A stretch of DNA of 56,283 nucleotides, taken from the UHGV virus genome UHGV-0315882; one strand, 5' to 3'. The first letter of the stretch is position 1. Each line of letters starts with the position of its first letter. Positions 1 through 56,283 of this stretch are shown piece after piece. The notes beneath the pieces were generated by a model. That model saw only the letters and a program-made list of their open reading frames with translations. It had not been told where the DNA came from and made no database searches. Origin of the DNA: a virus. Made by a program: the position numbers and the translations under genes.

Positions 1-15
1 GTTAATAATAGCCAT

Positions 16-116
16 TTTCAGAATCTCCAGTTTAGGACTTTATTTAGTGGGGAAGGTCATTCCCTCCCCGTTGATGTGTAATTTAGCCTATCTAAAAACC
101 AGTGTCAACAAAATTT
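16..116 (-). promoter_or_regulatory. Early-gene cassette type 1: sigma70-like promoter, GC hairpin, RBS
   Basis: Minus strand reads TTGACA (104-109), ~18 bp spacer, TAAATT (80-85), imperfect inverted repeat GGGGAAGG/CCCTCCCC (49-69), GGAGA RBS, then an ATG at 15-13 whose ORF runs off the window. Near-identical copy at 1064-1155. Confidence 0.5.
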
Positions 117-521
117 TTAGAGTTCTGCATAAATTGCATCGCAGATATTACGAAAATCATGACTTGCCAAATTACGTTGCAACCAAGTGGCAAAGAAATC
201 AGCGATTGCAAAATTTGCGTCATACTCGACAGATAACCACACTTTAACAGCAAATCGGAACATTTTCAAATCTAACTCTTTATTCATTACCTTAGATTTG
301 CCTAACATGTCGGCCATTTCATGTTGTGCACCGTCTAGCGTGATACCTGCTGCAACGTCAGTCAATGAGTTTTTTACGCTTTCAACGTCTAAGATAACAC
401 TTTGAATCTTCCCAATAATGTTTTGCAGTGTTTCATCTGGTGCTGATGACGTGATAACATTAATCCGGTTAACGGTCAAACGTGCTTTTAAGATAGATAA
501 CTCACGATTATTAATAGCCAT
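117..521 (-). CDS. hypothetical early protein (134 aa)
   Basis: ORF with GGAGA RBS ~7 nt upstream of ATG, directly downstream of cassette 522-612; no recognisable motif. Confidence 0.55.
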   Translation of the reverse strand: MAINNRELSILKARLTVNRINVITSSAPDETLQNIIGKIQSVILDVESVKNSLTDVAAGITLDGAQHEMADMLGKSKVMNKELDLKMFRFAVKVWLSVEYDANFAIADFFATWLQRNLASHDFRNICDAIYAEL

Positions 522-612
522 TTTTGAATCTCCAATTTAGGATTTAGTGGTAAAGCTCTTTATCTGGGGCTTACTGTACAGACTTATAAGCCCCTTGTAA
601 AGTACTTTATGC
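522..612 (-). promoter_or_regulatory. Early-gene cassette type 2: TTTACA, GGGGCTTA/TAAGCCCC inverted repeat bracketing a TANNNT hexamer, RBS
   Basis: Conserved flanks shared with copies at 1775-1866, 2380-2464, 2759-2847 and 3229-3318; stem 566-573/587-594; minus-strand TTTACA, 17 bp, TACAGT. Confidence 0.5.
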
Positions 613-921
613 TAAATGCAGCTTTTTGCCTTTTACTATGATGTAACTTGATGCGCTATTGCCGCATACATCTTGATAAATTCTACGCAAACGGCCTTTG
701 TAGTATACTTTCCAACTGGTTGGAATCTTTTTCCCGTATCCTGTAGCAGTTTTTTGGAGTCCTGCAACTTGCCAATCCAAAATGTGCTGTTCAGCCCGTA
801 AATCTTCAAAGCACATCACACCGTCTACATAGTGGCGTAGGGTTACGTTTAAGGTGCGACCGTTGTTAGTAGTGTACATTTTTGAATCTCCTAGTTTAAG
901 GACTTTATTTTGACAGTTCAC
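607..921 (-). CDS. hypothetical protein (104 aa)
   Basis: ORF preceded by a degenerate cassette remnant with GGAGA RBS; stop codon embedded in the conserved cassette flank. Confidence 0.5.
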   Translation of the reverse strand: MNCQNKVLKLGDSKMYTTNNGRTLNVTLRHYVDGVMCFEDLRAEQHILDWQVAGLQKTATGYGKKIPTSWKVYYKGRLRRIYQDVCGNSASSYIIVKGKKLHLA

Positions 922-1063
922 TAATTAAGACATCAAAGATTATATCATTATCTGCTACAGTTGCAACACCAGTGATATAATCAATTTCTAAGATAACAAC
1001 AACTTTCGTACATAAACCGTCATCTATATCATTCCAGATAACTTTATCACCTGCACAAAACAT
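905..1063 (-). CDS. small hypothetical protein (52 aa, below the ORF-track threshold)
   Basis: Hand translation MFCAGDKVIWNDIDDGLCTKVVVILEIDYITGVATVADNDIIFDVLISELSK; ATG immediately downstream of a full cassette (1064-1155) with GGAGA RBS. Confidence 0.3.
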   Translation of the reverse strand: MFCAGDKVIWNDIDDGLCTKVVVILEIDYITGVATVADNDIIFDVLISELSK

Positions 1064-1155
1064 TTTAGAATCTCCAGTTTAGGACTTTATTTAGTGGGGA
1101 AGGTCATTCCCTCCCCGTTGATGTGTAATTTAGCCTATCTAAAAATCAGTGTCAA
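1064..1155 (-). promoter_or_regulatory. Early-gene cassette type 1 (second copy)
   Basis: Near-identical to 16-116: TTGACA, hairpin 1096-1116, GGAGA RBS. Confidence 0.5.
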
Positions 1156-1484
1156 TAGTTCTGTTTTCGTTTGCTCAATTCTTGAACAATTACAGCGTAG
1201 TAGTCTTTTAAGTCACTGACATTTAAAGCATTTATCAGAGAATTATAATCATCAACTAACTGGAAATCATCTTTGAAGATGTCACTTATCTGATAGGTTT
1301 TCGCTTTGTATCTGAAGCTCATCTCTAGCCGCTTTATTTGCTCATCGCTTAAACGCTCTAGAAAGCTCATTACAAGGTTATTGCTAACCTGCTGCGTGAT
1401 TGCCTTACTTGCCAGATTATAGGCTTTATATGCCTTATAAAGTGCTATAATGGCTATGATTGCAGTAATGCCAGTTATTAACAT
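1152..1484 (-). CDS. hypothetical membrane protein (110 aa)
   Basis: Strongly hydrophobic N-terminus (LITGITAIIAIIALY); start overlaps the stop of the upstream ORF. Confidence 0.5.
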   Translation of the reverse strand: MLITGITAIIAIIALYKAYKAYNLASKAITQQVSNNLVMSFLERLSDEQIKRLEMSFRYKAKTYQISDIFKDDFQLVDDYNSLINALNVSDLKDYYAVIVQELSKRKQNY

Positions 1485-1774
1485 GGTGTTTCCTCTTTAC
1501 GTGATACCTTGCCACTTACAGATATCTCATAAGACTCTAATAAATCACTTTTAGACTTTACAGGACTTTTAAAAGTATCATCATAAATATTTACTTGCAA
1601 TACAGGTTTTTTATACTCCCTGCAACTATTCCATAAACAAATCACTACACGACGGCCTTTTATTTTGCCGTGTAACCATTCCATAACATCATGACTATTC
1701 CTTGATGTTTCAATGAAATCAATTTTGTTGAGTAATTTGCTCAGATTCTCACGAACATGATTTGATAATTTCAT
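1478..1774 (-). CDS. hypothetical protein (98 aa)
   Basis: ORF with GGAGA RBS, directly downstream of cassette 1775-1866. Confidence 0.5.
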   Translation of the reverse strand: MKLSNHVRENLSKLLNKIDFIETSRNSHDVMEWLHGKIKGRRVVICLWNSCREYKKPVLQVNIYDDTFKSPVKSKSDLLESYEISVSGKVSRKEETPC

Positions 1775-1866
1775 TTTAGAATCTCCTAGTTTAAGGGATT
1801 TATTTGATAAATCTCTTTATCTGGGGCTATCATATCCGCTTGTTAGCCCCGTGTAAAGAAATCTAT
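1775..1866 (-). promoter_or_regulatory. Early-gene cassette type 2 variant
   Basis: Stem GGGGCTA/TAGCCCC (1823-1829/1844-1850); minus-strand TTTACA, 17 bp, TATGAT; GGAGA RBS. Confidence 0.5.
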
Positions 1867-2379
1867 TTAGTTCTTAAAGATATTCATCACTGAATCTTTT
1901 AATGCTTCCAAGCGTTCTGATACTTCAGATTCTGCGTCTGCGTTGTTCACCTCTTCTTTTAGTCTATCCTCTAAATCATCGCCGTCACGATAGCACCAAT
2001 CGAAAGCATAACCAAGATAAAAACTCTCTAAAACCGTGCTACCGTTTGCATCCACAACTTTCGCGGCAAGGTTGTATTCTGAAGCCTCTAAATCTCTTTC
2101 TAGTTCTTTCTGTAAGCTGGTGTAAGCCTCTTTTGATGGGTTTTCCCGGCCTTGTTTTGCATAGTCACTTGAAAGCTGTTTAAGGCTGTAATGTAAAGGG
2201 ATTGCATATTTAAAATCATTACGCTGACAGTTGGGGTTTTTAATAGTCACGCCGCCTTGATGGTCATCTGTAAATTCCCAATTATCAAGATTATGGCTTG
2301 CTTCAAAGCAATTAACTGCTTCGTAAATGATGGAAAATTTTTCTTTTACAACTTCAAAGGTAGCGTCTACAGTTTTCAT
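1867..2379 (-). CDS. hypothetical acidic protein (170 aa)
   Basis: ORF with cassette-borne RBS; no recognisable motif. Confidence 0.55.
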   Translation of the reverse strand: MKTVDATFEVVKEKFSIIYEAVNCFEASHNLDNWEFTDDHQGGVTIKNPNCQRNDFKYAIPLHYSLKQLSSDYAKQGRENPSKEAYTSLQKELERDLEASEYNLAAKVVDANGSTVLESFYLGYAFDWCYRDGDDLEDRLKEEVNNADAESEVSERLEALKDSVMNIFKN

Positions 2380-2464
2380 TTTTGAATCTCCAGTTTAGGA
2401 TTTAGTGGTAAAGCTCTTTATCTGGGGCTTAAGATATCAACTTTTAAGCCCCTTGTAAAGTACT
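2380..2464 (-). promoter_or_regulatory. Early-gene cassette type 2
   Basis: Stem GGGGCTTAA/TTAAGCCCC (2424-2432/2444-2452); TTTACA, 17 bp, TATCTT; GGAGA RBS. Confidence 0.5.
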
Positions 2465-2758
2465 TTATTTGTTAATTTTCAGCTTTGCATAACTTCTCAT
2501 TGTACGAATGGTGGATGTTAATGCTACGCGTCTAATGTATGCCTTTTTCGTGTATACAGTTGTCTTCCCGATAGTGTTTACACATGTAAAAAGGTTTATC
2601 GGTGAATTTTTTAACTTCAACTGTTTATCAGCCTTCACGCCCCACCTTACAGCAGATTGTTTTCCGTTGTCAACCACTTTTCCGCATAACTTTTTAGCCA
2701 TAACGCGAGCGTCATCACGAGTTTTTGCAGCAATTACAACGTTTTTGATAATAGCCAT
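2465..2758 (-). CDS. hypothetical basic protein (97 aa)
   Basis: ORF after cassette 2759-2847; N-terminus MAII resembles that of ORF 117-521 (MAIN). Confidence 0.5.
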   Translation of the reverse strand: MAIIKNVVIAAKTRDDARVMAKKLCGKVVDNGKQSAVRWGVKADKQLKLKNSPINLFTCVNTIGKTTVYTKKAYIRRVALTSTIRTMRSYAKLKINK

Positions 2759-2847
2759 TTTTTAGTTCTCCAATTTAGGATTTAGTGGTAAAGCTCTTTA
2801 TCTGGGGCTTACTTTATCGAACTATAAGCCCCTTGTAAAGTACTTTA
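2759..2847 (-). promoter_or_regulatory. Early-gene cassette type 2
   Basis: Stem 2804-2811/2825-2832; loop identical to the copy at 3229-3318. Confidence 0.5.
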
Positions 2848-3228
2848 TCAGTTAATTTTGAAAATTGTCACATATCCGTCACTGCCGATTATTTGAGATA
2901 CTCCAGCTTTTTCCACTGAATAGCCCATATTTTCAAGATGATAAACAGCATCATCATAACCATATGCGCCACCCTGATAACGTCTCTTATCGCATCTTAT
3001 CAGGTTTTTACCACGTCCTGCAAGTGCATTCAGTACAGCTTTTTCACTTGATAGCATACCATCTAACATGGTTGCCGTGTAATGGTTGATTCTATTCCCA
3101 TTTACATCATACTTAAAATTGAATGCGTGAACAACGATAATGTTACCTTTAAAATTTTCATCAAGTGACTTCTCCAGTGCGTTGCGAAAGTTGTCTTTGT
3201 TGATGAATTTAGGTGCACGATATGCCAT
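2848..3228 (-). CDS. hypothetical protein (126 aa)
   Basis: ORF with cassette-borne RBS. Confidence 0.55.
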   Translation of the reverse strand: MAYRAPKFINKDNFRNALEKSLDENFKGNIIVVHAFNFKYDVNGNRINHYTATMLDGMLSSEKAVLNALAGRGKNLIRCDKRRYQGGAYGYDDAVYHLENMGYSVEKAGVSQIIGSDGYVTIFKIN

Positions 3229-3318
3229 TTTTGAATCTCCTAGTTTAAGGGTTATTTAGTAAAGCTCTTTATCTGGGGCTTACTTTATCGAACTATAAGC
3301 CCCTTGTAAAGTACTTTA
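3229..3318 (-). promoter_or_regulatory. Early-gene cassette type 2
   Basis: Stem 3275-3282/3296-3303; loop identical to the copy at 2759-2847. Confidence 0.5.
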
Positions 3319-3525
3319 TTAGATATCGTAGTAATAAACTGCTGTCTGTCTTATGTGCTTTCTTGTATTTCTTGTAAGGTAGCAATTAGAATTAATAGCC
3401 GTTTCTACATAGTTGCAGTAGTCAGCTTCTGATATTCTGGACCATGCGCCACATACTTGCATGTAAAAACGTTTTACCTTTGTGTTAACGTTAGTTGTAA
3501 CCATCAATTCACGACTATAAAGCAT
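3319..3525 (-). CDS. hypothetical protein (68 aa)
   Basis: ORF with GGAGA RBS after cassette 3526-3606. Confidence 0.45.
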   Translation of the reverse strand: MLYSRELMVTTNVNTKVKRFYMQVCGAWSRISEADYCNYVETAINSNCYLTRNTRKHIRQTAVYYYDI

Positions 3526-3606
3526 TTTCGATTCTCCAGTTTAGGAAGTGGGCTTGCTTGCCCGTCTGATGCAAATATTAGATAACCATACTCAAAGAGT
3601 CAATAG
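3526..3606 (-). promoter_or_regulatory. Early-gene cassette variant (TTGACT, 17 bp, TAATAT, short GGGC/GCCC hairpin, RBS)
   Basis: Same architecture as type 1 with a different, weaker hairpin (3550-3563). Confidence 0.4.
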
Positions 3607-3780
3607 GAATTTTAAAAATATTTTTGGCAAAAATGTAATGAAACGGGTGCGCGCGACTACCACAAAACAGAACTACAATCAAGAATTATTTTTCAATCCG
3701 CTACAAATTTTTCTGTTGACTTTTATTTCCAGATGTGGTAGCCTTGTGAGAAATGGCGACATCCCCACCTGCACCCACCT

Positions 3781-3963
3781 ACCTGCACAATTCTAAAATG
3801 ATTTTTCTTGCCCGACCTGATTTTTCTCTGCACGTTTTGAAAATGAAAAAGCTCTTTGGAGATTACCTGCACAGTTTGAAAATGAATTTTCTCTTTGGAG
3901 TTCAAAATTTTCTCTACAGATTTCTCTATAGAAATATACCTGCACAATTCTGAAATGAAAAAG
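3781..3963. repeat. Four direct copies of a ~22-26 bp motif in noncoding DNA
   Basis: Copies at 3781-3802, 3827-3851, 3865-3886, 3938-3963 (ACCTGCACA[A/G]TT[C/T]T[A/G]AAATGA); CTCTTTGGAG also occurs twice. Confidence 0.6.
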
Positions 3964-4031
3964 CCCTCCTTACCTGAAAAATTTACCAGATAAGAAAGGC
4001 TTAGTCTATTGTGAATATCCTACGAAGTTTC

Positions 4032-4817
4032 TTAGTTCTTTGCGTCTAAGAAGGTAAGCTCTGGTGAAGAGAAAACCGTCTCGATATCCTCATCAGTTCT
4101 TGCATAGATGTAAGCATCTGCATCACTGCCAAATGTTACTGCAATCCTGTGATTGCTCTTCGACAGGTGGGTAACTAGAGCGTTACTTAGAGACATCTTT
4201 TCAACCGGAGGGTTACTTTGATGTATCTTGCCTTTTCTTCGTCTGAAGAGGGTAACTACATCATTAGTGAACACTACTACACCAGCAAAGTATTCTGGTT
4301 CACAGTAGTTCTTCCAACCTGAGCGTAACTTGTGGTACATCTCTCCTTCATAGACATACAGATACACATCTACACTCTTCATCACCTGATTAATGATGAC
4401 TGTGACGGCTTGAGAGTCTAGTCCACCGATACCTGCACCAATCATAGGTAACCCAACTTTCTTCAACTGATTGACTTCACAGTATCTGTTAAGTTGTTTC
4501 AAAGATGATTCTAAAGCACTGTATCGGGCATCTTTACCAGTCTTAAGCTGAGTGTAAAGGTTAGCTATACGGCCTTGTTCTAAACGTGCTACAGAGAAAT
4601 TGCCTAGTAAATTTTCACAGGGTTTGTGACCTATGCCACCTGCATACAGATAAACTTCTGTATCGGTCTCATATGCTTTTGGGTAAAGTTTAGAAATCTT
4701 GTCAGCGATACCTGCACCCATTAAGTTCATACAGTTGCAACCGTGACCAATGATATCAAACTTACCTTTATCAAATGCGGAGAAGATATCCCCATTGATG
4801 ATTTTTACAATACCCAT
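4032..4817 (-). CDS. TARG1/OARD1-like macrodomain protein with unknown C-terminal domain (261 aa)
   Basis: N-terminal ~150 aa carry GDIF...HGCNCMNLMGAGIA...LPMIGAGIGGLD, matching TARG1-type macrodomain hallmarks recalled from memory; GGGAGAGA RBS. Confidence 0.6.
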   Translation of the reverse strand: MGIVKIINGDIFSAFDKGKFDIIGHGCNCMNLMGAGIADKISKLYPKAYETDTEVYLYAGGIGHKPCENLLGNFSVARLEQGRIANLYTQLKTGKDARYSALESSLKQLNRYCEVNQLKKVGLPMIGAGIGGLDSQAVTVIINQVMKSVDVYLYVYEGEMYHKLRSGWKNYCEPEYFAGVVVFTNDVVTLFRRRKGKIHQSNPPVEKMSLSNALVTHLSKSNHRIAVTFGSDADAYIYARTDEDIETVFSSPELTFLDAKN

Positions 4818-5018
4818 TTAGCATCTCTCCCAAGATTCTTTATCTTCTGAAGGTTTTACACGTTGTCCTTCGTGGTCTACCCAGATACATCCACAACCTT
4901 CACAGATTACTGGCATTGCATAGCCAGCTTTAAAGTCATCTTCAGTGATAAGACCTTTTAAGTCACCTGTATCACGTCCGAACATTTCGATAGCACAGTC
5001 TTTGCAGAAGTCAGCCAT
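4818..5018 (-). CDS. small Cys-rich protein, putative zinc-binding (66 aa)
   Basis: CKDC...CEGCGC; start placed at the internal ATG (MADF) with AGAGG RBS because the track start is a GTG. Confidence 0.4.
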   Translation of the reverse strand: MADFCKDCAIEMFGRDTGDLKGLITEDDFKAGYAMPVICEGCGCIWVDHEGQRVKPSEDKESWERC

Positions 5019-5244
5019 GAATAATTGCCTCTTGAATGATGATGCCTTTACCACAACGACTTTTAAAATCTTCTAATGGTTCAGAGAAGAAGTCACGGAA
5101 ATGGTTACTGCACTCACGTTTTATCACCTTCTTGTAAGTTAACACATCTTCTTCTGCAAACGGGATGACTTCATGTCTCCCTTTGAATACTGCTGAACGT
5201 ACAATCTTGCGGGTCTTTTTATCTCTGGCTAGTATTACTTTCAT
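5011..5244 (-). CDS. hypothetical protein (77 aa)
   Basis: ORF in tight same-strand array. Confidence 0.45.
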   Translation of the reverse strand: MKVILARDKKTRKIVRSAVFKGRHEVIPFAEEDVLTYKKVIKRECSNHFRDFFSEPLEDFKSRCGKGIIIQEAIIHG

Positions 5245-5551
5245 AGTTTACCTTCTCAGTTAGCTCATACAAGTCAACATGCTCAATGCTATCAATGTTG
5301 ATACCAATCTTTTTGAAGCGTTCTATCACTTCGTTGTCAGTCATCCATATCAGACACCAATGATTATGGATGGATTCTTCAAGAAGGTCAACACAGTCTT
5401 TAAAAGTTTTTGTATCACTTCTTGTTCCGACTACTGCGATTGTCCCATACAACCACTTACCATTGCCATAAGATACTTGTGCTACGCCAACTTCTTTATC
5501 TTTCTCGTAGTAAACGGCTACAAAGTCTCTTCCATTAATCTGCATAGTCAC
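5219..5551 (-). CDS. hypothetical protein (110 aa)
   Basis: ORF in tight same-strand array. Confidence 0.5.
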   Translation of the reverse strand: MTMQINGRDFVAVYYEKDKEVGVAQVSYGNGKWLYGTIAVVGTRSDTKTFKDCVDLLEESIHNHWCLIWMTDNEVIERFKKIGINIDSIEHVDLYELTEKVNYESNTSQR

Positions 5552-5817
5552 TTCCTCGTTTTAAGAACTGCTAAGATTTCTTTAGAGTCTGGTAAGAACC
5601 ATGTGTAGTGATTCTCTTTGATTTCTGGATGAGTGTCAACCTTTATTTTGCACTCTTTACCAACATGCTTAAGCTGTGCTGTGACACCTTGCATAAAGAT
5701 ATGACACATCACGTTATCCATAATGGTTGGTGAGAAATCAACCCGCATATAAGTTTCTTTTGGTCGTGGTAGCAGTAAATACCCTTCTACATAGAAAGTA
5801 TCTTCATTCTCTGTCAT
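5548..5817 (-). CDS. hypothetical protein (89 aa)
   Basis: ATGA start/stop overlap with the upstream gene. Confidence 0.5.
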   Translation of the reverse strand: MTENEDTFYVEGYLLLPRPKETYMRVDFSPTIMDNVMCHIFMQGVTAQLKHVGKECKIKVDTHPEIKENHYTWFLPDSKEILAVLKTRK

Positions 5818-6083
5818 TGCTGTTTGTTTCCTAATAAAATCATATCAATAAGGTTATTAGCTTTGATTGTGCACTGGTAAAAACCATCACGATAAAACTC
5901 AAGGGCTGCTGCCACATCACTACCAGTATTACCTTTGACAGTGAATCTTGACTCTTCTTGAGTGTACTTGTCACTCTCACTTACTTGGGAGTTTTTGAAT
6001 GTACTGTTCACTTTGTTCGTTGAACACCCTGACATAATTATCAGTAACACAAACATTATAAAACTCTGGCTTAGTCTTTTCAT
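5814..6083 (-). CDS. putative outer-membrane lipoprotein, o-spanin-like (89 aa)
   Basis: Signal peptide with lipobox-like IMSGC; start lies within the 3' end of the upstream membrane/coiled-coil gene, as in overlapping Rz/Rz1 pairs. Confidence 0.45.
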   Translation of the reverse strand: MKRLSQSFIMFVLLIIMSGCSTNKVNSTFKNSQVSESDKYTQEESRFTVKGNTGSDVAAALEFYRDGFYQCTIKANNLIDMILLGNKQQ

Positions 6084-6324
6084 ATGTTATTACCTCTTTT
6101 GTGTGCTTATTCTTAGCAAGCACATCTTTCAAATCATTTTTGTAATTGGTGCTGAGTGTGGCTAAACCTTCCTGATAAGCATCTTTGGCAACACTTATTA
6201 GTTTCTCATTATTTAGCTCAGCTTCAGCAACTTGGTAGTCTCTGTAAGAGTATCCTCCCCAGACACCTGCTCCAACTAAGAAAACAATTATGAAAGTAGC
6301 TTGGCAGAACTCTTTAAATGTCAT
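5977..6324 (-). CDS. putative i-spanin-like protein (115 aa)
   Basis: N-terminal transmembrane helix followed by a charged, helical periplasmic region; overlaps the lipoprotein gene. Confidence 0.45.
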   Translation of the reverse strand: MTFKEFCQATFIIVFLVGAGVWGGYSYRDYQVAEAELNNEKLISVAKDAYQEGLATLSTNYKNDLKDVLAKNKHTKEVITYEKTKPEFYNVCVTDNYVRVFNEQSEQYIQKLPSK

Positions 6325-6340
6325 TTAACAATCTCCTGAA

Positions 6341-6366
6341 ATGAAAAAGGCTCCCGAAGGAGCCTG
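6341..6366 (-). terminator. Intrinsic terminator
   Basis: GGCTCC-cgaa-GGAGCC stem-loop followed by a T-run on the minus strand. Confidence 0.6.
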
Positions 6367-6376
6367 TATCTTAACC

Positions 6377-6841
6377 TTAACTGAGGACTTTAGCAAGGAT
6401 ATTCGCAGCCATCGAAGAAGCTTTTGCAGCAGCAACTACGCCAGCTTTGACAGTGCCATCCTTAATAGCAGATACCGTTGCAGCATCAGTAAAGAGGTAA
6501 GTGATTGTTTTAGAACCACTTGTAAAGGAAAGCATAAGAGTAGTTTCCAGATTGAAAGAGCGATACGGAGCACCTTCTTTAACGATACCTTCAGCACCTA
6601 ACTCTGAAGCCTTACCCATATCATAAATAGTCATCAGGTTTTCTTTGTGTGCAGTCGTTGAACCAGCACCTTTTACGTGCTTTTTAACATTCAACAATGC
6701 ACGATATTCACGAATGCTGCCATCAGCTTTTACATTAACAGCACGAAAAATTTTACCTTCAAAGTTACCTTGAATCAATTTACGAACTACTACAGATTTG
6801 TTTGTCGTATCGTCCAGTGCTACCGTAATGATATTGTTCAT
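6377..6841 (-). CDS. hypothetical protein (154 aa)
   Basis: ORF with its own downstream terminator; Ala/Gly/Thr-rich. Confidence 0.55.
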   Translation of the reverse strand: MNNIITVALDDTTNKSVVVRKLIQGNFEGKIFRAVNVKADGSIREYRALLNVKKHVKGAGSTTAHKENLMTIYDMGKASELGAEGIVKEGAPYRSFNLETTLMLSFTSGSKTITYLFTDAATVSAIKDGTVKAGVVAAAKASSMAANILAKVLS

Positions 6842-6851
6842 AAGTTTTCTC

Positions 6852-7547
6852 TCAATGTTTAACTAACATGGTTTTAATGTGTGGAAGGATTCTGTTTACC
6901 TTCTGAACATTCATCTCTGTATCTTCTATAAAGCATACTATATTAAAGTAAGGAAGAATGCAAGACTGAATCATCCTAACTTTTAAACTTTCTGCACTTA
7001 TAGAGTTAGTTCCAAAACCACGCATGAAAAGCATGTAATCATGCTCTATGTAATGCCTTAAAAACATCTCAGTAGGTATTCTCTGAGATTCACCCCTCGC
7101 TGTCAAGAGTCCAATGGCAGCATGGTTAGCAATTGCATCAATAATATTGAAAACATACGTTGGTTTTGCTCTTACAGAGTCAAGCAAATTAGTGTACTGT
7201 GAAAATGACCCATCAATCAATTCTGTTGAGCAATCTTCGTGATTAAAATTTGTAAGAACACCATCAATATCTGCTAAGATGAGGTTACCTTTTTCTACAA
7301 GGTCTTTATTGACTATGACTAAGCTGTCACGCCTTACACCTATAGTTTGTCCAGTCTCTTTATCTACAACATTCACAATTGTCTCTGATGTGTGGAACTC
7401 TTCGAGTGAACATACAACTTCTCTTGCGGTGTCTTCAAAATCCCTACACTGTTCTGGAGTCCATACACAGGAATCAAGACCTAACTCATGAGGATGTAAG
7501 TCATAAGCATGACACAGTACTTCATCAGACTTTCTTAATTTTTTCAT
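6852..7547 (-). CDS. HAD-family phosphatase, 5'(3')-deoxyribonucleotidase-like (231 aa)
   Basis: ILADIDGVLTNF matches HAD motif I (DxDGV) as in NT5C-type nucleotidases. Confidence 0.45.
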   Translation of the reverse strand: MKKLRKSDEVLCHAYDLHPHELGLDSCVWTPEQCRDFEDTAREVVCSLEEFHTSETIVNVVDKETGQTIGVRRDSLVIVNKDLVEKGNLILADIDGVLTNFNHEDCSTELIDGSFSQYTNLLDSVRAKPTYVFNIIDAIANHAAIGLLTARGESQRIPTEMFLRHYIEHDYMLFMRGFGTNSISAESLKVRMIQSCILPYFNIVCFIEDTEMNVQKVNRILPHIKTMLVKH

Positions 7548-8073
7548 GATTTACCTTAGAAATGTTTGTTGCAAATTCACATTGAGCAATAACTTTCATG
7601 TTGTTATAAACATCTTGAGAATATTTCTTAGCTTTAGGGATTTTGTACGAGTACCCAGCATTATATGATGCTAAAACTTTTTGTAAAGTCTTCTTTGACT
7701 TTGGTTGACCATGTACCTTCGTCCAAAACTCAAGCTCTTTGTGTGTTTCCTTTGCAGCATAGTCAAAGTCTTTTAAGAGTTTCTTTTTAGCCACATTAGG
7801 ACTGATTTTGTTACGCTTTACAACAGTCTTCAAGTGATTCTGGAAAATACCATAATCATGTGTCTTTTTATTCTCTACCTTCAGACCTAACTCTGACTCT
7901 TGTAAGGCTATAGCAGCTAGAGTGATACCCCAACCTTTACCCATATTATTCTCACCATACTGGTAAGCTTTTAACATGTTTACTTTTTGGCTAATTGATA
8001 GCTCTGGGCAGTCAACTGCATAAGATAAGTGTGCTGTAAACATTAAGCACAAACCTAGAATCAATTTCTTCAT
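7525..8073 (-). CDS. Lytic transglycosylase (SLT domain) with N-terminal signal peptide; putative secreted endolysin (182 aa)
   Basis: Signal peptide MKKLILGLCLMFTAHLSYA; SLT-like motifs ALQESELG, YGIFQ, SYNAGY. Confidence 0.6.
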   Translation of the reverse strand: MKKLILGLCLMFTAHLSYAVDCPELSISQKVNMLKAYQYGENNMGKGWGITLAAIALQESELGLKVENKKTHDYGIFQNHLKTVVKRNKISPNVAKKKLLKDFDYAAKETHKELEFWTKVHGQPKSKKTLQKVLASYNAGYSYKIPKAKKYSQDVYNNMKVIAQCEFATNISKVNHEKIKKV

Positions 8074-8132
8074 TGGTTCTCCTGTTTAGTTTATCGTGAC
8101 AACAATTATACAGCACTCTGCACAAAATACAA

Positions 8133-8162
8133 ATAAAAAAGGCCGCCGAAGCAGCCTTTTAA
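8133..8162 (-). terminator. Intrinsic terminator
   Basis: Imperfect GC stem (GGCCGC/GCAGCC) flanked by A6 and T4 runs. Confidence 0.5.
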
Positions 8163-8173
8163 GAAATTACTTA

Positions 8174-9283
8174 TTAGATTTCACGTTTACGTTGGGAGAT
8201 AAGTTCTCCAGCAGTACCGACGATGACATGTAGAGCTTCAGTCTTACCATCCCATGCTTTCAGTACTTTACGTTGATTATCAACGATTGCTGCAACTTCA
8301 TAACGAGACGAGCGCATCTTCATATCGTTGTAATCAGTTGGTACGGATACAACGTCTCGTGGATGGACACGAACCTTCAGAATTGTATCACCTGAGAAGT
8401 AACGAACATAATCCCAAGCACCAACGTGAAGACCTTGAGAGCAAGTCACGTTACGGTTATTATCAACCATCCAACGTGGCATTTCTACAATGTTACCCAA
8501 ATCATTAGGTACTTTGCAGGTGCGGGAGTCAACCAGCTTGCCTTCACGAGTAGAGACTTTCTTCCAACCAATGATGTAGCCTTCTTCATCAATTTCAACA
8601 TCAAGGTGAGATATGAATCCCCAAAGTTGTTCTACAGAATCTTTAGATGGGTTTTCCATCAGTTTTTCGAAGAACATTACAAGTCGTTCAAAACCTTTAT
8701 CACCAGTCTTCATCATGTGAAGGATACGGTCAACCAGAGTAGAACGCATCTCAACAGCACCGTAGAATAGCTTATCACCTTTGATTGTGATAGCTCCCTG
8801 CGTGAAGTTTTCGATAGACTTACGAATGTTCATCAGTTCAAAGGCTTTCTTGAACTCACCTTTCACAACATGAACTACAATCTCTTGATAGTTCGGATGA
8901 GTAGACTCAACAATTTCAGATTCTGAACCGTAAGTCATAATTACAGAGTCACCAGTAATCATGTACTCAATCTTGTCATCTTTCTGCATAGCTTCGTGCA
9001 GTTTATTTACTGGAGCTTTCTGTACAGCGTCTTTAACTACCTTTTCAACTGGTTTTCCAGCTTTCTTCTTAAAGGTCTTAGCAACTTGCTTCAAAGTCTT
9101 CGTAGCTGGTGTAGAAGTCACCTTCTTATTCCCTTTTAAGGTTGCTTCATGACGCTCTACAGCACGACCGACTGAACGGGTTGAAGTATTAAATTTCTGT
9201 GCAATAGCTGTTTTAGTCAGCTTACCTTCTTTAACCAGTTTGTAAATTTCTGCGTCAATCTGTGCTTTAGTTTTAGTAGTCAT
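8174..9283 (-). CDS. rIIB: rIIB-like protein (369 aa)
   Basis: Immediately downstream of the rIIA-like gene (conserved rIIA-rIIB order); positional assignment only. Confidence 0.4.
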   Translation of the reverse strand: MTTKTKAQIDAEIYKLVKEGKLTKTAIAQKFNTSTRSVGRAVERHEATLKGNKKVTSTPATKTLKQVAKTFKKKAGKPVEKVVKDAVQKAPVNKLHEAMQKDDKIEYMITGDSVIMTYGSESEIVESTHPNYQEIVVHVVKGEFKKAFELMNIRKSIENFTQGAITIKGDKLFYGAVEMRSTLVDRILHMMKTGDKGFERLVMFFEKLMENPSKDSVEQLWGFISHLDVEIDEEGYIIGWKKVSTREGKLVDSRTCKVPNDLGNIVEMPRWMVDNNRNVTCSQGLHVGAWDYVRYFSGDTILKVRVHPRDVVSVPTDYNDMKMRSSRYEVAAIVDNQRKVLKAWDGKTEALHVIVGTAGELISQRKREI

Positions 9284-9362
9284 CTTATTACTCTCTCTTG
9301 TTAGTTAATAAATCATTTTGTGATGCTATTTTAAGGGGCTTTGAAGCCCCTTGTCAAACACT

Positions 9363-11729
9363 TTAATCGTAAATTGTAGTCCCTTCTGGAACACATTTTA
9401 CATCAAAACCTAAGAACTTACTCACTTCGATGGGTGACACTTTATTCCAATCTAAATGAGAAAGCAAGAAGTTTTCTTGTTTTCTTTTTGAAAGGTAGTT
9501 TGTCACCTTAATGACCATGCGGTCACCAGCTTTCTTAATTTTCTTGTAAAGCTTTGTATCATTGTCAAGGCATTCTTTCAAAGTTTGCAATCTACTAACA
9601 GTGTAAGTGTATGCAAACGGTGCAGCAACGTATTGGATTTTACCGAACATTGCCTCTACAGCCTCTTCATTACCTTCTAGGAAGATAGTTTTGTTTGTAT
9701 CCCGTGAATAGCAATAACCACGAGAAATCTTCCTATTATTGAATGTAAAGTTTCTGGCAATAATCCAGCTACTTGTAAGGTCAAGAACACCATTCATGTA
9801 GATGCGTGTCATATACCTGTTATGATTAATCCAATGAACATCAGTTAAGCTGTCGTTCAAGAGCTTCTCATCTACTTCAATCCAGTCTTCTGGTATCTTT
9901 TTCCAATTTGCTTTTCGGAAAACATAAACTGTCTTTCCAATAACATTAGCAACTGACTTAGCTACATCTTCTGGAGATGAGCAAAAACATCTACCATCAA
10001 CTGTGTCACCAACTGCCTTAATATAAAGCTGAGGTTCTTCAATTGTGTCTAAGTCTTCTGACACCTCTTTGTATGAAGCTACAGATTCTGCTGGAACAGC
10101 TTTCCATAGTTTTACAACACCTCTCACAGCCTCTTTACGCTGATAATGATGCTCCTTATCAGACATTTTCACAATCTTTAACAAGCTTTTATCAAGTTTG
10201 TGTAGATTGATTAAATCATCTAACTCTTTTTCAGTCGAGAATACAAACACAATACCATTGTATCTGTGGAACAGGCCTGACTCGTTAGCGTAGTCTCGAC
10301 ATGCACCACGCAAGATTTGATTTCGTCCTACAGTCTTCTCAGTGCCATTTTTATTGCGACGGTCATTAATCACGAACAAAAACTGTTCAATTTGGCTTTT
10401 ACGCATTGCACCAAAGATATTGAACATACTTGCCTCTTGAGTGTAGGAAAGTGCTGTTGCACGAATCTCACTCTCTAAAGAGTTGAACTTGACATAAGCA
10501 ACTGGGTCATAAAGGTAATCTACTTTAGGGATGTTGTTTCCGTTCCTATCAACCTTAATATTACCTTTACCGTCACGCTCATAAATGACTGAGCCGTCTT
10601 CTGCGTAGATAATCCCGCGACGAATGTTTAGCAACTCTTCTTCCAGAGAATCAAGCTTAACGCCTCCCCACTCTAGCTTTGGACACACAGCATTAAACAT
10701 TTCTCGTGAGTTCAAACGCAACTCAGCATAAGCCTGTGCAGCATCCATGAGTGTGGGCTGATTGTTAATCTTTTTGATAACATCCTTTGTAATGGCTTCA
10801 GTTATCTTTTTAGTAGCCTCAATGATAACATTTTTTGTCGTGTCATTCATCTGCAATGCTTCACGAGAAGCTGCAATAGCAACTGAACCAATAGGCATGT
10901 AGATGTTTACAAGGTCTACGCTCCTACGGAAAAACTCTGGCAATACTTTGAAGAAATCATCGCCAAGTAATGCTTCCATATTAACAGGGTAGGCAATGTT
11001 ACCCATCACCACATTAAACTCTGTCCTGTTATCACTAGAACGCCAGCTGTGCTTATGAATCATGGCATCATAAACACCTTCTTCACGGGCAATGACGTTC
11101 ATATCTGCTAATACATCGTTGTACTCAATATTACTTTCTGGTTTTACAGTGAAGTATGAGTACACATTCCCAGCTTCTTCAAAGAACTTTGAGATACGGT
11201 GGTCAGCAACTGCCACACGTACAGCTAAACCATTAGGTTCTTTTGTTGGGTTAGTTGTCAGCTTAGTTACTTGAGGGATACCATTCTCAAGATAAACAGA
11301 GTACTTATTAACAACACCGTCAACATAACTAGATACTGTGAATGACTGAGCAATTGCAAATGGTGACTTTGAGCCGATACCCATTGCACCAATGTAGTCA
11401 TTAGAGTCGTTCTTCGTAGAAGCTCCATAGTTTAGGTACAGACTCATAACTTTATCATGAGTCAATCCAGTTCCAAAATCACGAACTTCGAAGTAAGGCT
11501 CAAAACGAGTAGGTAAATGCACATGGAATGGGATGTTCTCTTTTCCAGCTTCTTTCTGAGCATCCACTGCGTTACATGACAGTTCACGAATCACTGCCCT
11601 TTCTTTAAAGGTGTATACACCAGAACTCAAAAGGCTGAACATCTCAGGTGTCATTGTAATCTGTGCTTGAGACGTCTCTAAAGAAGTTGAACTCTTAATC
11701 ACTTCTGCGTGGTCATTTACCATGCGCAT
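9363..11729 (-). CDS. rIIA: rIIA-like protein with GHKL/HATPase-type ATPase domain (788 aa)
   Basis: N-terminal motifs ELSCNAVDA, RDFGTGL, GAMGIGSKS resemble the GHKL ATPase fold of rIIA. Confidence 0.6.
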   Translation of the reverse strand: MRMVNDHAEVIKSSTSLETSQAQITMTPEMFSLLSSGVYTFKERAVIRELSCNAVDAQKEAGKENIPFHVHLPTRFEPYFEVRDFGTGLTHDKVMSLYLNYGASTKNDSNDYIGAMGIGSKSPFAIAQSFTVSSYVDGVVNKYSVYLENGIPQVTKLTTNPTKEPNGLAVRVAVADHRISKFFEEAGNVYSYFTVKPESNIEYNDVLADMNVIAREEGVYDAMIHKHSWRSSDNRTEFNVVMGNIAYPVNMEALLGDDFFKVLPEFFRRSVDLVNIYMPIGSVAIAASREALQMNDTTKNVIIEATKKITEAITKDVIKKINNQPTLMDAAQAYAELRLNSREMFNAVCPKLEWGGVKLDSLEEELLNIRRGIIYAEDGSVIYERDGKGNIKVDRNGNNIPKVDYLYDPVAYVKFNSLESEIRATALSYTQEASMFNIFGAMRKSQIEQFLFVINDRRNKNGTEKTVGRNQILRGACRDYANESGLFHRYNGIVFVFSTEKELDDLINLHKLDKSLLKIVKMSDKEHHYQRKEAVRGVVKLWKAVPAESVASYKEVSEDLDTIEEPQLYIKAVGDTVDGRCFCSSPEDVAKSVANVIGKTVYVFRKANWKKIPEDWIEVDEKLLNDSLTDVHWINHNRYMTRIYMNGVLDLTSSWIIARNFTFNNRKISRGYCYSRDTNKTIFLEGNEEAVEAMFGKIQYVAAPFAYTYTVSRLQTLKECLDNDTKLYKKIKKAGDRMVIKVTNYLSKRKQENFLLSHLDWNKVSPIEVSKFLGFDVKCVPEGTTIYD

Positions 11730-11758
11730 AATACTTTCCTCTTAGTTTACTGTTAAAT

Positions 11759-11935
11759 CACTTATTAAACATTTTACCAGAACCGCCACACATAGGGCAA
11801 CAACCTGCTCTTGTATAACCTTCCCCATTACAGAAGTCACATTTTTTGTGTTCTGCATAGTACTTGCAAAGAAGGTAAACGAACACTGCTACACTACCAA
11901 GTGACAGTAAAATTTCTATCCAATATGCTTGCATG
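11759..11935 (-). CDS. small membrane-anchored zinc-finger protein (58 aa, below the ORF-track threshold)
   Basis: Hand translation MQAYWIEILLSLGSVAVFVYLLCKYYAEHKKCDFCNGEGYTRAGCCPMCGGSGKMFNK: hydrophobic helix plus two CxxCxGxG repeats; GAGAGG RBS. Confidence 0.4.
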
Positions 11936-12251
11936 ACTCACCTCTCATATTTTTGTAAAGGATAAAGCTTCTGTCATGAACGATACTTGTAGATACTGCA
12001 AAGTTACTTTCAAGCATCTGTTTGTTTGGATTGTAGAAGCTTTCTTTAAACTCGTCAAGTGCAAACTGGTGATGTTGTGGAAGACCTTTTACACAAACCT
12101 TTATTGTGATTGCTGCTGCAACCTTTCCAGTCAGTTCTTCTTTAGCTGCTACTAAAATTTTGTTGAGGAACTTATGGCCATCTTCAGGCTTCTTGATGTT
12201 CTCCCAACGTTCTTCTAAGATAATGTTGATGTTCATTTCTTTGATTTTCAT
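11916..12251 (-). CDS. hypothetical protein (111 aa)
   Basis: ORF downstream of terminator 12269-12291. Confidence 0.5.
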   Translation of the reverse strand: MKIKEMNINIILEERWENIKKPEDGHKFLNKILVAAKEELTGKVAAAITIKVCVKGLPQHHQFALDEFKESFYNPNKQMLESNFAVSTSIVHDRSFILYKNMRGESCKHIG

Positions 12252-12268
12252 AGTCTTCTCCAGAAATT

Positions 12269-12291
12269 AAAAAGGCTCCCGTAGGAGCCTC
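12269..12291 (-). terminator. Intrinsic terminator
   Basis: GGCTCC-cgta-GGAGCC followed by a T-run on the minus strand. Confidence 0.6.
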
Positions 12292-12304
12292 TTATCATAT
12301 ACTT

Positions 12305-14086
12305 TTAAAGCTGCTTGTCAATATTATTTCGAATATCGCCAAGAGTTGTGTAGCCAAACTGCTCAGAGTCGCTAAAGACTAAACGTAAAGCACAAGCTGG
12401 ATGTTCAAGTGCATCTGCAAAGCTCTGGAATCCATAGCCATCTACAGCTTTCAATTTATCACCATCCCACATAGGCGCTACACCACCAAAGGCAGACTTC
12501 TTCACACCACTATCTGTTTTAGGGTCTTTTGCAAGCATAATCTCCTTACCACCAATGCTTGCAAGAGTTGCTTTGACAGCAAATGCAAAGGTGTCACGAG
12601 TCATGTACTGGTAAGTGTAAGAGCCTACACCAAACACTACGTTAGAGCTTGCAAAACCCATTTCATACAAACGCTTCAATATTTCGTTTGCACGTTCCAA
12701 CGTGATAGAGTCACCATAAATAAGTCCGATGTGCTCATCCAGTACTTTAAAACCTTTGGAGTTGATAGTCCCTCCGAAGATGTTATACAGGGTCTTAATA
12801 GCTCCATCAATCTCTGCTACAGGACGTGTTACAACGTTTGCAGAACCAACCATATAAGCATTCTTCAGCAGTACTGTATCAGCAACTTCAAAGTCTTCTC
12901 GGTCAACAACCATTTCGTAGCCTTCTGACAGTAGCCATCCAGCAATACCATAGTTGATGTTTTCAAGCTTCATGTTCAGAACAGATTTCAGCATTGTATC
13001 ACTAGCTTCCAGCTTGCTAAGATGTTCATAATAAGCCTTCTTAGCACATTCTAAGTGGATTGCTTTATAACCTGTGACAATATGCACAGGGTCTCCAGAG
13101 TCAGGACGAATTACCAGCTTGCCGTCACGTTCCATAATCTCTTTACGGAGTTCTGGCAGTATCACTGATACAGTTCTCCAGAAGTTATAAGTATCTGAAA
13201 CAATACTTGCAATACCCGTTGGGTAAGTTTCTGTTAAGAAACGACGGAAGGTTTGTAACTCACCTTTAAAGCGTCTTTCTTCTTCAATCAATTCGTTACC
13301 ACCTTCCCAAGCAATGTTTGCACACATTACAGAGTGCTCAGTGGCTGGTACAGAGCTACCAATATCAGAGACTGGGTAAGACTGTCCGTAGATGCGTTTA
13401 GCTGTATATACGGCAGGGAAGCTATCAGTTCCTTTAAAGCTGGTCAAGTGGCCTACAGCATTAAATGCGTCATCAGTAAAGCCGGACATACCACGCATAG
13501 CAAAGTCATGGCACTGATAAGGCAAATGCAAGTCGTTATCACAAGTAAGGTCAGCCCACTTCTTACAGATACGTTTGTAGTGCAATGCAATAGTTGCAAT
13601 GGTACAAGCCTTCCAAATCTCAGCAGAGAAAGCATCTTCCAGATAACCTGCTACCCAATGGAAACCTGAAACAGTGTTCTGGAAAACAATCATTGGGACA
13701 CGCATAGGGACAACTGTGCCTTCTTCTACAGCGTATACTTCAACTGGTAGATAACCTAAGTCGTGAAGTGCTTCCCAATGCTCTCGACCGATAGCATCTT
13801 TACCAAGAACACCATTCATGACTTCTAAGATTTCGTCAATTGCTTCTTTTTTATCACGTTCAAAGAAAGTGGCATTCCAGTGGTCTATCAAGTAATCTTT
13901 AACAAAACGTTGAATACCAAAAGCCACTACACCGTCAATTGCTAAAGGGCTGTTAAACCATTTATCACTACGTGGTGTCAGGTTGAACATCAAGTACTCT
14001 GTTGCGCTAGGATACTGGTAAACATGACCAGATTTGTAAGCATCTGCATTTAAACCTGCTGGTACTGCATAAAGTGATTTAGTCAT
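12305..14086 (-). CDS. NAMPT-family phosphoribosyltransferase (593 aa); nicotinamide phosphoribosyltransferase or Namat-like ADPR transferase
   Basis: N-terminal DAYKSGHVYQYP matches the NAMPT/NAPRT signature; length and collinearity fit the family. Confidence 0.8.
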   Translation of the reverse strand: MTKSLYAVPAGLNADAYKSGHVYQYPSATEYLMFNLTPRSDKWFNSPLAIDGVVAFGIQRFVKDYLIDHWNATFFERDKKEAIDEILEVMNGVLGKDAIGREHWEALHDLGYLPVEVYAVEEGTVVPMRVPMIVFQNTVSGFHWVAGYLEDAFSAEIWKACTIATIALHYKRICKKWADLTCDNDLHLPYQCHDFAMRGMSGFTDDAFNAVGHLTSFKGTDSFPAVYTAKRIYGQSYPVSDIGSSVPATEHSVMCANIAWEGGNELIEEERRFKGELQTFRRFLTETYPTGIASIVSDTYNFWRTVSVILPELRKEIMERDGKLVIRPDSGDPVHIVTGYKAIHLECAKKAYYEHLSKLEASDTMLKSVLNMKLENINYGIAGWLLSEGYEMVVDREDFEVADTVLLKNAYMVGSANVVTRPVAEIDGAIKTLYNIFGGTINSKGFKVLDEHIGLIYGDSITLERANEILKRLYEMGFASSNVVFGVGSYTYQYMTRDTFAFAVKATLASIGGKEIMLAKDPKTDSGVKKSAFGGVAPMWDGDKLKAVDGYGFQSFADALEHPACALRLVFSDSEQFGYTTLGDIRNNIDKQL

Positions 14087-14104
14087 CTTTTAATCTCTCT
14101 TAAA

Positions 14105-14124
14105 ATGGGGCTTGGAAGCCCCTA
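14105..14124 (-). terminator. GC hairpin with U-run between the Prs-like and NAMPT-like genes
   Basis: GGGGCTT-gg-AAGCCCC followed on the minus strand by ATTTTAAG; preceded by TTTATA. Confidence 0.45.
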
Positions 14125-14131
14125 TAAAGTT

Positions 14132-15028
14132 TTAATCAAGGTTTGCTACAGTAACTTGGCTATAATGTGTTAAGCCACGGTCTTTAGCTTCCCCTAAAGA
14201 GTTTGTAGTGTAGATATGGTCAATACCATTGTCAAGAAGGTTTTCAACATCTTTAGAGAAGATACCATGTGTTACATAGAGTTCCACTCGTTTTGCACCT
14301 GCTTCACGAAGATGTTTAGCTGCTTCTATGAAGGTTCGTCCTCCATCACAAATATCATCCAGAATCATGACGGTTTTATCTGTCAAATCAACATCGTCAA
14401 GGATTCGCATACCAGTGATTTCACCAGTCTTGAGGTTGCGTACTTTAGACATTGTGATATATGGTTTATCCACCTCTTTAGCGGTTTCTGCAACCTTCTT
14501 AGCAGCACCTGCATCTGGGGCCACTAAGTAATCAACCAGTGGGTCATTTGCATAGTGGACTGCAATCTCCTTTTGAGGAATACTCTGGAAGCAGTTAAAC
14601 AGGTTATCTGGAACGTAACTGTGAGGGTCAACTGCACAGACTGCACCAAACCCCATTGCATTAACCTGTTTAGCAAAAACCTTCAAAGCTGCTGCATCGC
14701 CTTTAAACATGTGACGGTCATATCGTGCATTTGGTAAGTAGTAAAAGATGACAGTCTTTAAAGCATAATCATGAGGAATTAAATCATCAATTGCTTCTTT
14801 AGCAAGTGCTACAGCAAACAATGTGTCTTTATCATAACCTTTTACAATCATAATCACATTGTTGATGGATGATGCAGCATAAGCAGTAAAATCAACAAAC
14901 TCTGGTGAAAAGTGTCCACCAATCTCACCAGAAGGAAATTGGATGATGTTAAACTCTTCTTCATGAGTTCCTTTAGTTGGTGAATGAACTGTAACACGTA
15001 TAGATGTTTTCATAATTTTCTCTCTCAA
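14132..15028 (-). CDS. Ribose-phosphate pyrophosphokinase (Prs) family protein (298 aa); PRPP synthetase or ADPR-PP synthetase (Adps)-like
   Basis: Type I PRTase/PRPP-binding motif VMILDDICDGGRTF; size fits Prs. Confidence 0.8.
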   Translation of the reverse strand: MREKIMKTSIRVTVHSPTKGTHEEEFNIIQFPSGEIGGHFSPEFVDFTAYAASSINNVIMIVKGYDKDTLFAVALAKEAIDDLIPHDYALKTVIFYYLPNARYDRHMFKGDAAALKVFAKQVNAMGFGAVCAVDPHSYVPDNLFNCFQSIPQKEIAVHYANDPLVDYLVAPDAGAAKKVAETAKEVDKPYITMSKVRNLKTGEITGMRILDDVDLTDKTVMILDDICDGGRTFIEAAKHLREAGAKRVELYVTHGIFSKDVENLLDNGIDHIYTTNSLGEAKDRGLTHYSQVTVANLD

Positions 15029-15303
15029 TCAAAAGTTACGTTAGTTACTGCCATTGCAGACTTGCATTTCACAGGGTCTACAACGTGATAAAGTACACTA
15101 CAGTTTCCTGTACTATCTGGCACAGGCTTTACCCATTGCTGTTTGACAGTTGGTTCTCCTAAGTCTTTGTAAGAACCATCTGTATAATTATTTACCATCT
15201 CAAGTGCAATTGGCTCTGGGACATGACCACGTATCATGTACATTTCACAACCATTACCACCTTCACTGACTAATGATAAAATCTCCCACTTTTCTTTAGC
15301 CAT
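15025..15303 (-). CDS. hypothetical protein (92 aa)
   Basis: ATGA overlap with the upstream gene. Confidence 0.5.
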   Translation of the reverse strand: MAKEKWEILSLVSEGGNGCEMYMIRGHVPEPIALEMVNNYTDGSYKDLGEPTVKQQWVKPVPDSTGNCSVLYHVVDPVKCKSAMAVTNVTFD

Positions 15304-15811
15304 TGTAAGTTGCCCTATAAACTATCTCGAACTTCAACAGGAGAGATATTGCCAAATCTGTATAGTTGTTGTCAAGCACATCTGGCATATTATTTTTGAT
15401 ATATCTCTCTTGCTCTTCATAGGTCATCTTAGGGGTACTTAAAAGACTATCTCCTTGCTTCTGGTTATCAGCTTTAGTCTGAATAAACCAGTTTGTACAG
15501 TGATGTTCACCACCTTTTGTAACAGGTTTGTGGTGGCCTAATGTGAAGGATTGACTGCCTGTGTATCTGCAAAGTTTATTGAGTACTGTAATGGTGTTCT
15601 TCACAACAAAGCATTCATACAGGTTGTCTATGGTGTAGTGTGGGTAATATCGAAATAATGCTCTTTCACGAGTACTCTCACGATTCCAGAGAATCATGTG
15701 ATTGGAGTTGGAAGGGTCGTATTGGTGGGAGTCAATGAACTCTTGACGTTCCTCAAAACTGAGTCTTAACACTGACATTGCAGCAGAACGTTTCAGATTT
15801 GACAGATACAT
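15296..15811 (-). CDS. hypothetical protein with possible HNH-nuclease-like motif (171 aa)
   Basis: GHHKPVTKGGEHHCTNW...KADN resembles an HNH core (HH, GG, N); weak. Confidence 0.35.
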   Translation of the reverse strand: MYLSNLKRSAAMSVLRLSFEERQEFIDSHQYDPSNSNHMILWNRESTRERALFRYYPHYTIDNLYECFVVKNTITVLNKLCRYTGSQSFTLGHHKPVTKGGEHHCTNWFIQTKADNQKQGDSLLSTPKMTYEEQERYIKNNMPDVLDNNYTDLAISLLLKFEIVYRATYNG

Positions 15812-15823
15812 ATTATCTCCAAA

Positions 15824-15852
15824 ATAAAAAGGGAACCTTTACAGTTCCCTTA
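15824..15852 (-). terminator. Intrinsic terminator
   Basis: GGGAAC-ctttaca-GTTCCC followed by a T-run on the minus strand. Confidence 0.6.
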
Positions 15853-15862
15853 TAGTATCTGC

Positions 15863-16183
15863 TTACTGAGCTACTTTCAAGATTCTTGTGAATGGAATTT
15901 CACTTTCTTCCATTAACTCTTTAGTTTCTTTGGTAACTTTCACAAAGTTATCTAGGCAGATAATCTTCTTATCTTTCTTGCTATAGGTTAATTTAACCTT
16001 TTCAATATCTTTCTCAGAGCTTTTCTCTTCATTGAAGAGTTTTACAGCCTCTTTGAATGGGAGATATGAGCCATCATTATCACTAATGAATCCTGTACCA
16101 CAATAGTAGGAGTTATGCTCTCTAGCCATAAACTGGCACAGTAAGAAAATCTGTAATTTACGAGTGTTATAAACTTTGCTCAT
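15863..16183 (-). CDS. hypothetical protein (106 aa)
   Basis: ORF followed by a terminator. Confidence 0.5.
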   Translation of the reverse strand: MSKVYNTRKLQIFLLCQFMAREHNSYYCGTGFISDNDGSYLPFKEAVKLFNEEKSSEKDIEKVKLTYSKKDKKIICLDNFVKVTKETKELMEESEIPFTRILKVAQ

Positions 16184-16185
16184 GA

Positions 16186-16452
16186 TTATTTAGCCTTCTT
16201 ATTACGTTTACGGTTACGAGCTTTCTTAGCTGCTCGTTTAATAGCTGCTGCACCAGACGGACGGTGGGCTTGTTTCTTACCACCTTTGCCACGGCCTACA
16301 TAGATGTAAGGCTGCTGTTCAATTTGGCTTGTAAGAACCTGTGCAACCGCTGAAGCATCTACACCGACCTGCTTTCCAGTCATAGAAACAATTGCTGCTG
16401 CTTTTGCCAGTGCCTTCAAGAATCCGGCTTTCATATTACCTAAAATTCCCAT
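16186..16452 (-). CDS. hypothetical protein with highly basic C-terminus (88 aa)
   Basis: C-terminal KRAAKKARNRKRNKKAK; possible nucleic-acid binding. Confidence 0.45.
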   Translation of the reverse strand: MGILGNMKAGFLKALAKAAAIVSMTGKQVGVDASAVAQVLTSQIEQQPYIYVGRGKGGKKQAHRPSGAAAIKRAAKKARNRKRNKKAK

Positions 16453-16548
16453 TTTTAGTCTCTCTCATTAAAGTTTAATGCAGAACTTATGAAGTTCTTC
16501 TTCAGTGATACCAATTGGAGTTATACCTTAATCCATTTGCCAGAATAA

Positions 16549-17034
16549 TCATTCTGCTCGCCATTGGCAATCACCTTGCCACCCATACTCTTTTCTCCAG
16601 AGGTTTTGGTTATCAGAACCACGATATGGTTTAACTGTTGGTTTAGATGAATCATACTTACCATCAATCACCACGTCAACATATTTCATCACATCAAGGT
16701 GAATTTTTTCATGTAACTGAAAACCTGTCCAGAGCCAGATAGATTTTTCTGGGTAAACGGTTTTAATACGTTTGCATATGTTGGTAACCTCTTGAATGTT
16801 TCTATCATCCAGAGGTTCTCCACCAAGTATTGACAGCCCACTGATGGCATTATCATCCATTAACTTAATGATGCCGTAGAGGTTTGCATAAGTAAACACT
16901 TTACCGGCATTAAACTTCCAAGACTCCCTGTTAAAGCAGCCTTCACAGTGATGCTTACAACCAGCTACGAAGAGGCTTACACGAACCCCTTCACCATTAG
17001 CTGTGTCAAATGGTCGAATCTCCATGTAATTCAT
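16549..17034 (-). CDS. nrdG: Anaerobic ribonucleotide reductase activating protein (radical SAM)
   Basis: GCKHHCEGCFN matches the CxxxCxxC radical-SAM cluster motif; size ~160 aa. Confidence 0.75.
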   Translation of the reverse strand: MNYMEIRPFDTANGEGVRVSLFVAGCKHHCEGCFNRESWKFNAGKVFTYANLYGIIKLMDDNAISGLSILGGEPLDDRNIQEVTNICKRIKTVYPEKSIWLWTGFQLHEKIHLDVMKYVDVVIDGKYDSSKPTVKPYRGSDNQNLWRKEYGWQGDCQWRAE

Positions 17035-17043
17035 CTAGTTACC

Positions 17044-17343
17044 TCACCAATACATATAAGTGTTCTTAGCGGCTTTCTTTGGAGACTTACTATCAATGTC
17101 AAAGTCTTCATCTAAGAAGGATGTCTTAGAAAGCTGCCTGATTTGTGTTCTTGTAAGACGTTTAGTAGCCTCCTTAATCTCTCTACAAGGCTGGCTTGTG
17201 AAGTCATAAGAGCCACCTTTTCTGGACATCATATCAGAATGGAAGTAGACATCTGAAGCATTTTCTCTGTTACGTACCTCATTTCTCCACTCATAGAGTC
17301 CATGAACGTTCTTCAAACCTTTTCTTCGAATTGTTTTACTCAT
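17044..17343 (-). CDS. hypothetical protein (99 aa)
   Basis: ORF in tight same-strand array. Confidence 0.45.
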   Translation of the reverse strand: MSKTIRRKGLKNVHGLYEWRNEVRNRENASDVYFHSDMMSRKGGSYDFTSQPCREIKEATKRLTRTQIRQLSKTSFLDEDFDIDSKSPKKAAKNTYMYW

Positions 17344-17735
17344 TCAAACACCACCTGACAAGGAACCTGTTTAGTAATAAACTCTTCGCAGTGCTCTTTA
17401 ATGAAGTTTTGTAATGGCACACAGTCTTGTGCACAAGTCATTAGCATAATGTACTCTGGATTCATAATATTTTCAAGACTGTAGAAGACAACATCGTCAG
17501 ATAGCTCGTGACCATCTTCTTCAGACCAAGTTCCAGTGACTACAGCTAATTTGTCAAGTAATTCATTAGGCAAAGCTACACCATCTTCTACGGAATCACT
17601 TAGAACGTTGTCACCAACATACAATGTGAAGGTCGTATGAAATGTTGAGTATTTTACGTGATTCTTTTCGCAAGAGCCACACTCTGAGGCGTAATCTTTA
17701 ATCCACTCTAATTGTTTTTGGCTTAACTTAATCAT
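17340..17735 (-). CDS. hypothetical protein (131 aa)
   Basis: ATGA overlap with the downstream gene. Confidence 0.5.
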   Translation of the reverse strand: MIKLSQKQLEWIKDYASECGSCEKNHVKYSTFHTTFTLYVGDNVLSDSVEDGVALPNELLDKLAVVTGTWSEEDGHELSDDVVFYSLENIMNPEYIMLMTCAQDCVPLQNFIKEHCEEFITKQVPCQVVFE

Positions 17736-17947
17736 AATTTGACCTTAGTTGGTATTGCAGAAAATGCAATAGTTAACCCTAAAAATGGTTTGAAGCATGA
17801 CCACAAATCCATCTGACCCTGATATGAAAACTCCCATTGTGGGTCTGAGAAACCCCATACTATGACACTAACCCCAATGAAGAATACCGCTATATGCAGT
17901 ATGGGTATCGACACCTTTAAAAGCTTAGACATAATTAATTCCACCAT
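17732..17947 (-). CDS. small membrane protein (71 aa)
   Basis: Hydrophobic helices. Confidence 0.4.
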   Translation of the reverse strand: MVELIMSKLLKVSIPILHIAVFFIGVSVIVWGFSDPQWEFSYQGQMDLWSCFKPFLGLTIAFSAIPTKVKL

Positions 17948-18318
17948 ATAGTTTTCCCATTATCACATGTGTAAAGATATTCTACAGAAGTTTGTGGAAC
18001 AAGTATAGTGGTACTCCCACTAAGCACGCTCACAAAATAAGTGACCTCACGGTTTTGAGAGGTTTTTACACAATTGTTTGCATCCATCCATGCCATTACC
18101 TTATACGAATCATATACAACAAAAGCACAAAATATAAGGAATACCACTACCATAGCTTTAAAGATAAACTCAGGCCAAAAATCTGAGCAAATAATGTCTT
18201 TAAAACGCATGACACCGATAATGATTAATATGATGAGACATGCAAGGCCACAAACTGCTACATAAAGCCACAAGTCCATGATACAACTCCAATAAAAAAG
18301 GTGATGTAAGCCTATCAA
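17935..18318 (-). CDS. membrane protein (127 aa)
   Basis: Multiple hydrophobic segments. Confidence 0.45.
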   Translation of the reverse strand: MIGLHHLFYWSCIMDLWLYVAVCGLACLIILIIIGVMRFKDIICSDFWPEFIFKAMVVVFLIFCAFVVYDSYKVMAWMDANNCVKTSQNREVTYFVSVLSGSTTILVPQTSVEYLYTCDNGKTIWWN

Positions 18319-18341
18319 GACTCACACCACCATGTCAAGTT

Positions 18342-20486
18342 TTACATAGAAACTCTGTCACGAATCTCAGCGATTTTTGCATCGTTCATTCGGGATTCAC
18401 CTTTAATCTTAGTCCATCCAAGATACCCACACACCCTGTTAATCACAGAGATATCATGTGAGTGACAAACTTCACACTCTTCAACATCTGATTTTGGTCT
18501 GTTACCACAATGCTCACAGATTGCTAAGTCAAAGTTAAGTCCCTGATAGAAACCTTTCAACATCCCTCTTGTAATACAGCTCTTAAGTGCTGATAAGTTT
18601 TCTGGGTTAGCTACTCTTACATACTGGATTCTACCGCCTCTACAGATATGGAAGAATGGTTCTTCTAAGTCCTGCTTCTCAAATGGTGAGATGTCTGCTG
18701 CAACATTCATATGGAAACTGTTTGTAAAGTATTCCTTGTCAGAAACGCCTTTGATAACGCCAAACATATCTCTGAACTGTTTTAGTTGAGTTCCGCAAAG
18801 TGATTCTGCTGGAGTACCATAGACGGCATATAAGAAGCCATCTTCATTTTTAAACTCTTCGGTTTTCATGTTAATGTATGCCAGAACATCATATGCAAAA
18901 CTATAGCTTCCAACTTCATGCAGTCGTTTACCTTCAGCAAGAACAGACAACTCATCAAGCGCAGTAACACCAAAAGAAGCTGTGAAGGACTTCACAATAT
19001 CCCAACCAACCTTGTCAGTAGGTTTCTTAGTTCCTTTGTACAGACCACCTTGTGTGAATGCAAGAGGGTTAGAGCTTGCTGGCATATTAGCAATCATTTC
19101 GTAGCGTTTCTTATGGAAACTACGAATCATCTCTAGGTACTTATCAAGCTCTTTCCAGAAATCTAAGCCATTCTCTTTAGAATACTGGTAAATCATTGGT
19201 AAGTTCAAAGATACAGCACCAATGTTAGCACGACCAACGTAGAACTCTTCTCCACCCTCATTAAGATATGGAGATAAAAAGGCTCTGCAACCCATCGGTG
19301 AAATTACCTTACCAGAACGCTCAAAAGCCTCTGCTACAGCACCATGACCAGACACACTTAAGAAATCTGGGTACATTGCTTTAGAGCAACACTCAATAGC
19401 TTTACTGTACAGGTGACCTTGACAGATATTTTCATCATGTCTCTTCTGGTCATAAATATAAACCAGTTTAGGGAATACAACAGGTTTTTTGCTCTTGCCT
19501 TGTCCATTCATACGAACATCTAGGAGAGTACTTGCAATCATGTATTGTAGTCGATTATCCTCATTAGACATATCTGAGTCAAGTAAACCAAATGTTAAAG
19601 TTGTGAATGCAAAATCACCACGGCTACAAGGTACGGTATTTAGTTTCATCTCAAGTGACTGAAAACCTTGAGTCAGTTCAATTTGTAACTGCTCCATTAC
19701 ATAATTGTGGTAATGCTCTTTAGGAATACCATAAGATGATGCTTTCTCAGCATGATAGCGTAGAGACTTCTTAGCATACGGTACAAGTACCTTATCAATC
19801 TCTGCTAAAGTAAAACCACCAAATTGCTGTGCAGTTGCTGAAAGTACTACGTCACCAATAACCTGCAACGCTGACAGTACAGATTTAGGTTCACAGTACT
19901 CAATGCCGGACATTTCAAAGCCGCCTTTTAGTACTTTACCAATGTCAAACAGGCAACAGTTAATACCACCAAAAATCAGGTCTCTCAAATCGTGGATATA
20001 GATAAAGCCTTTCTCAATGGCTTCAAGTTCCTCTGGTGTTAGATGATACTGTTTAAAGATTTCTTTAGTCAGGTAACCACGGATAATTGAACCTTTCGTA
20101 GAAATTAAACTGCTGTCAAAGTTAGCATTTTCACGGTCACCTAAGAAGAGTGTGTCTCTAGTCTTTTGGTAAAGTTCATCCCAATTTTGAGCAACCTCTT
20201 TACGGTAATTTCTGTATGTTGAGTAAGACTCATAAATCTCGTGATTGACCTCTGCCAAAGCACCTTCAACAATACTGTGAATATCGTTTACCGAAATTAG
20301 TAAATTATTCTGTTTAGTAGATTTTACCAGAATCCTCATAAATGCTGACTCAAGAGCTTGAGTAACATCTGGTGGGAGTTCTTTATACCCAACCCTATTA
20401 GCTGACTTTGTGACTGCTGCTAAAACTTTTTTGATATCAGGTTCTTCGAGTGAGCCATTCTTTTTAATAATCTGTACTTTGTTCAT
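18342..20486 (-). CDS. nrdD: Anaerobic ribonucleoside-triphosphate reductase (class III)
   Basis: C-terminal glycyl-radical motif RVCGYLG and CxxC...CxxC zinc site; 714 aa. Confidence 0.9.
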   Translation of the reverse strand: MNKVQIIKKNGSLEEPDIKKVLAAVTKSANRVGYKELPPDVTQALESAFMRILVKSTKQNNLLISVNDIHSIVEGALAEVNHEIYESYSTYRNYRKEVAQNWDELYQKTRDTLFLGDRENANFDSSLISTKGSIIRGYLTKEIFKQYHLTPEELEAIEKGFIYIHDLRDLIFGGINCCLFDIGKVLKGGFEMSGIEYCEPKSVLSALQVIGDVVLSATAQQFGGFTLAEIDKVLVPYAKKSLRYHAEKASSYGIPKEHYHNYVMEQLQIELTQGFQSLEMKLNTVPCSRGDFAFTTLTFGLLDSDMSNEDNRLQYMIASTLLDVRMNGQGKSKKPVVFPKLVYIYDQKRHDENICQGHLYSKAIECCSKAMYPDFLSVSGHGAVAEAFERSGKVISPMGCRAFLSPYLNEGGEEFYVGRANIGAVSLNLPMIYQYSKENGLDFWKELDKYLEMIRSFHKKRYEMIANMPASSNPLAFTQGGLYKGTKKPTDKVGWDIVKSFTASFGVTALDELSVLAEGKRLHEVGSYSFAYDVLAYINMKTEEFKNEDGFLYAVYGTPAESLCGTQLKQFRDMFGVIKGVSDKEYFTNSFHMNVAADISPFEKQDLEEPFFHICRGGRIQYVRVANPENLSALKSCITRGMLKGFYQGLNFDLAICEHCGNRPKSDVEECEVCHSHDISVINRVCGYLGWTKIKGESRMNDAKIAEIRDRVSM

Positions 20487-20503
20487 TATTGCCCCTTTAC
20501 ATG

Positions 20504-20530
20504 CTAAAAAGGTCTCCGAAGAGACCCTTT
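20504..20530 (-). terminator. Intrinsic terminator
   Basis: GGTCTC-cgaa-GAGACC followed by a T-run on the minus strand. Confidence 0.55.
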
Positions 20531-20534
20531 CATT

Positions 20535-20741
20535 TTAAATCTTTTTAGAAAACTTCGAAACGAGTTTTCTTAGTTTTTCAGTGATGCCTAACTGTATCTC
20601 TAATATTTCAAAGATAACCCATAGTAACATGGCCCCAAACAATGAACCTTGTTCAAAATCAGTAAATAGGTTAACAATCAGCATACCAATCACAATGGCT
20701 GGTGCATCAACAACCAGACCTTCCCAAAGGCGTTTAAGCAT
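20535..20741 (-). CDS. small membrane protein (68 aa)
   Basis: Two hydrophobic helices; possible holin-like protein (speculative). Confidence 0.4.
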   Translation of the reverse strand: MLKRLWEGLVVDAPAIVIGMLIVNLFTDFEQGSLFGAMLLWVIFEILEIQLGITEKLRKLVSKFSKKI

Positions 20742-20976
20742 TATTCACCTCTGCCATAAAATTCTGTAGCGTTCCAACAGGTTTTAGGTTTTGTCCATCA
20801 GTTTTCATGATGAATGGCATCTGACGAACTGGCATCTGTGCAATATCCATCAGGTCTGACAGTTCATAATCCTGCCCTAACATTCTCACAACATGGTCAA
20901 TACCACGAGCTTTTGCAAAATTCTTTGCAGTCTCACACTGAGGGCATCCAGTTTTGGAGTAAATCACATAAGTCAT
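20734..20976 (-). CDS. Glutaredoxin/NrdH-like redoxin (80 aa)
   Basis: YSKTGCPQC active-site motif; adjacent to nrdB. Confidence 0.7.
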   Translation of the reverse strand: MTYVIYSKTGCPQCETAKNFAKARGIDHVVRMLGQDYELSDLMDIAQMPVRQMPFIMKTDGQNLKPVGTLQNFMAEVNNA

Positions 20977-22049
20977 TAAGGAACCTCTAAAAATCCACTA
21001 TTCAAATCATCTACAACAGTATTCAACAGGTACGCACCGTTCTGTTGCTCCTGATTAGCATTCTGCTCTTTATCAATTTCCATCTTCTTAATCATATACT
21101 TCAAAGGTGGTTCTTTAGGAGCTACAAAATCTCTGGGAATGCCAAACATATCATACAGTGGGGCAGCATTATAGTAAACCCACTCATGAAGAAGTTTTGT
21201 GTTTAAGCCAACTACAGCACGTCCTTCGGAGAAGATATAATACGACCATTTCTCTTCACTTTCAACTACTTCATCTAAGATTACTTTAATCTCTGGAAGA
21301 ATTTGTTGAAAAGCTTTCTGCCACTCATCATCTCTTAAAGTTTCTTTTAAAACTTCAATATCAATTTTGGTGTGAAGGATTTCATCAAGCATAATTTTCT
21401 GGACAGCTTGAGCAATACCCTGAAATTTATCCTGAGCATCAAGTGCAAAGGTACATGCAAAGGATGCCATGAAGGAAATGCCTTCAAGTGCAGTCACTGC
21501 AAACAGCCCTTTCAGAATCACTTTATGGAAGTGTAAAGGGTCTTTGTCCAGAAGTGAATCACGGACATAACTCAGGCGGTAGTTTATACCTTCATCCAGT
21601 AATTCTTCAAGAACACGATTCACAGTTTTTAATCGGTCTTGTACAGCAACATTCTGGTTAATCTCATCTAAAATTGTTTCAGGGTTTTTAATACATTGCC
21701 TTACAATCTCTGAGTAAGTAAGAGCATGTAGGTTTTCAATCTCAGACTGCTTCATAATTGCAGTTGCATAGATGTCATCAGAGATGAATGGTGCAAAGGC
21801 GAATGCCAAGCTCTTAGCAACTTGGGTATCTGCTTCCCACTGCCACTTAAGAATCTCAAGCATTACACCTGACATTGATGCTGGGACACTCTCAAAATCA
21901 AGACGTGATTGTTCAAAAGGGAACTCATCTTCTGACCAATCTTGTGCTTTTTGTTGTTTATAAAGCTCAAAGATTTTTGGGTAGTGTTTATTAAGTGAGT
22001 CAAATGTCTTTCTCTCACCACCTAAAAAGATTGGGTGTTGGTTAATCAT
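20976..22049 (-). CDS. nrdB: Ribonucleotide reductase small subunit (class Ia beta)
   Basis: Start trimmed to the internal ATG (MINQHPIF) with AAGGAG RBS and ATGA overlap with the upstream stop; length and helical ferritin-like composition fit NrdB. Confidence 0.8.
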   Translation of the reverse strand: MINQHPIFLGGERKTFDSLNKHYPKIFELYKQQKAQDWSEDEFPFEQSRLDFESVPASMSGVMLEILKWQWEADTQVAKSLAFAFAPFISDDIYATAIMKQSEIENLHALTYSEIVRQCIKNPETILDEINQNVAVQDRLKTVNRVLEELLDEGINYRLSYVRDSLLDKDPLHFHKVILKGLFAVTALEGISFMASFACTFALDAQDKFQGIAQAVQKIMLDEILHTKIDIEVLKETLRDDEWQKAFQQILPEIKVILDEVVESEEKWSYYIFSEGRAVVGLNTKLLHEWVYYNAAPLYDMFGIPRDFVAPKEPPLKYMIKKMEIDKEQNANQEQQNGAYLLNTVVDDLNSGFLEVP

Positions 22050-22303
22050 AGTGTGATTTCTCCTTTCTTTATCATTTCTAAGGCTTGTTTTCGGTCTAGA
22101 ACTTCCCAATTTTCTTCATTGAACATCTCATATGGTCTTGCATAGATTTTACCATCTGCTGTAGAGATGTAAGAGATACCAGCAACCCATGAGTCATCCT
22201 TTTGTTTTATCATCATATCTGTGCTACTCACATAGTACATCGTTTTCCGAGGCTTGTGGAGCAAGTATATTGGTCGCTCATGTTTTTCTATTAAATCTTT
22301 CAT
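22046..22303 (-). CDS. hypothetical protein between nrdA and nrdB (85 aa)
   Basis: Start trimmed to the internal ATG (MKDLIEK) with GGAGA RBS; the track's longer version would begin inside nrdA. Confidence 0.4.
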   Translation of the reverse strand: MKDLIEKHERPIYLLHKPRKTMYYVSSTDMMIKQKDDSWVAGISYISTADGKIYARPYEMFNEENWEVLDRKQALEMIKKGEITL

Positions 22304-22358
22304 GGTCTCTCCAAAGTTATTTTTAGAGGGTCTTTTACGACCCTCATAGTTGTTAAAA

Positions 22359-24593
22359 CTAAACACCACAACCCTCGCAATAAGCATCTTGCAGTGCAGA
22401 TTTACCTACACCAATGCGACTGTTAAGGTAGTACATGGTTTTCATACCTACCGAGTTGGCATAAATCATGTACTTCAAAGCTTGAGCCAATGATACCTTC
22501 TTAGACTTTGCATAGTCAACATAGAAGTCTGAAGAGATAGCTTGACCAGTGAACTTTTGAACAATTGCATAACAGTCAATCATATCAAAGGTGTCAATAT
22601 CCCAAGCAATTTCATAGACATACTTCAATTCTTCATAATCTGGAACAATGAACAGTACGTTACCAGTTGCAGACTTTTTAGTTAAAATAAAGTCACGAAT
22701 TGGGTACAAACCATTTGTCGTATTAGTTGCTAGTGAAGAACTCTCATTAGGCATGTAAGCTTCTAATACAGAATTTCGGATTCCACCATTTTCTTTGATA
22801 CGTTGTGCTAAGTCATCCCAATCATATCGTAGTTTTGCATCATGCTTTTCATCAATCTTCTTGTTAGCTGTCTTTGGAGGAACCCAGCCTTCAGGATACT
22901 TAGTGAACTTCATGTACTCTGGCACGCCACGTTCTTTAGCAAGTCTCAGAGAGGCTTCATGCAGATAGTAAGAGTGCATCTCTGCCAGTTCATGAAGTTT
23001 CGTTTTACCTGCTCGTGAAGAGTAGTTCACGTAGTTCTTCGCAAGGTAATGAGCCACATTTGTAAGGCCAATCCCAACAGAACGACGCTTCTGAACATGG
23101 TTACGCATCGACGGATACGGATAATCCATAAGGTCAATAACGGAGTCAACCATTGCAAGAGCATAATAAGCAACGTCAGCGTATTCATCTTCTGAAATTC
23201 TCCCTGCAACCAAACTAGCTAGGAAGCAAAGAGCTACCTCACCATCCTCTTTCACAGCATCATCTCTGTAAAGGTCTGTCTCTTTCTCAAAGCCGTACAC
23301 TGGCAACACAATTTCCATACAAAGATTTGACATCTTCAAAGGCTCTTTAAATGGTGTATGTGTGTTTGCATTATTCGTGAAGAATGGGTACACACGGCCT
23401 GTTGCATAACGCTGCTGGATAAACAGTTTAGCAATTTCACGAGCCTTTACTCGTCTGTGCTTAACACCTGAATGCACTGCGTGACCAACTGCCATAGCAA
23501 ACTCATCAGCAGATGCTGTGTAGAACATGTCATAGATTTTTGGTGCATCTTTGTAAGAGAATAGCAACCAATCTGTATCATACTGAACACACTGCCAGAA
23601 ATAATCGTTTGTGCCGAATGAGTAGTCCATCTCATTAATACGTTTAGAAGGAACCGTTGTAGGGTGCTTCAAACGCAGTAAATCTTCAATCTGCGGGTCT
23701 AGAGCAGTGTAGAAGTTATTAGCTGAACCACCACGACTCTTCTGTTTGTTTGCCTCTACAGATGAACGTACAAGCTTGTAATAAGGCAGTTTACCCATAT
23801 GCTCAATAGTATTATGACGGATACCATCACCAATGGTGCGAGTTTCCATCAGCATCCCAATACCAGCTTGCTTTGTAGTCATATCATAAGCAACCTTTGC
23901 AGCAATACCGAGAGACTCAGCAGTATCATTTGCCTTAATCAAACAGCATGACGCATAACCTGATTTAGTTGCTCTTAACCCGTTTAAATAGGGCGTAGGA
24001 GCATTAATCTTCAGGTCAGATAGGTAAGTGTACAGCTTGATAACATCTTGCAGTCTACGGTGCTTTGGTTGCTTCTCAAAGGCTTTCATAGCCATACCCA
24101 TGAACATAAATTGTGGTGACTCAAAAAGTCTTCCCGTTTTAATATCACGGATACCATACTTGTCTCTGAACTGTTTCAAGACTGCATAACCGTAAGAGAT
24201 ATCTTTTGAGTGCACGATGTAACCTTGCAGGTATTCAAGCTCTTCCTGTGAGTAGTCCATCTTCTCCCAAAGTCCTGCTCTCTCCATATTTTTAACGAAG
24301 GTAACCAGCGTAGGAACCTTAGTAAAGCCTCCAAAGGCTTCTTTGTAGATAATTCCCAGAAGTAGCCGTCCAGCCATGTCTGAGTACTCTTGAGTTTGCT
24401 TATCAACACAAACATCAATCATGGCTTGGTGCATCTCTTTTGTAGTGCAACCCTCATAGACACGCTTCATGGCTTCCATAGTGACTTCTGACCAGATAAT
24501 TCCACGCTTGTCTGCCCATGATGCCCACTTATTCAGTCTTTCTGGGTCAAAGCTTACTACTGTACCGTTTGATTTTTTAATTGTCTTAATCAT
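22359..24593 (-). CDS. nrdA: Ribonucleotide reductase large subunit (class Ia alpha)
   Basis: 744 aa; NLCMEIVLP active-site region and C-terminal CEGCGV cysteine pair. Confidence 0.9.
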   Translation of the reverse strand: MIKTIKKSNGTVVSFDPERLNKWASWADKRGIIWSEVTMEAMKRVYEGCTTKEMHQAMIDVCVDKQTQEYSDMAGRLLLGIIYKEAFGGFTKVPTLVTFVKNMERAGLWEKMDYSQEELEYLQGYIVHSKDISYGYAVLKQFRDKYGIRDIKTGRLFESPQFMFMGMAMKAFEKQPKHRRLQDVIKLYTYLSDLKINAPTPYLNGLRATKSGYASCCLIKANDTAESLGIAAKVAYDMTTKQAGIGMLMETRTIGDGIRHNTIEHMGKLPYYKLVRSSVEANKQKSRGGSANNFYTALDPQIEDLLRLKHPTTVPSKRINEMDYSFGTNDYFWQCVQYDTDWLLFSYKDAPKIYDMFYTASADEFAMAVGHAVHSGVKHRRVKAREIAKLFIQQRYATGRVYPFFTNNANTHTPFKEPLKMSNLCMEIVLPVYGFEKETDLYRDDAVKEDGEVALCFLASLVAGRISEDEYADVAYYALAMVDSVIDLMDYPYPSMRNHVQKRRSVGIGLTNVAHYLAKNYVNYSSRAGKTKLHELAEMHSYYLHEASLRLAKERGVPEYMKFTKYPEGWVPPKTANKKIDEKHDAKLRYDWDDLAQRIKENGGIRNSVLEAYMPNESSSLATNTTNGLYPIRDFILTKKSATGNVLFIVPDYEELKYVYEIAWDIDTFDMIDCYAIVQKFTGQAISSDFYVDYAKSKKVSLAQALKYMIYANSVGMKTMYYLNSRIGVGKSALQDAYCEGCGV

Positions 24594-24609
24594 TTTTGAA
24601 TCCTACAGA

Positions 24610-24636
24610 TGAAAAGAGCCTCCGAAGAGGCTCCCT
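24610..24636 (-). terminator. Intrinsic terminator
   Basis: GAGCCTC-cgaa-GAGGCTC followed by a T-run on the minus strand. Confidence 0.55.
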
Positions 24637-24639
24637 AGT

Positions 24640-24978
24640 TTAAATCTTGAAAATTTGCTCATTCTGCCACATATCGTAAAACTTATCACTTACTTTTGTG
24701 ACTGAAGAAGTGTGCATACAATTCAGGGAGAACCATGATGATGTATTATCATCCATAAGTGTTTCAAGTTTTTGTGTAACGTTCACATCCATGTCTGCAA
24801 CAACATAATTACCTCGCATCTTGCAAACAATTCTTCCAAACAAGATTGCACTTCTACCTCTTCGGTCATCACAGTACATAACTGTGTCTCCGTGCTTAAC
24901 GTCTTGTCCGATACTGTCAACACCTAGCTTAGCACCTGAGATAATGTCATCATAAGATAGCTTTTTTGCTTTAGACAC
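24640..24978 (-). CDS. hypothetical protein (112 aa)
   Basis: ORF in same-strand array. Confidence 0.5.
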   Translation of the reverse strand: MSKAKKLSYDDIISGAKLGVDSIGQDVKHGDTVMYCDDRRGRSAILFGRIVCKMRGNYVVADMDVNVTQKLETLMDDNTSSWFSLNCMHTSSVTKVSDKFYDMWQNEQIFKI

Positions 24979-25303
24979 GGTATTTCTCCAAGTTTCTTTT
25001 TAGATATAACCAACCGTAGTCAGTCCTTTCTACACCCATAAAAAGTGGAGCCATCACAACTTTACCAAAAGTATTTCTGTGTTGGCAGATTTCAAAGGAA
25101 TACTCTTTCTCAATATCAATCCCGTATTTGTACAGGACTGCTTTTAAAACTTGTTCATTATCCAGAAGTGTATCTGGAGTCTCACCATACTTCTCAAGTA
25201 ACGGGTCATTCATAAACACCGTCATAGAGATATTGTAGTTTGAGAAGTGGCTCTTCTGAGCCACACCTTCTTTATTAATGTTCTGTGAATCCATTATAAC
25301 CAA
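24971..25303 (-). CDS. hypothetical protein (110 aa)
   Basis: ORF in same-strand array. Confidence 0.5.
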   Translation of the reverse strand: MVIMDSQNINKEGVAQKSHFSNYNISMTVFMNDPLLEKYGETPDTLLDNEQVLKAVLYKYGIDIEKEYSFEICQHRNTFGKVVMAPLFMGVERTDYGWLYLKRNLEKYRV

Positions 25304-26030
25304 CCCCTTTTAACCAGCACTTCAGGTTATTAGCATCATAATTCAGTTTCGGGTATGAGGTTACATGGAACTGCTCACCATCGTAGTAGACAATATCTGC
25401 AATCCATAGTCCATTCTCTTTACAGAAATCTTTATCTGCTTTAGAGGTAATTGGATTAACTTCTACAAAACCATCTACACCCAAATCCTTTAAGCTACAT
25501 ACAATACCTTTGCAGATAACGCATGTATCAGATACTACCACAAAAAGTTCTTGGCTTTCAAGCTCTACAATGTATTCACCAAGCTGTACTTTAGGGAGAT
25601 TTGATTGCTTCATAATCTTCCCATCGGCTGCACGGACAATCGCATACCACTCTTTACCATCAACCACTGACATTCTGATGATACACTCTTGACCAGTACG
25701 CTTCTCAATATCTGCAAGACGTTTTAAAGCTTCTTCATAGTCATCTGTGTACTTCAGGTCATTATTATGGCAAACAGCTTTCATAGCACCGTTATGGTCA
25801 TGTTGTGACAGATAAATCAGACCATCAAGAACATATTGCAAATCTGCCTGAGCATCCAGTGTCTCAATGGGGTCTTTTTCTTCAATTGCTTTTACAAGCT
25901 CTTTTGCTTCTTCAAGCATACACAGAGACTGGGATTTTAAAGATTCCCAATACTCATCACTGTAAGGTTGCTTTTGAGTGTTTCCACAACGAAGATTCCA
26001 GTTTTTTACTGCTTCTCTTGAGTTAAACAT
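25275..26030 (-). CDS. hypothetical protein, possible MazG-like NTP pyrophosphohydrolase domain (251 aa)
   Basis: LEEAKELVKAIEEKD...DLQYVLDGL resembles the EExxE/D helix pair of all-alpha NTP-PPases; weak. Confidence 0.3.
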   Translation of the reverse strand: MFNSREAVKNWNLRCGNTQKQPYSDEYWESLKSQSLCMLEEAKELVKAIEEKDPIETLDAQADLQYVLDGLIYLSQHDHNGAMKAVCHNNDLKYTDDYEEALKRLADIEKRTGQECIIRMSVVDGKEWYAIVRAADGKIMKQSNLPKVQLGEYIVELESQELFVVVSDTCVICKGIVCSLKDLGVDGFVEVNPITSKADKDFCKENGLWIADIVYYDGEQFHVTSYPKLNYDANNLKCWLKGVGYNGFTEH

Positions 26031-26268
26031 TTGGACTCCTTAAAAATCTGTTAACCTTTAGCTCTCGTGTTTCAATATATTCCAGATGCTCACGTAGCTC
26101 TTGACGTTTAAGCATTAGGTGCTGCATTTGAGACTCAACAGCTTCAACTTCTTTAATTATTGACTCTCTGGCATTTGCAAGAATGCGCTCAAGTTCTTCA
26201 ATCTTGCTGTCAACCTTTGCTACATGACTCACAGCTTTACTTTTGTTAAACATTTTATTCTCTCTCAA
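26023..26268 (-). CDS. hypothetical coiled-coil protein (81 aa)
   Basis: Heptad-like charged sequence. Confidence 0.45.
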   Translation of the reverse strand: MRENKMFNKSKAVSHVAKVDSKIEELERILANARESIIKEVEAVESQMQHLMLKRQELREHLEYIETRELKVNRFLRSPNV

Positions 26269-26274
26269 TAGTTA

Positions 26275-26772
26275 TCAAGTACAGTTTGCTTTCATTACCT
26301 TATGGATTCTTTTTTCAGCATCTTCATAAGTTTCTTTAGTAATAAACTTAATTGCTGCAATATTGGCATTGTAGAAGAGTCTGAGCTTAGAGTCAATCCT
26401 TTTTGTCATTACATCGAATTTATGTTGGAGGTTTGCTTCACCATAAACTAGACCACCTTTCGTGTAGTAGGTTTGGATAATGTAAAAGTCAAAAAATTCT
26501 TTTCCAAAGCTCTCAATATCTTTTTTAATATACTCAGAAGAGGTTTCGTAAGTCATCCAATCACTTTCCTTAGTGACTACCTTCTTCCGAGTCTTCCCAG
26601 CAACTTTTCTTTTGTTCACACTGTTAAGCTGTTTCTTTCCTATATAATATTGTCCAGTCTTCTTACAGTGTACTAAATAGACAAAGCCAAAATGTTTAGT
26701 GGGGTCAACTTCCCCACATAAAGATACCCAATGACCGTAGGTAGGGCAATTGCCAAATCCTTTAATCTTCAT
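26275..26772 (-). CDS. GIY-YIG domain protein, putative homing endonuclease (165 aa)
   Basis: GFVYLVHCKKTGQYYIGKK matches the GIY...YIG motif pair. Confidence 0.5.
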   Translation of the reverse strand: MKIKGFGNCPTYGHWVSLCGEVDPTKHFGFVYLVHCKKTGQYYIGKKQLNSVNKRKVAGKTRKKVVTKESDWMTYETSSEYIKKDIESFGKEFFDFYIIQTYYTKGGLVYGEANLQHKFDVMTKRIDSKLRLFYNANIAAIKFITKETYEDAEKRIHKVMKANCT

Positions 26773-27802
26773 TCATACACGGCTCCCAATTATATTTCTT
26801 GAAAGAGAAATTGTCTTTTGGATTTCTCTCTTGATATGCTATCCAGAAATGCTGTTCCATTAACTCTAACGGTGTCTTTGTAACAGTCTGTCCATCCCAT
26901 GACACATAGGTATAAGAGTCTTTTTTAGCATAGAGTTCATAGATAGCATCAAGACACTCTTTGTAGGTCTCTTTACCATCTAAAGCATTCATCACAGCTA
27001 CTTTACCAGCCCCTTTTAGGCCGAAGTAGTTGTCTGCATTATCTCCAGCAACAGCCTGATAACACAAGAATTTAAAACCTACACCAACTGTTTTTGCAGC
27101 TTTTGGTTTTGATTTGATAGGACAATCCCAGATATCACCAACATTGTTGTCAGCAATAAAAATTAATGGTGATTTTTCATAAGTCATATCAATACAATAA
27201 GTCCCTTCAGCTTGTCGAAGGTCTTTGTCAATACTCATAAGAGCAGCTTTCTTACCCATCTTTTCAGCTTTAGCAATTACGATTGAATCGGCTTCGAAGC
27301 CACCCTTTAAGAGCTTGAACTCTGGTCTTGACAGAAGATACTCACGACAAGCAACTAAGTGTGTTGGTGTGACAGCATCTTTACGGTTACCTTGATATTG
27401 GTGCTCAAGACCTTTAATGTCTTTATGTTTATGCACACCTTTCTCTGTTAAATAGCCTACCCAAGTTCTCTCTTTACCAACAATCTTAAGCCATTCCTGA
27501 AGCACCTGTTGAGTAGCCATGATAGCTTCTTTTTCACTCTTAGCTTCTTTCCAAGTCTGTCTTTCCCATTCATCTTCATCAAATGTCAGGCCAAGCTCTT
27601 CCACAAGGATTCTCTGGTCTGCTAACCATCTTGCAGCATCTTTTGCATTATCAAATGGTTCAGATTCTTCTGCTGTGAGTTTATTGACGTATTTATATTT
27701 TGCTTTCTCAACTACACAAGCACCTTTATAGGCAATACTGTCAGAGTCAATAAAGACATGTGTAACTGAATCGGGAAGTTTTGTTAATGTGTACTTCTCC
27801 AT
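26762..27802 (-). CDS. 5'-3' exonuclease / RNase H (FEN-like, T4 RNase H-type)
   Basis: N-terminal HVFIDSDSIAYKG resembles the FEN/T4 RNase H motif (ICLIDFSQIA); 346 aa. Confidence 0.5.
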   Translation of the reverse strand: MEKYTLTKLPDSVTHVFIDSDSIAYKGACVVEKAKYKYVNKLTAEESEPFDNAKDAARWLADQRILVEELGLTFDEDEWERQTWKEAKSEKEAIMATQQVLQEWLKIVGKERTWVGYLTEKGVHKHKDIKGLEHQYQGNRKDAVTPTHLVACREYLLSRPEFKLLKGGFEADSIVIAKAEKMGKKAALMSIDKDLRQAEGTYCIDMTYEKSPLIFIADNNVGDIWDCPIKSKPKAAKTVGVGFKFLCYQAVAGDNADNYFGLKGAGKVAVMNALDGKETYKECLDAIYELYAKKDSYTYVSWDGQTVTKTPLELMEQHFWIAYQERNPKDNFSFKKYNWEPCMNED

Positions 27803-27815
27803 TATGGCTCTCCAT

Positions 27816-27850
27816 ATGAAAAAGCCCCATACGGAGTACAGGGCTTTAAA
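27816..27850 (-). terminator. Hairpin terminator
   Basis: AAAGCCC / GGGCTTT stem with 13 nt loop followed by a T-run on the minus strand. Confidence 0.45.
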
Positions 27851-27863
27851 GTAACTTTAGAGA

Positions 27864-28721
27864 TTAATCTTCTGTATCGAAGTCTTCATCTTCTTCGTCA
27901 TCTGGGTCTGGCAAATCTTCATCATCACCATCATCAGAATCATTCGAAGATTTATGGTCTGTTGCGTCTTCTTCAGTGATTTCACCGTTATCTTCGACAC
28001 CATCAAGACCAAGCATAGCCAGTTCATCTTCATCCAGTTCTGGTTCACCATTAGCACCGTTACCACCAGTGTAAGGCACAAGAGTATCAATGATAAACTG
28101 CTCCTGAATAGGTTTTGTCAGAACATTGTTCTCAAAAGTGTAGAAGTGAGTAGAAAGAATCACACTACCAAAAGAACCGTTACCAACTGCAATATCTGGA
28201 TGAATTACATCATAGTTCTTGTCATCTTCATGTTTATCAGATGCTTGAGCTTTAATTTTCTTCATCGGCTGTTTAACAGCTACACGCTTACCATTTACTT
28301 CTTCAATAAGCATAACAGGGAATGACTGTTTAGCTGTCCATACAGCACCATCTTTATAAGCTGCTGCACGACTTACTTTCAAGATGTAGTAAGTGTCTGC
28401 TTCAAAAGGTGGTTTACAACCAAACTTCTCTTCGAAGTCGTCTGCATCAACTGCTTCAGTAGTGACTTTATCCCAACCTTCTGGGTTTTTCTTAGACTTA
28501 GTAAACTCTTTAAACAGCTTGTTACCATCTTCTGCCAGAATTGAAACGCTGTAGTTACAGTCTTTGCCTGGGAATTTCTTATCAATGGACTTGCCTTTTC
28601 CCGGACGTGGTGAAGTGTTCAGGTAATAAAACCAGACATCTTTCAGAAGGTAACGCAGAGTTTGACGTTCAGTACCGTTGTACTTCTCTACCGGAGCTTT
28701 CATTTTAACAACTTTAGACAT
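27864..28721 (-). CDS. Single-stranded DNA-binding protein-like (acidic C-terminal tail)
   Basis: ~55-residue D/E-rich C-terminal tail, typical of phage SSBs; sits next to the primase-helicase. Confidence 0.45.
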   Translation of the reverse strand: MSKVVKMKAPVEKYNGTERQTLRYLLKDVWFYYLNTSPRPGKGKSIDKKFPGKDCNYSVSILAEDGNKLFKEFTKSKKNPEGWDKVTTEAVDADDFEEKFGCKPPFEADTYYILKVSRAAAYKDGAVWTAKQSFPVMLIEEVNGKRVAVKQPMKKIKAQASDKHEDDKNYDVIHPDIAVGNGSFGSVILSTHFYTFENNVLTKPIQEQFIIDTLVPYTGGNGANGEPELDEDELAMLGLDGVEDNGEITEEDATDHKSSNDSDDGDDEDLPDPDDEEDEDFDTED

Positions 28722-28793
28722 TATTTAAACCTCTATCTCAATTTATGAAGAGTACCAATTCTAATTTGTTGATACTCTATTGTCAAACATTAA

Positions 28794-28943
28794 TTACTGG
28801 AAGTTGTGCTTATCTTTAGAAGCTGCTTTACGTGCAGTTTTTCCAGTTCTTACACGCTTCTCTTCATAGTATTTTGCTGGTTTTCCAGCAGTGGCTTTTA
28901 AAGAGTCCCCAAAAACTTTTTCAAATGCTTTAGAGTGTTTCAT
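28794..28943 (-). CDS. small basic hypothetical protein (49 aa, below the ORF-track threshold)
   Basis: Hand translation MKHSKAFEKVFGDSLKATAGKPAKYYEEKRVRTGKTARKAASKDKHNFQ; GGAGA RBS; ATGA overlap with the upstream stop. Confidence 0.3.
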   Translation of the reverse strand: MKHSKAFEKVFGDSLKATAGKPAKYYEEKRVRTGKTARKAASKDKHNFQ

Positions 28944-29221
28944 GATATTCTCCGATATACTTGATATTCAAACACATTTTCTTTCATTATAAACAGCCAA
29001 CCAATATTATGTTCAGGTATAGTAATAGTGACTGTGATAATACTGTGATGGAACTTTTCTTCTACCTCAACGCCACCATCACATTTCATGTAGAGCATTC
29101 TATAGAACCTATCAATCTTTGTCAAACACTCTTCCTGAAATTTATTTAAACTTTTTTCTTCAAAGAAGGGTGTGAACCCCTCTCTTTTATAACTATCACT
29201 CAGTTTCGAATGGGCAGTCAT
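28940..29221 (-). CDS. hypothetical protein (~93 aa)
   Basis: Start placed at the ATG with GAGGA RBS; overlaps the 3' end of the primase-helicase gene. Confidence 0.4.
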   Translation of the reverse strand: MTAHSKLSDSYKREGFTPFFEEKSLNKFQEECLTKIDRFYRMLYMKCDGGVEVEEKFHHSIITVTITIPEHNIGWLFIMKENVFEYQVYRRIS

Positions 29222-31187
29222 CTGCATCCTCACTTAATACAGGTGGAATCGTTGAGCTTTGACGCTGCTCTTCAGTATAGACTTCACCAGTCTCACGGTC
29301 AAATACTTCATCCTCATAATGTGGCAAAGAGTCATCGTAATGGTCTTCAGCTTCACCAATACCAAACTGTTGGCGAATATTTTCTGCTGCGCCATCAATG
29401 TCAACTCCACAACCAGATGCTTTAATGAGACGCCCTGTATCTGGATTGTACCAAGTATGACCAGCAATACCCGTTGACTTACCGTGACGACGACATTTAG
29501 TTAACTTGATTTTTGTCAAGTTTTTCTTAACAGGGTCTGGGTCAACCTTGTTACGCATTAACAAAATATTATTCATGGAAATCTGGAAATACGCACCAGA
29601 ACCCTTGATATCCTCTTCAGAGATATCCCCACCTTCAGAGTTAGCTTTCTGACCACCTGCACTCTTACGAACGTGACATACGTTTACCTGCGCATACTGG
29701 TAGCGTTTGCAACGACGCAATAGCTCAGACAAAACTTCCTCTTCATCCGTATCTGAACGTGACAGAGCTAACGTGATAGGGTCAAGAATGATAATCTTGC
29801 AATCTAAACTGTTAACAAGATAGTCAACAAATTCCAGCAGGTTATCTTGGTCAATTGCCCCTTGATGGTCAACGATGTGGATACGACGACCTTTAGACAG
29901 TTCTGCGTGTGCCCCTTTTAGTTCATCCCAATCACGTTCGTCATAAGGAATCTCAGAAATCTGCTTGCTCAGGTGGATTGCACAGAGCATTTCCATAAGT
30001 TCTTCGTAAGTATCTTCTACAGGAATTACACCGATATTATAATCAGTTTCTTTCCAAGCTGAATAAATCATCTCACGAGTATAAGCTGACTTACCTACTG
30101 AAGATGGTGCTGCAATAGTTGTAATCTCACCCAAACCATAACCACCGTAAGTCAGTCTGTTCAAATCCCCGAAAGATTCTGGGAAAGGAATCAATGGAAT
30201 CTGACCACGATTCTTCATTGCCTCAAAACCATCTGCAAAGTTCTTGATACCAGCAGGGCAATAACGAGGTGCGTTGTAGATACGCTGCTTAAATCCTTCC
30301 AGAACTGTGTCTTTCTCTTTATAGAACTTTGTCCACCATTCGTTAAGGTCTTTTACACCCTCTGGATACTGGAATAAACGAACCTTCTCAATAGGTAAGA
30401 TACCAGCAGCCTCTTTGGTAGCTTTAGCACCTGCTTCATCGTTATCAAAGCACAAGTAAATTTCATCAAATGATGTGATGTACTGATAGTTATCTTTGAT
30501 AGACTTGATGTTTGCACCTGACGGAACAGATACATGACAGTAATTCTTACGACGAGATTTGTCCTTAATCGCAAGAGAAGTCATATAGATTGCTGTCGCA
30601 CATTCCATCTCACCTTCCCAGATGAATAGACGGTTACCACCTTCTGGAGCAATCCATGAACCGAACATTGCCAGTTCACCTTTAATGTCTCCAACACCAC
30701 CAGAAAAGTCTTTTAACTTACCTCGTAGGTGCTCTTTTGGATGGTCTTCTGGGTAACGGTGACGAACACGGTAGCCAACATGCTCTAGCTTGCCATCTTC
30801 ATTGCGTTTGTAAGTTGGGTAGAAATGCGCGTCAATTTCACCATCACTGTCAATGTCAACCTTAATACCCAAACGCTCAAGAACTTTTGCAGGAATCTTC
30901 CTGTCTTTCAAGTCCATTGCTTCAAGGTTTTCTTTTACATCGTCTAAATCCATTCCACGGAAAGTACGGTTTTTATTGTCTGAACCAGTAGAATAAGTGC
31001 TCACAATTTGTCCTTTATCAAAATCCCACTCTGGGAAACCTTTGTTACAACTAAAGCAAGTCATCGAATAAGAATCATCGTCATGATGATAGATTGAACC
31101 AGCATCTGATGAACCACAACGTGGACATGCACAATGACCAATAAACTGACCAGCCTCTTTCAATTTACGACCTTTAGACATTAGCAC
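29196..31187 (-). CDS. DNA primase-helicase (T7 gp4-like)
   Basis: N-terminal Cys4 zinc ribbon (CACPRCG...CFSC) and C-terminal DnaB-like Walker A (AAPSSVGKSAYT); 663 aa. Confidence 0.85.
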   Translation of the reverse strand: MLMSKGRKLKEAGQFIGHCACPRCGSSDAGSIYHHDDDSYSMTCFSCNKGFPEWDFDKGQIVSTYSTGSDNKNRTFRGMDLDDVKENLEAMDLKDRKIPAKVLERLGIKVDIDSDGEIDAHFYPTYKRNEDGKLEHVGYRVRHRYPEDHPKEHLRGKLKDFSGGVGDIKGELAMFGSWIAPEGGNRLFIWEGEMECATAIYMTSLAIKDKSRRKNYCHVSVPSGANIKSIKDNYQYITSFDEIYLCFDNDEAGAKATKEAAGILPIEKVRLFQYPEGVKDLNEWWTKFYKEKDTVLEGFKQRIYNAPRYCPAGIKNFADGFEAMKNRGQIPLIPFPESFGDLNRLTYGGYGLGEITTIAAPSSVGKSAYTREMIYSAWKETDYNIGVIPVEDTYEELMEMLCAIHLSKQISEIPYDERDWDELKGAHAELSKGRRIHIVDHQGAIDQDNLLEFVDYLVNSLDCKIIILDPITLALSRSDTDEEEVLSELLRRCKRYQYAQVNVCHVRKSAGGQKANSEGGDISEEDIKGSGAYFQISMNNILLMRNKVDPDPVKKNLTKIKLTKCRRHGKSTGIAGHTWYNPDTGRLIKASGCGVDIDGAAENIRQQFGIGEAEDHYDDSLPHYEDEVFDRETGEVYTEEQRQSSTIPPVLSEDADDCPFETE

Positions 31188-31374
31188 CTCTTCGTTGTAG
31201 TTCTGCCTTCAATCCATTTTCAATCTTGTCCAGTTCATGAATCTCATCTGCAATCTCTTTCCTTCGTGATTCAACTCTCTTAAGACGTTCAACCATTACC
31301 TCATTGGAAAGAGATGAGAGTTCCACTAAACGATGGTCAATAACTTTAAAATTATCTTTTACTCTCATCTTCAT
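31174..31374 (-). CDS. hypothetical coiled-coil protein (66 aa)
   Basis: Small ORF overlapping the primase start. Confidence 0.4.
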   Translation of the reverse strand: MKMRVKDNFKVIDHRLVELSSLSNEVMVERLKRVESRRKEIADEIHELDKIENGLKAELQRRGANV

Positions 31375-31382
31375 TCTCTCTT

Positions 31383-32126
31383 TTAAATTTTCAGGATAGC
31401 TCTTAGCTTGCTTTCAAGGTCTGCAAGAGTACCATTATTATGAATAATGTCACGCGCATATTTGGTAGAAATCCCATTTTCTGAAACATGTGACGAAACC
31501 TTATCCACATTGTCTCTTTTTACTTCAATAGTTTGGTGTGCAAATCTGCTCAGCCACTCAGCTTCAGAGTCAAACCTTAAGTCACTGATTAAAACAACAC
31601 CGTCCTGATTCTTAAGTGAGCAAAAGTCAAAGAAATTTGCCATTCGTTTTTCGAGGTCTTTAGCCCAGAATTTGTCACCCATAACTTTACGGATAACTTC
31701 AGTACCCCAAATCTGTTGAATCTGTCTTGATGAAAATTTATACTTTTTACTAAATCCCAGGCGTGTTAATAGAGTCGGTTTAGCAACCTTCTTCAGTTCC
31801 ATAATTAATCGTCCGGTTAACTCTGACATGAGTTTGAAGTCCGTATGATAACGTTCGCCTCTGAAGGTAAACTCCATAGCTTCTGTGACCTTGAACATCA
31901 GTTCAGAGTATGATAAATCAAAAACCTGTGGAGTCTCTTTAGTTTCACCGTACAGGTCATTCCAAGTCAAGTCAAATATCCTTGATGCAGAGAGTTTAAG
32001 GTTGTCTGCATAGGCCATTACTGCAACATTGTAGCCATACTCATCTTCTAGGATATTCTTAACAATAGAACATGAGGTGTCTTTTCCAGAACGTGCCTTT
32101 CCAGTAAATGCGATAATATTACTCAT
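31383..32126 (-). CDS. Deoxynucleoside monophosphate kinase-like (P-loop)
   Basis: N-terminal FTGKARSGKDT resembles T4 gp1 dNMP kinase (SGVKRSGKDT); 247 aa. Confidence 0.55.
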   Translation of the reverse strand: MSNIIAFTGKARSGKDTSCSIVKNILEDEYGYNVAVMAYADNLKLSASRIFDLTWNDLYGETKETPQVFDLSYSELMFKVTEAMEFTFRGERYHTDFKLMSELTGRLIMELKKVAKPTLLTRLGFSKKYKFSSRQIQQIWGTEVIRKVMGDKFWAKDLEKRMANFFDFCSLKNQDGVVLISDLRFDSEAEWLSRFAHQTIEVKRDNVDKVSSHVSENGISTKYARDIIHNNGTLADLESKLRAILKI

Positions 32127-32144
32127 TCTATCTCCCTTAATTAC

Positions 32145-32172
32145 TAAAAAGCCCCCAACTAAGGAGGCTTGT
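32145..32172 (-). terminator. Intrinsic terminator
   Basis: Imperfect AGCCCCC/GGAGGCT stem followed by a T-run on the minus strand. Confidence 0.45.
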
Positions 32173-32187
32173 AAGGTTTATAAAGAC

Positions 32188-33000
32188 TTAGTGCAGTTGG
32201 TCAGTATTAGCCTGTGAATACTCTTTTTCAGCCATAGCTGAGATTTGCTTCACAAAATCATCACCAAAGTTAATGCGCAGCTTCTCTTCAATGATTGAAG
32301 CACCAATGCTCACCAGAACATCATTGATTGCTTGCATACTCACACCACCAGTCATACTCTCAATGAACTCAATGCTTGTGCCCATCATCTGTGAAAGCTG
32401 GATTAGTGCAACGATATTCATCATTGTAGAAATAGCTGGAATCATCAATGCAACTTTCACCTGAAGTGGTTCTATGTCAGCTACAGAATCATCTTTCACA
32501 GCTTCTTCCAAAGAAGCTTTGGTTTGCTGGATAATCTCTTTGATTCGTGGGTTTAATTCCTCTACACCCCAATCAAGCTTTTCATATCTTGATAGCTTCT
32601 CTTCCATTCGCTTCTCAAGAGCAGCCATAACAGCACTCGTTGACGAAATTAACAGGTCAATTAGCTCATTATATTCTAGGAGCAGCAGTGAGTCTTTTTC
32701 TTCAGAGGTCATGGCAATATAGTCATTTTTCTGCATCTCATAAAAAATGAACTCTGCAAGAGCATCGACACCTACAACAATAGATGCTAAAGCAAGTGTT
32801 TTGTCACACAGCATCATATTAACCTGTTCTGCAAAAGCACCGTTATCAGACTTGTCTTTAGGCAGGTTATAGCTTGCAGGCATAAACTGTTCTGTGTAGT
32901 TGTTTCCACGAAGAATCATAGCCATGCTTTCTACGGCATTGATTAAGAATGCTTCGTCAATACCTTTTTCTTCAAGCATTTGTTCTACATTAATATTCAT
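32188..33000 (-). CDS. hypothetical protein (270 aa)
   Basis: Second gene of the minus-strand operon leaving the divergent control region. Confidence 0.55.
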   Translation of the reverse strand: MNINVEQMLEEKGIDEAFLINAVESMAMILRGNNYTEQFMPASYNLPKDKSDNGAFAEQVNMMLCDKTLALASIVVGVDALAEFIFYEMQKNDYIAMTSEEKDSLLLLEYNELIDLLISSTSAVMAALEKRMEEKLSRYEKLDWGVEELNPRIKEIIQQTKASLEEAVKDDSVADIEPLQVKVALMIPAISTMMNIVALIQLSQMMGTSIEFIESMTGGVSMQAINDVLVSIGASIIEEKLRINFGDDFVKQISAMAEKEYSQANTDQLH

Positions 33001-33001
33001 A

Positions 33002-33424
33002 TTATTTCTCTCTCAGTTGGTTAAGTTTCTTTCTAGAACATTTTAAGTTTTCTGATGAAGAAAAGTCAAGTGTCTTTTCAGAACGTGGATAGTAGTGTCT
33101 ATCCCAAGAAGTTTCGACATCGTTAATCAGTGATGCTAGATTACACAGGTCTGTACCACTTTGCAACCTCTTTTTAAGAGAATCTAGTAAAGCAACTGTG
33201 TCTTTGGCTTTACGTCTCGCTGTAGCAACATCTTTCATATGCTCAAATACAGAGCATTTTAAGTCATCTTCATAGTTTTCAGACAACTCTATTTCATGTT
33301 GTATATCAACCATTCTCCTGTGATGGTGAGCATATTCCCGTTGAGCAGCAATGTCAAGTTCTTCCAACTTCTGCAAAGCTCTAACAAAGTCAGCTATGTC
33401 TGGGTGAACAAACATTTTCTGCAT
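33002..33424 (-). CDS. hypothetical protein (140 aa)
   Basis: First minus-strand gene next to the divergent control region; AAAAGAGG RBS. Confidence 0.55.
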   Translation of the reverse strand: MQKMFVHPDIADFVRALQKLEELDIAAQREYAHHHRRMVDIQHEIELSENYEDDLKCSVFEHMKDVATARRKAKDTVALLDSLKKRLQSGTDLCNLASLINDVETSWDRHYYPRSEKTLDFSSSENLKCSRKKLNQLREK

Positions 33425-33681
33425 GTAAGCCTCTTTTAAGTAACTATTAAGTTTTAATCTTTTATCTTAACGTATTCTATACGTTATACTTTAAAGCTTT
33501 TTAAAAGCTATTAAATAATCTTTTAAGAGTTTTAAAGTATCTGTATAGTTAAACTGTTAAGTAACCTTTTAAGTAAAAACCCACTTCGCAAAGATTAACA
33601 CCTTGTCAAGTGCATTGTCAACTTGCTTTTTATAATTTTTTGCAGTAATGTATGAGGTTAATGATTTTAGAGGGAGTAAAA
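33425..33681. promoter_or_regulatory. AT-rich divergent control region
   Basis: Consensus TATAAT at 33631-33636 upstream of the polymerase ATG; repeated CTTTTAAG/TTTAAAG motifs; small inverted repeat ACGTAT/ATACGT (33471-33486). Confidence 0.45.
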
Positions 33682-36381
33682 ATGGAAAACGTAGATTTTA
33701 AAAACTTACATTTGGTTGGTGATACAGAAACTGATGGTTTACTCCTTGAGTTCACTAAAGTGCACGTAATGGCTTTCGCAGACTATAAATCTGACGATGA
33801 AGAGCCACCTGTATGGGTCTTTACAGATGAACCTATCCTCGGTCACAAGTATACCAAGTACATTAAGGGTGGCTTACGTGAAGGTGTTGAATTTGCGTTA
33901 AAGGCAAAACGTCTTTGCATCCATAATGGTCTCGGTTATGACTGGTGGGTTTTCAATCACATTGCACCTGATTTGTGGAACTTTGATAATCCAAAATGTA
34001 AGCCGTGGAGTAATTTCTTTCAGGATTCTCTTATCCAGTCTCGTGTTCAGTGGATGGATAGACCAACTCCAAAGGGCTATAAAGGTGCTCATGGTTTGGC
34101 TGCATGGGGTGCTCGTGTTGGTGTTCGTAAACCAGAGATTGAACATTGGGGTGTGTGGAATGCAGAAATCTTCACTCGTGTTGTAGAAGATATCCGTATT
34201 AACGCCAAAACTAAACGGGCGCTTGATAATGAATATCTCAAGCTTAAGAAGTGTGGCATAGACACTTATGAAACCTACATGCGAGCTAAAGAAACATCTT
34301 TCTGGATGAGTCAACAAGCTATCAATGGCTGGAAAGCTGATAAAGAGCTTATGGAGTTCCATGTAAAGGAACTTGACAAGTTGACTAATGAGCTTGCTTC
34401 AGAGGTTGAACCACATCTACCTCCAACTATTAAGACCAAAGGTAAAGTAACTGGTGAAGAGTTTGCAAAGGCTTGGAATGAGTATGTTGAAACATTTGGT
34501 CATGCAGATGGGTTGAAGAGAATCACCAAGTATCCTAAGACGAAGTACCGTCAACAGGTGCGTAACGGTGAGATGCAGACATACGAAATCAAACCATTTG
34601 GTAAGCCAACTACAAAGATTTTTAACATTGAAAAGAGAAATTGCTATACACCAACCAACTCTGTAACTGGTGAAGAGTACAAGGAAGGCTTTGTAGCAAT
34701 GAAGGATGCTCGTGCAATTTGCAATGAGTTGAATGCAAAGATTGGTAAGAAATGCAAAGACTGGAAGCCAGTGAAAACAGTCAAAACTGTGAAGTACTAT
34801 AACAGTCACGTTGTTAACCACTTTGAACTTGAGTCAAGTCGATACACAGGTTTGATTGATGCACCATATACACCAATTGATTTTGAAGTTTCTCGTATGA
34901 CTCAGGTAGCAGTTGTTAAAGACTACTTGAAATCAGTTGGTTGGATTCCAGATGACTGGAACTACAAGAAAGACTCAGATGGTCGCCCTGTCAAAGTTTG
35001 TCGTTTCAAAGACAATAAAAAGATGATTACAAAACATCCTAAGTGGCAGGAAATGGTTGAGCGGTGTGGTTTGAGCTATGTTGAACATGAAGGTGTACAG
35101 TACATTGAACATAACTGGTCTGTGAAGAAGTACACAGATTTGCTTGAGCCTTGCTTAATCCGTACTTCACCAAAGCTTACTGAGTCATCTTATGATACGA
35201 TTGAAGGTGAACTTGGACAGAAGATTGCTAAGTACTATACTTTGATGCACCGACGCAGAACTATTGAGAACTCAAAGGATGATGAAAAAGGTTGGTTGAA
35301 CCAGATTCGTCCTGATGGTCGCCTTAGTGCTGGTGCAATGGTGTTTGGTACTTCAACTGGACGTATGACACAATATGGTATTGTAAACGTACCGTCTGGT
35401 GCTGCTGTCTATGGGGAACCAATGAGGGCAGTGTGGATTTGTGAGGAAGGTACTAACGTTGTCTCTGTAGATATGAACTCAGCCCAGCTAGTTCTACTTT
35501 GTAACTTTATGGGTGATAAAGACTTCACCAAAGCGGTAACGCAAGGTAAAGAAGAAATTGAGTTCATTCGTCAAGAAGATGGACGCTATTACTGCAAACA
35601 CTTTGATGAGTACCTCAACCCAGAGATTGATAAGTACCTTCGCTATGACTCTGAGAATGACCTGTACGTTGTCTATTCAGGGACTGATGCACATACACTG
35701 AACAGTATTTACTTTAGCTTGAATGATGAGCAGGACATCTTGACTTGTCGAGCTACTCAGGATGAGAATCTTCTTCATGAGATTAGCAAAGGTCGTAAGA
35801 AAGCTAAGAATGGTATCTATGCACTGCTGTTCGGTGCAGGTGATGAGAAGTTTGCTAAGACGATTAAAGCTGCGACTACTCAGGAAGGTGCGCTGACTAA
35901 ACAGACTTACTTTATACGTTTGCCTAAAATTAAGAAGCTACTAGATGACTTGGAAGCTGACTACAAAGCAACTAAAAAGGCACTTGAAGAGGTGTTTGGT
36001 AAGACTGCTGCAATCTCTAAAGGGGGTTTTGTAAAGGTTGCTGGAGCTTGGTTGTGGTGTAAATCTCCACATAAGTTATTGAATTATTTGCTTATGGGTT
36101 CGGAAAGTCAGATTCAGAACGAGGCAATTAACCTTGCTTGCCGTCGTATGATTGACGAAGGTTTGATGAAGTTGAACGGTCGCAAACCCGCTATAGGTGC
36201 TCGTTTATTGTGCTCCTATCACGACGAGACAAGTTGGGAATGCCCAGAAAGTATGACGGCAGAGGTGAAGGCTGTTACTGATTGGTATTACGGGCAAGCC
36301 TCTAAGAACTTAGGACTAAAAAGTGAAACACTGGTAACTGGTACTGGTAAGGTTGGCAAATCGTGGTTGGAAGTGCATTAA
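33682..36381 (+). CDS. DNA polymerase, family A (T7-like) with 3'-5' exonuclease domain
   Basis: Start trimmed to MENVDF with GAGGGAG RBS; Exo I DTETDG; motifs resembling pol A motif A (VDMNSAQL), motif B (KNGIYALLFG) and motif C (YHDE). Confidence 0.85.
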   Translation: MENVDFKNLHLVGDTETDGLLLEFTKVHVMAFADYKSDDEEPPVWVFTDEPILGHKYTKYIKGGLREGVEFALKAKRLCIHNGLGYDWWVFNHIAPDLWNFDNPKCKPWSNFFQDSLIQSRVQWMDRPTPKGYKGAHGLAAWGARVGVRKPEIEHWGVWNAEIFTRVVEDIRINAKTKRALDNEYLKLKKCGIDTYETYMRAKETSFWMSQQAINGWKADKELMEFHVKELDKLTNELASEVEPHLPPTIKTKGKVTGEEFAKAWNEYVETFGHADGLKRITKYPKTKYRQQVRNGEMQTYEIKPFGKPTTKIFNIEKRNCYTPTNSVTGEEYKEGFVAMKDARAICNELNAKIGKKCKDWKPVKTVKTVKYYNSHVVNHFELESSRYTGLIDAPYTPIDFEVSRMTQVAVVKDYLKSVGWIPDDWNYKKDSDGRPVKVCRFKDNKKMITKHPKWQEMVERCGLSYVEHEGVQYIEHNWSVKKYTDLLEPCLIRTSPKLTESSYDTIEGELGQKIAKYYTLMHRRRTIENSKDDEKGWLNQIRPDGRLSAGAMVFGTSTGRMTQYGIVNVPSGAAVYGEPMRAVWICEEGTNVVSVDMNSAQLVLLCNFMGDKDFTKAVTQGKEEIEFIRQEDGRYYCKHFDEYLNPEIDKYLRYDSENDLYVVYSGTDAHTLNSIYFSLNDEQDILTCRATQDENLLHEISKGRKKAKNGIYALLFGAGDEKFAKTIKAATTQEGALTKQTYFIRLPKIKKLLDDLEADYKATKKALEEVFGKTAAISKGGFVKVAGAWLWCKSPHKLLNYLLMGSESQIQNEAINLACRRMIDEGLMKLNGRKPAIGARLLCSYHDETSWECPESMTAEVKAVTDWYYGQASKNLGLKSETLVTGTGKVGKSWLEVH

Positions 36382-36391
36382 TGGTGACAAA

Positions 36392-36919
36392 ATGATTACA
36401 CAAGAACGTTTAAAGGAGCTACTACACTATGACCCCGAAACAGGGGTCTTTACTTGGCTTCGTAGAGAGGGTGACTCAAGGGCTGTTAAAGTCTTTAATA
36501 GTAAGTACGCAGGACAGGTAGCGGGGAGCATCCAGATTGACTCAACTAGTCATAAGCAGATTACTATCTATTTTGACAAGAAAGCACATAAAGCACACAG
36601 ACTCGCATGGCTGTACGTGTATGGTAGGCTACCGAAAGGTGTTATTGACCATATTAATGGGGACTCCCTTGATAACAGGGTTGTAAACTTAAGAGAAGCA
36701 GATGACTGCCAAAGTGCTTGGAATAAAAGCAAACTATCCACCAATAAATCAGGCTATAAGGGTGTAAGCCTGAAGAAGAAGTCTGGTAGGTGGGTTGCGC
36801 AAATAAGCTATAAAGGTAAAAAGATGTCATTAGGTTACTATGACACACCAGAAGAGGCCCATAAAGCTTACTGTGAAGCTGCTATTAAACTCCACGGAGA
36901 ATTTGCAAAACTAAGTTGA
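36392..36919 (+). CDS. HNH homing endonuclease with C-terminal AP2 DNA-binding domain
   Basis: HRLAWLYVYG...DHINGDSLDNRVVNL (HNH) and YKGVS...GRWVAQI...YDTPEEAHKAY...HGEFA (AP2-like); start trimmed to MITQE. Confidence 0.65.
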   Translation: MITQERLKELLHYDPETGVFTWLRREGDSRAVKVFNSKYAGQVAGSIQIDSTSHKQITIYFDKKAHKAHRLAWLYVYGRLPKGVIDHINGDSLDNRVVNLREADDCQSAWNKSKLSTNKSGYKGVSLKKKSGRWVAQISYKGKKMSLGYYDTPEEAHKAYCEAAIKLHGEFAKLS

Positions 36920-36970
36920 CAAGGTGCTCATGGAAGAGTACCTTATACAATATCTTATATAGGAGGGCTT

Positions 36971-37180
36971 ATGAGCCACCGTGGAAGAACCCATGCAGCG
37001 ATGATGAAAGGTGCTTCAAAGGAGACTATCAAAAATCGTAAGCAGAAGTTGTTTGAGAGAATGAACAGGTTAATTGACAATTCATCTCTTTCAGGTTCTG
37101 AGAAGGTTTTCTTGAAAGGGAATCTGAAAAGTATTGCACAGGAACTTATGGATATTGAATTTTGGAGAAACCAAAAATGA
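36971..37180 (+). CDS. hypothetical protein (69 aa)
   Basis: AGGAGGG RBS upstream. Confidence 0.5.
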   Translation: MSHRGRTHAAMMKGASKETIKNRKQKLFERMNRLIDNSSLSGSEKVFLKGNLKSIAQELMDIEFWRNQK

Positions 37181-37389
37181 CTTATGAAGAAGCTGTTGAA
37201 GCAATGAAGCAAGGTAAGAAGGTTCGTAATGAGAACTTCACATCTGATGAGTTCTTTGAAATGAAAGATGGAAAGATTGTCTGTGAAATGGGTTACCCGA
37301 TGGCTTCATGGTATCGTGGTCTTGATTGGCAGAAATCTGGGTGGAGCATTGTGCAAGACTCTCCAAAAGCATCTGACTTATTCTTTTAA
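37177..37389 (+). CDS. DUF2829-like small protein (71 aa)
   Basis: Start at MTYEEAVEAMKQGKKV with GGAGA RBS and ATGA overlap; N-terminal motif resembles the DUF2829 family hallmark as recalled from memory. Confidence 0.4.
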   Translation: MTYEEAVEAMKQGKKVRNENFTSDEFFEMKDGKIVCEMGYPMASWYRGLDWQKSGWSIVQDSPKASDLFF

Positions 37390-37398
37390 GGAAAAGAT

Positions 37399-37605
37399 AT
37401 GGAAGCCTTAGTAAACTATATCTACTGTTATGATGTTGTTCACTCCACTACAACCGTAGCTCAATGTAACCCAATCGTCCCACGAGAGGGTGAGTTGGTT
37501 CGAATCGAGGGTTGGACTTACACTGTGGGGAGCATCATTCATAAGTTTGATGTTGCTGGTGATGTTCAAGTCATCGACGTAGAGATTGTTGGTAAAAGAA
37601 AATGA
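37399..37605 (+). CDS. hypothetical protein (68 aa)
   Basis: ORF in tight plus-strand array. Confidence 0.45.
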   Translation: MEALVNYIYCYDVVHSTTTVAQCNPIVPREGELVRIEGWTYTVGSIIHKFDVAGDVQVIDVEIVGKRK

Positions 37606-37787
37606 AAACAGAACCTGTAAAAACTGAAGATGGAAACATTGAGACATTCTCAATCACAGTCGCTGGTGATGAGTTCTCTTGCAAATGTGGGTGTAACTGC
37701 TTTCATAAACCAGATAAAACAAAACTTGGTCTTTATGAATGTAATAGTTGTGGGTTGAGGTTCTTAGACAAAAGCAAGGATATGTGA
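37602..37787 (+). CDS. small zinc-ribbon protein (61 aa), paralog of 38115-38306
   Basis: FSITVAGDEFSCKCGCNCFHKPDK...LYECNSC; shares this pattern with 38115-38306. Confidence 0.5.
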   Translation: MKTEPVKTEDGNIETFSITVAGDEFSCKCGCNCFHKPDKTKLGLYECNSCGLRFLDKSKDM

Positions 37788-38035
37788 TGAAGATAACTCA
37801 AGAAATGAAGAAGTTGTATGAGGGAAGTGTGAAGATTCCACCAAGAACTGATGCAAAGAAGTTACTATTCAACTCTTGGATGAATGATTGCACGTATGAG
37901 CAATACTACTTTAAAGTAATAGCATCAGGTGAAAGACCAGAATCACCAGAATATTATGAAAGTTACATAATGTGGCGTGATGAAAAATGTTTAGACTTCT
38001 ACGAAAGATACATGGAAGCAGTAAATTCAATTTAA
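37787..38035 (+). CDS. hypothetical protein (82 aa)
   Basis: Start trimmed to MKITQEM with AAGGA RBS. Confidence 0.45.
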   Translation: MKITQEMKKLYEGSVKIPPRTDAKKLLFNSWMNDCTYEQYYFKVIASGERPESPEYYESYIMWRDEKCLDFYERYMEAVNSI

Positions 38036-38114
38036 TCACTGGAGAAGACTTTGGTAGATGTGCTTGGCGCTACTTCTACTCAAAAGGCTGCATAGCTTGT
38101 GAGGCAAGAGATAA

Positions 38115-38306
38115 ATGAACAAAGAAGATAAGCATAAAAATGCTGTACGAACTCCTGATGGAAAGGTTCAATCCTTCATCCTGACAGTTGGTGGAAAGCC
38201 GTTTCGTTGCCACTGCGGAGCGAACTGTTTTCATAAACCAGATAAAAATGACTTAGAGCTTTACGCATGTAATGCTTGCAATACTTGGTATCACTCAGAG
38301 GAATAA
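38115..38306 (+). CDS. small zinc-ribbon protein (63 aa), paralog of 37602-37787
   Basis: FILTVGGKPFRCHCGANCFHKPDK...LYACNAC. Confidence 0.5.
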   Translation: MNKEDKHKNAVRTPDGKVQSFILTVGGKPFRCHCGANCFHKPDKNDLELYACNACNTWYHSEE

Positions 38307-38307
38307 A

Positions 38308-39411
38308 ATGACAATTCTATACAAACAAAATAAAGACGGCTCTTTCAACGTTTGGTCATGCGTTGCTGTAGGTGATAAAGTTGTTACAACCTACGGTAAA
38401 GAAAATGGCAAGATGATGTTTGAAGAGTATACAGCAGAACCTAAAAACATCGGTAAAAAGAATGAGCGTAACGCTGAACAGCAAGCTCTCTTTGAAGTTG
38501 CTGCAAAGTATAAAAAGCAGGTTGACCGCAAAGGTTATGCTTACACAAAAGAGTCTGCACAGAATACTGAGAAGGTAGGTGTACAGCTTGCTCATGATGC
38601 TGCAAAGGTTAGTCATGCAAAGTATTTGAAATTCCCTGCTGATGCTCAACCGAAGCTTGATGGTGTACGTTGTAGAATTTCAAGACACTTAAGCATTGGT
38701 AGCGTATTCACAGCATACTCTCGTGAGAATACTGTTTATAAAATCCCTACTGAACTCATACCTGACATTATGGCAATGTTAAGGCTCCACAAAGATGTTG
38801 ATGAGTTTGATGGAGAGATTTATGCTCATGGGTGGGACTTAGAAGATATCGTCTCTATGATTAAAAATGAAGACAATCCTGACAGACACCTGCTCAAGTT
38901 TTACTGGTATGATATCTGTGACAGTACTAAGACGTGGCCTGAGCGTAGAGATATCATTGAGACTTCACCATTGAATGGCTTTAGAGATGGCTGTAAAGTT
39001 GTCCCTGTTAAGTCTCGTCGTGTAAATTCTTGGGAAGAATTTGATGAAGCTCATGATAAGTGGGTTGAAGCTAAGTTTGAAGGTGCAATGTACCGTTCAA
39101 TCTCTGAAGACTCCTTCTATGAGTGTTGTCACCGTTCATACTTCTTGATTAAGCACAAGAAGATGCACACTGAAGAGTTTAAAGTAACTGGTGTCAAGAC
39201 TGATAAACGTGGACATGGCAAGTTCGTTGTAGAGACTCTTCCTAACGTCTTTGTAGATGTCTCATGGAAGACTACTCATGAGAAGAAACAGTATCTTGCT
39301 GAGCATCCTGAAGAGTTTATTGGGAAACCTTTAACGGTTCAGTTCCAGAAGATGACTCGTAAAGGTTCTTTACAGTTCCCTGTTGGGTTAGTTATTCGAG
39401 ACTACGAATAA
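38308..39411 (+). CDS. ATP-dependent DNA ligase-like protein
   Basis: Nucleotidyltransferase motif I KLDG (PKLDGVRC); GAGGA RBS; ~367 aa. Confidence 0.6.
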   Translation: MTILYKQNKDGSFNVWSCVAVGDKVVTTYGKENGKMMFEEYTAEPKNIGKKNERNAEQQALFEVAAKYKKQVDRKGYAYTKESAQNTEKVGVQLAHDAAKVSHAKYLKFPADAQPKLDGVRCRISRHLSIGSVFTAYSRENTVYKIPTELIPDIMAMLRLHKDVDEFDGEIYAHGWDLEDIVSMIKNEDNPDRHLLKFYWYDICDSTKTWPERRDIIETSPLNGFRDGCKVVPVKSRRVNSWEEFDEAHDKWVEAKFEGAMYRSISEDSFYECCHRSYFLIKHKKMHTEEFKVTGVKTDKRGHGKFVVETLPNVFVDVSWKTTHEKKQYLAEHPEEFIGKPLTVQFQKMTRKGSLQFPVGLVIRDYE

Positions 39412-39418
39412 AAAGTTG

Positions 39419-39446
39419 TTGACATAGAAAATTTGGTGAGTATACT
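39419..39446 (+). promoter_or_regulatory. Strong sigma70-like promoter
   Basis: TTGACA (39419-39424), 16 bp spacer, TATACT (39441-39446). Confidence 0.55.
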
Positions 39447-39620
39447 GAGCAGCATAAAACAACAGGTACTCACCAGCATCACTTAAGAGTCTTCTAAGAG
39501 GGTTTTAAGTGATGTATTGCACGGTAAAGTGATGTGAAGTCTGGTTTGGCATGGTGTGGTCTGGTATGGAAGGATGGCAGTAGCCTTATAAAAAATCTGC
39601 CAAATAAGCTATAAAATCTG

Positions 39621-39649
39621 TTGACAAGTCAGGTGTTATAGCTTATTTT
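39621..39649 (+). promoter_or_regulatory. Candidate sigma70-like promoter
   Basis: TTGACA (39621-39626), 17 bp spacer, TATTTT; ~45 bp upstream of the 39694 start codon. Confidence 0.4.
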
Positions 39650-39693
39650 TATACTCAATGTAATACAAAATTTAATATAACTTTGAGGTCATT

Positions 39694-40077
39694 ATGAAAA
39701 AGGTTTTATTAGCTGCTGCAATGGTTATGGCAATGAATTTACCAGTCAATGCAACAGAACTCCCAAACGTGGACTTATCAGGTGTTCCAGCAGACACTTG
39801 CCAGATTGTAAAAGGTGTTGCTCTGGCTAATGGTGAGCTACTTAAACCAATCTCTGAAGAGTCTTTGACAGAGATGACTGATAAGGTGACTGACTATCAG
39901 TATCGTGTTCTTGCAGAGTATTTCCTGCAATCTGCAAACATTAAAGAGAAGCACCATGAAGATATTGATGTACAGGCTATGCTTAATCATCGTATCCAGT
40001 TTAAAGAAGATTTGATGCAAAAAGCTATGTATGGTGTTGAGTATTTCTTAGAAAACAGAAGCTGCACAGGTATTTGA
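39694..40077 (+). CDS. secreted (signal-peptide) protein of unknown function (127 aa)
   Basis: N-terminal signal peptide MKKVLLAAAMVMAMNLPVNA followed by a charged mature region. Confidence 0.55.
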   Translation: MKKVLLAAAMVMAMNLPVNATELPNVDLSGVPADTCQIVKGVALANGELLKPISEESLTEMTDKVTDYQYRVLAEYFLQSANIKEKHHEDIDVQAMLNHRIQFKEDLMQKAMYGVEYFLENRSCTGI

Positions 40078-40078
40078 T

Positions 40079-40291
40079 ATGGCTCTTAAAAAGTTACATC
40101 CCAGAAGCGGTTATGGTAAGATAATTGACGATACAGACGGCTTTACAGTCTTTACAGTCATCTGTCAAGATGATTCACAGATTGAGAAGGCTCTTGATGA
40201 TTATCTCAACGATGAACGTGAAAAGGTTAGGGCTACAAACATAGATTCATTGATTGACACTTCACGCAAACGGAAGAAGAAAGATGAATGA
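40079..40291 (+). CDS. hypothetical protein (70 aa)
   Basis: ORF in tight plus-strand array. Confidence 0.45.
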   Translation: MALKKLHPRSGYGKIIDDTDGFTVFTVICQDDSQIEKALDDYLNDEREKVRATNIDSLIDTSRKRKKKDE

Positions 40292-40583
40292 GGTTTTTGA
40301 CCCTTATGCTCCACAAGATGATTGGGAGGCTGACAGAGAGGCTGAAATGGAGAGTTATATTTGTCCAATGGATGTAGACGAAATGAGAGACTTCGTTGCA
40401 CATCGTTTTAAGAGAGAGATTAAATCCAGAGGTCTTTCTCAAGAGCAAGTTGCTAAAATTTGTGGTATCTCTCAGGCTCGTGTATCCAACATAATCCACC
40501 TCACTGGTAATGTCTCCCTTGAGTATATGTTGGAAGTATGCGAAAAATTTGGTGTTAATTTTAATTTAAGGCTGGCAGATTAA
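40284..40583 (+). CDS. helix-turn-helix domain protein, putative transcriptional regulator (99 aa)
   Basis: LSQEQVAKICGISQARVSNI resembles an XRE-type HTH; start trimmed to MNEVF. Confidence 0.5.
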   Translation: MNEVFDPYAPQDDWEADREAEMESYICPMDVDEMRDFVAHRFKREIKSRGLSQEQVAKICGISQARVSNIIHLTGNVSLEYMLEVCEKFGVNFNLRLAD

Positions 40584-40584
40584 T

Positions 40585-40944
40585 ATGAAACGTGAAAACA
40601 TTATCCACTCTGAAAACTTTGCATTAGGCTTTTATGGTGTACCTACTCACCTTGAAAAATATTATGGTGTGAAGATTCTTTCCAATCTCATTATGGCTTA
40701 CAAAGATGGTAAGATTAAGCATACTGAGAAGAAACGTGTCATGGGTTATATGGCTGTAGGTTCAGCAATCTCAAACATTAAGCTGGAAACCACTAGCAGT
40801 CAGGTTGTGAAAGACCACTTCATCAAAGAGCTTTACCAGAATCTTGATGGTGTAGATGTTCAGGCTGTTTGGTTGGATGTTGACGGTCACAACTACACAA
40901 GTTTCGTTTTCAAAAATGATGACATCAAGTGTCTGTTCCCATAA
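40585..40944 (+). CDS. hypothetical protein (119 aa)
   Basis: ORF in tight plus-strand array. Confidence 0.5.
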   Translation: MKRENIIHSENFALGFYGVPTHLEKYYGVKILSNLIMAYKDGKIKHTEKKRVMGYMAVGSAISNIKLETTSSQVVKDHFIKELYQNLDGVDVQAVWLDVDGHNYTSFVFKNDDIKCLFP

Positions 40945-40957
40945 TAGGTGATTAACT

Positions 40958-41473
40958 ATGATTGATATCTACTTACAAGATGCTCATGCAGATTTCCTTA
41001 AAGAAATGCTTAAAAAGTTTATGGCTTCACAGTATGAGAATGAAGCATCTTTTAAAATAGTTACATGTGGCGACGAAGCTGGTTTTGTTGAGATTGAACA
41101 TGAAGGTACTGGAAAGACTGTTTGTAAGCTACCTGATAGCATGTTCTCTAAAACGTTCTTAACAAAGACTAGTATAAATGTTAAGCTTGTTCCTCAGATT
41201 GAAACATACTCTGGTACAGATTACCCTAAAGGCTTCAAGTCACTGATGAAACACTTCTTAGGTGACTTTGTGAGTAATCTTCTAAGTGAGGTAACAGAAA
41301 GCCGTACAATATTAACTGTAGAGAATATAGGGAACACTATCAGGGTTACTTCTGACCGATATTCTATGAGCCTCTTCGACTTTGTACCTAAGAACTTTGA
41401 TGGTATTCTGGATGAAGAAGATGACTGTGTAGATTTTATATTGGTTCTTGAACCAGTTTTTGAGGTTAAATAG
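40958..41473 (+). CDS. hypothetical protein (171 aa)
   Basis: ORF in tight plus-strand array. Confidence 0.5.
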   Translation: MIDIYLQDAHADFLKEMLKKFMASQYENEASFKIVTCGDEAGFVEIEHEGTGKTVCKLPDSMFSKTFLTKTSINVKLVPQIETYSGTDYPKGFKSLMKHFLGDFVSNLLSEVTESRTILTVENIGNTIRVTSDRYSMSLFDFVPKNFDGILDEEDDCVDFILVLEPVFEVK

Positions 41474-41734
41474 ATGAAAATTGAACACTGCTATGAGTCT
41501 GATGGAACACCTATCCGTTGTCCACATTGCGGGTGTACAGACTTACAAGGTGAGGTAAGTGAAATAGTCAACGGTCATATTGCTGAAGAAAGTACCCGAT
41601 GCACAGGGTGTAATGAAATTATCGCTTTCTGGGCTTATGGTTCATACCAACCCTCTCCACATTTTATCTACCATCGTAGTAAAGTTGTGAAGAGTGTCAT
41701 CAACTGGCTTATTAAGAAAGGATTTACAAAATGA
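41474..41734 (+). CDS. small zinc-ribbon protein (86 aa)
   Basis: CPHCGC...CTGC cysteine pairs. Confidence 0.45.
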   Translation: MKIEHCYESDGTPIRCPHCGCTDLQGEVSEIVNGHIAEESTRCTGCNEIIAFWAYGSYQPSPHFIYHRSKVVKSVINWLIKKGFTK

Positions 41735-42276
41735 TTAAATTAATCTTTGCAAGTGGTGAAAACGGTGAATTTGGTACTCCAACTGGTATGCCGTGGCCTC
41801 GACATAAACAGGACATGCAAGAGTTTAAGAGACTCACTAAAAATAACTTAGTAGTCATGGGTAATGAAACTTTTAAGACTCTGGGGAGTAAGCCTTTACC
41901 AGAACGTGCAAACCTCATCTTAACAAATTCTGTACCATACTTAGGCATAGACTTTGGCAAAGATGATGTGATGTATGCTAAAGCCAGCAAAGATTCATTT
42001 GGAGCATTTTTGAAGTATCTTGATAGCTCTATTGATGAAGATGTCTTTGTAATTGGCGGTGCAGGTGTCCTTGTCAATGCTTTACCGTATGCTGATGTAG
42101 TGTTCCATACAGTTTTCCATAAAGTGACTGAAGAGGCCACTGTGCATTTACCTTTTGAAAACTTCTTTGAGAAGCTGTATGATAACCGTGTATTTACAAA
42201 GGTACAGTCAAAACCATCAGAGGATGGTAAAGCAACCTTTGAAATTTATGTTCCACAAGTAAAAGGACACTTTTGA
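41731..42276 (+). CDS. frd: Dihydrofolate reductase
   Basis: N-terminal MIKLIFA...GMPW and size (181 aa) fit DHFR; immediately upstream of thymidylate synthase. Confidence 0.8.
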   Translation: MIKLIFASGENGEFGTPTGMPWPRHKQDMQEFKRLTKNNLVVMGNETFKTLGSKPLPERANLILTNSVPYLGIDFGKDDVMYAKASKDSFGAFLKYLDSSIDEDVFVIGGAGVLVNALPYADVVFHTVFHKVTEEATVHLPFENFFEKLYDNRVFTKVQSKPSEDGKATFEIYVPQVKGHF

Positions 42277-42277
42277 T

Positions 42278-43177
42278 ATGTCACAAGCAGATTCAAGTTA
42301 CAAAAATATTCTGAACCATGTTTTATCAGTTGGCGAACTGCGTACTACACGAACTGGAGATGTTATCTCTGCATTTGCTCCACCTCAGTTTCGTTTTGAT
42401 ATGCGAACTGGTTTCCCACTCTTAACATCTAAACAGGTGTTTACACGGCAAGTTATCGGAGAAGCTTTATGGTTCCTAAATGGCGAGAATAAACTTGGTG
42501 AACTCCGTTACCGTACTTGGGGTGAAAATGATGGGGAACGCTGGACTATCTGGTCAGATGATTTTAAACGCTGGTTAAGCTCTAACTATTCTTCTGAACA
42601 AGACTGGTTAGAGGATGCAGGTGGGAGAATCTACGGGGTTCAGTGGAGAAACTTTGAAGGTCATAATGGTTGTGTTGTAGACCAGTTAGAGACCTTAGTA
42701 ACGAAGATGAAAGGTGATATCACAGACCGTTACATGCTTGTTAATGCTTGGAATGCAGCAGATATTGCAGCTAACTCAATGGCTTTAGCACCTTGTCATG
42801 TTCTGTTTCAGATTTATATCACTAACGAAGGTGAAGTTGACTTACAATGGTATCAACGTTCTGTAGACACCTTTTTAGGACTTCCGTTTAACATTGCATC
42901 TTATGGTTTTATTCTGGAAGTTCTTTGTAAGATGACTGGATACACTCCACGATACTTGATAGGTGTCTTTGGGGATACTCAGATTTATCAGAACCATATG
43001 AAGCAGGTTTATGAACTGATGAATAATGAAGAGTTCCATGCACCTACTTTTGAGATTGGTGTGCAGCTTAACACTCTAAGTGATTTAAAACACCTTACTG
43101 CAAGTGATTTTATTGGTGGCATTAACAACTACCAACATGCAGGGAAGATTGAAGCACCTCTGTCAGTAGGTAAGTAA
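42278..43177 (+). CDS. thyA: Thymidylate synthase
   Basis: YGVQWRNF, catalytic LAPCHVLFQ and GLPFNIASY motifs; Asn in PFNIASY argues for dUMP rather than dCMP specificity. Confidence 0.85.
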   Translation: MSQADSSYKNILNHVLSVGELRTTRTGDVISAFAPPQFRFDMRTGFPLLTSKQVFTRQVIGEALWFLNGENKLGELRYRTWGENDGERWTIWSDDFKRWLSSNYSSEQDWLEDAGGRIYGVQWRNFEGHNGCVVDQLETLVTKMKGDITDRYMLVNAWNAADIAANSMALAPCHVLFQIYITNEGEVDLQWYQRSVDTFLGLPFNIASYGFILEVLCKMTGYTPRYLIGVFGDTQIYQNHMKQVYELMNNEEFHAPTFEIGVQLNTLSDLKHLTASDFIGGINNYQHAGKIEAPLSVGK

Positions 43178-43180
43178 AAC

Positions 43181-43212
43181 AAAAAAGGCTCCCGTAAAAA
43201 GGAGCCTTAAAC
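43181..43212. terminator. Bidirectional intrinsic terminator between convergent genes
   Basis: A6-GGCTCC-cgtaaaaa-GGAGCC-TT; T-run on the minus strand, weaker U-tract on the plus strand. Confidence 0.55.
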
Positions 43213-43213
43213 T

Positions 43214-43585
43214 TTATTTTTCAGTATTCTTTGTGTTCTTTTCAGTAATAGCTTGGAGGGCTGATACTGATTGAGCCAGATTATTCACACTGTCAGAGAA
43301 TTTATCAAGGGTTTTAGTAAGTTTTGCGTTTTCACCCTTAACATTCTCTAACTGAACTTTCTGGTTCTCCATCCCTAGCTGAATCAGTCTCATGTCAGAC
43401 TGTAAATCACGAATAGCTGAATAGTTACTTTTGGAATAATTATCTAGCTGCTGTAACTTTGTTGTGACAGACACTTCTTGTTTACCACTTGAAACTTGCA
43501 TAGTGGTATACATCCCAATAACACTAAAAATACCAACTACAATTGCACCAATATTATTTTTAAAAGCTTCCTCTAGCCACTTCAT
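43214..43585 (-). CDS. membrane-anchored coiled-coil protein (123 aa)
   Basis: N-terminal transmembrane helix then heptad-like region. Confidence 0.45.
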   Translation of the reverse strand: MKWLEEAFKNNIGAIVVGIFSVIGMYTTMQVSSGKQEVSVTTKLQQLDNYSKSNYSAIRDLQSDMRLIQLGMENQKVQLENVKGENAKLTKTLDKFSDSVNNLAQSVSALQAITEKNTKNTEK

Positions 43586-43780
43586 TTATTTCTCCCCCTT
43601 AAAAGCTTTTTCTAAGTTATCTACGAACTCATCATCAATAGGTGTGTCTGTTTTACTCGCAAGGTATCTTGCAAGCTTAAAGAACACTTTCTCAATCATG
43701 TATTCACTTAGAAGGGATAAAATGAGTTTCCAGAAGAAGCTACCTAGATTTTTTAGAAGAATTGCTAGGATTGTAGGCAT
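43586..43780 (-). CDS. small membrane protein (64 aa)
   Basis: Hydrophobic N-terminus; GAGGTGAT RBS. Confidence 0.4.
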   Translation of the reverse strand: MPTILAILLKNLGSFFWKLILSLLSEYMIEKVFFKLARYLASKTDTPIDDEFVDNLEKAFKGEK

Positions 43781-43859
43781 TTAATCACCTCATCAGCCAA
43801 GATGGTGAGAATACCCATAAAGAATATTAACACCATCTTAACAATCAGTCAACAAGGGA

Positions 43860-46391
43860 TTAAGCAGTTCTTACCCAAGCCATTAACTTGTAGAACTGGT
43901 TAGTAACACTAAATGCTGAACCAGAACCTGTGCCACCAGTATTACCACTAACTGTATGAGTGTGAGCACCAATAGCTATTGCGTGAGCATGTCCCCCACC
44001 GAGGTCAGTAGAACCACTTACAGAGTGTGTGTGAGCACCATCACCTTCCGTCCACCCAACATGTGTTTGAGCAGAGTTTGATGAAGCTACACGACCATTT
44101 GGTACGTTAGCGTTATCACCTTGTGAGATTCTATGTGCGTGGTATCCAGCAGAGTTAGTAGAACCACTTACAGCGTGTGAGTGAGCACCATTGACAACAG
44201 TTTCTTTTACACCATAATCAAAAGATGAAGTGGTAGCAGAGAAACTATGGGTGTGTGACGGTAAGTTACCAACAGATAACACCACAGAGTCTGAACCACC
44301 TGTTGTAGCAACATCTGAACCATCTGCTGCTGCAATCCTGATAGTCCTACCAACACCATTGTTAAGGTACGTCCAAGTTAACCCAGGAAGTGCTGTATTA
44401 GGGTCAACATTACTGTTAAACCACGTTACAATACCTACTGGATAGATTTTGTTAAGGTCTGTAGAGTCACTGATTGCTGTTGCAATCTTCTGGTCAGTCT
44501 CAGCTTTAGTGTATGCACCAATATCTGAAGGGGTTGGCTTCAAAATACTCGTGTAATAGTGAGCAATTGTCCCAGCAACATAGCCAGATGGAGAGCTGTC
44601 AGAGGTCTCTGGTGTCTCAAACAACTGGACTGTTGCATTATCTGATGCCTGAACCCTAGCTGTCGTAGCGTTTTGATAGCCACCAACATTGCAATAAATA
44701 TCATAATTATCACCAGACGTATTAACATAACCAATTTGGTCTACAACACCATTTGGTGAGTTTTTCCATGCAACAACATTTAACCCTTTTGGATTACCAT
44801 TCCCTGTTCTGAGAACAATCTCTGTCTTACAGGCTTGGTCTGTAGCACCATAGTTGAAACCAGACCCACCAAATAGCTCAATTACGGCTGTTGCTGTCCC
44901 TTGTGGCATGGTGACTGTAGCAATCTTAGCCCATTTACCACCAGCATTCTGGTTAAAGCCAGTACTTCTTACTCTCAGGTATCTATTATCGGCAGAAGTT
45001 TTATTATAATACCTGTCGTCAATGTTACTCCAATCAGAAGGTTTAACTTGACCATTGATTCTAACAGTTTTATTTAGAAAAAAGTCATCTTGCATAAAAA
45101 GAGTGGTCCCAGTTTTATCATTGTGGATAATGAGTTTAGATGGGTTTTCTCTCTCGCCATTCCCGATGAACCACCTTCTCACATTATCAGCGTTATAACC
45201 AGCAAAGTATAGTGCATTATCCTGAACAGTGTTTCTTAGCTGTAACGATAGGTCATCTTGGGTAATAACTTGTGTAGACCTGAAAATGTTCATGTTACTG
45301 AGTTTAGCAAGATTACTCAAAGTTCCTGCCGGAATGTATCTAGAATCAATGTTACTCCAATCAGAAGGTTTAACTTGACCATTGATTCTAACAGTTTTGC
45401 TCATGGCAATAGTGTTACCTAGTGAGACTTGTGTTTTTGTTAGATAGTTATAGATTTTTAAAATGTTCTCATCACCGTCATTACCAATGTACCACTTATA
45501 ATTCCCATCTGACTTTCTTGCTCGGATATATAAAGAGGGAGCAGTGTCCACATTTTGCAGAGTGATGGCTTCAGCATTCTTCTTAGCAACAAAATTAGAG
45601 AAAGTGTTAGTACCAGTAAAAGTGTTATTACCAGCTAACTGCGCAAATCTCTGATTAGCTGCTGTCTGGGTAAAATACCTAGCATCTAAGTTAGCAAAAC
45701 TTGAAGGCTGAACTTGGCCAGCAATTTGAAGAGTTCTGTTGACTGTCACCAAATTCTCTAAAATAGCAATTGAAACGTCAGACTTTACATTCTTCAATAC
45801 AAGATTATTTGTACCCCTATTATCATTACCTAGATACCATCTGTTAGTACCATCTGCATCTTGACCACGAAGATAGAGTGGAGCACCTTGAGTGATATTT
45901 TTGATAATGAGTGCTTCATTGTCAGAGAGGATAGCTTGAGTACCTCTAAAGGTGTTATTTACAGCAAGTCTTGCATATCTTGCATCATTCTCTTTATTAG
46001 TTCTCATACCAAGCTCATTAGGACTTGGCTTATTCAGAGTATGATAAACGGTTGCCGACCTTGAAGCATCTGCAATAGTCAGTTTAAGGCCATTTGCGTT
46101 AATTTTAAAAGTCTTTAAAACATCCCCAATATTAATCTCAGAAGAGCCTGTTGGGTTAAATACTACCTTACCACCATAAAGTAACTTAACAATCCCTAAG
46201 TCACCTGTCATAGTGCTACCAGCAATCTGAACAAATCTCTCAAGTTTAAAAGATGCTAAGAAGTCTTGATAGGTCATTCGACGGTCTTCATCACCTAGCA
46301 TTTCAGGTCTCTTTTTAACCCTGACATGAAGAAGGTCATCTGAACGGATTGTATCGATTGAGTTTAATTCACTCAACTTGTAATCTGCCAT
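43860..46391 (-). CDS. Tail fiber protein with His-rich C-terminal tip (843 aa)
   Basis: C-terminal HxH repeats (HTHSF, AHSHAV, HAHRI, AHTHSV, HAHAI, AHTHTV) as in metal-binding fiber tips; internal ~50 bp DNA repeat (45021-45071 and 45346-45397). Confidence 0.75.
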   Translation of the reverse strand: MADYKLSELNSIDTIRSDDLLHVRVKKRPEMLGDEDRRMTYQDFLASFKLERFVQIAGSTMTGDLGIVKLLYGGKVVFNPTGSSEINIGDVLKTFKINANGLKLTIADASRSATVYHTLNKPSPNELGMRTNKENDARYARLAVNNTFRGTQAILSDNEALIIKNITQGAPLYLRGQDADGTNRWYLGNDNRGTNNLVLKNVKSDVSIAILENLVTVNRTLQIAGQVQPSSFANLDARYFTQTAANQRFAQLAGNNTFTGTNTFSNFVAKKNAEAITLQNVDTAPSLYIRARKSDGNYKWYIGNDGDENILKIYNYLTKTQVSLGNTIAMSKTVRINGQVKPSDWSNIDSRYIPAGTLSNLAKLSNMNIFRSTQVITQDDLSLQLRNTVQDNALYFAGYNADNVRRWFIGNGERENPSKLIIHNDKTGTTLFMQDDFFLNKTVRINGQVKPSDWSNIDDRYYNKTSADNRYLRVRSTGFNQNAGGKWAKIATVTMPQGTATAVIELFGGSGFNYGATDQACKTEIVLRTGNGNPKGLNVVAWKNSPNGVVDQIGYVNTSGDNYDIYCNVGGYQNATTARVQASDNATVQLFETPETSDSSPSGYVAGTIAHYYTSILKPTPSDIGAYTKAETDQKIATAISDSTDLNKIYPVGIVTWFNSNVDPNTALPGLTWTYLNNGVGRTIRIAAADGSDVATTGGSDSVVLSVGNLPSHTHSFSATTSSFDYGVKETVVNGAHSHAVSGSTNSAGYHAHRISQGDNANVPNGRVASSNSAQTHVGWTEGDGAHTHSVSGSTDLGGGHAHAIAIGAHTHTVSGNTGGTGSGSAFSVTNQFYKLMAWVRTA

Positions 46392-46437
46392 TATAAATTT
46401 TCCTCTTAAAAGGGGCTATCAAGCCCCTGTAAAGAAA

Positions 46438-47610
46438 TTAAGCTGTTCTCTGCCATACATACAGTACAAAGGATGGCTGCTCAATATTAACCGCCTGACC
46501 TCCACCAACACTATTCGTATTGCCACTATGTGTATGTTCAGAAGAAGAAACTGTCACAGTACCACTGTGTGTATGTGAACCAATACCAACTGTGTGGCTG
46601 TGAGCACCAATACCAACTGTGTGGCTGTGGTCACCAGATGCACCAGATGTAACGCTAAAACTGTGTGAGTGTGCACCGTCACTAGATGTCCTTGATGTTC
46701 TCCATGCACCACCACCATCAGAGTCAGCTACAGCATTACCAGTACCATCATTTTCTCTAGGGTACACATCATGGTTGTGAGTACCATTTGTACTTGTGTT
46801 ACCTGATACGTTGTGTGTATGGTTACCAGTTGTATTGGTATCTTTTGTTCCATAGTCAAAAGAGTTGGTAGTCTTAGTCCCATAGTCAAAAGCTGAAATT
46901 GACACAGTTGCATTATGGGTGTGACCGCCACCACTAAGAGACACAGAGTGTGAGTGTTGAGGCATGTTATTAACTGACAAAGTGACAGTTGAAGCACCAA
47001 ATACAGAGCCTGCTGGTCTTGTATCAGAGTCATAACCAACCAATGCCCTACCTTTTGAAACTAACTCCCAAGTACCTCCACAAATTAAATATGTAGAAGG
47101 GTTTGCAGAGTTCATGGAAAGATGGATAGTACCTACTGGATAAGAAGCCTGAACAGCCTTGTACAAGTTATTTACTGCTCTTGCTGTAGCATACTTATCT
47201 GCATCTTCGTTATAAAGGTTAGATGTTGTCCAGTTCTGAACATTACTTAGACCAACCTGTGCCTTAGTTGTATTGTGTGGGTTGCTCTTGTCCTGAATAT
47301 GCTGTTGAACAAGATTATTAACCTCTTCTGAAGACATAATCTGTAGATTTGCTCTTGCCTGAGCTACATTAGTAACATCTGATAAGTTATTTGCAGCAAC
47401 TAACTGAAGAGCATTAATAACATTATCTAAACCAATTTGTGTTTTAGTAACACCATGAGGGTTATTTCTTAGGCTTGAGTGTGGAGCAAGTAATTGCTCA
47501 AGAGTACATCTCTTATCTTCAATACCCTGCTTAAGATGGAAGATATCACTAAGGCCAATTGGTAAGGCTGCTTGAGGCAAGGCACTAATTTGAATTTCAC
47601 CTACTGCCAT
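46438..47610 (-). CDS. Tail fiber protein, paralogous His-rich tip (390 aa)
   Basis: C-terminal HSHSVS, GHTHNA, NHTHNV, THNHDV, AHSHSF, DHSHTV, AHSHTV, SHTHSG, EHTHSG repeats; C-terminus WQRTA parallels the 843 aa fiber (WVRTA). Confidence 0.7.
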   Translation of the reverse strand: MAVGEIQISALPQAALPIGLSDIFHLKQGIEDKRCTLEQLLAPHSSLRNNPHGVTKTQIGLDNVINALQLVAANNLSDVTNVAQARANLQIMSSEEVNNLVQQHIQDKSNPHNTTKAQVGLSNVQNWTTSNLYNEDADKYATARAVNNLYKAVQASYPVGTIHLSMNSANPSTYLICGGTWELVSKGRALVGYDSDTRPAGSVFGASTVTLSVNNMPQHSHSVSLSGGGHTHNATVSISAFDYGTKTTNSFDYGTKDTNTTGNHTHNVSGNTSTNGTHNHDVYPRENDGTGNAVADSDGGGAWRTSRTSSDGAHSHSFSVTSGASGDHSHTVGIGAHSHTVGIGSHTHSGTVTVSSSEHTHSGNTNSVGGGQAVNIEQPSFVLYVWQRTA

Positions 47611-47612
47611 TA

Positions 47613-55628
<8,016 letters not shown>

Positions 55629-55629
<1 letters not shown>

Positions 55630-55868
55630 TACATTTTTCCTGCTCTTCTAAGTTCGTTGTAAGCAATTTCCTCTTTATACGACCTCTGAATCTCAAGAAA
55701 TTGTCTCAATGATAATAAATCAGAGAATGTCATAGCAAAGAGTTGGTCAAGTGTTTCTTTACACCCTTCCATACCATAAATAGCAAGCACAAATTTCATC
55801 TCGTCTGCTTCTTCATAGGTTGCCTCTACAGCAGCATCAGTTAGTGGTGTCTGTAGAGTGTTACCCAT
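55629..55868 (-). CDS. tail assembly chaperone-like protein (79 aa)
   Basis: Small ORF immediately upstream of the tape measure gene. Confidence 0.45.
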
Positions 55869-55870
55869 GT

Positions 55871-56269
55871 TTACTGAGAAGTTAGGCTTTTGAAAATGCT
55901 TGCTTCGAAAAAACTTCCGAAGTTTGCCTCCAGCGCAAATGCTAAGTAATCAATAAACTCACCGTAGTTTGCTTGGAAGTACGTATCAATATTAAGTGGG
56001 AAGTCGTCAACAGTTGCCCCTTGAAATAATAAGGTAGCCATCTCTTCAAGGTTAATTTCTTCAATTCTGTCAAAACAAGCTTCAACAAGCTCTTTAAATG
56101 GAACCATTGGAGCTTCCTTCTTACCCTTGTCAGTCAGACTTGATAGCATCTGTGCAAAGGTTGGAACAACAATTTTACCCAACTTCATAGACATCTTAAT
56201 ACCATCTCTTGCCCCAAGCAGAACGATATTTACTTTCTTACCATTAATTACTCTAGATTCTGTTTTCAT
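55871..56269 (-). CDS. tail assembly chaperone-like protein (132 aa)
   Basis: Position upstream of tape measure. Confidence 0.45.
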   Translation of the reverse strand: MKTESRVINGKKVNIVLLGARDGIKMSMKLGKIVVPTFAQMLSSLTDKGKKEAPMVPFKELVEACFDRIEEINLEEMATLLFQGATVDDFPLNIDTYFQANYGEFIDYLAFALEANFGSFFEASIFKSLTSQ

Positions 56270-56283
56270 TGTGATTCCTTAAT

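What the first reader, a model, noticed from the sequence alone, without database searches (positions are those of the whole stretch)
11759..11935. Unannotated 58 aa ORF: membrane helix plus tandem CxxCxGxG zinc finger
Between rIIA and the preceding ORF, a minus-strand ORF below the 60 aa track cutoff encodes a hydrophobic N-terminal helix followed by two DnaJ-type CxxCxGxG repeats (CDFCNGEG, CPMCGGSG), with a GAGAGG RBS. A membrane-tethered zinc finger is an unusual small-protein architecture, and its position next to rIIA/rIIB (membrane-associated exclusion and lysis-timing functions) is suggestive.
Basis: seen in the sequence. Interest (0 to 1): 0.5.

Follow-up and report, generated by a model that had tools for sequence, protein, structure and literature searches.

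The report
Known small membrane zinc-finger phage gene
This is a real, well-conserved 58-residue gene of Felix O1-like phages, a membrane helix followed by a one-zinc DnaJ/Anti-TRAP-type finger, that sits just upstream of rIIA; public records already annotate it, a knock-down in a related phage showed no fitness cost, and its function is still unknown.

Summary
It has a strong Shine-Dalgarno site, an N-terminal hydrophobic helix and two CxxCxGxG motifs. These are the only two intact motifs of that kind in any frame of the 56-kb window.

It is a real gene. pN/pS is 0.09 among 20 Felixounavirus alleles. The four ligand cysteines and four motif glycines are invariant across the 12 aligned homologues (Felixouna-, Moogle-, Suspvirus and RB49-like phages), and both motifs are also present in the Kolesnikvirus copy.

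It is not unannotated. It is Felix O1 ORF131 ("hypothetical membrane protein"), PHROG 3931, and phage Mushroom gp002 ("DnaJ-like, contains cysteine-rich domain").

The finger matches the DnaJ cysteine-rich domain (E 3e-10). In size and spacing it matches Anti-TRAP, which binds one zinc with two motifs.

Predicted topology is N-out/C-in. The gene lies in a four-gene unit: ORF130, ORF131, rIIA, rIIB.

CRISPRi-ART knock-down of the SUSP1 orthologue was scored "Not Fit".

Best reading: a non-essential, membrane-tethered protein-binding zinc module made before the late phase. A functional link to rII is suggested only by conserved position. Novelty is low.

The parts
11758..11934 (-). Coding sequence of the 58-aa protein, stop codon included. 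Orthologue of Felix O1 ORF131 / Felix01p243 and member of PHROG 3931.
   Evidence: purifying selection shown
11938..11946 (-). Shine-Dalgarno sequence GAGAGGTGA, lying inside the 3' end of the upstream ORF. A purine-rich SD occupies the same place in every lineage.
11916..11934 (-). 19-nt overlap between the stop region of ORF130 and the start of the 58-aa ORF. This is a layout that allows translational coupling. The same overlap is seen in Felixouna-, Moogle- and Suspvirus.
11866..11922 (-). Residues 5-23, the hydrophobic core of the predicted transmembrane helix (AF2 helix spans residues 3-28). E7 and S11 are invariant.
11818..11841 (-). First CxxCxGxG motif, CDFCNGEG (C32, C35, G37 and G39 invariant).
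11776..11799 (-). Second CxxCxGxG motif, CPMCGGSG (C46, C49, G51 and G53 invariant). It is preceded by the nearly invariant extra Cys45.
11916..12251 (-). ORF130 homologue (111 aa, PHROG 4262, unknown function), the first gene of the unit. The AF2 model is beta-alpha-beta-alpha-beta-beta, with no informative fold match.
12270..12321 (-). Sigma-70-like promoter match (TTGACA-16-TATGAT, 12321-12294) directly followed by a terminator-like hairpin (12293-12270) after nadV. Both are conserved in three genera. This marks the likely start of the unit.
   Evidence: Meda annotates a terminator here
9363..11729 (-). rIIA (788 aa), immediately downstream. No terminator-like site lies between it and the 58-aa ORF.
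8137..9283 (-). rIIB (8174-9283) and the terminator-like hairpin (8160-8137) that closes the unit.

Best explanation
The ORF is a genuine, non-essential accessory gene of Ounavirinae phages. It is translated from a strong SD site that overlaps the end of ORF130. It is transcribed with ORF130, rIIA and rIIB before the late phase.

The product is a bitopic inner-membrane protein. It has a 4-residue periplasmic N-terminus and one transmembrane helix with a conserved ExxxS face. Its roughly 30-residue cytoplasmic tail uses C32/C35/C46/C49, from two CxxCxGxG motifs separated by 6 residues, to bind one zinc. This is the arrangement seen in Anti-TRAP, and it resembles half of the DnaJ cysteine-rich domain.

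A tail this small cannot be an enzyme of the usual kind. The most likely role is a membrane-tethered protein-binding knob that holds or blocks a partner at the inner membrane. The partner could be a host protein or RIIA/RIIB. The benefit would appear only in particular hosts or conditions.

Shown: the gene is real, the zinc-finger class, the conserved position, and dispensability in one laboratory host.
Inferred: zinc binding, topology, co-transcription, protein-binding role.
Guessed: the identity of the partner.
For: Coding status: pN/pS is 0.09 and variable sites by codon position are 7/5/30. The ORF is intact in 29/29 IMG/VR copies. It is present in 262 phage records.

Conserved residues: M1, E7, S11, C32, C35, G37, G39, C46, C49, G51 and G53 are invariant in 12 sequences that are as little as 40% identical to the window protein.

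Zinc-finger class: the profile matches the E. coli DnaJ cysteine-rich domain 1EXK at E 3e-10, DNAJA3 at 1.7e-6 and Anti-TRAP 3LCZ at 0.002, the last in a gapless alignment with the same 6-residue spacer. The AF2 model (pLDDT 71) shows a helix at residues 3-28 plus a knuckle. Its best PDB fold hits are Anti-TRAP, with rmsd 1.0 A over 23 residues and probability 0.9. In Anti-TRAP two CXXCXGXG motifs bind one zinc, and the zinc is needed for function.

Topology: in 18/18 homologues hydropathy is at least 1.97, there are no K/R residues N-terminal of the helix, and there are 1-6 K/R residues C-terminal of it.

Transcription unit: terminator-like hairpins occur only before ORF130 and after rIIB. 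A sigma-70-like promoter match is conserved at the start. In Felix O1 RT-PCR, the flanking ORF130 and ORF1 (rIIA) both peak at 25 min.

Position: the gene lies directly upstream of rIIA in Felixouna-, Moogle-, Susp- and Kolesnikvirus.

Dispensability: the SUSP1 orthologue agp080 is scored 'Not Fit' in the genome-wide CRISPRi-ART screen, PMC11879866.

Precedent: Arabidopsis FIP has a membrane anchor plus two CXXCXGXG motifs on the stromal side and binds FtsH5, PMC5915565.
Against: There is no direct evidence for translation, zinc binding, membrane insertion or any partner.

The Moogle- and Suspvirus copies have net acidic sequence just after the helix, so in them the positive-inside argument rests on a single Lys/Arg.

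Bacterial relatives with lipoprotein-type signal sequences show that the CxxCxGxG module can also work outside the cytoplasm.

The RB49-like homologues are not next to rII. They overlap a glutaredoxin gene, which hints at thiol chemistry instead.

The SUSP1 copy carries G39D in the first motif, so the knock-down result may come from a weakened allele. CRISPRi-ART also has false negatives.

The Foldseek E-values for Anti-TRAP are not significant on their own (0.4-0.7).
Confidence: 0.5

Rival explanations
1. Redox-active module. The CxxC pairs, with the extra conserved Cys45, would act in thiol-disulfide exchange at the membrane rather than as a static zinc site. My recollection is that the plant membrane DnaJ-like zinc-finger proteins LQY1 and CYO1 have protein-disulfide-isomerase activity; I did not check this here.
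For: In four independent RB49-like contexts the gene overlaps the 3' end of a glutaredoxin gene with a C-x-G-C active site. Pfam PF00462 scores above threshold in 3 of 4. Cys45 (the 'CC' doublet) is conserved in 11 of 12 sequences although it is not needed as a fourth ligand.
Against: In Ounavirinae the upstream partner is not a thioredoxin-fold protein and has no CxxC. Cys45 is replaced by Pro in P0011, P0056 and P0116. The full CxxCxGxG pattern and its spacing match the structural zinc sites of DnaJ and Anti-TRAP. Gene adjacency in T4-like early regions is weak evidence.
Confidence: 0.15
2. Third component or regulator of the rII module. The membrane-anchored finger would recruit or stabilise RIIA/RIIB at the inner membrane, contributing to escape from Rex-type abortive infection or to lysis timing.
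For: The position directly upstream of rIIA is kept in all four Ounavirinae genera, although sequence identity falls so far that the phiEa21-4 copy was not among the tblastn matches and was recognised only by profile comparison. No terminator separates it from rIIA. SUSP1 RIIA/RIIB do counter lambda RexAB. agp080 has the second-highest score among its neighbours after rIIA (1.05 against 1.83), though it is classed Not Fit.
Against: T4 and most phages that carry rII lack it; T4 rIIA.1 is unrelated. The RB49-like phages keep the homologue away from rII. The mild positive score of agp080 could be a polar effect on rIIA. No interaction data exist.
Confidence: 0.15
3. Periplasm-facing or lysis protein. 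The N-terminal segment would act as a signal anchor and export the Cys-rich tail, which would be disulfide-bonded. The protein would then serve as a holin, antiholin or superinfection-exclusion factor. Whichard et al. 2010 listed gp131 among five holin candidates.
For: It is a small single-TMD protein with a charged C-terminus. PMC3185647 names gp131 as a possible holin. The CRISPRi-ART authors still call Ounavirinae lysis 'a mystery'. Bacterial relatives of the module carry lipoprotein or secretory signals.
Against: No homologue has a positively charged N-region; all K/R residues lie C-terminal of the helix. The flanking genes peak at 25 min together with nucleotide-metabolism genes, not at the late stage. 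Phage Mushroom's annotators assign the class III holin to a different, 185-aa gene, with spanins and endolysin elsewhere. RB49-like phages carry the homologue; from my own knowledge T4-like phages have their own t/rI lysis genes, which I did not check in these records. Knock-down is Not Fit, although that screen also missed known lysis genes.
Confidence: 0.08
4. Chance ORF or non-coding sequence.
For: It is short (58 codons) and lies in an AT-rich genome. A few database copies are frameshifted (P0003, P0005-P0007, NJ12, phiWec174).
Against: pN/pS is 0.09, with third-position bias found only in this frame. The motif residues are invariant in aligned sequences as little as 40% identical to the window protein. 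The SD is conserved. Frameshifts occur at different positions and in about 2 of 60 sampled records.
Confidence: 0.01

Closest known systems
Felix O1 ORF131 (Felix01p243, NP_945023.1) = PHROG 3931; Mushroom gp002; SUSP1 agp080
   Same: This is the same gene. Felixounavirus proteins are 90-100% identical. It has the same 19-nt overlap with ORF130 and the same position before rIIA.
   Different: Nothing of substance. These records call it 'hypothetical membrane protein', 'heat shock protein, DnaJ-like, contains cysteine-rich domain' or 'hypothetical'. None has an assigned function.
RB49p046 family of Krischvirus-like phages, and phiEa21-4 gp117
   Same: 52-58 aa with an N-terminal TM helix, two CxxCxGxG motifs and a 6-residue spacer. 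Identity is 40-45%, or hhalign probability 97%.
   Different: The N-terminus is shorter. In RB49-like phages the gene overlaps a glutaredoxin gene and is not near rII.
Anti-TRAP (RtpA) of Bacillus, PDB 2BX9 / 3LCZ
   Same: A protein of about 53 aa whose only cofactor site is one zinc held by two CXXCXGXG motifs. Those motifs have the same spacing as here and align without gaps. It gives the best fold match. It works purely by binding another protein.
   Different: Anti-TRAP is soluble, trimerises through a C-terminal helix and targets TRAP. The phage protein has an N-terminal membrane helix, only 5 residues after the finger, and an unknown target. Sequence similarity is confined to the motifs (E 0.002).
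DnaJ cysteine-rich domain (Pfam PF00684; PDB 1EXK)
   Same: The same CxxCxGxG repeat. The profile E-value against 1EXK is 3e-10.
   Different: DnaJ has four motifs that form two interleaved zinc centres between a J/G-F region and substrate-binding domains. Here there are two motifs, no J domain, and the single sequence scores below the Pfam threshold (14.9 against 32.7 bits).
Arabidopsis FIP (At5g02160), and by recollection LQY1, CYO1 and HCF222
   Same: A membrane anchor followed by a C4 zinc finger made of two CXXCXGXG motifs, facing the stroma (the equivalent of the cytoplasm), with no J domain. FIP binds the membrane protease FtsH5.
   Different: These are eukaryotic, carry a transit peptide and are larger. 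Homology beyond the motif was not tested. No phage link is known.

Membership tests
PHROG 3931 / Felix O1 ORF131 orthologue group | Full-length match to the family profile | tested here: met
   E 2.4e-33, residues 1-58 against profile positions 1-59 of 59. tblastn identity to Felixounavirus copies is 90-100%.
PHROG 3931 / Felix O1 ORF131 orthologue group | Conserved position: nadV, ORF130, this ORF, rIIA, rIIB | tested here: met
DnaJ cysteine-rich domain (Pfam PF00684) | Score above the Pfam gathering threshold | tested here: not met
   14.9 bits against a cut-off of 32.7, E 0.032. A 12-sequence profile does reach E 3e-10 against 1EXK.
DnaJ cysteine-rich domain (Pfam PF00684) | Four CxxCxGxG motifs forming two zinc centres | tested here: not met
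   Only two motifs are present.
DnaJ / Hsp40 co-chaperone | J domain with an HPD motif | tested here: not met
   There is no J-domain hit. The N-terminal 28 residues are a hydrophobic helix.
Anti-TRAP-type single-zinc finger | Two CXXCXGXG motifs about 6 residues apart in a protein of about 55 aa | tested here: met
   Gapless alignment with 3LCZ residues 10-33; fold rmsd 1.0 A over 23 residues.
Anti-TRAP-type single-zinc finger | Binds one zinc through four cysteines | not testable with these tools
   Four invariant Cys sit at the ligand positions. Metal content needs a biochemical assay.
Anti-TRAP (RtpA) family proper | C-terminal helix that forms trimers; binds TRAP | tested here: not met
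   Only 5 residues follow the finger, and the only helix is N-terminal and hydrophobic. The hosts are enterobacteria; from my own knowledge these have no TRAP, which I did not test.
Membrane-anchored DnaJ-like zinc-finger proteins (FIP type) | TM anchor followed by a C-terminal CxxCxGxG pair on the cytoplasmic/stromal side | tested here: inconclusive
   The anchor and the motif pair are present. The N-out/C-in topology is inferred from charge distribution only. The FIP layout comes from PMC5915565.
Membrane-anchored DnaJ-like zinc-finger proteins (FIP type) | Sequence homology beyond the motif; FtsH binding | not tested
Holins (class III, T4 T-like) | N-in/C-out single TMD with a sizeable periplasmic domain | tested here: not met
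   No K/R residues lie N-terminal of the helix in 18/18 homologues, and the tail is about 35 aa. Mushroom's class III holin is a different, 185-aa gene.
Holins (class III, T4 T-like) | Late expression and requirement for plaque formation | tested here: inconclusive
   The flanking ORFs peak at 25 min, not 60 min. SUSP1 knock-down is Not Fit, but that screen also missed lysis genes.

The most novel reading that the evidence does not exclude
The membrane-tethered zinc knuckle is a working partner of the rII module, or of the still unresolved Ounavirinae lysis control. It would anchor or gate RIIA/RIIB, or a host membrane protein such as FtsH, at the inner membrane. Its loss would then show only on hosts that carry Rex-like abortive-infection systems. 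That would make it the first characterised member of a widespread class of tiny 'helix + one-zinc finger' phage proteins.
Probability: 0.12. Interest if true: 0.55.

Novelty: already known. Interest (0 to 1): 0.2.

Why it matters
As an observation it adds little. The gene, its membrane segment and its DnaJ-like cysteine-rich domain are already in public annotation, and a genome-wide knock-down screen has already scored the orthologue as dispensable.

What remains open is the function. Many phages encode 50-80-aa proteins built as one membrane helix plus one CxxCxGxG zinc knuckle, and every one listed is labelled uncharacterised or has no name. This copy has kept its place beside rIIA through four genera. 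Finding its binding partner would give a first handle on that class and might add a component to the rII/Rex story. That is a modest and specialised gain.

Tried and rejected
1. T4 rIIA.1, which occupies the same position before rIIA in T4. It is 67 aa, has no cysteines and is unrelated.

2. Programmed frameshift at the A6 run (11842-11847). The 63-aa database variants shift at different positions. The +1 frame shows pN/pS of about 2, and about 2 of 60 sampled records are affected. They are best explained as sequencing errors or sporadic mutations.

3. Function from the coupled upstream ORF130. There is no Pfam, NCBIfam or PADLOC hit. The AF2 model (pLDDT 77) gives only weak IF3-C-like beta-alpha-beta matches (E 0.08). 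It is not a thioredoxin fold, and the phiEa21-4 neighbour gp116 is not detectably homologous.

4. Defence or anti-defence libraries. PADLOC gave nothing meaningful.

5. Bacterial homologues of the exact family. One scan of 185,579 species genomes with the CC[PA]xC[GHN]G[ST]GK pattern gave a single 12-residue partial match. This search was limited by the pattern used.

6. Transcriptome papers for Felixounavirus. None was relevant.

7. The afdb50 fold library was unavailable.

I re-ran it with proteins returned by the search for homologous proteins.

9. The first alignment (A1), which was contaminated by frameshifted entries, could not seed a locus search.

Full report
**Observation.** The minus strand of the window carries an ATG-initiated ORF at 11758..11934, stop codon included. 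It encodes MQAYWIEILLSLGSVAVFVYLLCKYYAEHKKCDFCNGEGYTRAGCCPMCGGSGKMFNK. GAGAGGTGA ends 3 nt before the ATG, so GAGAGG is 6 nt away from it. The start overlaps the last 19 nt of a 111-aa ORF (11916..12251). rIIA (9363..11729) begins 29 nt after the stop codon. CDFCNGEG and CPMCGGSG are the only two intact C..C.G.G motifs in all six frames of the 56-kb window.

**Where the window comes from.** The region is 95-97% identical to Felix O1-like phages of E. coli, Salmonella and Shigella: 254 records matched, mostly Felixounavirus. In those records the ORF is routinely annotated as 'hypothetical protein', 'putative membrane protein' or 'heat shock protein'. In the type genome it is ORF131 / Felix01p243 / NP_945023.1, 'hypothetical membrane protein'. 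It matches PHROG 3931, of unknown function, over its full length at E 2.4e-33.

**Is it a gene?** tblastn finds it in 262 phage records, and 261 of them cover at least 80% of the query. All 29 IMG/VR Ounavirinae copies are open. Among 20 distinct Felixounavirus alleles the variable sites fall 7/5/30 by codon position. pN/pS is 0.09 in this frame, against 2.0 and 1.0 in the two shifted frames. A 12-sequence alignment reaching down to 40% identity with the window protein keeps M1, E7, S11, C32, C35, G37, G39, C46, C49, G51 and G53 invariant. A purine-rich SD 5-9 nt before the ATG, and an overlap with the upstream stop codon, recur in every lineage examined. A few database entries (P0003, P0005-7, NJ12, phiWec174) are frameshifted. 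The shifts lie at different positions, and the alternative frame shows no sign of selection.

**Distribution and context.**
- The order nadV, ORF130, this ORF, rIIA, rIIB is the same in Felixounavirus, Mooglevirus and Suspvirus.
- In the fourth Ounavirinae genus, Erwinia phage phiEa21-4, tblastn had not reported a homologue. The 54-aa gp117 directly upstream of rIIA reads MDVHTGLNILLVLVIVGGLLAAKYRVDSCCKHCDGTGVKDGCVCPFCQGTGEDD. It aligns to the family profile with hhalign probability 97% (E 8e-11). Its upstream neighbour is not detectably related to ORF130.
- A shorter version (52-59 aa) occurs in RB49-like T4-type phages. There it overlaps the 3' end of a true glutaredoxin gene (C-x-G-C active site; Pfam above threshold in 3 of 4 copies) and is far from rII.
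- T4's own rIIA.1 is unrelated.
- A pattern-limited scan of 185,579 bacterial and archaeal species genomes found no real homologue.

**Transcription.** On the minus strand, terminator-like hairpins lie only after nadV (12293-12270) and after rIIB (8160-8137). A TTGACA-16-TATGAT match (11 of 12) sits just before the first hairpin. Both elements are conserved in three genera. phiEa21-4 has a terminator followed by TTGACA. In the Felix O1 RT-PCR survey, ORFs 126-130 and ORF1 (rIIA) peak at 25 min and ORF2 (rIIB) at 10 min. Late genes peak at 60 min. ORF131 itself was not among the 102 ORFs tested (PMC3185647). Co-transcription with its two flanking genes in the pre-late period is therefore inferred, not shown.

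**The protein.** AlphaFold2 with the 12-sequence alignment gives mean pLDDT 71, a helix at residues 3-28 and a small beta knuckle. Residues 5-23 have hydropathy 2.11. In all 18 small homologues examined the best 19-residue window scores at least 1.97, no Lys or Arg precedes it, and 1-6 follow it. That pattern predicts N-out/C-in. E7 and S11, one helical turn apart, are invariant.

The family profile hits several solved structures:
- the E. coli DnaJ cysteine-rich domain (1EXK) at E 3e-10;
- human DNAJA3 at 1.7e-6;
- Bacillus Anti-TRAP at 0.002.

Anti-TRAP's TCPNCNGSGREEPEPCPKCLGKG aligns without gaps. Foldseek against the PDB ranks Anti-TRAP first (rmsd 1.0 A over 23 residues, probability 0.9, E 0.4) and the DnaJ domain lower. 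In Anti-TRAP the two CXXCXGXG motifs hold one zinc per chain, and zinc is required for function (PMC2896485).

The single sequence fails the Pfam DnaJ_CXXCXGXG threshold (14.9 against 32.7 bits). The protein has two motifs, not four, and no J domain. It is a DnaJ-type finger, not a DnaJ. Cys45 of the 'CC' doublet is replaced by Pro in three homologues, so the ligands are C32, C35, C46 and C49.

**Is the architecture unusual?** No. A profile search of 1.84 billion representative proteins returned 1187 hits at E of 1e-3 or better. Most are CxxCxGxG-repeat proteins, including DnaJ, and several of the 26 sequences I retrieved combine an N-terminal hydrophobic or lipoprotein signal segment with 2-12 motifs. 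BFVD lists many uncharacterised 50-80-aa phage proteins with the same helix-plus-knuckle shape, among them RB49 Q7Y3T0, Pseudomonas ZC03 and Pectobacterium Arno18. CxxCxGxG pairs also occur inside other phage proteins, including phage DnaJ homologues, and a partial DnaJ domain with two motifs is reported in HMO-2011-type phage DNA polymerases. Arabidopsis FIP has a membrane anchor, then two CXXCXGXG motifs facing the stroma, and binds FtsH5 (PMC5915565).

**Functional evidence from the literature.**
- Whichard et al. 2010 listed gp131 among five possible holins on the basis of size and a TM segment.
- Mushroom's annotators later assigned a class III holin to a different, 185-aa gene, with endolysin and spanins elsewhere.
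- In the genome-wide CRISPRi-ART screen of SUSP1, the orthologue agp080 (PHROG 3931, mapped by the authors to Felix01p243) scored 1.05 and was classed 'Not Fit'. rIIA scored 1.83 ('Semi-Fit'), and ORF130 and rIIB were 'Not Fit' (PMC11879866).
- The same paper shows that SUSP1 RIIA/RIIB are needed only on RexAB-expressing hosts. It also notes that no lysis genes were recovered and that Ounavirinae lysis 'remains a mystery'.
- One caveat: the SUSP1 copy has G39D in the first motif.

**Interpretation.** The best-supported account is a non-essential, pre-late, bitopic inner-membrane protein whose short cytoplasmic tail is a one-zinc Anti-TRAP/DnaJ-type knuckle. Such modules are known to act by binding other proteins, so I take it to be a membrane-tethered binding knob for a host or phage partner. 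I give the whole statement 0.5. The structural part is much firmer than the functional part.

The rivals are:
- a thiol-redox role, favoured by the glutaredoxin coupling in RB49-like phages and by the extra Cys (0.15);
- a specific accessory role in the rII module, favoured only by conserved position (0.15);
- a periplasm-facing, holin or exclusion role (0.08);
- no gene at all (0.01).

**Verdict.** It is already known and annotated, its domain has been noticed before, and its architecture is common. The only open question is what it binds. Interest is low to modest.

Noticed in passing
window 12270-12321 (-): A near-consensus sigma-70 promoter match (TTGACA-16-TATGAT) lies inside the 3' end of nadV. 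Its -10 element abuts a 10-bp terminator-like hairpin. Both are conserved in Felixouna-, Moogle- and Suspvirus, while phiEa21-4 has the terminator first and then TTGACA. A transcript started here would begin inside the hairpin's 5' arm, so the hairpin may terminate only read-through from nadV.
   Followed up: partly
L006:2736-3153, L053:255-699, L054:4742-5177, L055:125-554: In RB49-like T4-type phages the TM + zinc-finger homologue overlaps, by 8-11 nt, the end of a glutaredoxin gene with a C-(Y/W)-G-C active site. A DUF7570 gene follows it.
   Followed up: partly
window 20535-20976 (-): The window's own glutaredoxin (80 aa, CPQC, 20734-20976) is overlapped by 8 nt by a 68-aa hydrophobic ORF with no cysteines (20535-20741). 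This is the same 'glutaredoxin plus overlapping small membrane ORF' layout as in RB49-like phages, but with an unrelated small protein.
   Followed up: no
window 11842-11847 (-) and database proteins P0003, P0005-P0007, P0004: Several public entries carry frameshifted 63-aa or truncated 41-aa versions of the gene. One shift falls in the A6 run, the others elsewhere. The +1 frame stays open to 63 codons but shows no purifying selection.
   Followed up: yes
L056:3001-3180 (SUSP1 agp080): The SUSP1 copy, which is the one tested by CRISPRi-ART, has Asp in place of the otherwise invariant Gly39 of the first CxxCxGxG motif. It may therefore be a weakened allele.
   Followed up: no
window 11916-12251 (-): ORF130 (111 aa, PHROG 4262) is 59-67% identical across three genera, with a long invariant stretch (FYNPNK...SIVHDRSF). 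It has a confident beta-alpha-beta-alpha-beta-beta model but no informative fold or family match.
   Followed up: partly
window 12305-15028 (-): nadV (nicotinamide phosphoribosyltransferase, 593 aa) and a ribose-phosphate pyrophosphokinase (298 aa) lie just upstream. This is the NAD-salvage pair already described for Felix O1. Relatives have an HNH endonuclease inserted between the two genes; this window does not.
   Followed up: no
L040, L042, L047, L048, L041 (IMG/VR contigs): Pairs of CxxCxGxG motifs with similar spacing occur in otherwise unrelated large phage proteins: near the C-terminus in three 670-810-aa proteins (L040, L042, L047) and internally in two of 445-561 aa (L048, L041). Their functions were not determined. 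The one-zinc knuckle looks like a mobile module in phage proteomes.
   Followed up: no

What the first reader, a model, noticed from the sequence alone, without database searches (positions are those of the whole stretch)
12305..15028. Adjacent NAMPT-family and Prs-family genes: candidate NAD+ reconstitution pathway (NARP1-like)
A 593 aa NAMPT-family protein (DAYKSGHVYQYP) sits directly downstream of, and on the same strand as, a 298 aa PRPP-synthetase-family protein (VMILDDICDGGRTF). Established knowledge: phage pairs of this kind can act as Adps (ADPR-PP synthetase) plus Namat (nicotinamide-ADPR transferase), rebuilding NAD+ from ADP-ribose and nicotinamide after NAD+-depleting immunity (Thoeris, DSR, SIR2-HerA, SEFIR). 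The alternative is a classical Prs plus NAMPT salvage pair. Either way it is an NAD-centred auxiliary or counter-defence module inside a nucleotide-metabolism block.
Basis: partly seen in the sequence, partly recalled or inferred. Interest (0 to 1): 0.8.

Follow-up and report, generated by a model that had tools for sequence, protein, structure and literature searches.

The report
Known phage NAD+ rebuilding operon (NARP1)
These two adjacent phage genes match the already published NARP1 pair (Adps plus Namat), first found in the closely related phage Bas63, which rebuilds NAD+ from ADP-ribose and nicotinamide after bacterial immunity destroys it; the finding is real and correctly read, but not new.

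Summary
Two co-oriented minus-strand genes lie at 14132..15013 (Prs-like; 293 aa from the real ATG, not 298) and 12305..14086 (Nampt-like, 593 aa).

The window is a Felixounavirus. NARP1 was discovered in genes 79-80 of phage Bas63 (JohannRWettstein), which belongs to the same genus. The window genes sit at the same syntenic position as those two genes. The Nampt-like protein is 98% identical to Bas63_0080. The Prs-like protein is 78% identical to Bas63_0079.

The window's Adps allele is about 99% identical to the phage wV8 entry in that paper's homolog table, which is marked as Namat-associated.

The Namat keeps every catalytic residue and the Namat-specific adenine "selectivity clamp" (GSYTYQYMTRD, K-W loop). 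The Adps groups with the validated Adps proteins and apart from canonical Prs (bootstrap 100/100). It keeps the catalytic K-x-R motif but has an altered ribose-5-phosphate loop. No NMN adenylyltransferase is in the window, so this is not NARP2 or classical salvage.

Verdict: the NARP1 reading is supported, and the system is already known. Public annotations still call the genes Prs and NAMPT.

Side observations:
- The Adps N-terminal half is a recombinant allele.
- Namat carries an undiscussed ~85-aa insertion.
- A distal Adpp-like Macro-domain gene lies ~7.5 kb away.
- One small ORF gives a weak Tad2-like hit.

The parts
14132..15013 (-). adps: ADP-ribose pyrophosphate synthetase (Prs-family), 293 aa, first NARP1 enzyme
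   Evidence: ORF; ATG start fixed by alignment with Bas63. 78% identical to Bas63_0079 and 100% to phage KEP1. It is about 99% identical to the wV8 entry in the NARP paper's Table S1, marked 'Namat within 10 genes: Yes'. It lies in the Adps clade with bootstrap 100/100. K190-x-R192, R97-x-D99-R100, H131 and D219-D220 are conserved. The AF2 model has pLDDT 94.4 and a full Prs fold, TM about 0.75.
12305..14086 (-). namat: nicotinamide ADP-ribose transferase (Nampt-family), 593 aa, second NARP1 enzyme
   Evidence: 98% identical (582/593, no gaps) to Bas63_0080. The best PDB matches are 9w5w/9w5x (deposited as nicotinamide phosphoribosyltransferase; sequence matches SPbetaL1 Namat) at E 1e-128. 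All core residues named for SPbetaL1 Namat are conserved, as are the SCH motif GSYTYQYMTRD and the Bas63-type K-W SCL loop.
14107..14122 (-). conserved hairpin GGGGCTT-NN-AAGCCCC in the 45-nt adps-namat spacer, followed by ATTTTA; role unknown (possible attenuator or RNA-stability element)
   Evidence: Sequence. The stems are identical in Bas63 while the loop differs (CC versus GA). It did not meet the terminator scan's T-run criterion.
12270..12293 (-). terminator-like hairpin (10 bp, 5 GC, T-run) starting 12 nt after the namat stop codon; likely 3' end of the transcription unit
15025..15811 (-). two small upstream genes of unknown function (171 aa at 15296..15811; 92 aa at 15025..15303), probably co-transcribed with adps-namat (inferred)
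   Evidence: The two genes overlap by 8 nt, and the 92-aa gene stops 11 nt before the adps ATG, which leaves no room for a promoter. They match phrog_3500 and phrog_4726, both of unknown function. They are not linked to NARP1 outside this subfamily.
15829..15880 (-). promoter-like site (TTGAAA-17-TACTAT) directly followed by a terminator-like hairpin, upstream of the 171-aa gene; candidate 5' boundary of the unit (consensus match only)
   Evidence: conserved in Bas63.

Best explanation
This is NARP1 (NAD+ reconstitution pathway 1) of a Felixounavirus. When an NAD+-depleting defence system (SIR2-HerA/Nezha, type I Thoeris, DSR1/2, SEFIR and others) cleaves NAD+ into ADP-ribose and nicotinamide, Adps (window 14132..15013) transfers pyrophosphate from ATP to the 1'' position of ADP-ribose, giving ADPR-PP. 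Namat (12305..14086) then replaces the pyrophosphate with nicotinamide and regenerates NAD+ directly, without passing through NMN or host salvage enzymes. Shown for close relatives: the Bas63 operon phenotype, ADPR-PP in infected cells, and the SPbetaL1 enzymology and structures. Shown here: the match to the Bas63 operon (identity and synteny), conservation of catalytic and specificity residues, and clade placement. Inferred: that the window's own proteins, including its divergent Adps N-terminal allele, have the same activities.
For: The window is a Felixounavirus. It is syntenic with Bas63 from NrdD/NrdG through rIIA/rIIB. Namat is 98% identical to Bas63_0080 and Adps 78% identical to Bas63_0079. 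In Bas63, deleting genes 79-80 gave about 20-fold fewer plaques on SIR2-HerA and deeper NAD+ depletion. [quoted passage not shown] ADPR-PP (m/z 720.010) appeared only with the wild-type phage plus the defence system. wV8 carries a near-identical Adps allele and is listed in the paper's Table S1/S2 as Namat-/Adps-associated. Namat conserves D13, Y15, F189, R192, D215, H245, R306, D308, G360, D361, G390, R399 and D400 (SPbetaL1 numbering). It also has the Namat-only motif GS-Y-T-Y-Q-Y-M-TRD and the K-W SCL, whereas a KVP40-type Nampt has GGGLLQQLDRD. Adps groups with Bas63 and SPbetaL1 Adps and apart from canonical Prs, bootstrap 100/100. Like the validated Adps proteins, it stays far below every Prs equivalog cutoff in NCBIfam. 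Both Adps halves are under purifying selection, omega 0.16 and 0.06. No NMNAT or Nudix domain is in the window.
Against: Nothing was measured for this particular phage. The Adps N-terminal ~180 residues are only about 68% identical to the tested Bas63 protein. The in-vitro enzymology was done on SPbetaL1 proteins that are 30% (Adps) and 48% (Namat) identical. SPbetaL1 Namat retains PRPP-to-NMN activity in vitro, so some classical activity cannot be excluded. No Adps structure exists, so the residues that recognise ADP-ribose are unknown and could not be checked. My Prs reference set for the tree was small: E. coli plus Actinobacteria.
Confidence: 0.93

Rival explanations
1. Classical salvage pair: the Prs-like enzyme makes PRPP from ribose-5-phosphate, the Nampt-like enzyme makes NMN from PRPP + nicotinamide, and host NadR/PncC finishes NAD+.
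For: Every database and GenBank record names the genes this way. Namat passes the NCBIfam 'nicotinate phosphoribosyltransferase' equivalog cutoff. The Adps model has the full Prs fold. SPbetaL1 Namat can make NMN from PRPP in vitro.
Against: [quoted passage not shown] The adenine-binding clamp motif is present. Adps is outside the canonical Prs clade and has a changed ribose-5-phosphate loop, DGGRT instead of DTGGT. NCBIfam cannot separate Namat from Nampt, because both pass the same model, so the database names carry no weight.
Confidence: 0.03
2. NARP2-type pathway: a Nampt working with a phage NMN adenylyltransferase, as in Vibrio phage KVP40, with the Prs-like enzyme only boosting PRPP supply.
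For: The Nampt-family fold is shared, and only 56 kb of a roughly 87-kb genome is visible.
Against: No CTP_transf_like/NMNAT or Nudix domain was found in about 87 window ORFs. The 49-kb Bas63 stretch inspected, which covers most of this window's region, has no product named NMNAT or Nudix. Felixounavirus Namats are labelled 'Adps-associated' in the paper's Table S2. KVP40-type Nampt is only 27-38% identical (27.5% by tblastn, 38% in the alignment) and lacks the clamp aromatics.
Confidence: 0.02
3. The window-type Adps allele (N-terminal half replaced by recombination) has shifted substrate or regulatory properties relative to the tested Bas63 allele, for example a different ADPR derivative, different kinetics, or escape from a host factor that targets Adps.
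For: In codons 1-180, dS is 1.39, against 0.27 in the adjacent namat. Two allele classes coexist in the genus, about 155 versus about 90 records, and FelixO1 looks like a further mosaic by inspection of its Table S1 sequence.
Against: All catalytic motifs are identical between the alleles. Omega is 0.16, which indicates purifying and not diversifying selection. Mosaicism of this kind is common in phage genomes.
Confidence: 0.07

Closest known systems
NARP1 of Escherichia phage JohannRWettstein (Bas63), genes bas63_0079/0080 (the discovery system; bioRxiv 10.1101/2024.02.11.579819)
   Same: Same genus, same syntenic slot between NrdG and rIIA, and same gene order. Namat is 98% identical, including both insertions and the K-W/GSYTYQYMTRD clamp. 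The spacer hairpin and flanking hairpins are conserved.
   Different: Adps is only 78% identical because the 5' ~540 nt belong to a different allele. The small gene bas63_0081 downstream of namat is absent from the window.
NARP1 of Bacillus phage SPbetaL1 (biochemically characterised Adps/Namat; Namat crystal structures described in PMC12774641)
   Same: All Namat residues that contact nicotinamide, the NMN ribose-phosphate and the AMP moiety are conserved or conservatively replaced (F392 to Y). The Adps catalytic Lys (K162 in SPbetaL1, K190 here) and RxDR are conserved.
   Different: Identity is 48% for Namat and 30% for Adps. The window Namat carries an insertion of about 15 aa and one of about 85 aa that SPbetaL1 lacks. 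The SCL uses K-W instead of R40. The Adps ribose-5-phosphate loop is DGGRT versus SFGGT. The SPbetaL1 genes abut, whereas here there is a 45-nt spacer with a hairpin.
NARP2 (Vibrio phage KVP40 NadV + NatV) and cellular Nampt
   Same: Nampt fold and catalytic core, including the catalytic His and R306/D308 equivalents.
   Different: No NMNAT partner in the window. The SCH-equivalent of the KVP40-like enzyme is GGGLLQQLDRD, without the adenine-stacking aromatics. Identity is only 27-38%.
Canonical ribose-phosphate diphosphokinase (Prs, EC 2.7.6.1)
   Same: Complete two-domain Prs fold (TM about 0.75 to human PRPS1 and E. coli Prs), with the RxDR, His131, PDxG, K-x-R and DD motifs.
   Different: About 21% identity. 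A separate clade (100/100). The Thr of the 5-phosphate loop DTGGT is lost (DGGRT), and a Cys precedes the Asp in all 77 aligned homologs of the window Adps (SPbetaL1 has Ser there). The protein is shorter (293 versus 315 aa). It scores 124 bits against 533 for E. coli Prs on Prs models.
NARP1-AP (Adps-Adpp-Namat of Vibrio phage Gary; bioRxiv 10.64898/2026.01.28.702374)
   Same: The core Adps and Namat. The phage also encodes a Macro-domain protein that aligns end to end with Adpp (27% identity, E 6e-14).
   Different: No Macro gene lies within the operon or within ±2 genes. The Macro gene is about 7.5 kb and about 14 genes away, has an extra ~100-aa C-terminal region, and belongs to a broad T4 Tk.4-type family also found in phages without NARP1.

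Membership tests
NARP1 (Adps + Namat) | Adjacent, co-oriented Prs-family gene followed by a Nampt-family gene in a phage genome | tested here: met
   45-nt spacer.
NARP1 (Adps + Namat) | Correspondence (identity plus synteny) to an experimentally validated NARP1 operon | tested here: met
   98% and 78% identity and full synteny with Bas63 genes 79-80.
NARP1 (Adps + Namat) | The Prs-like protein falls in the phage Adps clade, separate from canonical Prs | tested here: met
   NJ tree and 100/100 bootstrap, with a small Prs reference set. A near-identical allele (wV8) is listed in the paper's Table S1 with a Namat neighbour.
NARP1 (Adps + Namat) | Adps catalytic lysine (SPbetaL1 K162 = B. subtilis Prs K197) | tested here: met
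   K190 in the K-x-R motif is invariant in 77 homologs.
NARP1 (Adps + Namat) | Namat catalytic core (F189, D215, H245, R306, D308 and others, SPbetaL1 numbering) | tested here: met
   All are invariant in alignment A2.
NARP1 (Adps + Namat) | Namat selectivity-clamp helix motif GS-X-Phi-X-Phi-X-Phi-TRD with aromatic X | tested here: met
   The window has GSYTYQYMTRD. The KVP40-type Nampt has GGGLLQQLDRD. The motif is defined.
NARP1 (Adps + Namat) | Selectivity-clamp loop with a stacking residue (Arg, or Lys/Tyr followed by the stacking residue) | tested here: met
   TPRSDKWFNSPL, a K-W identical to Bas63. The rule is given.
NARP1 (Adps + Namat) | Enzymatic activities: ADPR + ATP to ADPR-PP, then ADPR-PP + nicotinamide to NAD+ | not testable with these tools
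   Shown only for SPbetaL1, DyoEdafos and P. foliorum proteins.
NARP1 (Adps + Namat) | Counter-defence phenotype against NAD+-depleting systems | not testable with these tools
   Shown for the Bas63 counterpart, not for this phage.
Canonical Prs (ribose-phosphate diphosphokinase) | Reaches curated equivalog-level score of Prs models | tested here: not met
   105 bits or less against equivalog cutoffs of 296-536. Only the broad TIGR01251 subfamily model is passed (124.5 against 113). E. coli Prs scores 533 bits on NF002320, a subfamily-type model with cutoff 297.
Canonical Prs (ribose-phosphate diphosphokinase) | Ribose-5-phosphate 5-phosphate loop D-T-[GA]-G-T | tested here: not met
   The window has D-G-G-R-T, and the Adps-like clade has D-[GA]-G-[RG]-T.
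Canonical Prs (ribose-phosphate diphosphokinase) | Two-domain Prs fold | tested here: met
   AF2 pLDDT 94.4; Foldseek TM about 0.75 to PRPS1 and E. coli Prs. The fold does not discriminate Adps from Prs.
NARP2 / classical Nampt salvage | Partner NMN adenylyltransferase (NatV-type) encoded by the phage | tested here: not met
   No such domain in about 87 window ORFs. Only 56 kb of the genome is visible.
NARP1-AP (with Adpp phosphatase) | Macro-domain gene inside or within two genes of the NARP1 operon | tested here: not met
   No Macro hit in the flanking genes. A distal Macro gene exists at 4032..4817.
NARP1 + RyDEP | RyR-domain glycosidase gene in the NARP1 locus | tested here: not met
   No RyR-domain hit in any window ORF. 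The system is described.

The most novel reading that the evidence does not exclude
The Felixounavirus Macro-domain protein at window 4032..4817 (the bas63_0095 counterpart) may act as a distally encoded Adpp, an ADPR-1''-phosphate phosphatase. It aligns end to end with characterised Adpp and carries an extra C-terminal domain. If so, it would feed NARP1 and make these phages resistant to aRES-type NAD+ phosphorolysis. The published ±2-gene screen could not have seen such a dispersed NARP1-AP. Together with the weak Tad2-like ORF at 37177..37389, this would make the phage's NAD-centred counter-defence a dispersed multi-gene set and not a two-gene operon.
Probability: 0.15. Interest if true: 0.5.

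Novelty: already known. Interest (0 to 1): 0.15.

Why it matters
The main practical value is correcting annotation. Every public record, and the Pfam, PHROGs and NCBIfam models, still label these genes ribose-phosphate pyrophosphokinase and nicotinamide or nicotinate phosphoribosyltransferase. NCBIfam cannot separate Namat from true Nampt. Recognising the pair as NARP1 predicts that this phage, like most of its genus (widely used in typing and therapy sets), resists SIR2-, TIR-, DSR- and SEFIR-type NAD+ depletion. It should remain sensitive to aRES unless the distal Macro protein supplies Adpp activity. The coexistence of two Adps N-terminal alleles in one genus gives a natural experiment on which part of Adps determines ADP-ribose recognition, for which no structure exists.

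Tried and rejected
1. I looked for known NARP1 accessory genes (Macro/Adpp, RyR/RyDEP) next to the operon. None lies within ±2 genes.

2. I looked for an NMNAT or Nudix partner (NARP2) anywhere in the window. There is none.

3. I tested whether the two small upstream genes are conserved NARP1 companions. The 92-aa gene is confined to Ounavirinae. The 171-aa gene has ~40% homologs in rV5/phi92-like phages, but in EmilieFrey it is not near NARP1. I rejected this idea.

4. I tried to identify the ~85-aa Namat insertion. It has no PDB sequence match and no Pfam match, and the structural paper does not discuss it.

5. I tried to identify the C-terminal ~100 aa of the Macro protein. Only a noise-level PH hit appeared.

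6. Fold comparison of the Adps model cannot separate Adps from Prs, because no Adps structure is in the PDB.

7. The Tad2-like ORF is below the Pfam threshold and matches solved Tad2 structures only at E about 1. I left it as a lead.

8. No tRNA genes are in the window.

Full report
**Observation.** One search confirms two minus-strand ORFs at the stated coordinates. A Prs-like ORF lies at 14132..15028 and a Nampt-like ORF at 12305..14086.

The listed 298-aa length comes from a mechanical TTG start that overlaps the stop codon of the preceding gene. Alignment with the closest annotated relative puts the real start at the ATG at 15013 (MKTSIRV...), 11 nt after that stop. This gives 293 aa.

The two genes are separated by 45 nt. 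Family assignment is far beyond chance. Pfam gives NAPRTase at 1.7e-34 plus NAMPT_N, and Pribosyltran plus Pribosyl_synth. PHROGs gives phrog_448 at 8e-202 and phrog_619 at 9e-97.

**What the window is.** Megablast of the region finds 259 phage records, nearly all Felixounavirus (FelixO1/wV8-like). The best match is 95.9% identical at the nucleotide level.

The gene order matches phage JohannRWettstein (Bas63). NrdA, NrdB, glutaredoxin, NrdD and NrdG come first, then small genes, then the Prs-like and Nampt-like genes. More small genes follow, then rIIA, rIIB and polynucleotide kinase. The claim of a nucleotide-metabolism block is therefore correct.

[quoted passage not shown] Its findings on Bas63 were:
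- Deleting the operon reduced plating about 20-fold on SIR2-HerA and deepened NAD+ depletion.
- ADPR-PP (m/z 720.010) appeared only with wild-type phage plus the defence system.

The enzymology was done with the SPbetaL1 homologs. In the Bas63 record (MZ501086.1), bas63_0079 and bas63_0080 are exactly the syntenic counterparts of the window genes.

The window Namat is 582/593 identical (98%) to Bas63_0080 with no gaps. The window Adps is 229/293 identical (78%) to Bas63_0079.

The lower Adps figure does not reflect decay. The 5' ~540 nt of adps are 60-80% identical to Bas63, while the flanks are above 90%. Synonymous divergence there is 1.39, against 0.27 in namat. Omega is 0.16 in the N-terminal half and 0.06 in the C-terminal half. 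This is the pattern of an allele acquired by recombination and kept under purifying selection.

Both alleles are common in the genus. The window type is at least 93% identical in about 155 records, with KEP1 at 100%. The Bas63 type is about 77% identical in about 90 records. By inspection of its Table S1 sequence, FelixO1 looks like a further mosaic of the two.

A near-identical allele (phage wV8, about 99% identical to the window protein) is already in the NARP paper's Table S1, with tree representative KhF3 and "Namat within 10 genes: Yes". The wV8, FelixO1 and Bas63 Namats are labelled "Adps-associated" in Table S2.

**Defining residues of Namat.** The structural study of SPbetaL1 Namat (PMC12774641) lists the contacts with nicotinamide, NMN and AMP. 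It also defines a Namat-specific "selectivity clamp". One part is a helix motif, GS-X-Phi-X-Phi-X-Phi-TRD, whose aromatic X residues stack on adenine. The other is a variable loop that contributes Arg, or Lys/Tyr followed by the stacking residue as in Bas63.

In my alignment all core residues are invariant. The window helix motif is GSYTYQYMTRD and the loop is ...SDKWFNSPL..., identical to Bas63. The KVP40-type Nampt of phage VH7D has GGGLLQQLDRD. The best PDB sequence matches are 9w5w/9w5x at E 1e-128; these are deposited as nicotinamide phosphoribosyltransferase and their sequence matches SPbetaL1 Namat.

**Defining residues and placement of Adps.**
- The catalytic Lys is present as K190 in a K-x-R motif (SPbetaL1 K162, B. 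subtilis Prs K197).
- RxDR, His131, PDxG and the DD pair are also present.
- K190, R192 and D219/D220 are invariant in 77 homologs.
- The ribose-5-phosphate loop differs from canonical Prs. Prs has DD[ML]IDT[GA]GT. The window and its homologs have DD[IL]CD[GA]G[RG]TF, and SPbetaL1 has DDLSSFGGTF.
- In an NJ tree the window protein groups with Bas63 and SPbetaL1 Adps and other phage proteins. This group is separate from E. coli and actinobacterial Prs, with bootstrap 100/100. The Prs reference set was small.
- In NCBIfam, the window, Bas63 and SPbetaL1 Adps score 106-138 bits on the broad Prs subfamily model and far below every equivalog cutoff. E. coli Prs scores 533 bits.
- The AF2 model (pLDDT 94.4, pTM 0.90) superposes on human PRPS1 and E. 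coli Prs over the full two-domain fold, with TM about 0.75 and about 20% identity. Fold does not discriminate Adps from Prs, and no Adps structure is in the PDB copy.

**Rival readings.** Classical Prs + Nampt salvage is contradicted by three things: the Bas63 genetics, the clamp motif, and the clade placement. The database names carry no weight, because true Nampt and validated Namat pass the same NCBIfam model.

NARP2 requires an NMN adenylyltransferase. No such domain, and no Nudix domain, occurs in the roughly 87 window ORFs scanned. Only 56 kb of the genome is visible.

**Extended NARP1 variants.** Two are known. NARP1-AP adds a Macro-domain ADPR-1''P phosphatase in the operon (10.64898/2026.01.28.702374). 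The other adds the RyR-domain glycosidase RyDEP (10.64898/2026.05.28.727677). Neither gene is in or next to this operon.

**Anatomy of the locus.**
- A strong terminator-like hairpin begins 12 nt after the namat stop codon (12293..12270).
- The adps-namat spacer holds a hairpin, GGGGCTT-NN-AAGCCCC, whose stems are conserved in Bas63 while the loop differs.
- The adps ATG lies 11 nt after the stop of a 92-aa gene, which overlaps a 171-aa gene by 8 nt.
- The next terminator-like or promoter-like module upstream is at 15880..15829 and is conserved in Bas63.

I infer that adps and namat are transcribed together with these two small genes. The small genes are not NARP1 companions in other phage groups.

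**Side observations.**

- *Macro-domain protein.* A 261-aa protein at 4032..4817 is the counterpart of bas63_0095 "putative phosphatase" (phrog_335). It aligns end to end with characterised Adpp of Vibrio phage Gary (27% identity, E 6e-14). Its Pfam Macro score and its top PDB relatives are the same as Adpp's, and it has an extra ~100 aa at the C-terminus. The aRES study screened only ±2 genes around NARP1 and lists no Felixounavirus, so this gene was outside its screen. However, the family is broad: 2,809 phage records, including T4 Tk.4-type genes in phages without Adps. The link to NARP1 is therefore only a lead.

- *Namat insertions.* Relative to SPbetaL1, the Namat carries an insertion of about 15 aa and one of about 85 aa (window residues ~343-427). 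Both are nearly identical in Bas63 (three substitutions in the longer one). Neither has a recognisable family, and the structural paper does not discuss them.

- *Tad2-like ORF.* A 70-75-aa ORF at 37162..37389 gives a sub-threshold, N-terminal-only match to Pfam Tad2-like.

- *Differences from Bas63.* bas63_0081 is absent from the window, and the window nrdD lacks the endonuclease-bearing insert annotated in Bas63.

**Verdict.** The system is already known; it corresponds to the prototype operon. Interest is therefore low. The residual value lies in re-annotation, the natural Adps allele pair, and the untested Macro lead.

From my own knowledge, not from a tool: the NARP preprint was later published in Nature in 2024, and T4 itself encodes no Prs/Nampt pair.

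Noticed in passing
window 4032..4817 (-): A 261-aa Macro-domain protein (counterpart of bas63_0095 'putative phosphatase', phrog_335). It aligns end to end with the characterised NARP1-AP phosphatase Adpp of Vibrio phage Gary (27% identity, E 6e-14) and has an extra ~100-aa C-terminal region with no family match. It lies about 7.5 kb and about 14 genes from namat on the same strand, outside the ±2-gene screen of the aRES preprint. The family is broad (T4 Tk.4-type, 2,809 phage records), so any link to NARP1 is unproven.
   Followed up: partly
window ~14470..15013 (-) (adps codons 1-180): The 5' half of adps is a different allele from Bas63: 60-80% nucleotide identity against more than 90% in the flanks, dS 1.39 against 0.27 in namat, and omega 0.16. 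Two allele classes coexist across the genus, and FelixO1 looks like a further mosaic by inspection of its sequence. This fits recombinational allele exchange under purifying selection.
   Followed up: yes
window ~12806..13060 (-) (Namat residues ~343-427) and ~13270..13330 (-) (residues ~253-272): Namat carries an insertion of about 85 aa and one of about 15 aa relative to the crystallised SPbetaL1 Namat. Both are nearly identical in Bas63 (three substitutions in the longer one). Neither has a Pfam or PDB sequence match, and the structural paper's text does not mention them.
   Followed up: partly
window 37162..37389 (+) (probable ATG at 37177): A small ORF (MTYEEAVEAMKQGKKVRNENF...) with a sub-threshold Pfam Tad2-like match (Thoeris anti-defense 2; 22.4 bits against a cutoff of 25, N-terminal 32 of 73 profile positions). 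Solved Tad2 structures appear only at E about 1. phrog_3474, unknown function.
   Followed up: partly
window 14107..14122 (-): Hairpin GGGGCTT-CC-AAGCCCC in the adps-namat spacer. The stems are conserved and the loop differs in Bas63. It may tune the relative expression of the two genes.
   Followed up: partly
window 12270..12321 (-) and 15829..15880 (-): A repeated intergenic module: a sigma-70-like promoter match, followed immediately by a GC-rich hairpin with a T-run, then a ribosome-binding site and the next gene's ATG. It occurs at both ends of the putative unit containing NARP1.
   Followed up: no
window ~12249..12257; locus L001 6836..7180: The small gene bas63_0081 (114 aa, hypothetical), located between namat and the next gene in Bas63 and some relatives, is absent from the window. 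This is a presence/absence polymorphism right after the NARP1 terminator.
   Followed up: partly
window 18342..20486 (-); locus L002 21631..24517: The window nrdD is a single uninterrupted 714-aa ORF. In Bas63 nrdD is annotated as two joined pieces with a putative homing endonuclease (bas63_0068) inside.
   Followed up: no
window 12305..15013; all matching GenBank records: All public annotations, and Pfam, PHROGs and NCBIfam, name these genes Prs and nicotinamide or nicotinate phosphoribosyltransferase. NCBIfam NF006629 is passed equally by validated Namat and by true Nampt, so automated pipelines cannot recognise NARP1.
   Followed up: yes
proteins P0071-P0109: Adps-like proteins about 48% identical (over roughly 62% of the query) occur on megabase-scale Cronobacter and Superficieibacter chromosomal contigs. 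These are bacterial or prophage NARP1-like copies, in line with published reports of bacterial NARP1.
   Followed up: no

What the first reader, a model, noticed from the sequence alone, without database searches (positions are those of the whole stretch)
33425..33681. AT-rich divergent control region between the two replication gene blocks
Minus-strand and plus-strand gene blocks diverge here. The region carries a consensus TATAAT upstream of the polymerase gene with no well-spaced -35, at least six CTTTTAAG/TTTAAAG-type motifs and a short palindrome. Repeated motifs without a -35 suggest phage-specific (middle-type) promoter control or an origin-associated site.
Basis: seen in the sequence. 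Interest (0 to 1): 0.4.

Follow-up and report, generated by a model that had tools for sequence, protein, structure and literature searches.

The report
Divergent promoters plus phased octamer array
The gap between the two replication gene blocks of this Felix O1-like phage holds two back-to-back host-type promoters and an extremely AT-rich leader built from an 8-base motif repeated about once per DNA turn, and the same motif also fills the phage's genome ends, so it looks like an undescribed protein-binding or DNA-opening element rather than a phage-specific promoter.

Summary
The window is a Felixounavirus (Felix O1-like phage). The interpretation needs revising.

- **TATAAT.** It is genus-specific and sits inside the spacer of a conserved promoter.
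- **Promoters.** Comparison across five Ounavirinae lineages shows two abutting sigma70-type promoters in 33592-33651:
  - P_left (minus strand): TTGACA, N18, TGn-TAATCT, with a second TTGACA in the spacer.
  - P_pol (plus strand): TTGCTT, N17, TAATGT.
- **Repeats.** The AT-rich repeats (33433-33573) therefore lie in the transcribed leader of the minus-strand operon.
  - They are octamers with a conserved CT-N4-AG frame, spaced about 11 bp apart.
  - The same arrays follow the genome's two other double-TTGACA promoters.
  - They also fill the 1.7-kb non-coding region that carries the direct terminal repeat.
- **Duplex stability.** The array is the least stable duplex in the whole genome.

Best reading: an early divergent promoter pair plus a DNA-level array that binds an unidentified protein. 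A transcription-activated origin (DUE) is the main rival. A middle-type, phage-specific promoter is not supported. Interest is moderate; the element is undescribed in the papers I could search.

The parts
33002..33424 (-). First gene of the minus-strand replication block (140 aa, Felix01p180 family, phrog_4039, function unknown). Its SD AAGAGG is the reverse complement of 33430-33435.
   Evidence: ORF list; PHROG and Pfam scans; AlphaFold model is a helical hairpin with no fold match.
33433..33573 (.). AT-rich array of octamers with frame CT-N4-AG, about 11 bp apart. Strict copies: 33433 CTTTTAAG, 33444 CTATTAAG, 33489 CTTTAAAG, 33520 CTTTTAAG, 33541 CTGTATAG, 33554 CTGTTAAG, 33566 CTTTTAAG. 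Degenerate copies: 33459, 33497, 33508, 33530. It is the transcribed leader of P_left.
   Evidence: 7 strict copies against 1.07 expected, 0/500 shuffles. Spacings 11, 12, 13, 21. Across 24 sequences the frame positions vary at 9% of columns, the interior at 25% and the spacers at 40%; Fisher p=0.0013 for frame against spacer. Least stable 150-bp duplex of the window (z=4.8, 20.7% GC) and of the whole 89-kb genome.
33468..33486 (.). Perfect 8-bp inverted repeat with a 3-nt centre (TAACGTAT TCT ATACGTTA): a hairpin in the P_left leader RNA, or a symmetric operator.
   Evidence: Repeat finder I22. 2 of 8 pairs show compensatory double changes: A-U to U-A in 8 sequences and C-G to U-A in 3 sequences.
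33486..33540 (.). Imperfect 55-bp palindrome (27-nt arms, 78% complementary) centred on 33513 and built from the octamers.
   Evidence: Repeat finder I1. No covariation, because the pairs are almost invariant. The leader RNA fold has z=-2.2.
33578..33585 (-). Invariant box AACCCACT (minus strand AGTGGGTT) at the predicted P_left transcription start (about 33585). Similar GGGGTTT...CT(T)AAAAGG starts follow the other double-TTGACA promoters.
   Evidence: Invariant columns in A3; comparison of the three promoter modules and of L063. The start site is inferred, not mapped.
33592..33621 (-). P_left: -35 TTGACA (33621-33616), 18-bp spacer, TGT + -10 TAATCT (33600-33592). A second perfect TTGACA (33609-33604) lies inside the spacer.
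   Evidence: Block 33592-33628 varies at only 19% of columns. The exact TTGACA-N6-TTGACA match is unique in the window. The same layout occurs in Wc4, SE5, phi63_307 and L063. Two more copies occur in the genome, at nataliec 13113 and 23822. The Moogle change falls on the free N of TGn.
33623..33651 (+). P_pol: -35 TTGCTT (33623-28), 17-bp spacer of variable sequence but constant length, -10 TAATGT (33646-51; TA..GT invariant). Predicted start about 33658.
   Evidence: A3: the -35 is invariant, the spacer varies at 71% of columns without length change, and the -10 reads TA[AG][ATG]GT. Equivalent promoters: TTGCAA-N17-TACTAT in L063, TTGACC-N17-CATACT in Wc4, and a TG-extended TATGAT in SE5.
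33631..33636 (+). It lies in the P_pol spacer and is present only in genus Felixounavirus.
   Evidence: Present in all Felixounavirus rows. Replaced by GAAACT, GAAGAT, CAAAAA, CATAAA or GTGTCG in Suspvirus, Mooglevirus and other rows.
33670..33684 (+). SD GAGGGAG and the true polymerase start ATG at 33682.
   Evidence: Only 13% of columns vary here, against 83% plus 1-2-nt indels in 33652-33669. Several relatives annotate the start at the equivalent ATG.

Best explanation
The 257-bp gap is the shared early control region of the two divergent replication operons of a Felix O1-like phage. It has two functionally different halves.

(1) 33592-33651 holds two back-to-back promoters read by host sigma70 RNA polymerase. 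Their -35 hexamers abut.
- P_left (minus strand) is TTGACA-N18-TGnTAATCT and carries a second TTGACA in its spacer.
- P_pol (plus strand) is TTGCTT-N17-TAATGT.

(2) 33433-33573 is the first ~150 bp transcribed from P_left and lies upstream of P_pol. It is an array of about 8-12 octamers with a conserved CT-N4-AG frame, spaced about one helical turn (11 bp) apart, plus a small hairpin or palindrome.

The same array type follows the genome's two other double-TTGACA promoters and fills the non-coding region that carries the direct terminal repeat. From this I infer that the array works at the DNA level. It would be a platform on which an unidentified sequence-specific protein, phage or host, binds one face of the helix and oligomerises. 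There it could block or time transcription leaving P_left, modulate P_pol, and exploit or control the extreme ease of strand opening.

Shown: sequence features, conservation, enrichment, periodicity, genome-wide distribution, and duplex instability. Inferred: promoter activity, transcription start sites, protein binding, and any regulatory outcome.
For: Identity: 98-100% identical to Felixounavirus genomes.

Promoters:
- Conserved hexamers with constant spacer length but variable spacer sequence across 24 sequences from several genera.
- Equivalent pairs in Wc4, Kolesnikvirus and the L063 lineage, whose polymerases are 62-70% identical.
- The double-TTGACA architecture recurs three times in intergenic DNA of nataliec, each time followed by CTTAAAAG copies.
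- The Felix O1 polymerase gene is transcribed by 5 min, and no RNA-polymerase modifiers are known (PMC3185647).

Array:
- CT-N4-AG occurs 7 times against 1.07 expected here. It occurs 61 times against 11.7 in the 1.7-kb terminal region and 9 against 3.65 in the other divergent region.
- The spacing mode is 11 bp, with multiples at 21-22 bp; Tandem Repeats Finder reports period-11 arrays.
- Frame positions are far more conserved than spacers.
- The enrichment is conserved in Mooglevirus, Kolesnikvirus and L063.

DNA-level reading:
- The largest array is gene-free and holds the 613-bp terminal repeat.
- A scan finds an intrinsic terminator at one of its edges, on the minus strand after gene 28. 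Some GenBank records annotate a terminator on the other side, but the scan did not call one there.

Instability: the array is the global minimum of nearest-neighbour duplex stability in the genome and in the window.
Against: - No binding protein was identified. The only recognisable DNA-binding protein is an HTH_3 regulator. A Pfam scan of 41 small proteins found no RHH or HTH domain. The first gene of the operon is a helical hairpin with no informative fold match.
- Both -10 hexamers, and the P_pol -35, match consensus at only 3 of 6 positions. The generic promoter scan did not call either promoter.
- Octamer orientation is uniform with respect to transcription in all three leaders. This would also fit an RNA-level or strand-specific (single-stranded DNA) role.
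- Two compensatory changes in the small hairpin point to base pairing, possibly in RNA.
- The frame was defined on this sequence family, so the motif definition is partly post hoc.
- No experimental data exist for transcription starts or protein binding.
Confidence: 0.5

Rival explanations
1. Transcription-activated replication origin. P_left fires into the least stable DNA of the genome, the transcript forms a persistent R-loop or opens the duplex (DUE), and the phage T7-like primase-helicase and polymerase start bidirectional replication there. The oriented 11-bp repeats would be DUE repeats read in single-stranded form. The arrays at the terminal repeat and the other divergent region would be secondary origins.
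For: - The 150-bp array is the global minimum of duplex stability: -1.075 against -1.282 +/- 0.045 kcal/mol per step, 20.7% GC. The next minima are the terminal region and the 23.8-kb array.
- A conserved promoter lies immediately upstream.
- The location is between the polymerase block and the primase-helicase block.
- Cumulative GC skew has its minimum here.
- The repeats are direct, oriented and AT-rich, as in plasmid and oriC DUE 13-mers. The promoter-plus-DUE layout is that of T4 oriF/oriG and the T7 primary origin (my own knowledge).
Against: - GC skew flips wherever gene orientation flips, also at 43 kb, so it cannot separate replication from transcription.
- T4-type DUEs are not sequence-specific, whereas here CT/AG positions are selectively conserved.
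- About 60 copies in 1.7 kb at the genome ends is far more than a DUE needs.
- No initiator protein or initiator-type iterons (17-22 bp) were recognised.
- No experimental origin data exist for any Ounavirinae in the papers searched.
Confidence: 0.25
2. RNA-level leader element. The about 160-nt AU-rich 5' UTR of the minus-strand operon carries CUUAA(A/C/U)AG repeats and a hairpin. These would bind a protein (translational repressor, S1-type enhancer, RNase protection) and set translation or stability of the replication mRNAs.
For: - The array lies between the predicted start (about 33585) and the SD, and the last octamer overlaps the SD.
- The motif reads CTTAAnAG in the sense direction in all three promoter leaders.
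- The hairpin at 33468-86 keeps pairing through two compensatory changes.
- The leader fold has z=-2.2.
- The AU-rich UUAAA-type repeats recall the T4 gene 32 operator (my own knowledge).
Against: - The biggest arrays sit in the gene-free terminal-repeat region. A scan finds an intrinsic terminator at one of its edges, and it contains both orientations, which is hard to explain at the RNA level.
- An 11-nt period has no obvious meaning for single-stranded RNA but equals a helical turn.
- No Rfam family matches.
- The first gene product is not an OB-fold or known RNA binder.
- The large palindrome shows no covariation.
Confidence: 0.15
3. The CTTTTAAG/TTTAAAG motifs are recognition elements of a phage-specific (middle-type) promoter class that replaces the -35, with the TATAAT as its -10.
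For: - TATAAT without a properly spaced -35 is really there.
- TGCTT at 33624-28 resembles the core of a T4 MotA box (my own knowledge).
- The Felix O1 authors found no canonical promoter in this gap.
Against: - TATAAT is lost in sister genera while the flanking blocks stay invariant.
- TGCTT ends 2 bp from TATAAT and 17 bp from the conserved -10, not the 11-13 bp of MotA promoters.
- The motifs are not upstream of other genes. They lie downstream of promoters and in gene-free terminal DNA.
- The polymerase gene is expressed by 5 min, and no MotA/AsiA-like factors are reported.
Confidence: 0.05
4. No specific function. The gap is AT-rich spacer DNA whose repeats arose by slippage or duplication and drift, and it is conserved only because the genomes are closely related.
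For: Most database relatives are 95-100% identical, so raw conservation is weak evidence. AT-rich DNA yields many promoter-like and repeat-like matches.
Against: - Position-specific conservation (frame 9%, spacer 40%, neighbouring non-promoter DNA 71-83% variable columns) across genera.
- The same frame is enriched 3-5 fold in lineages with only 62-64% polymerase identity.
- The 11-bp phasing.
Confidence: 0.05

Closest known systems
Back-to-back (divergent) sigma70 promoters of enterobacteria and their phages, including the TG-extended -10 class
   Same: Perfect TTGACA -35, 17-18-bp spacers of fixed length, TAnnnT -10 hexamers, a TGn motif one base upstream of the P_left -10, and early expression by host RNA polymerase.
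   Different: Both -10 hexamers are weak (3 of 6). P_left carries a second perfect TTGACA inside its spacer, a layout repeated at three promoters of this genome, with no known meaning. The promoters are predicted, not mapped.
Promoter-plus-DUE origins: T4 oriF/oriG, T7 primary origin, ColE1 RNA II (my own knowledge)
   Same: A promoter firing directly into a short, very AT-rich, easily melted segment next to replication genes. The phage has a T7-type polymerase and primase-helicase.
   Different: Those DUEs are short (about 50-60 bp) and sequence-unspecific. Here there is a 140-bp array of a conserved, phased octamer that also occurs about 60 times at the genome ends. No R-loop or origin data exist.
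Helically phased small-site arrays bound by small dimeric regulators: R1 parC (ten 11-bp iterons flanking a promoter, bound by ParR), MetJ metbox arrays, omega heptads (my own knowledge)
   Same: Short (8-bp) quasi-palindromic-frame sites repeated about once per turn, placed next to or over a promoter, and present in several arrays in one replicon.
   Different: No ParR/ParM, MetJ or omega homologue, nor any RHH protein, was detected. The site interiors are oriented and degenerate. One array overlaps a phage terminal repeat.
T4 middle promoters (MotA box + -10)
   Same: A -10-like TATAAT without a spaced -35, and a TGCTT pentamer nearby.
   Different: The spacing is wrong, TATAAT is not conserved, no MotA/AsiA is reported, and the gene is early.
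T4 gene 32 translational operator (AU-rich UUAAA repeats in a 5' leader)
   Same: A long AU-rich leader with repeated UUAAA-like units ending at the SD.
   Different: No upstream pseudoknot was found. The downstream gene product is a helical hairpin, not an SSB. The same repeats occur in untranslated terminal DNA.
Short-repeat arrays next to terminal repeats of T7-group phages (SRL/SRR; my own knowledge)
   Same: Dense arrays of short direct repeats in and beside a direct terminal repeat of a few hundred bp.
   Different: T7 arrays are heptamers confined to the ends. Here the same motif also sits in promoter leaders far from the ends.

Membership tests
sigma70-type promoter (P_left, minus strand) | -35 hexamer close to TTGACA | tested here: met
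   Perfect TTGACA at 33621-33616, invariant in 24 sequences.
sigma70-type promoter (P_left, minus strand) | -10 hexamer TAnnnT at 17+/-1 bp, optionally TGn-extended | tested here: met
   TAATCT or TAGTCT at 18 bp, preceded by TGT or TGG. The only change in the TGn motif falls on the free N. Wc4, SE5, phi63_307 and L063 have TTGACA-N17-TAGGCT, TACATT or TAATGT.
sigma70-type promoter (P_left and P_pol) | Transcription starts about 7 nt downstream of the -10 and is made by host holoenzyme | not testable with these tools
   Only indirect support: Felix O1 ORF 96 is transcribed at 5 min.
sigma70-type promoter (P_pol, plus strand) | -35 and -10 hexamers with a fixed 17-bp spacer | tested here: met
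   TTGCTT is invariant. The spacer varies at 71% of columns with no length change. The -10 is TA..GT invariant. Each hexamer matches consensus at only 3 of 6, and the generic scan missed it.
T4-type middle promoter | MotA box (TGCTT core) centred near -30, 11-13 bp upstream of the -10 | tested here: not met
   TGCTT at 33624-28 ends 2 bp from TATAAT and 17 bp from the conserved -10.
T4-type middle promoter | Phage encodes MotA/AsiA-like factors, and the gene is expressed after early protein synthesis | not tested
   No search was run. The Felix O1 paper reports no such proteins and early (5 min) expression.
Replication origin with DUE | Local minimum of duplex stability | tested here: met
   Global minimum in the window (z=4.8) and in the 89-kb genome.
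Replication origin with DUE | Initiator-binding iterons or a priming promoter next to the DUE | tested here: inconclusive
   A conserved promoter abuts the array. The octamers could be binding sites, but no initiator is known.
Replication origin with DUE | Replication initiates there (marker frequency, 2D gels, autonomous replication) | not testable with these tools
   No data found in the papers searched. GC skew is confounded by gene orientation.
ParR/parC-type or RHH-bound phased iteron array | Short direct repeats spaced one helical turn apart, next to a promoter | tested here: met
   Spacing mode 11 bp. The array abuts P_left and P_pol.
ParR/parC-type or RHH-bound phased iteron array | A cognate small RHH or other adaptor protein encoded nearby | tested here: not met
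   A Pfam scan of 41 small proteins of the genome found no RHH or HTH family. Only an HTH_3 regulator lies about 6.6 kb away.
T4 gene 32-type translational operator | The downstream gene encodes the single-strand-binding protein that binds its own leader | tested here: not met
   The 140-aa product is an all-helical hairpin with no OB fold and no Pfam hit.
Known RNA family (Rfam) | Covariance-model match at the gathering threshold | tested here: not met
   No match anywhere in the window.

The most novel reading that the evidence does not exclude
The 11-bp-phased CT-N4-AG octamer arrays are the binding platform of an unidentified Ounavirinae DNA-binding factor. This factor would physically or functionally couple the genome ends (terminal repeat: concatemer formation, packaging or replication) with the three double-TTGACA promoters that drive the replication and morphogenesis operons. 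That would be a genome-wide architectural and regulatory system not described for any phage group. The pol-proximal array might double as the primary origin.
Probability: 0.3. Interest if true: 0.65.

Novelty: new variant of a known kind. Interest (0 to 1): 0.45.

Why it matters
Felix O1-like phages are widely used for Salmonella and E. coli typing, biocontrol and therapy. Even so, the genome paper states that how their transcription is initiated in this very gap and timed is unknown (PMC3185647).

This analysis gives concrete, testable promoter coordinates for both replication operons. It also defines a promoter class (double TTGACA) and a motif family that links promoter leaders with the terminal repeat.

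If the array is an operator platform or an origin, it is the natural handle for engineering these phages: expression timing, replication control and safe insertion sites. It would also help in finding the factor that reads it.

Tried and rejected
1. Intrinsic DNA curvature as the reason for the 11-bp phasing. A wedge-model calculation, with parameters recalled from memory, gives average curvature for the arrays: 17.5 degrees per 30 bp against a genome mean of 17.4. Rejected.
2. Known RNA families and tRNAs. None were found in the window.
3. Function of the first downstream gene. Pfam, PHROGs, PDB sequence search, an AlphaFold model (pLDDT 72.5) and Foldseek against PDB gave only generic coiled-coil hits with E>0.1. 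Uninformative.
4. Candidate binder. A Pfam scan of 41 small proteins found no RHH or HTH. DUF5681 (nataliec gene 44) and the HTH_3 regulator were noted but cannot be linked to the motif.
5. Arrays outside Ounavirinae. An exact-pattern scan of IMG/VR (CTGTTAAGN{2,4}CTKTTAAG) returned mostly single hits in unrelated contigs that look like chance. Uninformative.
6. A single-protein locus search returned only near-identical phages. A polymerase alignment query was needed to reach other lineages.
7. Terminal-repeat position. I first mis-placed the physical ends in the tRNA region from the UAB_Phi87 gene table. The Ro111lw record, with identical 613-bp ends, places them inside the 1.7-kb array region.
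8. A looser motif definition (CT + at least 3 W + AG) is too frequent (5.1 per kb) to find further clusters.
9. Leader peptide. The leader has no ATG before the gene start (sequence).
10. Literature. No paper in the library describes promoters, origin or these repeats for Felixounavirus.

Full report
**What the window is.** The 1.2 kb around the finding is 98-100% identical to more than 200 Felixounavirus genomes (Felix O1-like myoviruses of E. coli, Salmonella and Shigella). Phage nataliec (MN850611.1) is identical over 33300-33800. I fetched its whole genome as a stand-in for the parts that lie outside the window. Window x corresponds to nataliec 99677-x on the opposite strand.

To the left of the gap lies a 140-aa gene of unknown function, followed by dNMP kinase and primase-helicase on the minus strand. 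To the right lies the family-A DNA polymerase on the plus strand.

**Observation.**
- TATAAT at 33631-36 without a -35 at 16-18 bp.
- CTTTTAAG at 33433, 33520 and 33566.
- CTTTAAAG at 33489 and TTTTAAAG at 33530.
- A perfect 8-bp inverted repeat at 33468-86.

The clustering is not chance. CTTTTAAG occurs 3 times against 0.10 expected. The more general frame CT-N4-AG occurs 7 times against 1.07 expected in dinucleotide shuffles of the same 236 bp (0/500 for both).

**Promoters.** I aligned the gap with Suspvirus and Mooglevirus genomes. I then aligned 24 distinct sequences from GenBank and IMG/VR. Three results follow.

First, the TATAAT is confined to the genus Felixounavirus. In the other genera it is replaced by unrelated sequence.

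Second, the block 33592-33628 is nearly invariant (19% variable columns). Read on the minus strand, it is TTGACA (33621-16), an 18-bp spacer, then TGT-TAATCT (33600-33592). This is a perfect -35 with a TG-extended TAnnnT -10. The single change in the TGn motif falls on the free N.

Third, immediately to the right there is an invariant TTGCTT (33623-28). It is followed by a 17-bp spacer that varies at 71% of columns but never in length, and then by TA[AG][ATG]GT (33646-51). That is the classic signature of a promoter.

More distant lineages have the same back-to-back pair with the same spacings:
- Pectobacterium phage Wc4, 70% polymerase identity.
- Kolesnikvirus SE5 and phi63_307, 61-64% identity.
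- IMG/VR contig L063, 62% identity.

In Kolesnikvirus a homing-endonuclease gene has been inserted before the polymerase gene, yet P_left and the repeats stay with the 140-aa gene. The generic consensus scan did not call either promoter because the -10 hexamers are weak. Promoter activity is therefore inferred from comparative evidence, not shown.

The Felix O1 genome paper assumed divergent promoters in exactly this gap (genes 96/97) but reported finding none. It also reported that ORF 96 is transcribed within 5 min and that the phage encodes no known modifiers of RNA polymerase. That fits host sigma70 early promoters and not middle-type control.

**Position of the repeats.** Because P_left sits at the polymerase-proximal end of the gap, the AT-rich repeats (33433-33573) are not upstream promoter DNA for the minus operon. 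They form its roughly 160-nt leader, and they lie upstream of P_pol.

**The motif family.** At orthologous positions the octamers interchange: CTTTTAAG, CTGTTAAG, CTATTAAG, CTACTAAG and CTTTATAG. CT and AG stay fixed throughout. Frame positions vary at 9% of columns, interiors at 25% and inter-octamer spacers at 40%. Fisher p is 0.0013 for frame against spacer. Successive copies are 11-13 bp apart, or multiples of that.

**Genome-wide distribution.** In the whole nataliec genome the motif clusters in only three places:
- This gap.
- The other divergent gap, between genes 43 and 44.
- A 1.7-kb gene-free region (14147-15820) with 61 CT-N4-AG copies against 11.7 expected. The spacing mode there is 11 bp, and Tandem Repeats Finder reports period-11 arrays, for example 12.9 copies of ATCTGTTAAGA.

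That 1.7-kb region contains the physical genome ends. The Ro111lw record has identical 613-bp termini that map to nataliec 14629-15219.

The enrichment is conserved in the equivalent regions of a Mooglevirus (59 against 11.9) and a Kolesnikvirus (27 against 8.1). It is also found upstream of the polymerase in L063 (10 against 2.1).

**A promoter class.** TTGACA-N6-TTGACA occurs four times in nataliec, and three of these are intergenic (13113, 23822 and 66056, the last being P_left). The three align with each other through the TGn-extended -10. Each is followed within 25-45 nt by CTTAAAAG copies reading in the sense direction. The second TTGACA lies in the spacer and has no -10 of its own. Its role is unexplained.

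**Physical property.** The array is the least stable 100-, 150- and 200-bp duplex in the window (z=4.1-4.8; 20.7% G+C). The same holds for the whole 89-kb genome. The next minima include the terminal region and the 23.8-kb array. Predicted intrinsic curvature is unremarkable.

**Base pairing.** The small inverted repeat keeps its symmetry through two compensatory double changes. The large 55-bp palindrome is too invariant to test. The leader RNA folds only slightly better than shuffles (z=-2.2). There is no Rfam match.

**Mechanism.** I commit to the following reading.
- An early divergent sigma70 promoter pair: high confidence, about 0.85.
- An array that acts on DNA as a helically phased binding platform for an unidentified protein, which modulates both promoters: moderate confidence.

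The DNA-level reading rests on three points: the 11-bp period, the palindromic CT...AG frame, and the largest arrays lying in gene-free terminal DNA. A scan finds an intrinsic terminator at one edge of that region.

The main rival is a transcription-activated origin (promoter plus DUE, as in T4 oriF/oriG or the T7 primary origin). It is supported by the stability minimum, the adjacent promoter and the position between replication genes. It is weakened by the sequence-specific conservation and by the sheer number of copies at the ends. GC skew cannot decide, because it follows gene orientation.

An RNA-level leader function is a third possibility. It is favoured by the uniform sense orientation and by the hairpin covariation.

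The two leading explanations are not exclusive.

**What failed.** No binder could be named. The first gene product is a helical hairpin without fold matches. No RHH or HTH protein was found among 41 small proteins. The only recognisable regulator is an HTH_3 protein in the polymerase-side block. Searches of the literature found no description of these promoters, repeats or an origin in this phage group.

**Verdict.** The promoter pair is ordinary biology newly located. The phased octamer arrays that link promoter leaders with the terminal repeat are, as far as I could find, undescribed. They are a new variant of known iteron- or operator-type arrays.

Noticed in passing
nataliec MN850611.1 14147-15820 (L012; outside the window): A 1.7-kb gene-free region between convergent gene blocks is packed with about 60 CT-N4-AG octamers (CTTAAAAG, CTGTTAAG, CTTGTTAG) at 11-bp spacing. 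It contains the 613-bp direct terminal repeat (about 14629-15219). Octamer orientation switches from CTTAAAAG-type on the left to CTGTTAAG-type on the right.
   Followed up: partly
nataliec 13113, 23822 and 66056 (L012/L013); the window copy is 33604-33621 (-): Three intergenic promoters share an unusual layout: two perfect TTGACA hexamers 12 bp apart, the second inside the spacer, plus a TG-extended weak -10 and a similar G-rich/T-rich start region. The role of the second hexamer is unexplained.
   Followed up: partly
window 522-3318: Six or seven 85-92-bp intergenic units between small minus-strand genes repeat the same module: TTTACA/TTGACA, then a GGGGCTTA...TAAGCCCC hairpin occupying the promoter spacer and -10, then GGAGATTC SD. 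A terminator-like hairpin is embedded in a promoter. Felix O1's published 57-bp direct repeats are the same element.
   Followed up: no
window 39412-39693: A 282-bp intergenic gap with two near-consensus sigma70 promoters (TTGACA-N16-TATACT and TTGACA-N17-TATTTT). A few CT-N4-AG copies (CTTCTAAG, GTTTTAAG) lie downstream of the first. It heads the operon that includes the HTH_3 regulator (40254-40583 +).
   Followed up: no
window 33652-33684: Three in-frame ATGs (33652, 33661, 33682) are used as the polymerase start in different GenBank records. Indels of 1-2 nt and 83% variable columns in 33652-33669 show that only 33682, behind GAGGGAG, can be the real start.
   Followed up: yes
window 36353-36919 (+): An HNH + AP2-domain homing endonuclease overlaps the end of the polymerase gene. 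In phage VpaE1 the polymerase is annotated in two pieces with small ORFs, one annotated as endonuclease VII, between them. In Kolesnikvirus another homing endonuclease sits between the promoters and the polymerase gene.
   Followed up: no
whole window: CTTTTAAG is over-represented window-wide (18 against 4.4 expected) with a 14:4 strand bias. Most copies are inside genes, probably a codon-usage effect (CTT-AAA-AG).
   Followed up: partly
nataliec 24425-25840 (L012; outside the window): The vWFA protein next to the tRNA cluster matches PHROG 850 'RNA-binding protein' (Ro60-like). It is the second gene of the operon driven by the 23822 double-TTGACA promoter. The Ro60 similarity is already noted for Bas63 gp130 in the PhageMaP preprint.
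   Followed up: no
window 14218-14247 (-): Two overlapping one-mismatch matches to TTGACA-N6-TTGACA lie inside a coding region. They were not examined further.
   Followed up: no

What the first reader, a model, noticed from the sequence alone, without database searches (positions are those of the whole stretch)
36392..36919. HNH-AP2 homing endonuclease immediately downstream of the DNA polymerase gene
The ORF combines an HNH nuclease motif with an AP2-type DNA-binding domain and starts 11 bp after the polymerase stop. Free-standing homing endonucleases next to essential replication genes are classic mobile-element insertions.
Basis: partly seen in the sequence, partly recalled or inferred. 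Interest (0 to 1): 0.4.

Follow-up and report, generated by a model that had tools for sequence, protein, structure and literature searches.

The report
Homing endonuclease gene beside phage polymerase
This is an ordinary, already annotated selfish gene: an HNH-AP2 homing endonuclease sits just after the DNA polymerase gene of a Felix O1-like phage, and it is present in some close relatives and cleanly absent from others.

Summary
Window 36392..36919 (+) is an intact 175-aa ORF with Pfam HNH_3 (E 1e-14) and AP2 (E 7e-14) domains. It starts 10 nt after the TAA of a 909-aa DNA polymerase. The window is a Felixounavirus.

In 39 related loci (a few are duplicates), 18 have an empty site where only about 6 nt separate the pol stop from a conserved TTGACA element. 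Nineteen carry an HNH-AP2 gene at exactly this site, in at least seven divergent allele groups (46-99% aa identity). Felix O1 ORF95 is one of them.

A close relative, L011 (pol 96% nt identical), is empty. phiSUSP1, from another genus, shares the gene plus the last ~230 nt of pol at 96-97% identity, against 80-92% for the rest of pol. That pattern fits transfer with co-conversion of the flank.

Catalytic residues are invariant, dN/dS is 0.04-0.17, and the AF2 model's best PDB match is I-HmuI. Cleavage and homing themselves are untested.

The same gene (98.5% nt) is already annotated as a homing endonuclease in GenBank, so novelty is nil and interest is low.

Two side observations are unexplained. 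A GACCCC-N6-GGGGTC hairpin and the last ~70 nt are conserved at the DNA level across all alleles.

The parts
36392..36919 (+). Free-standing HNH-AP2 endonuclease gene (175 aa plus TGA stop)
   Evidence: ORF and sequence; Pfam HNH_3 + AP2; PHROG 99; 98.5% nt identical to dune_61 'putative HNH homing endonuclease'
36590..36700 (+). HNH_3 (His-Me finger) nuclease core, aa 67-103; D86-H87, N95, N99-L100-R101
   Evidence: Pfam. D86, H87, N99, L100 and R101 are invariant and N95 nearly invariant in 47 homologs and in the site's alleles. The AF2 model shows a beta-beta-alpha unit: strands 84-87 and 100-103, helix 105-110. Best PDB fold match is I-HmuI 1U3E.
36749..36898 (+). AP2 DNA-binding domain, aa 120-169
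   Evidence: Pfam AP2; PDB sequence hit to WRI1 AP2, E 1.9e-7; fold matches to AtERF1 and TEM1 AP2 domains at 0.8-1.2 A rmsd
36383..36915 (+). The inserted cassette, defined against empty-site relatives (about 533 bp replacing about 5-6 nt, TTAGTA)
   Evidence: blastn break points: window 36382 matches L011/L014 3601 and window 36916 matches 3607; junction alignments
36383..36387 (+). SD-like GGTGA, 4 nt upstream of the ATG. No promoter consensus match lies between pol and the gene, so co-transcription with pol is likely.
   Evidence: Sequence; a GGTG followed by 6 nt and the ATG is kept in alleles A, A3, D and E; no promoter-like site there
36431..36448 (+). Hairpin/palindrome GACCCC-GAAACA-GGGGTC inside the gene (codons D14 P15 ... 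G18 V19), followed by TCTTTACTT; function unknown
   Evidence: Flagged as terminator-like. Unique in the window. The stem is identical in all 19 occupied loci while the loop varies. It uses rare codons. None of 62 unrelated HNH-AP2 genes has a perfect stem there.
36848..36919 (+). 3' terminal ~70 nt shared almost identically by all alleles at this site (last 22 aa, EEAHKAYCEAAIKLHGEFAKLS)
   Evidence: Protein alignment. The last 72 nt are 82-97% identical across alleles, against 47-61% for the preceding 72 nt in alleles B, C, D and E.
36916..36970 (+). Conserved intergenic element after the gene: TTGACA (overlaps the gene's TGA stop), a hairpin-like GGTGCTC/GAGTACC, TATACA, and the AGGAGG RBS of the next gene. 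Annotated as a promoter in phage AYO145A, but with a 22-nt spacer.
   Evidence: Conserved in empty and occupied loci alike; AYO145A annotation; unique in the window; not picked up by the 16-18 nt spacer promoter scan
36152..36381 (+). 3' end of pol that travels with the endonuclease gene (putative co-conversion tract). The last 21 nt differ from most empty-site phages by synonymous changes only.
   Evidence: Sliding identity to phiSUSP1 is 96-97% here and across the HNH gene, against 80-92% for most of the rest of pol; haplotype table; L011 and mio are recombinants with break points in this stretch
33652..36381 (+). DNA polymerase gene (909 aa), the essential neighbour
   Evidence: ORF; annotated as DNA polymerase in relatives
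36971..37180 (+). Felix01p174 homolog (69 aa), the first gene after the site in both empty and occupied genomes
   Evidence: ORF; tblastn mapping in the loci; annotations

Best explanation
The ORF is a free-standing homing endonuclease gene of the HNH(HNN)-AP2 family. It is inserted in the few bases between the stop codon of the DNA polymerase gene and the conserved control element of the next gene in a Felix O1-like phage.

Inferred mechanism:
1. The gene is co-transcribed with pol and translated from its own weak SD.
2. The protein binds DNA through its AP2 domain and N-terminal beta region and cuts with a single His-Me finger active site. It probably makes a nick, as I-HmuI does, or a staggered break.
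3. In a mixed infection it cuts a related phage that lacks the gene, at or near the pol 3' end / intergenic junction.
4. Repair from the endonuclease-carrying genome copies the gene and a variable stretch of the pol 3' end into the recipient.
5. Its own genome escapes cutting because the insertion splits the site, because of silent changes in the last codons of pol, or both.

Shown here: the domain architecture, intact catalytic residues, purifying selection, a precise presence/absence polymorphism, several alleles at one site, and a flank-plus-gene block shared across genera.

Inferred only: cleavage, the location of the target, nick versus double-strand break, and current mobility.
For: Domains and fold:
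- Pfam HNH_3 and AP2 both score above their gathering thresholds; PHROG 99 also matches.
- The AF2 model is confident (pLDDT 94.8). Its best PDB match is the homing endonuclease I-HmuI, and its C-terminal part matches plant AP2 domains at about 1 A rmsd.
- D86, H87, N99, L100 and R101 are invariant in 47 homologs.

Presence/absence:
- An artificial empty-site query matched many relatives in a single piece. Annotated examples are Ro111lw, AYO145A, EcSzw-2 and Barry.
- 18 of 39 loci are empty and 19 are occupied.
- The boundaries map to window 36383..36915.

Mobility signatures:
- At least seven allele groups occupy the same site, including Felix O1 ORF95.
- phiSUSP1 (Suspvirus) is 96-97% identical over the gene plus about 230 nt of pol, against 80-92% for most of the rest of pol.
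- Recombination break points sit next to the site in L011 and mio.

Function maintained:
- dN/dS is 0.04-0.17 among A-type alleles, and every allele examined is an intact ORF.

Literature:
- Felix O1 carries six HNH genes (PMC3185647).
- HNH-AP2 is a recognised homing endonuclease family that includes a Felix 01 protein (PMC4237383 citing Magnani 2004).
- Such genes cluster next to DNA polymerase genes, and distinct ones replace each other at one locus (PMC10448857).
Against: No biochemical or genetic data exist for this protein or, as far as I could find, for any Felixounavirus HNH.

No decayed or pseudogenised copy was seen among the 19 occupied loci, and dN/dS is low. That is not what a simple invade-then-decay homing cycle predicts. 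It would also fit a gene that benefits the phage.

The flank polymorphisms linked to the gene could reflect shared ancestry rather than co-conversion. Other alleles at the site have flanks close to those of empty sites, so no immunity-conferring substitution can be named.

The overall TM-score to I-HmuI is low (0.38). The match rests on local similarity of the domains, not on their arrangement.
Confidence: 0.8

Rival explanations
1. A domesticated or beneficial nuclease. The gene descends from a homing endonuclease but is now kept because it helps the phage, for example by excluding co-infecting relatives, processing replication or recombination intermediates, or degrading competitor DNA. On this view it does not spread selfishly.
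For: dN/dS is 0.04-0.17 and every allele examined is intact, with no pseudogenes among the 19 occupied loci. The site is occupied in roughly 40% of GenBank relatives by maintained alleles. PMC10448857 notes that homing cannot be told apart from domestication by bioinformatics alone.
Against: Eighteen of 39 loci come from viable isolated or assembled phages that lack any gene at the site, so it is dispensable. Marker exclusion is itself a consequence of homing, so this rival overlaps the main explanation. The position is not tied to a packaging or repair module.
Confidence: 0.12
2. A DNA-binding regulator. The AP2 domain acts as a transcription factor (as in plant AP2/ERF proteins or phage CasPR repressors) and the HNH part is inactive or accessory. 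The protein might bind the GC-rich palindrome in its own gene or the conserved element just downstream.
For: AP2 domains without nuclease activity act as repressors in phages (bioRxiv 10.64898/2026.02.23.707548). A conserved CCCC/GGGG palindrome lies in the gene and a conserved control-like element lies right after it.
Against: The catalytic D-H...N...N residues are invariant across 47 homologs and across all alleles at the site. The fold matches an active endonuclease. The presence/absence pattern is that of a mobile gene. CasPRs pair AP2 with CapR domains, not with HNH.
Confidence: 0.05
3. An intron-encoded endonuclease (like I-HmuI in the SPO1 pol intron) or the remnant of an intein, meaning it is part of pol rather than a free-standing gene.
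For: The closest solved structure, I-HmuI, is encoded in a group I intron of a phage DNA polymerase gene (its intron location is from my own knowledge). Some relatives do have an insertion inside pol, and Meda annotates a joined pol CDS.
Against: The gene lies after the pol stop codon. In empty-site phages pol ends at the same codon. No Rfam family, group I introns included, matches 33400-39600 even at E <= 1. The reading frame differs from that of pol.
Confidence: 0.02

Closest known systems
HNH homing endonuclease genes annotated at the same site in other felixounaviruses (dune_61/QHR74342.1; JohannRWettstein; SP22; phiSUSP1; Felix O1 ORF95/NP_944955.1; Meda_038)
   Same: Same position (directly after pol), same HNH_3+AP2 architecture and the same last 22 residues. 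dune is 98.5% nt and 99% aa identical.
   Different: Nothing material for the A-type copies. Felix O1 ORF95 (C-type) and Meda_038 (B-type) are only 46-47% identical (tblastn) and overlap the pol stop instead of following a 10-nt spacer.
HNH(HNN)-AP2 homing endonuclease family (Magnani et al. 2004; the Xanthomonas phage Xp10/OP1/Xop411 'HNN-AP2' genes; IPA-HNH genes of ICP1)
   Same: N-terminal HNH with the HRLAW / DH / DNR / NLRE boxes and no Cys dyads, plus a C-terminal AP2 domain. Free-standing, multi-copy, sporadic, and often next to DNA polymerase genes.
   Different: The ICP1 IPA-HNH domains are too divergent for the Pfam HNH_3 model, whereas this one matches it strongly. In the Xanthomonas phages the insertion sites vary between phages; here one site is reused by many alleles.
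I-HmuI (SPO1; PDB 1U3E) and its relatives I-HmuII and I-BasI
   Same: Best structural match (Foldseek E 4.9e-4, probability 1.00). A monomeric HNN-type His-Me finger preceded by a beta-sheet DNA-binding region. The associated gene is a phage DNA polymerase. The I-HmuI group are nicking enzymes (from my own knowledge).
   Different: I-HmuI is encoded in a group I intron and has a helix-turn-helix C-terminal domain rather than AP2 (from my own knowledge). This gene is free-standing, after the stop codon, with no intron. Sequence identity is 18% and overall TM-score 0.38.
T4-type free-standing homing endonucleases (MobE, SegF, SegG)
   Same: Free-standing genes placed between or beside essential genes. 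They spread by cleaving the neighbouring gene of endonuclease-less relatives, with co-conversion of flanking markers (from my own knowledge; general picture in PMC10448857).
   Different: Mob proteins pair HNH_3 with a zinc finger and Seg proteins are GIY-YIG enzymes; neither has an AP2 domain. Their cleavage sites are known from experiment, while none is known here.

Membership tests
HNH_3 / His-Me finger endonuclease | Match to the family profile above the curated threshold | tested here: met
   PF13392 scores 54.2 bits against a cutoff of 24.8, aa 67-103
HNH_3 / His-Me finger endonuclease | Catalytic Asp-His pair and the two Asn of the H-N-N motif are present | tested here: met
   D86, H87 and N99 are invariant and N95 is >=90% conserved in a 47-sequence alignment. 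All are kept in alleles A, B and C.
HNH_3 / His-Me finger endonuclease | Beta-beta-alpha-metal fold | tested here: met
   The AF2 model (pLDDT 94.8) has strands 84-87 and 100-103 and helix 105-110. The top PDB match is I-HmuI 1U3E, E 4.9e-4.
HNH_3 / His-Me finger endonuclease | Divalent-metal-dependent DNA cleavage | not testable with these tools
   Needs purified protein and a substrate
AP2 DNA-binding domain | Profile match above the threshold, and a three-stranded sheet packed on a helix | tested here: met
   PF00847 scores 52.4 bits against a cutoff of 33.3. PDB sequence hit to WRI1, E 1.9e-7. Strands 125-128, 133-140 and 143-150 and helix 153-171. Superposes on 1GCC and 7ET4 at 0.8-1.2 A.
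AP2 DNA-binding domain | Sequence-specific DNA binding | not testable with these tools
A preference for GC-rich sites is known for the family (PMC10448857).
Free-standing homing endonuclease gene | An independent ORF in an intergenic position, not inside an intron or intein | tested here: met
   It starts 10 nt after the pol TAA and ends in the TTGACA of the next element. No Rfam intron match. Pol ends at the same codon in empty genomes.
Free-standing homing endonuclease gene | Sporadic presence/absence at one site among close relatives, with precise boundaries | tested here: met
   18 loci empty and 19 occupied out of 39. L011 has 96% identical pol and is empty. About 58 A-like and 50 B-like records among about 264-284 GenBank records.
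Free-standing homing endonuclease gene | Evidence of lateral transfer with co-conversion of flanking sequence | tested here: inconclusive
   In phiSUSP1 the gene plus about 230 nt of pol is 96-97% identical, against 80-92% elsewhere in pol. Recombinant flanks occur in L011 and mio. This is suggestive, but general recombination or shared ancestry is not excluded.
Free-standing homing endonuclease gene | Site-specific cleavage of the endonuclease-less allele near the insertion point | not testable with these tools
   Needs an in vitro cleavage assay on empty-site DNA
Free-standing homing endonuclease gene | Over-representation of the gene among progeny of mixed infections | not testable with these tools
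   Needs phage crosses
Intron-encoded HNH endonuclease (I-HmuI type) | Located within a self-splicing intron that interrupts the host gene | tested here: not met
   The gene lies downstream of the pol stop, and no group I or group II intron model matches

The most novel reading that the evidence does not exclude
The site just after pol may be a multi-allelic arena rather than a simple insertion site. At least seven divergent HNH-AP2 alleles keep two nucleotide-level elements in common: a 5' GACCCC-N6-GGGGTC hairpin built from codons that are rare in this phage, and a near-identical 3' ~70 nt. On this reading these are functional cis elements. The hairpin could be an expression attenuator or an AP2 self-binding site. 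The two patches could serve as homology anchors that let the variable, specificity-determining core be swapped as a cassette between competing endonuclease genes.
Probability: 0.2. Interest if true: 0.45.

Novelty: already known. Interest (0 to 1): 0.18.

Why it matters
It matters little as a discovery. The same gene at the same place is already annotated as an HNH homing endonuclease in dozens of Felixounavirus genomes. Felix O1's HNH genes and the HNH-AP2 family were described years ago.

It is useful as a clean example. The locus offers natural empty, occupied and alternatively occupied alleles in easily grown coliphages and Salmonella phages. That makes it a convenient system for testing homing, turnover of competing endonuclease genes at one site, and how such genes shape mosaic boundaries in phages used for therapy and biocontrol.

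The conserved hairpin and the shared 3' end are the only features that might repay further work.

Tried and rejected
1. Paralogs in the window. A tblastn of the protein against the whole 56-kb window found only the gene itself, so there is no second HNH-AP2 copy here.

2. Intron or intein reading. Rejected on the junction alignments and the absence of any Rfam hit.

3. RNA structure sequestering the start. A fold of 36350-36470 was no more stable than shuffled sequence (z = -0.36). Only the short internal hairpin is notable.

4. The four-codon mini-ORF (ATGGTGACAAAATGA) bridging the pol stop and the HNH start. It is kept in alleles A, D and E but absent from A3, which keeps only the GGTG. I read this stretch as an SD sequence, not as a coupling ORF.

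5. The element after the gene as a canonical sigma-70 promoter. It has a 22-nt spacer and fails the 16-18 nt scan, so 'promoter' rests only on the AYO145A annotation.

6. The hairpin as a by-product of the YDPxTGxF protein motif. Rejected, because none of 62 unrelated family members has a perfect stem there.

7. Naming a specific immunity substitution or cleavage site from flank polymorphisms. Abandoned. Only the last pol codon tracks occupancy (CAT in most occupied loci, CAC in all empty ones), and other alleles have flanks like those of empty sites.

8. Magnani et al. 2004 could not be read. It is cited second-hand.

Full report
WHAT IS THERE

Window 36392..36919 (+) is an intact ORF of 175 codons plus a TGA stop. 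The DNA polymerase ORF (33652..36381, 909 aa) ends with TAA at 36379-36381. Ten nucleotides (TGGTGACAAA) separate it from the ATG, and they contain an SD-like GGTGA. The mechanical ORF list extends the frame to a TTG at 36353 inside pol. The ATG is the start annotated in the nearly identical gene of phage dune.

Pfam finds HNH_3 at aa 67-103 (54.2 bits, cutoff 24.8) and AP2 at aa 120-169 (52.4 bits, cutoff 33.3). PHROG 99 'HNH endonuclease' matches at E 2.6e-73.

CONTEXT

The pol-to-ligase segment matches 264 phage records, nearly all Felixounavirus and other Ounavirinae that infect Escherichia, Salmonella, Shigella or Citrobacter. The best hits are 96-97% identical. The window is thus part of a Felix O1-like myovirus genome. 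The ligase is at 38272..39411, and a string of small ORFs lies between it and the endonuclease gene.

PRESENCE AND ABSENCE

I built an artificial empty site by joining the 300 bp on each side of the ORF and searched it against GenBank phages. Many relatives match it in one uninterrupted piece. Examples are Ro111lw, AYO145A, EcSzw-2, finno, CL1 and Barry. Their annotations show pol followed after about 61 bp by the Felix01p174 homolog, with no gene in between. Other relatives match in two pieces separated by about 530 bp (this allele) or about 500 bp (a different HNH gene).

I also fetched 29 IMG/VR loci using the pol C-terminus. With the 10 GenBank loci that gives 39 loci, a few of which are the same phage in both collections. 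Their states are as follows:
- 18 are empty.
- 19 carry an HNH-AP2 gene at exactly this position.
- 2 distant Erwinia-type loci differ altogether.

In GenBank as a whole, 58 records carry an A-like gene over at least 80% of its length and 50 carry a B-like gene. That is out of about 264-284 records with this pol end.

The closest pol outside the A-type group belongs to IMG/VR contig 3300045988_010904 (L011). Its pol is 96% nt identical, and the last 199 residues are identical in protein. Its site is empty.

INSERTION ANATOMY

Empty sites read ...GAAGTACAC TAA TTAGTA TTGACAAGGTGCTCA... The window reads ...GAAGTGCAT TAA TGGTGACAAA ATG...(gene)...AAACTAAG TTGACAAGGTGCTCA.... By blastn the break points are window 36382/36383 and 36915/36916. 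About 533 bp therefore replace about 6 nt.

The gene's TGA stop lies inside the TTGACA hexamer. That hexamer begins a ~55-nt element (36916-36970) that is conserved in empty and occupied genomes alike. The element ends in the AGGAGG ribosome-binding site of the next gene. AYO145A annotates it as a promoter, but its spacer is 22 nt and a standard scan does not call it.

The insertion damages neither pol nor the downstream element. No Rfam family, group I introns included, matches the region, so this is a free-standing gene and not an intron ORF.

MANY ALLELES AT ONE SITE

The occupied loci fall into at least seven groups by tblastn identity to the window protein:

| Allele | Examples | aa identity to window |
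|---|---|---|
| A | window, dune, phiSUSP1, SUSP2 | >=95% |
| A2 | BPS17W1 | 86% |
| A3 | L023 | 76% |
| D | L022, L039 | 55-56% |
| E | L025 | 50% |
| B | Meda, VSe11, Si3, Michonne | 45-47% |
| C | Felix O1 ORF95/NP_944955 and three contigs | 45-47% |

Alleles A, D and E follow a 10-nt spacer. A3 follows a 9-nt spacer. B overlaps the pol stop (TGATG). C overlaps pol by 19 nt. This looks like the turnover of distinct endonuclease genes at one locus that has been described for ICP1 phages (PMC10448857).

SIGNS OF MOBILITY

phiSUSP1 is classified in a different genus (Suspvirus). Over most of pol it is 80-92% identical to the window. Over the last ~230 nt of pol and the whole HNH gene it is 96-97% identical. 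A block made of the gene plus its upstream flank has therefore moved between lineages, as expected from homing with co-conversion.

L011 and mio carry the HNH-linked pol haplotype up to a point 21 nt and about 95 nt, respectively, before the stop. They then switch to the empty-site haplotype. Recombination break points thus pile up at the site.

In the A-type the last seven pol codons differ from the common empty haplotype at seven positions, all of them synonymous (TCG/AGC, TTG/CTT, GTG/GTA, CAT/CAC). Only the final CAT/CAC difference tracks occupancy across the non-C alleles (L023 is the exception). I therefore cannot name an immunity substitution or a cleavage site.

IS THE PROTEIN FUNCTIONAL?

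Every allele examined is an intact ORF. dN/dS against the window allele is 0.04 (dune), 0.14 (phiSUSP1), 0.17 (A2) and 0.12 (A3).

The family is very large: 7001 database clusters at E <= 1e-5, most of them carrying both Pfam domains. In an alignment of 47 members, D86, H87, N99, L100 and R101 are invariant and N95 is nearly so.

An AlphaFold2 model built on that alignment is confident (pLDDT 94.8, pTM 0.83). It shows a beta-beta-alpha unit at residues 84-110 and a three-stranded sheet plus helix at residues 125-171.

Its best match in the PDB is the HNH homing endonuclease I-HmuI (1U3E; E 4.9e-4, probability 1.00). The overall TM-score is low at 0.38, as expected for a flexible multi-domain protein. 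The C-terminal part superposes on plant AP2 domains at 0.8-1.2 A, and the AP2 domain also matches WRI1 by sequence.

By analogy with I-HmuI, which to my knowledge is a monomeric nicking enzyme, a single-strand nick is the most likely chemistry. This is inference only.

MOST LIKELY MECHANISM

This is a free-standing homing endonuclease gene. It is co-transcribed with pol, since no promoter-like site lies between them, and translated from a weak SD. In mixed infections it cuts endonuclease-less relatives at or near the pol-end / intergenic junction. Recombinational repair then copies the gene and a variable length of the pol 3' end into the recipient. The carrier genome is protected because the insertion separates the two halves of the junction, because of silent changes in the pol terminus, or both.

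Confidence is about 0.8 that it is or recently was a homing endonuclease gene. Confidence in the details (nick, target position) is much lower.

RIVALS

- A domesticated, beneficial nuclease (about 0.12) fits the low dN/dS and the lack of decayed copies. However, the gene is absent from half of the viable relatives.
- A pure AP2 regulator (about 0.05) is unlikely given the invariant catalytic residues. Phage AP2 repressors such as CasPRs pair AP2 with CapR domains, not with HNH.
- An intron or intein reading is excluded by the junctions and by Rfam.

COMPARISON WITH WHAT IS KNOWN

The gene is already annotated as '(putative) HNH homing endonuclease' in dune, JohannRWettstein, SP22, DaR-2019b, phiSUSP1 and others at 95-98.5% nt identity. 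Felix O1 was reported to carry six free-standing HNH genes (PMC3185647), and one of them (ORF95) sits at this very site. The HNH-AP2 combination was described as a homing endonuclease family that includes a Felix 01 protein (Magnani et al. 2004, as cited in PMC4237383, and in PMC10448857). The HNN-AP2 genes of Xanthomonas phages show the same sequence boxes (HRLAW, DH, DNR, NLRE) (PMC2248197). HNH-AP2 genes are reported next to DNA polymerase genes in 29% of neighbourhoods.

The finding is therefore a correct identification of a known thing.

UNEXPLAINED SIDE OBSERVATIONS

(a) Conserved hairpin. Codons 14-19 (DPETGV) form a perfect hairpin, GACCCC-N6-GGGGTC, at 36431-36448.
- The stem is identical in all 19 occupied loci and in all seven allele groups, while the loop varies. 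This holds even though the deeper allele pairs (B, C, D, E versus A) have synonymous divergence above 1.
- The stem uses CCC (1 of 45 Pro codons in pol plus ligase) and GGG (8 of 85 Gly codons).
- None of 62 unrelated HNH-AP2 genes with the same protein motif has a perfect stem.
- An exact-pattern scan of IMG/VR found 51 hits, 37 of them in HNH-AP2 ORFs. These include a second paralog locus in Felix-like phages and a few other phage groups.
- The promoter/terminator scan flags it as terminator-like.

(b) Shared 3' end. The last ~70 nt (22 aa) are nearly identical across alleles whose preceding 72 nt are only 47-61% identical.

Either feature could reflect selection on a cis element (an attenuator, a self-binding site for the GC-preferring AP2 domain, or a homology anchor for cassette exchange). 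Either could also reflect patchy gene conversion. I could not decide between these.

VERDICT

The gene is already known, and the interest is low.

Noticed in passing
window 36431-36448 (also L001, L006, L010, L012, L021-L025, L027, L029, L032-L035, L038, L039): A perfect 6-bp hairpin/palindrome, GACCCC-N6-GGGGTC, lies in the 5' part of the HNH gene. Its stem is identical in all seven divergent allele groups while the loop varies. It is built from codons that are rare in this phage, and none of 62 unrelated HNH-AP2 genes has it. It is followed by a T-rich run and is flagged terminator-like. Its function is unknown.
   Followed up: partly
window 36848-36919: The last ~70 nt (22 aa) of the gene are nearly identical at the DNA level in alleles that are otherwise only 46-55% identical in protein. 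This suggests gene conversion, or a shared recombination anchor with the downstream conserved element.
   Followed up: partly
window 36916-36970: A ~55-nt intergenic element (TTGACA, then the imperfect inverted repeat GGTGCTC/GAGTACC, then TATACA, then AGGAGG) is almost invariant across empty and occupied relatives and is unique in the window. AYO145A annotates it as a promoter, but the spacer is 22 nt, so its real nature (promoter, operator or RNA element) is open.
   Followed up: partly
window ~35822-35828 (inside pol); L005, L007, L026, L030, L035: Several relatives (Barry, VSe11, BPS17W1 and others) have an ~810-bp insertion at this point that splits pol and encodes another endonuclease-like ORF. 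The window's pol is uninterrupted here. In those relatives identity to the window drops from about 94% upstream to about 80% downstream of the insertion point.
   Followed up: no
window 37602-37787 and 38115-38306: Two small paralogous ORFs (61 and 63 aa) share a Cys-rich motif (F.ITV.G..F.C.CG.NCFHKPDK..L.LY.CN.C), probably a zinc ribbon. They lie in the variable stretch between the endonuclease gene and the ligase, and the second overlaps the ligase start.
   Followed up: no
window 36971-38270 versus L001-L035: The run of small ORFs between the site and the ligase is highly mosaic among relatives. Examples are an extra gene after pol in mio and UAB_Phi87, and different sets of 50-95-aa ORFs. 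Some relatives also annotate the ligase in two or three pieces.
   Followed up: no
L040, L045, L047, L055 and other IMG/VR loci: The same GACCCC-N6-GGGGTCTT pattern also occurs outside HNH genes in about 31-32% GC phage contigs, in very short ORFs. These are probably ordinary intrinsic terminators.
   Followed up: no

What the first reader, a model, noticed from the sequence alone, without database searches (positions are those of the whole stretch)
37177..37389. DUF2829-like small protein: possible Tad2-type signalling-molecule sponge
The 71 aa ORF begins MTYEEAVEAMKQGKKV, resembling the N-terminal hallmark of the widespread phage DUF2829 family as I recall it. Some members of that family (Tad2) sequester Thoeris-derived ADPR-based signals. 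With the NAMPT/Prs pair and the macrodomain protein this would make three ADPR/NAD-related functions in one genome. The protein is shorter than typical members and assignment rests on a short motif.
Basis: partly seen in the sequence, partly recalled or inferred. Interest (0 to 1): 0.5.

Follow-up and report, generated by a model that had tools for sequence, protein, structure and literature searches.

The report
Insertion-less mini-Tad2 fold phage protein
This small phage gene is real and encodes a stripped-down, roughly 60-residue version of the Tad2 fold that other phages use to soak up bacterial immune alarm molecules, but its pocket residues differ, so what it binds is unknown.

Summary
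The ORF is real. It runs 37177..37389 (+) and encodes 70 aa, not 71. It has a GGAGA ribosome-binding site and is under purifying selection.

Sequence evidence for Tad2/DUF2829 is weak but specific:
- Pfam PF11195 is the only hit, at 22.5 bits (cut-off 25), covering residues 1-34 only.
- Profile-profile comparison with genuine Tad2 homologues gives 92% probability over 59 columns. The single 24-residue gap falls at the known variable Tad2 insertion.

The AlphaFold2 model (pLDDT 81.6) matches only Tad2 structures:
- The top nine Foldseek PDB hits are all Tad2.

The fold assignment is therefore supported.

The protein belongs to a separate family, phrog_3474, found in 457 phage records. All listed matches are annotated 'hypothetical', or mislabelled. 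The family lacks the Tad2 insertion and replaces most Tad2-invariant residues. By alignment, W25/N26 becomes F21/T22, while W73 and D79 are kept. The family has its own invariant set (F21, E25, E37, G39, Y40, W56), which lies on the pocket-equivalent loops.

The gene is a swappable cassette between DNA polymerase and ligase. A sponge-like anti-defence role is plausible. Thoeris/gcADPR specificity is unproven.

The parts
37177..37389 (+). Protein-coding gene, 70 aa plus stop; mini-Tad2 fold protein (phrog_3474)
   Evidence: ORF and translation. phrog_3474 E 2.1e-33. 457 phage records by tblastn. dN/dS 0.115 against Mordin.
37164..37168 (+). Ribosome-binding site GGAGA, 8 nt upstream of the ATG
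   Evidence: Read directly from the sequence.
36971..37180 (+). Upstream small ORF (homologue of Felix01p174) whose stop overlaps the start codon (ATGA); likely translational coupling within the polymerase-to-ligase gene array
   Evidence: No sigma-70-like promoter lies directly upstream of the gene.
37177..37356 (+). Residues 1-60: the conserved core domain, alpha1 (3-11), beta1 (16-18), beta2 (27-30), beta3 (33-36), short helix (50-53), last strand (56-58). It equals the Tad2 core without the beta2-beta3 insertion.
37228..37254 (+). Residues 18-26 (NENFTSDEF): the most conserved stretch of the family. It is the loop between beta1 and beta2 and aligns with the W25-N26 ligand loop of SPO1 Tad2 (F21 to W25, T22 to N26).
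   Evidence: Column counts F21 98/105, E25 103/105, D/E24 74/105, H/N18 99/105. hhalign mapping. Tad2 contact residues from bioRxiv 10.1101/2023.05.01.538930.
37285..37296 (+). Residues 37-40 (EMGY): family-invariant E37, G39 and Y40 at the end of beta3 and the following loop. They align with the Tad2 A66-K69 stretch (beta3-beta4 loop) that contains D67.
   Evidence: E37 100/105, G39 91/105, Y40 74/105. Alignment. Spatial closeness of E25 and E37 is inferred from hairpin geometry, not measured.
37309..37326 (+). Residues 45-50 (WYRGLD): W45 and D50 align with Tad2 W73 and D79. G48 and L49 replace S76 and T78.
   Evidence: hhalign full-length and C-terminal-half alignments. The C-terminal half on its own is not significant (E 0.028). 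An aromatic at positions 45-47 is common across the family. D/E at position 50 occurs in 48/105.
37357..37386 (+). Residues 61-70 (DSPKASDLFF): C-terminal tail, low model confidence, found only in the closest relatives
   Evidence: pLDDT for this block is 54. The tail is absent from most homologues. Full-length DNA matches occur in only 8 records.
37182..37398 (.). Gene-sized cassette with no counterpart in Felixounavirus JohannRWettstein. Homology of 97.5% stops at 37181 and resumes at 37399.
   Evidence: Pairwise blastn. JohannRWettstein carries three other annotated small ORFs at that site; the two I translated are unrelated in sequence. The ORF is 97.7% identical to Suspvirus EcSzw-2, while its flanks are 87-89% identical.

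Best explanation
The gene encodes a minimal, insertion-less member of the Tad2 (DUF2829) fold superfamily, with a 60-residue core of one N-terminal helix packed on a small antiparallel sheet. It belongs to its own widespread family of enterobacterial lytic-phage proteins (phrog_3474). It sits as an exchangeable accessory cassette in the polymerase-to-ligase gene array. Most likely it works like Tad2: it self-associates through helix alpha1, so that the conserved beta1-beta2 loop (F21, T22, D24, E25), the E37-G39-Y40 loop and the W45 region of neighbouring subunits form a pocket that sequesters a small, probably nucleotide-derived, host immune signal. Because the second Tad2 pocket is built from the missing insertion, only the ADPR-type site could remain. 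That site's chemistry has changed, so the ligand may not be 3'cADPR. Shown here: the gene is real and under selection, the fold and remote homology hold, and the gene behaves as a cassette. Inferred only: oligomerisation, the pocket, the ligand and the anti-defence role.
Against: Pfam stays below threshold for this protein (22.5 against 25 bits) and for all 10 representatives tested individually. Foldseek E-values against the PDB are only 0.2-0.7. The C-terminal half alone shows no significant sequence similarity. Residues invariant in genuine Tad2 (R22, W25, N26, G27, K28, S76, Q77, L81, D84) are replaced. The positively charged R22 and K28 become N/H18 and D/E24. Known sponge pockets are positively charged (PMC12265669). 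The insertion carrying helix alpha2, which forms the V-shaped Tad2 dimer, is absent, so the tetramer may not form. The fusion partners of family members match no Pfam family, Acb4 (PF13876) and Sequestin (PF21825) included. Neighbouring genes give no functional hint. No oligomer model, ligand docking or experiment was possible here.
Confidence: 0.5

Rival explanations
1. It is a canonical anti-Thoeris Tad2: a homotetramer that sequesters 1''-3' gcADPR (3'cADPR) and blocks type I Thoeris.
For: It has the same fold, and the only PDB relatives are Tad2 proteins. By alignment, W73, D79 and I63 equivalents are identical and W25 and N26 are conservatively replaced by F21 and T22. In characterised members the only Tad2 pocket that does not need the insertion binds ADPR-derived signals. 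The phage also encodes NAMPT/Prs and a macro domain, so it invests in NAD/ADPR metabolism.
Against: In HgmTad2, the W21A/N22A and S90A/T92A/D93A mutants were the ones used to disrupt the gcADPR site. Here the equivalents are F-T and G-L-D. D67, H71, S76 and T78 are not kept, and Tad2-invariant R22, G27, K28 and Q77 are lost. D50 is variable within the family (D/E in 48 of 105). The alpha2 dimer interface is missing. ModTad2, which is far closer to SPO1 Tad2, already fails to inhibit type I Thoeris.
Confidence: 0.2
2. It uses the Tad2 fold as a scaffold to bind a host or phage macromolecule, for example as an inhibitor of a defence protein or a host-takeover factor, and it sequesters no small molecule.
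For: A DUF2829 protein (AcrIIA7/HgmTad2) was first isolated as a Cas9 inhibitor. The family's invariant residues are acidic and aromatic rather than basic. The domain often occurs as an N-terminal module on longer proteins of unknown function, some ending in a strongly basic tail. A homologue lies in the pre-early region of a T5-like phage.
Against: Every biochemically characterised Tad2-fold protein binds small signalling molecules. The conserved residues cluster on the pocket-equivalent loops rather than on a broad surface. No partner can be inferred from gene neighbourhoods.
Confidence: 0.25
3. It is a dispensable accessory of the replication module, such as a polymerase or ligase cofactor, with no role in host immunity.
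For: In Ounavirinae it lies between the DNA polymerase and DNA ligase genes, in the same transcriptional direction and apparently translationally coupled.
Against: In other phage groups it sits in unrelated contexts: after an ATPase in Vequintavirinae, and in the terminal repeat of T5-like phages. Closely related Felixounavirus genomes replace it with unrelated small genes. Its fold has no known replication role.
Confidence: 0.05

Closest known systems
Tad2 of Bacillus phage SPO1 (gp34.65; PDB 8SME/8SMF/8SMG/8WJE), founder of Pfam PF11195 Tad2-like/DUF2829
   Same: N-terminal helix followed by an antiparallel sheet, with a short helix before the last strand. The profile alignment is colinear over residues 1-60 against 5-89. 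By alignment, an aromatic is kept at W25, and W73, D79 and the C-terminal W85-x-I-V are retained. It is a small acidic phage protein.
   Different: It is 60 core residues against 89. The 24-residue beta2-beta3 insertion with helix alpha2 (a dimer interface) is absent. The R-x-G-W-N-G-K and S-Q-T-D-x-L-A-E-D-W signatures are replaced by H/N-x-x-F-T-x-D-E and G-x-D...G-W. It falls below the Pfam threshold and in a different PHROG (3474 against 1048/872).
HgmTad2/AcrIIA7 (PDB 8KBI) and SptTad2 (8WJD)
   Different: These proteins have a long insertion, about twice that of SPO1 Tad2, which builds a second pocket for cyclic dinucleotides. The window protein has no insertion at all, so that pocket cannot exist.
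ModTad2 of a Myroides odoratus prophage (PDB 9EIB/8V3E), a His-ADPR and cUMP sponge
   Different: ModTad2 keeps the canonical W-N motif and the D-x-L-A-E-D-W end of the C-terminal signature, together with the insertion.
phrog_3474 / phrog_22208 (unknown function)
   Same: This protein is a full-length member (E 2.1e-33). Relatives occur in Ounavirinae (Suspvirus, Mooglevirus), Vequintavirinae, Epseptimavirus, large Klebsiella myoviruses with genomes of about 165 kb, and Erwinia, Proteus and Cronobacter phages.
   Different: No function is recorded for these families. A few members are auto-labelled DUF2829/Tad2-like in UniProt.
Tad1, Acb2, Acb4, Sequestin (other phage sponge families)
   Same: They share the general logic expected here: a short protein that forms a homo-oligomer with pockets at subunit interfaces.
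   Different: Their folds are unrelated. No fusions of this family to Acb4 or Sequestin were found.

Membership tests
Tad2-like / DUF2829 (Pfam PF11195) | Match to the PF11195 profile at or above the gathering score (25 bits) | tested here: not met
   22.5 bits, E 1.7e-4, residues 1-34 against profile positions 1-32 of 73. Ten other family members score 14.8-20.8 bits or do not match; one aligns end to end. 30 of 105 representatives hit at E<=0.01.
Tad2-like / DUF2829 (Pfam PF11195) | Remote homology to genuine Tad2 homologues by profile-profile comparison | tested here: met
   hhalign of A2 (105 sequences) against A4 (81 PF11195-annotated homologues of SPO1 Tad2): 91.8% probability, E 7.4e-7 over 34 columns. 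With extension: 92.4%, E 5.3e-7 over 59 columns.
Tad2-like / DUF2829 (Pfam PF11195) | Fold: helix alpha1 plus antiparallel beta sheet with a short helix before the last strand | tested here: met
Tad2-like / DUF2829 (Pfam PF11195) | Insertion between beta2 and beta3 carrying helix alpha2 (V-shaped dimer interface; second ligand pocket in some members) | tested here: not met
   beta2 (27-30) and beta3 (33-36) are joined by a two-residue D-G turn. hhalign places a 24-residue gap there.
Tad2-like / DUF2829 (Pfam PF11195) | Ligand-contact residues of the gcADPR pocket (SPO1: W25, N26, I63, T65, D67, H71, W73, S76, T78, D79) | tested here: inconclusive
Tad2-like / DUF2829 (Pfam PF11195) | Homotetramer with pockets between non-dimeric protomers | not testable with these tools
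   Only monomer prediction was available. A natural tandem-repeat member (P0076), tried as a stand-in for a dimer, gave an unusable model with pLDDT 35.
Tad2-like / DUF2829 (Pfam PF11195) | Binds and sequesters a TIR- or CD-NTase-derived signal and inhibits Thoeris, CBASS or Pycsar | not testable with these tools
   This needs biochemistry and phage infection assays.
LIM zinc-binding domain (considered because of PDB sequence hits to Lhx3/Lhx4) | Eight conserved Cys/His/Asp zinc ligands | tested here: not met
   The match covers only a 24-residue hairpin at E 0.013-0.05. The protein has a single Cys (C36), which is D, C or T across the family. No LIM structure appears among the fold matches.

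The most novel reading that the evidence does not exclude
The mini-Tad2 family (phrog_3474) is a sponge for an immune signal that no characterised Tad2 binds, possibly a molecule made by a still undescribed signalling defence system of Enterobacteriaceae. Its distinct invariant pocket (H/N18, F21, T/S22, D/E24, E25, E37, Y40) would be tuned to that ligand. The purified protein could then be used to fish the unknown molecule out of infected cells, as ModTad2 was used to discover His-ADPR.
Probability: 0.15. Interest if true: 0.75.

Novelty: new variant of a known kind. Interest (0 to 1): 0.45.

Why it matters
Tad2-type sponges have twice served as tools to discover bacterial immune signals. This family is a compact, insertion-less version of the fold with a different conserved pocket. 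It is present in hundreds of sequenced coliphage, Salmonella and Klebsiella phage genomes, including groups considered for therapy, and in every match I examined it is either unannotated or mislabelled. If it is a sponge, it extends the known anti-defence repertoire of these phages. It would also define the smallest unit of the Tad2 fold that can bind a ligand, and it might point to a new signal. If it is not a sponge, it shows that the automatic label 'Tad2-like' does not transfer function.

Tried and rejected
1. Direct sequence searches against PDB chains gave only non-significant Tad2 hits (E 0.2-1.2) and spurious LIM-domain hairpin hits. The LIM reading was rejected because the zinc ligands are absent.
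2. hhalign of the C-terminal halves alone was not significant (E 0.028, probability 1.8%). It was used only as a colinear guide.
3. tblastn with a DUF2829 repeat taken from P0153 against the phage collection found nothing.
4. The Foldseek afdb50 library was unavailable.
5. An AF2 model of the tandem-repeat member P0076, tried as a proxy for a dimer, failed with pLDDT 35.
6. Pfam and PHROG scans of fusion partners found only unknown-function families, with no Acb4 or Sequestin.
7. Gene neighbourhoods of distant homologues showed only arrays of small unknown ORFs.
8. NCBIfam gave no hit.
9. Rfam and tRNA scans of the window gave nothing.
10. No promoter-like site lies directly upstream of the gene.
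11. T5 itself has no homologue in its first-step-transfer region.
12. Supplementary tables of the Tad2 diversity study were not available, so I could not check whether a mini-Tad2 was among the 18 homologues tested.

Full report
**Observation**

ATG is at 37177 and the stop ends at 37389 on the + strand. The translation is MTYEEAVEAMKQGKKVRNENFTSDEFFEMKDGKIVCEMGYPMASWYRGLDWQKSGWSIVQDSPKASDLFF. That is 70 residues plus a stop, not 71.

A GGAGA ribosome-binding site lies 8 nt upstream. The ATG overlaps the stop codon of the preceding small ORF (ATGA). No promoter-like site lies directly in front of the gene. It therefore reads as one gene in the co-directional array that runs from the DNA polymerase (33652-36381) and an HNH-AP2 homing endonuclease (36353-36919) to the DNA ligase (38272-39411).

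The window is an Ounavirinae (Felix O1-like) phage genome. An identical protein is encoded by Escherichia phage EcSzw-2.

**Is it a real gene?**

- tblastn finds homologues in 457 phage records: Klebsiella 169, Escherichia 110, Salmonella 75, and Citrobacter, Shigella, Erwinia, Cronobacter and others.
- An exhaustive profile search of 1.8 billion cluster representatives finds 236 clusters at E<=1e-3.
- Most of these are stand-alone proteins of 58-70 aa. Some carry the domain at the N-terminus of longer proteins.
- Against EcSzw-2 the ORF has 5 nucleotide differences and the two proteins are identical. It is 97.7% identical, while its flanks are only 87-89% identical.
- Against Citrobacter phage Mordin, dN/dS is 0.115.

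**Sequence relationship to Tad2/DUF2829**

- Pfam gives one hit, PF11195 (Tad2-like). It is below the curated threshold at 22.5 against 25 bits, E 1.7e-4, and covers residues 1-34 only.
- This holds across the family. 30 of 105 representatives hit PF11195 at E<=0.01.
- Of ten representatives scanned individually, seven score 14.8-20.8 bits, none passes the threshold, and one aligns end to end.
- The protein belongs to phrog_3474 (E 2e-33, unknown function). SPO1 Tad2 and short canonical Tad2 proteins belong to phrog_1048 and phrog_872. Only weak cross-hits link the two sets.

I recovered SPO1 Tad2 (gp34.65) from the SPO1 genome. Its W25, N26, I63, T65, D67, H71, W73, S76, T78 and D79 match the numbering in the original paper. 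I then aligned 81 PF11195-annotated homologues.

- Profile-profile comparison of the 105-member family alignment with that Tad2 alignment gives 91.8% probability, E 7.4e-7, over the N-terminal 34 columns.
- When extended, it gives 92.4% probability, E 5.3e-7, over 59 columns.
- The extended alignment has a single 24-residue gap opposite SPO1 Tad2 residues 40-63. This is close to the variable insertion (residues 36-59) described for Tad2.
- The C-terminal half alone is not significant, with E 0.028.
- An HMM built from canonical Tad2 picks this ORF, and no other, out of 496 six-frame ORFs in the window.

**Structure**

An AlphaFold2 model built on 35 homologues has mean pLDDT 81.6 and pTM 0.64. 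Its elements are helix 3-11, strands 16-18, 27-30 and 33-36, a short helix 50-53 and strand 56-58. The C-terminal tail has low confidence.

- The nine best Foldseek hits in the whole PDB are all Tad2 chains from SPO1, Myroides and Sphingobacterium. Their TM-scores are 0.51-0.62 and probabilities 0.69-0.91. Rank 10 drops to probability 0.05. The E-values themselves are weak, at 0.2-0.7.
- In the viral predicted-structure library, the best matches are family members. A few of them are already auto-labelled 'DUF2829' or 'Thoeris anti-defense 2-like'.

I conclude that essentially the whole 60-residue core is the Tad2 core fold, with the beta2-beta3 insertion reduced to a D-G turn.

**Pocket residues**

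The residue mapping uses the hhalign alignments, guided by the predicted secondary structure.

| SPO1 Tad2 | Window protein |
|---|---|
| W25 | F21 |
| N26 | T22 |
| I63 | I34 (by structure-guided reasoning) |
| T65 | C36 |
| D67 | M38 |
| H71 | M42 or A43 |
| W73 | W45 |
| S76 | G48 |
| T78 | L49 |
| D79 | D50 |
| W85 | W56 |

By this alignment, three of the ten published contact residues are identical, three are conservative replacements and four are lost.

- The residues invariant in my alignment of genuine Tad2 homologues are A10, R22, W25, N26, G27, K28, M30, S76, Q77, D79, L81, D84 and W85. Most are not kept.
- The family has its own near-invariant set: A6, G13, H/N18, F21, T/S22, D/E24, E25, Y/F26, G32, E37, G39, Y40, G55 and W56.
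- These residues sit on the beta1-beta2 loop, on the end of beta3 and on the following loop. Those are the same elements that wall the Tad2 gcADPR site.
- From hairpin geometry, E25 and E37 should lie next to each other. This is an inference, because no coordinates were available to me.
- The basic R22 and K28 of Tad2 are replaced by N/H and D/E, so the site would be less positively charged than known sponge pockets.

**Genomic behaviour**

- Against Felixounavirus JohannRWettstein, 97.5% DNA identity ends at 37181 and resumes at 37399. In between, that phage carries three other annotated small ORFs; the two I translated are unrelated in sequence.
- The cassette itself is of the Suspvirus type, 97.7% identical to EcSzw-2.
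- By DNA search, only 47 phage records carry the gene. Only 8 carry the version with the C-terminal tail. About 260 Ounavirinae-type records match the surrounding region.
- In Mooglevirus the gene occupies the same slot.
- In Vequintavirinae it sits among small early-type ORFs.
- In the T5-like phage saus132 it lies in the terminal repeat, which is injected first, alongside A1 and A2. T5 itself lacks it.

This patchy, cassette-like distribution is typical of accessory and counter-defence genes, but it is circumstantial evidence.

**Interpretation**

The fold and remote homology are well supported. The function is inferred.

Every biochemically characterised Tad2-fold protein is a homo-oligomeric sponge. 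The family is known to have diversified across 3'cADPR, His-ADPR, N7-cADPR, cUMP/cCMP and cyclic dinucleotides. The second pocket, which binds cyclic dinucleotides and cUMP, is built from the insertion that this protein lacks. Only the ADPR-type site between alpha1-linked protomers could remain.

I therefore favour a Tad2-like sponge whose ligand is unresolved (about 0.5). A macromolecule-binding role is the main alternative (about 0.25).

NAMPT is at 12305-14086, a Prs-like gene at 14132-15028 and a macro domain at 4032-4817. However, these genes lie 23-33 kb away on the other strand, whereas this gene behaves as a swappable cassette. The list adds little.

**Novelty**

This is not a new kind of system. 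It is a distinct, insertion-less and largely unannotated variant of the Tad2 fold, with a different conserved pocket. I found no paper that mentions Tad2 together with Ounavirinae, Vequintavirinae, Felix O1 or Epseptimavirus. The supplementary tables that would show whether such a protein has already been tested were not available.

Noticed in passing
window 37602-37787 and 38115-38306 (+), with 37748-38035 between them: Two paralogous small Cys-rich proteins (53% identity over 49 aa, E 5e-21) share the motif C-x-C-G-x-N-C-F-H-K-P-D-K...Y-x-C-N-x-C. They flank an extra ORF. Both copies align to overlapping stretches of JohannRWettstein (L001 4824-5191 and 5016-6324), and 37752-38102 is extra DNA, which suggests a local duplication plus insertion. 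None has a Pfam or NCBIfam match.
   Followed up: partly
window 36353-36919 (+): An HNH_3 plus AP2-domain homing endonuclease sits directly after the DNA polymerase gene and overlaps its end. It is present in JohannRWettstein but absent from EcSzw-2.
   Followed up: partly
window 12305-14086 (-), 14132-15028 (-), 4032-4817 (-): These ORFs encode a NAMPT-like protein (NAPRTase family plus NAMPT_N), a Prs-like phosphoribosyltransferase and a macro-domain protein.
   Followed up: partly
window 26275-26772 (-) and 16549-17034 (-): The first ORF is a SegE-type GIY-YIG endonuclease. EcSzw-2 annotates a 501-nt CDS at the matching place in the gene order as 'putative NAD synthetase'; the correspondence is inferred from gene order, not aligned. 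The second ORF is a radical-SAM activase of the anaerobic ribonucleotide reductase type.
   Followed up: no
L006 5001-5198 (Escherichia phage saus132, MF431737.1 7432-7629): A family homologue (46% identity) lies inside the left terminal repeat of a T5-like Epseptimavirus. This is the first-step-transfer region, and the A1 and A2 pre-early genes are nearby. Phage T5 has no homologue there.
   Followed up: partly
proteins P0021, P0022, P0025, P0037, P0161 (phrog_22208): Some family members carry an 80-90 residue C-terminal extension that ends in a strongly basic tail (...KGKGHNKLKKGKKK). Its function is unknown, and it might indicate nucleic-acid or membrane association.
   Followed up: no
proteins P0076, P0090, P0125: The mini-Tad2 domain occurs as a tandem repeat within single polypeptides. 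This would mimic a homodimer and fits a tendency to self-associate. A single-sequence AF2 model of P0076 was unusable.
   Followed up: partly
L011 2151-2504 (Salmonella phage 40, KR296694.1): The gene next to the homologue is annotated 'botulinum neurotoxin type D'. Other small ORFs nearby carry implausible names such as 'baseplate wedge initiator' for a 58-aa protein. These are evident annotation errors in that record.
   Followed up: no
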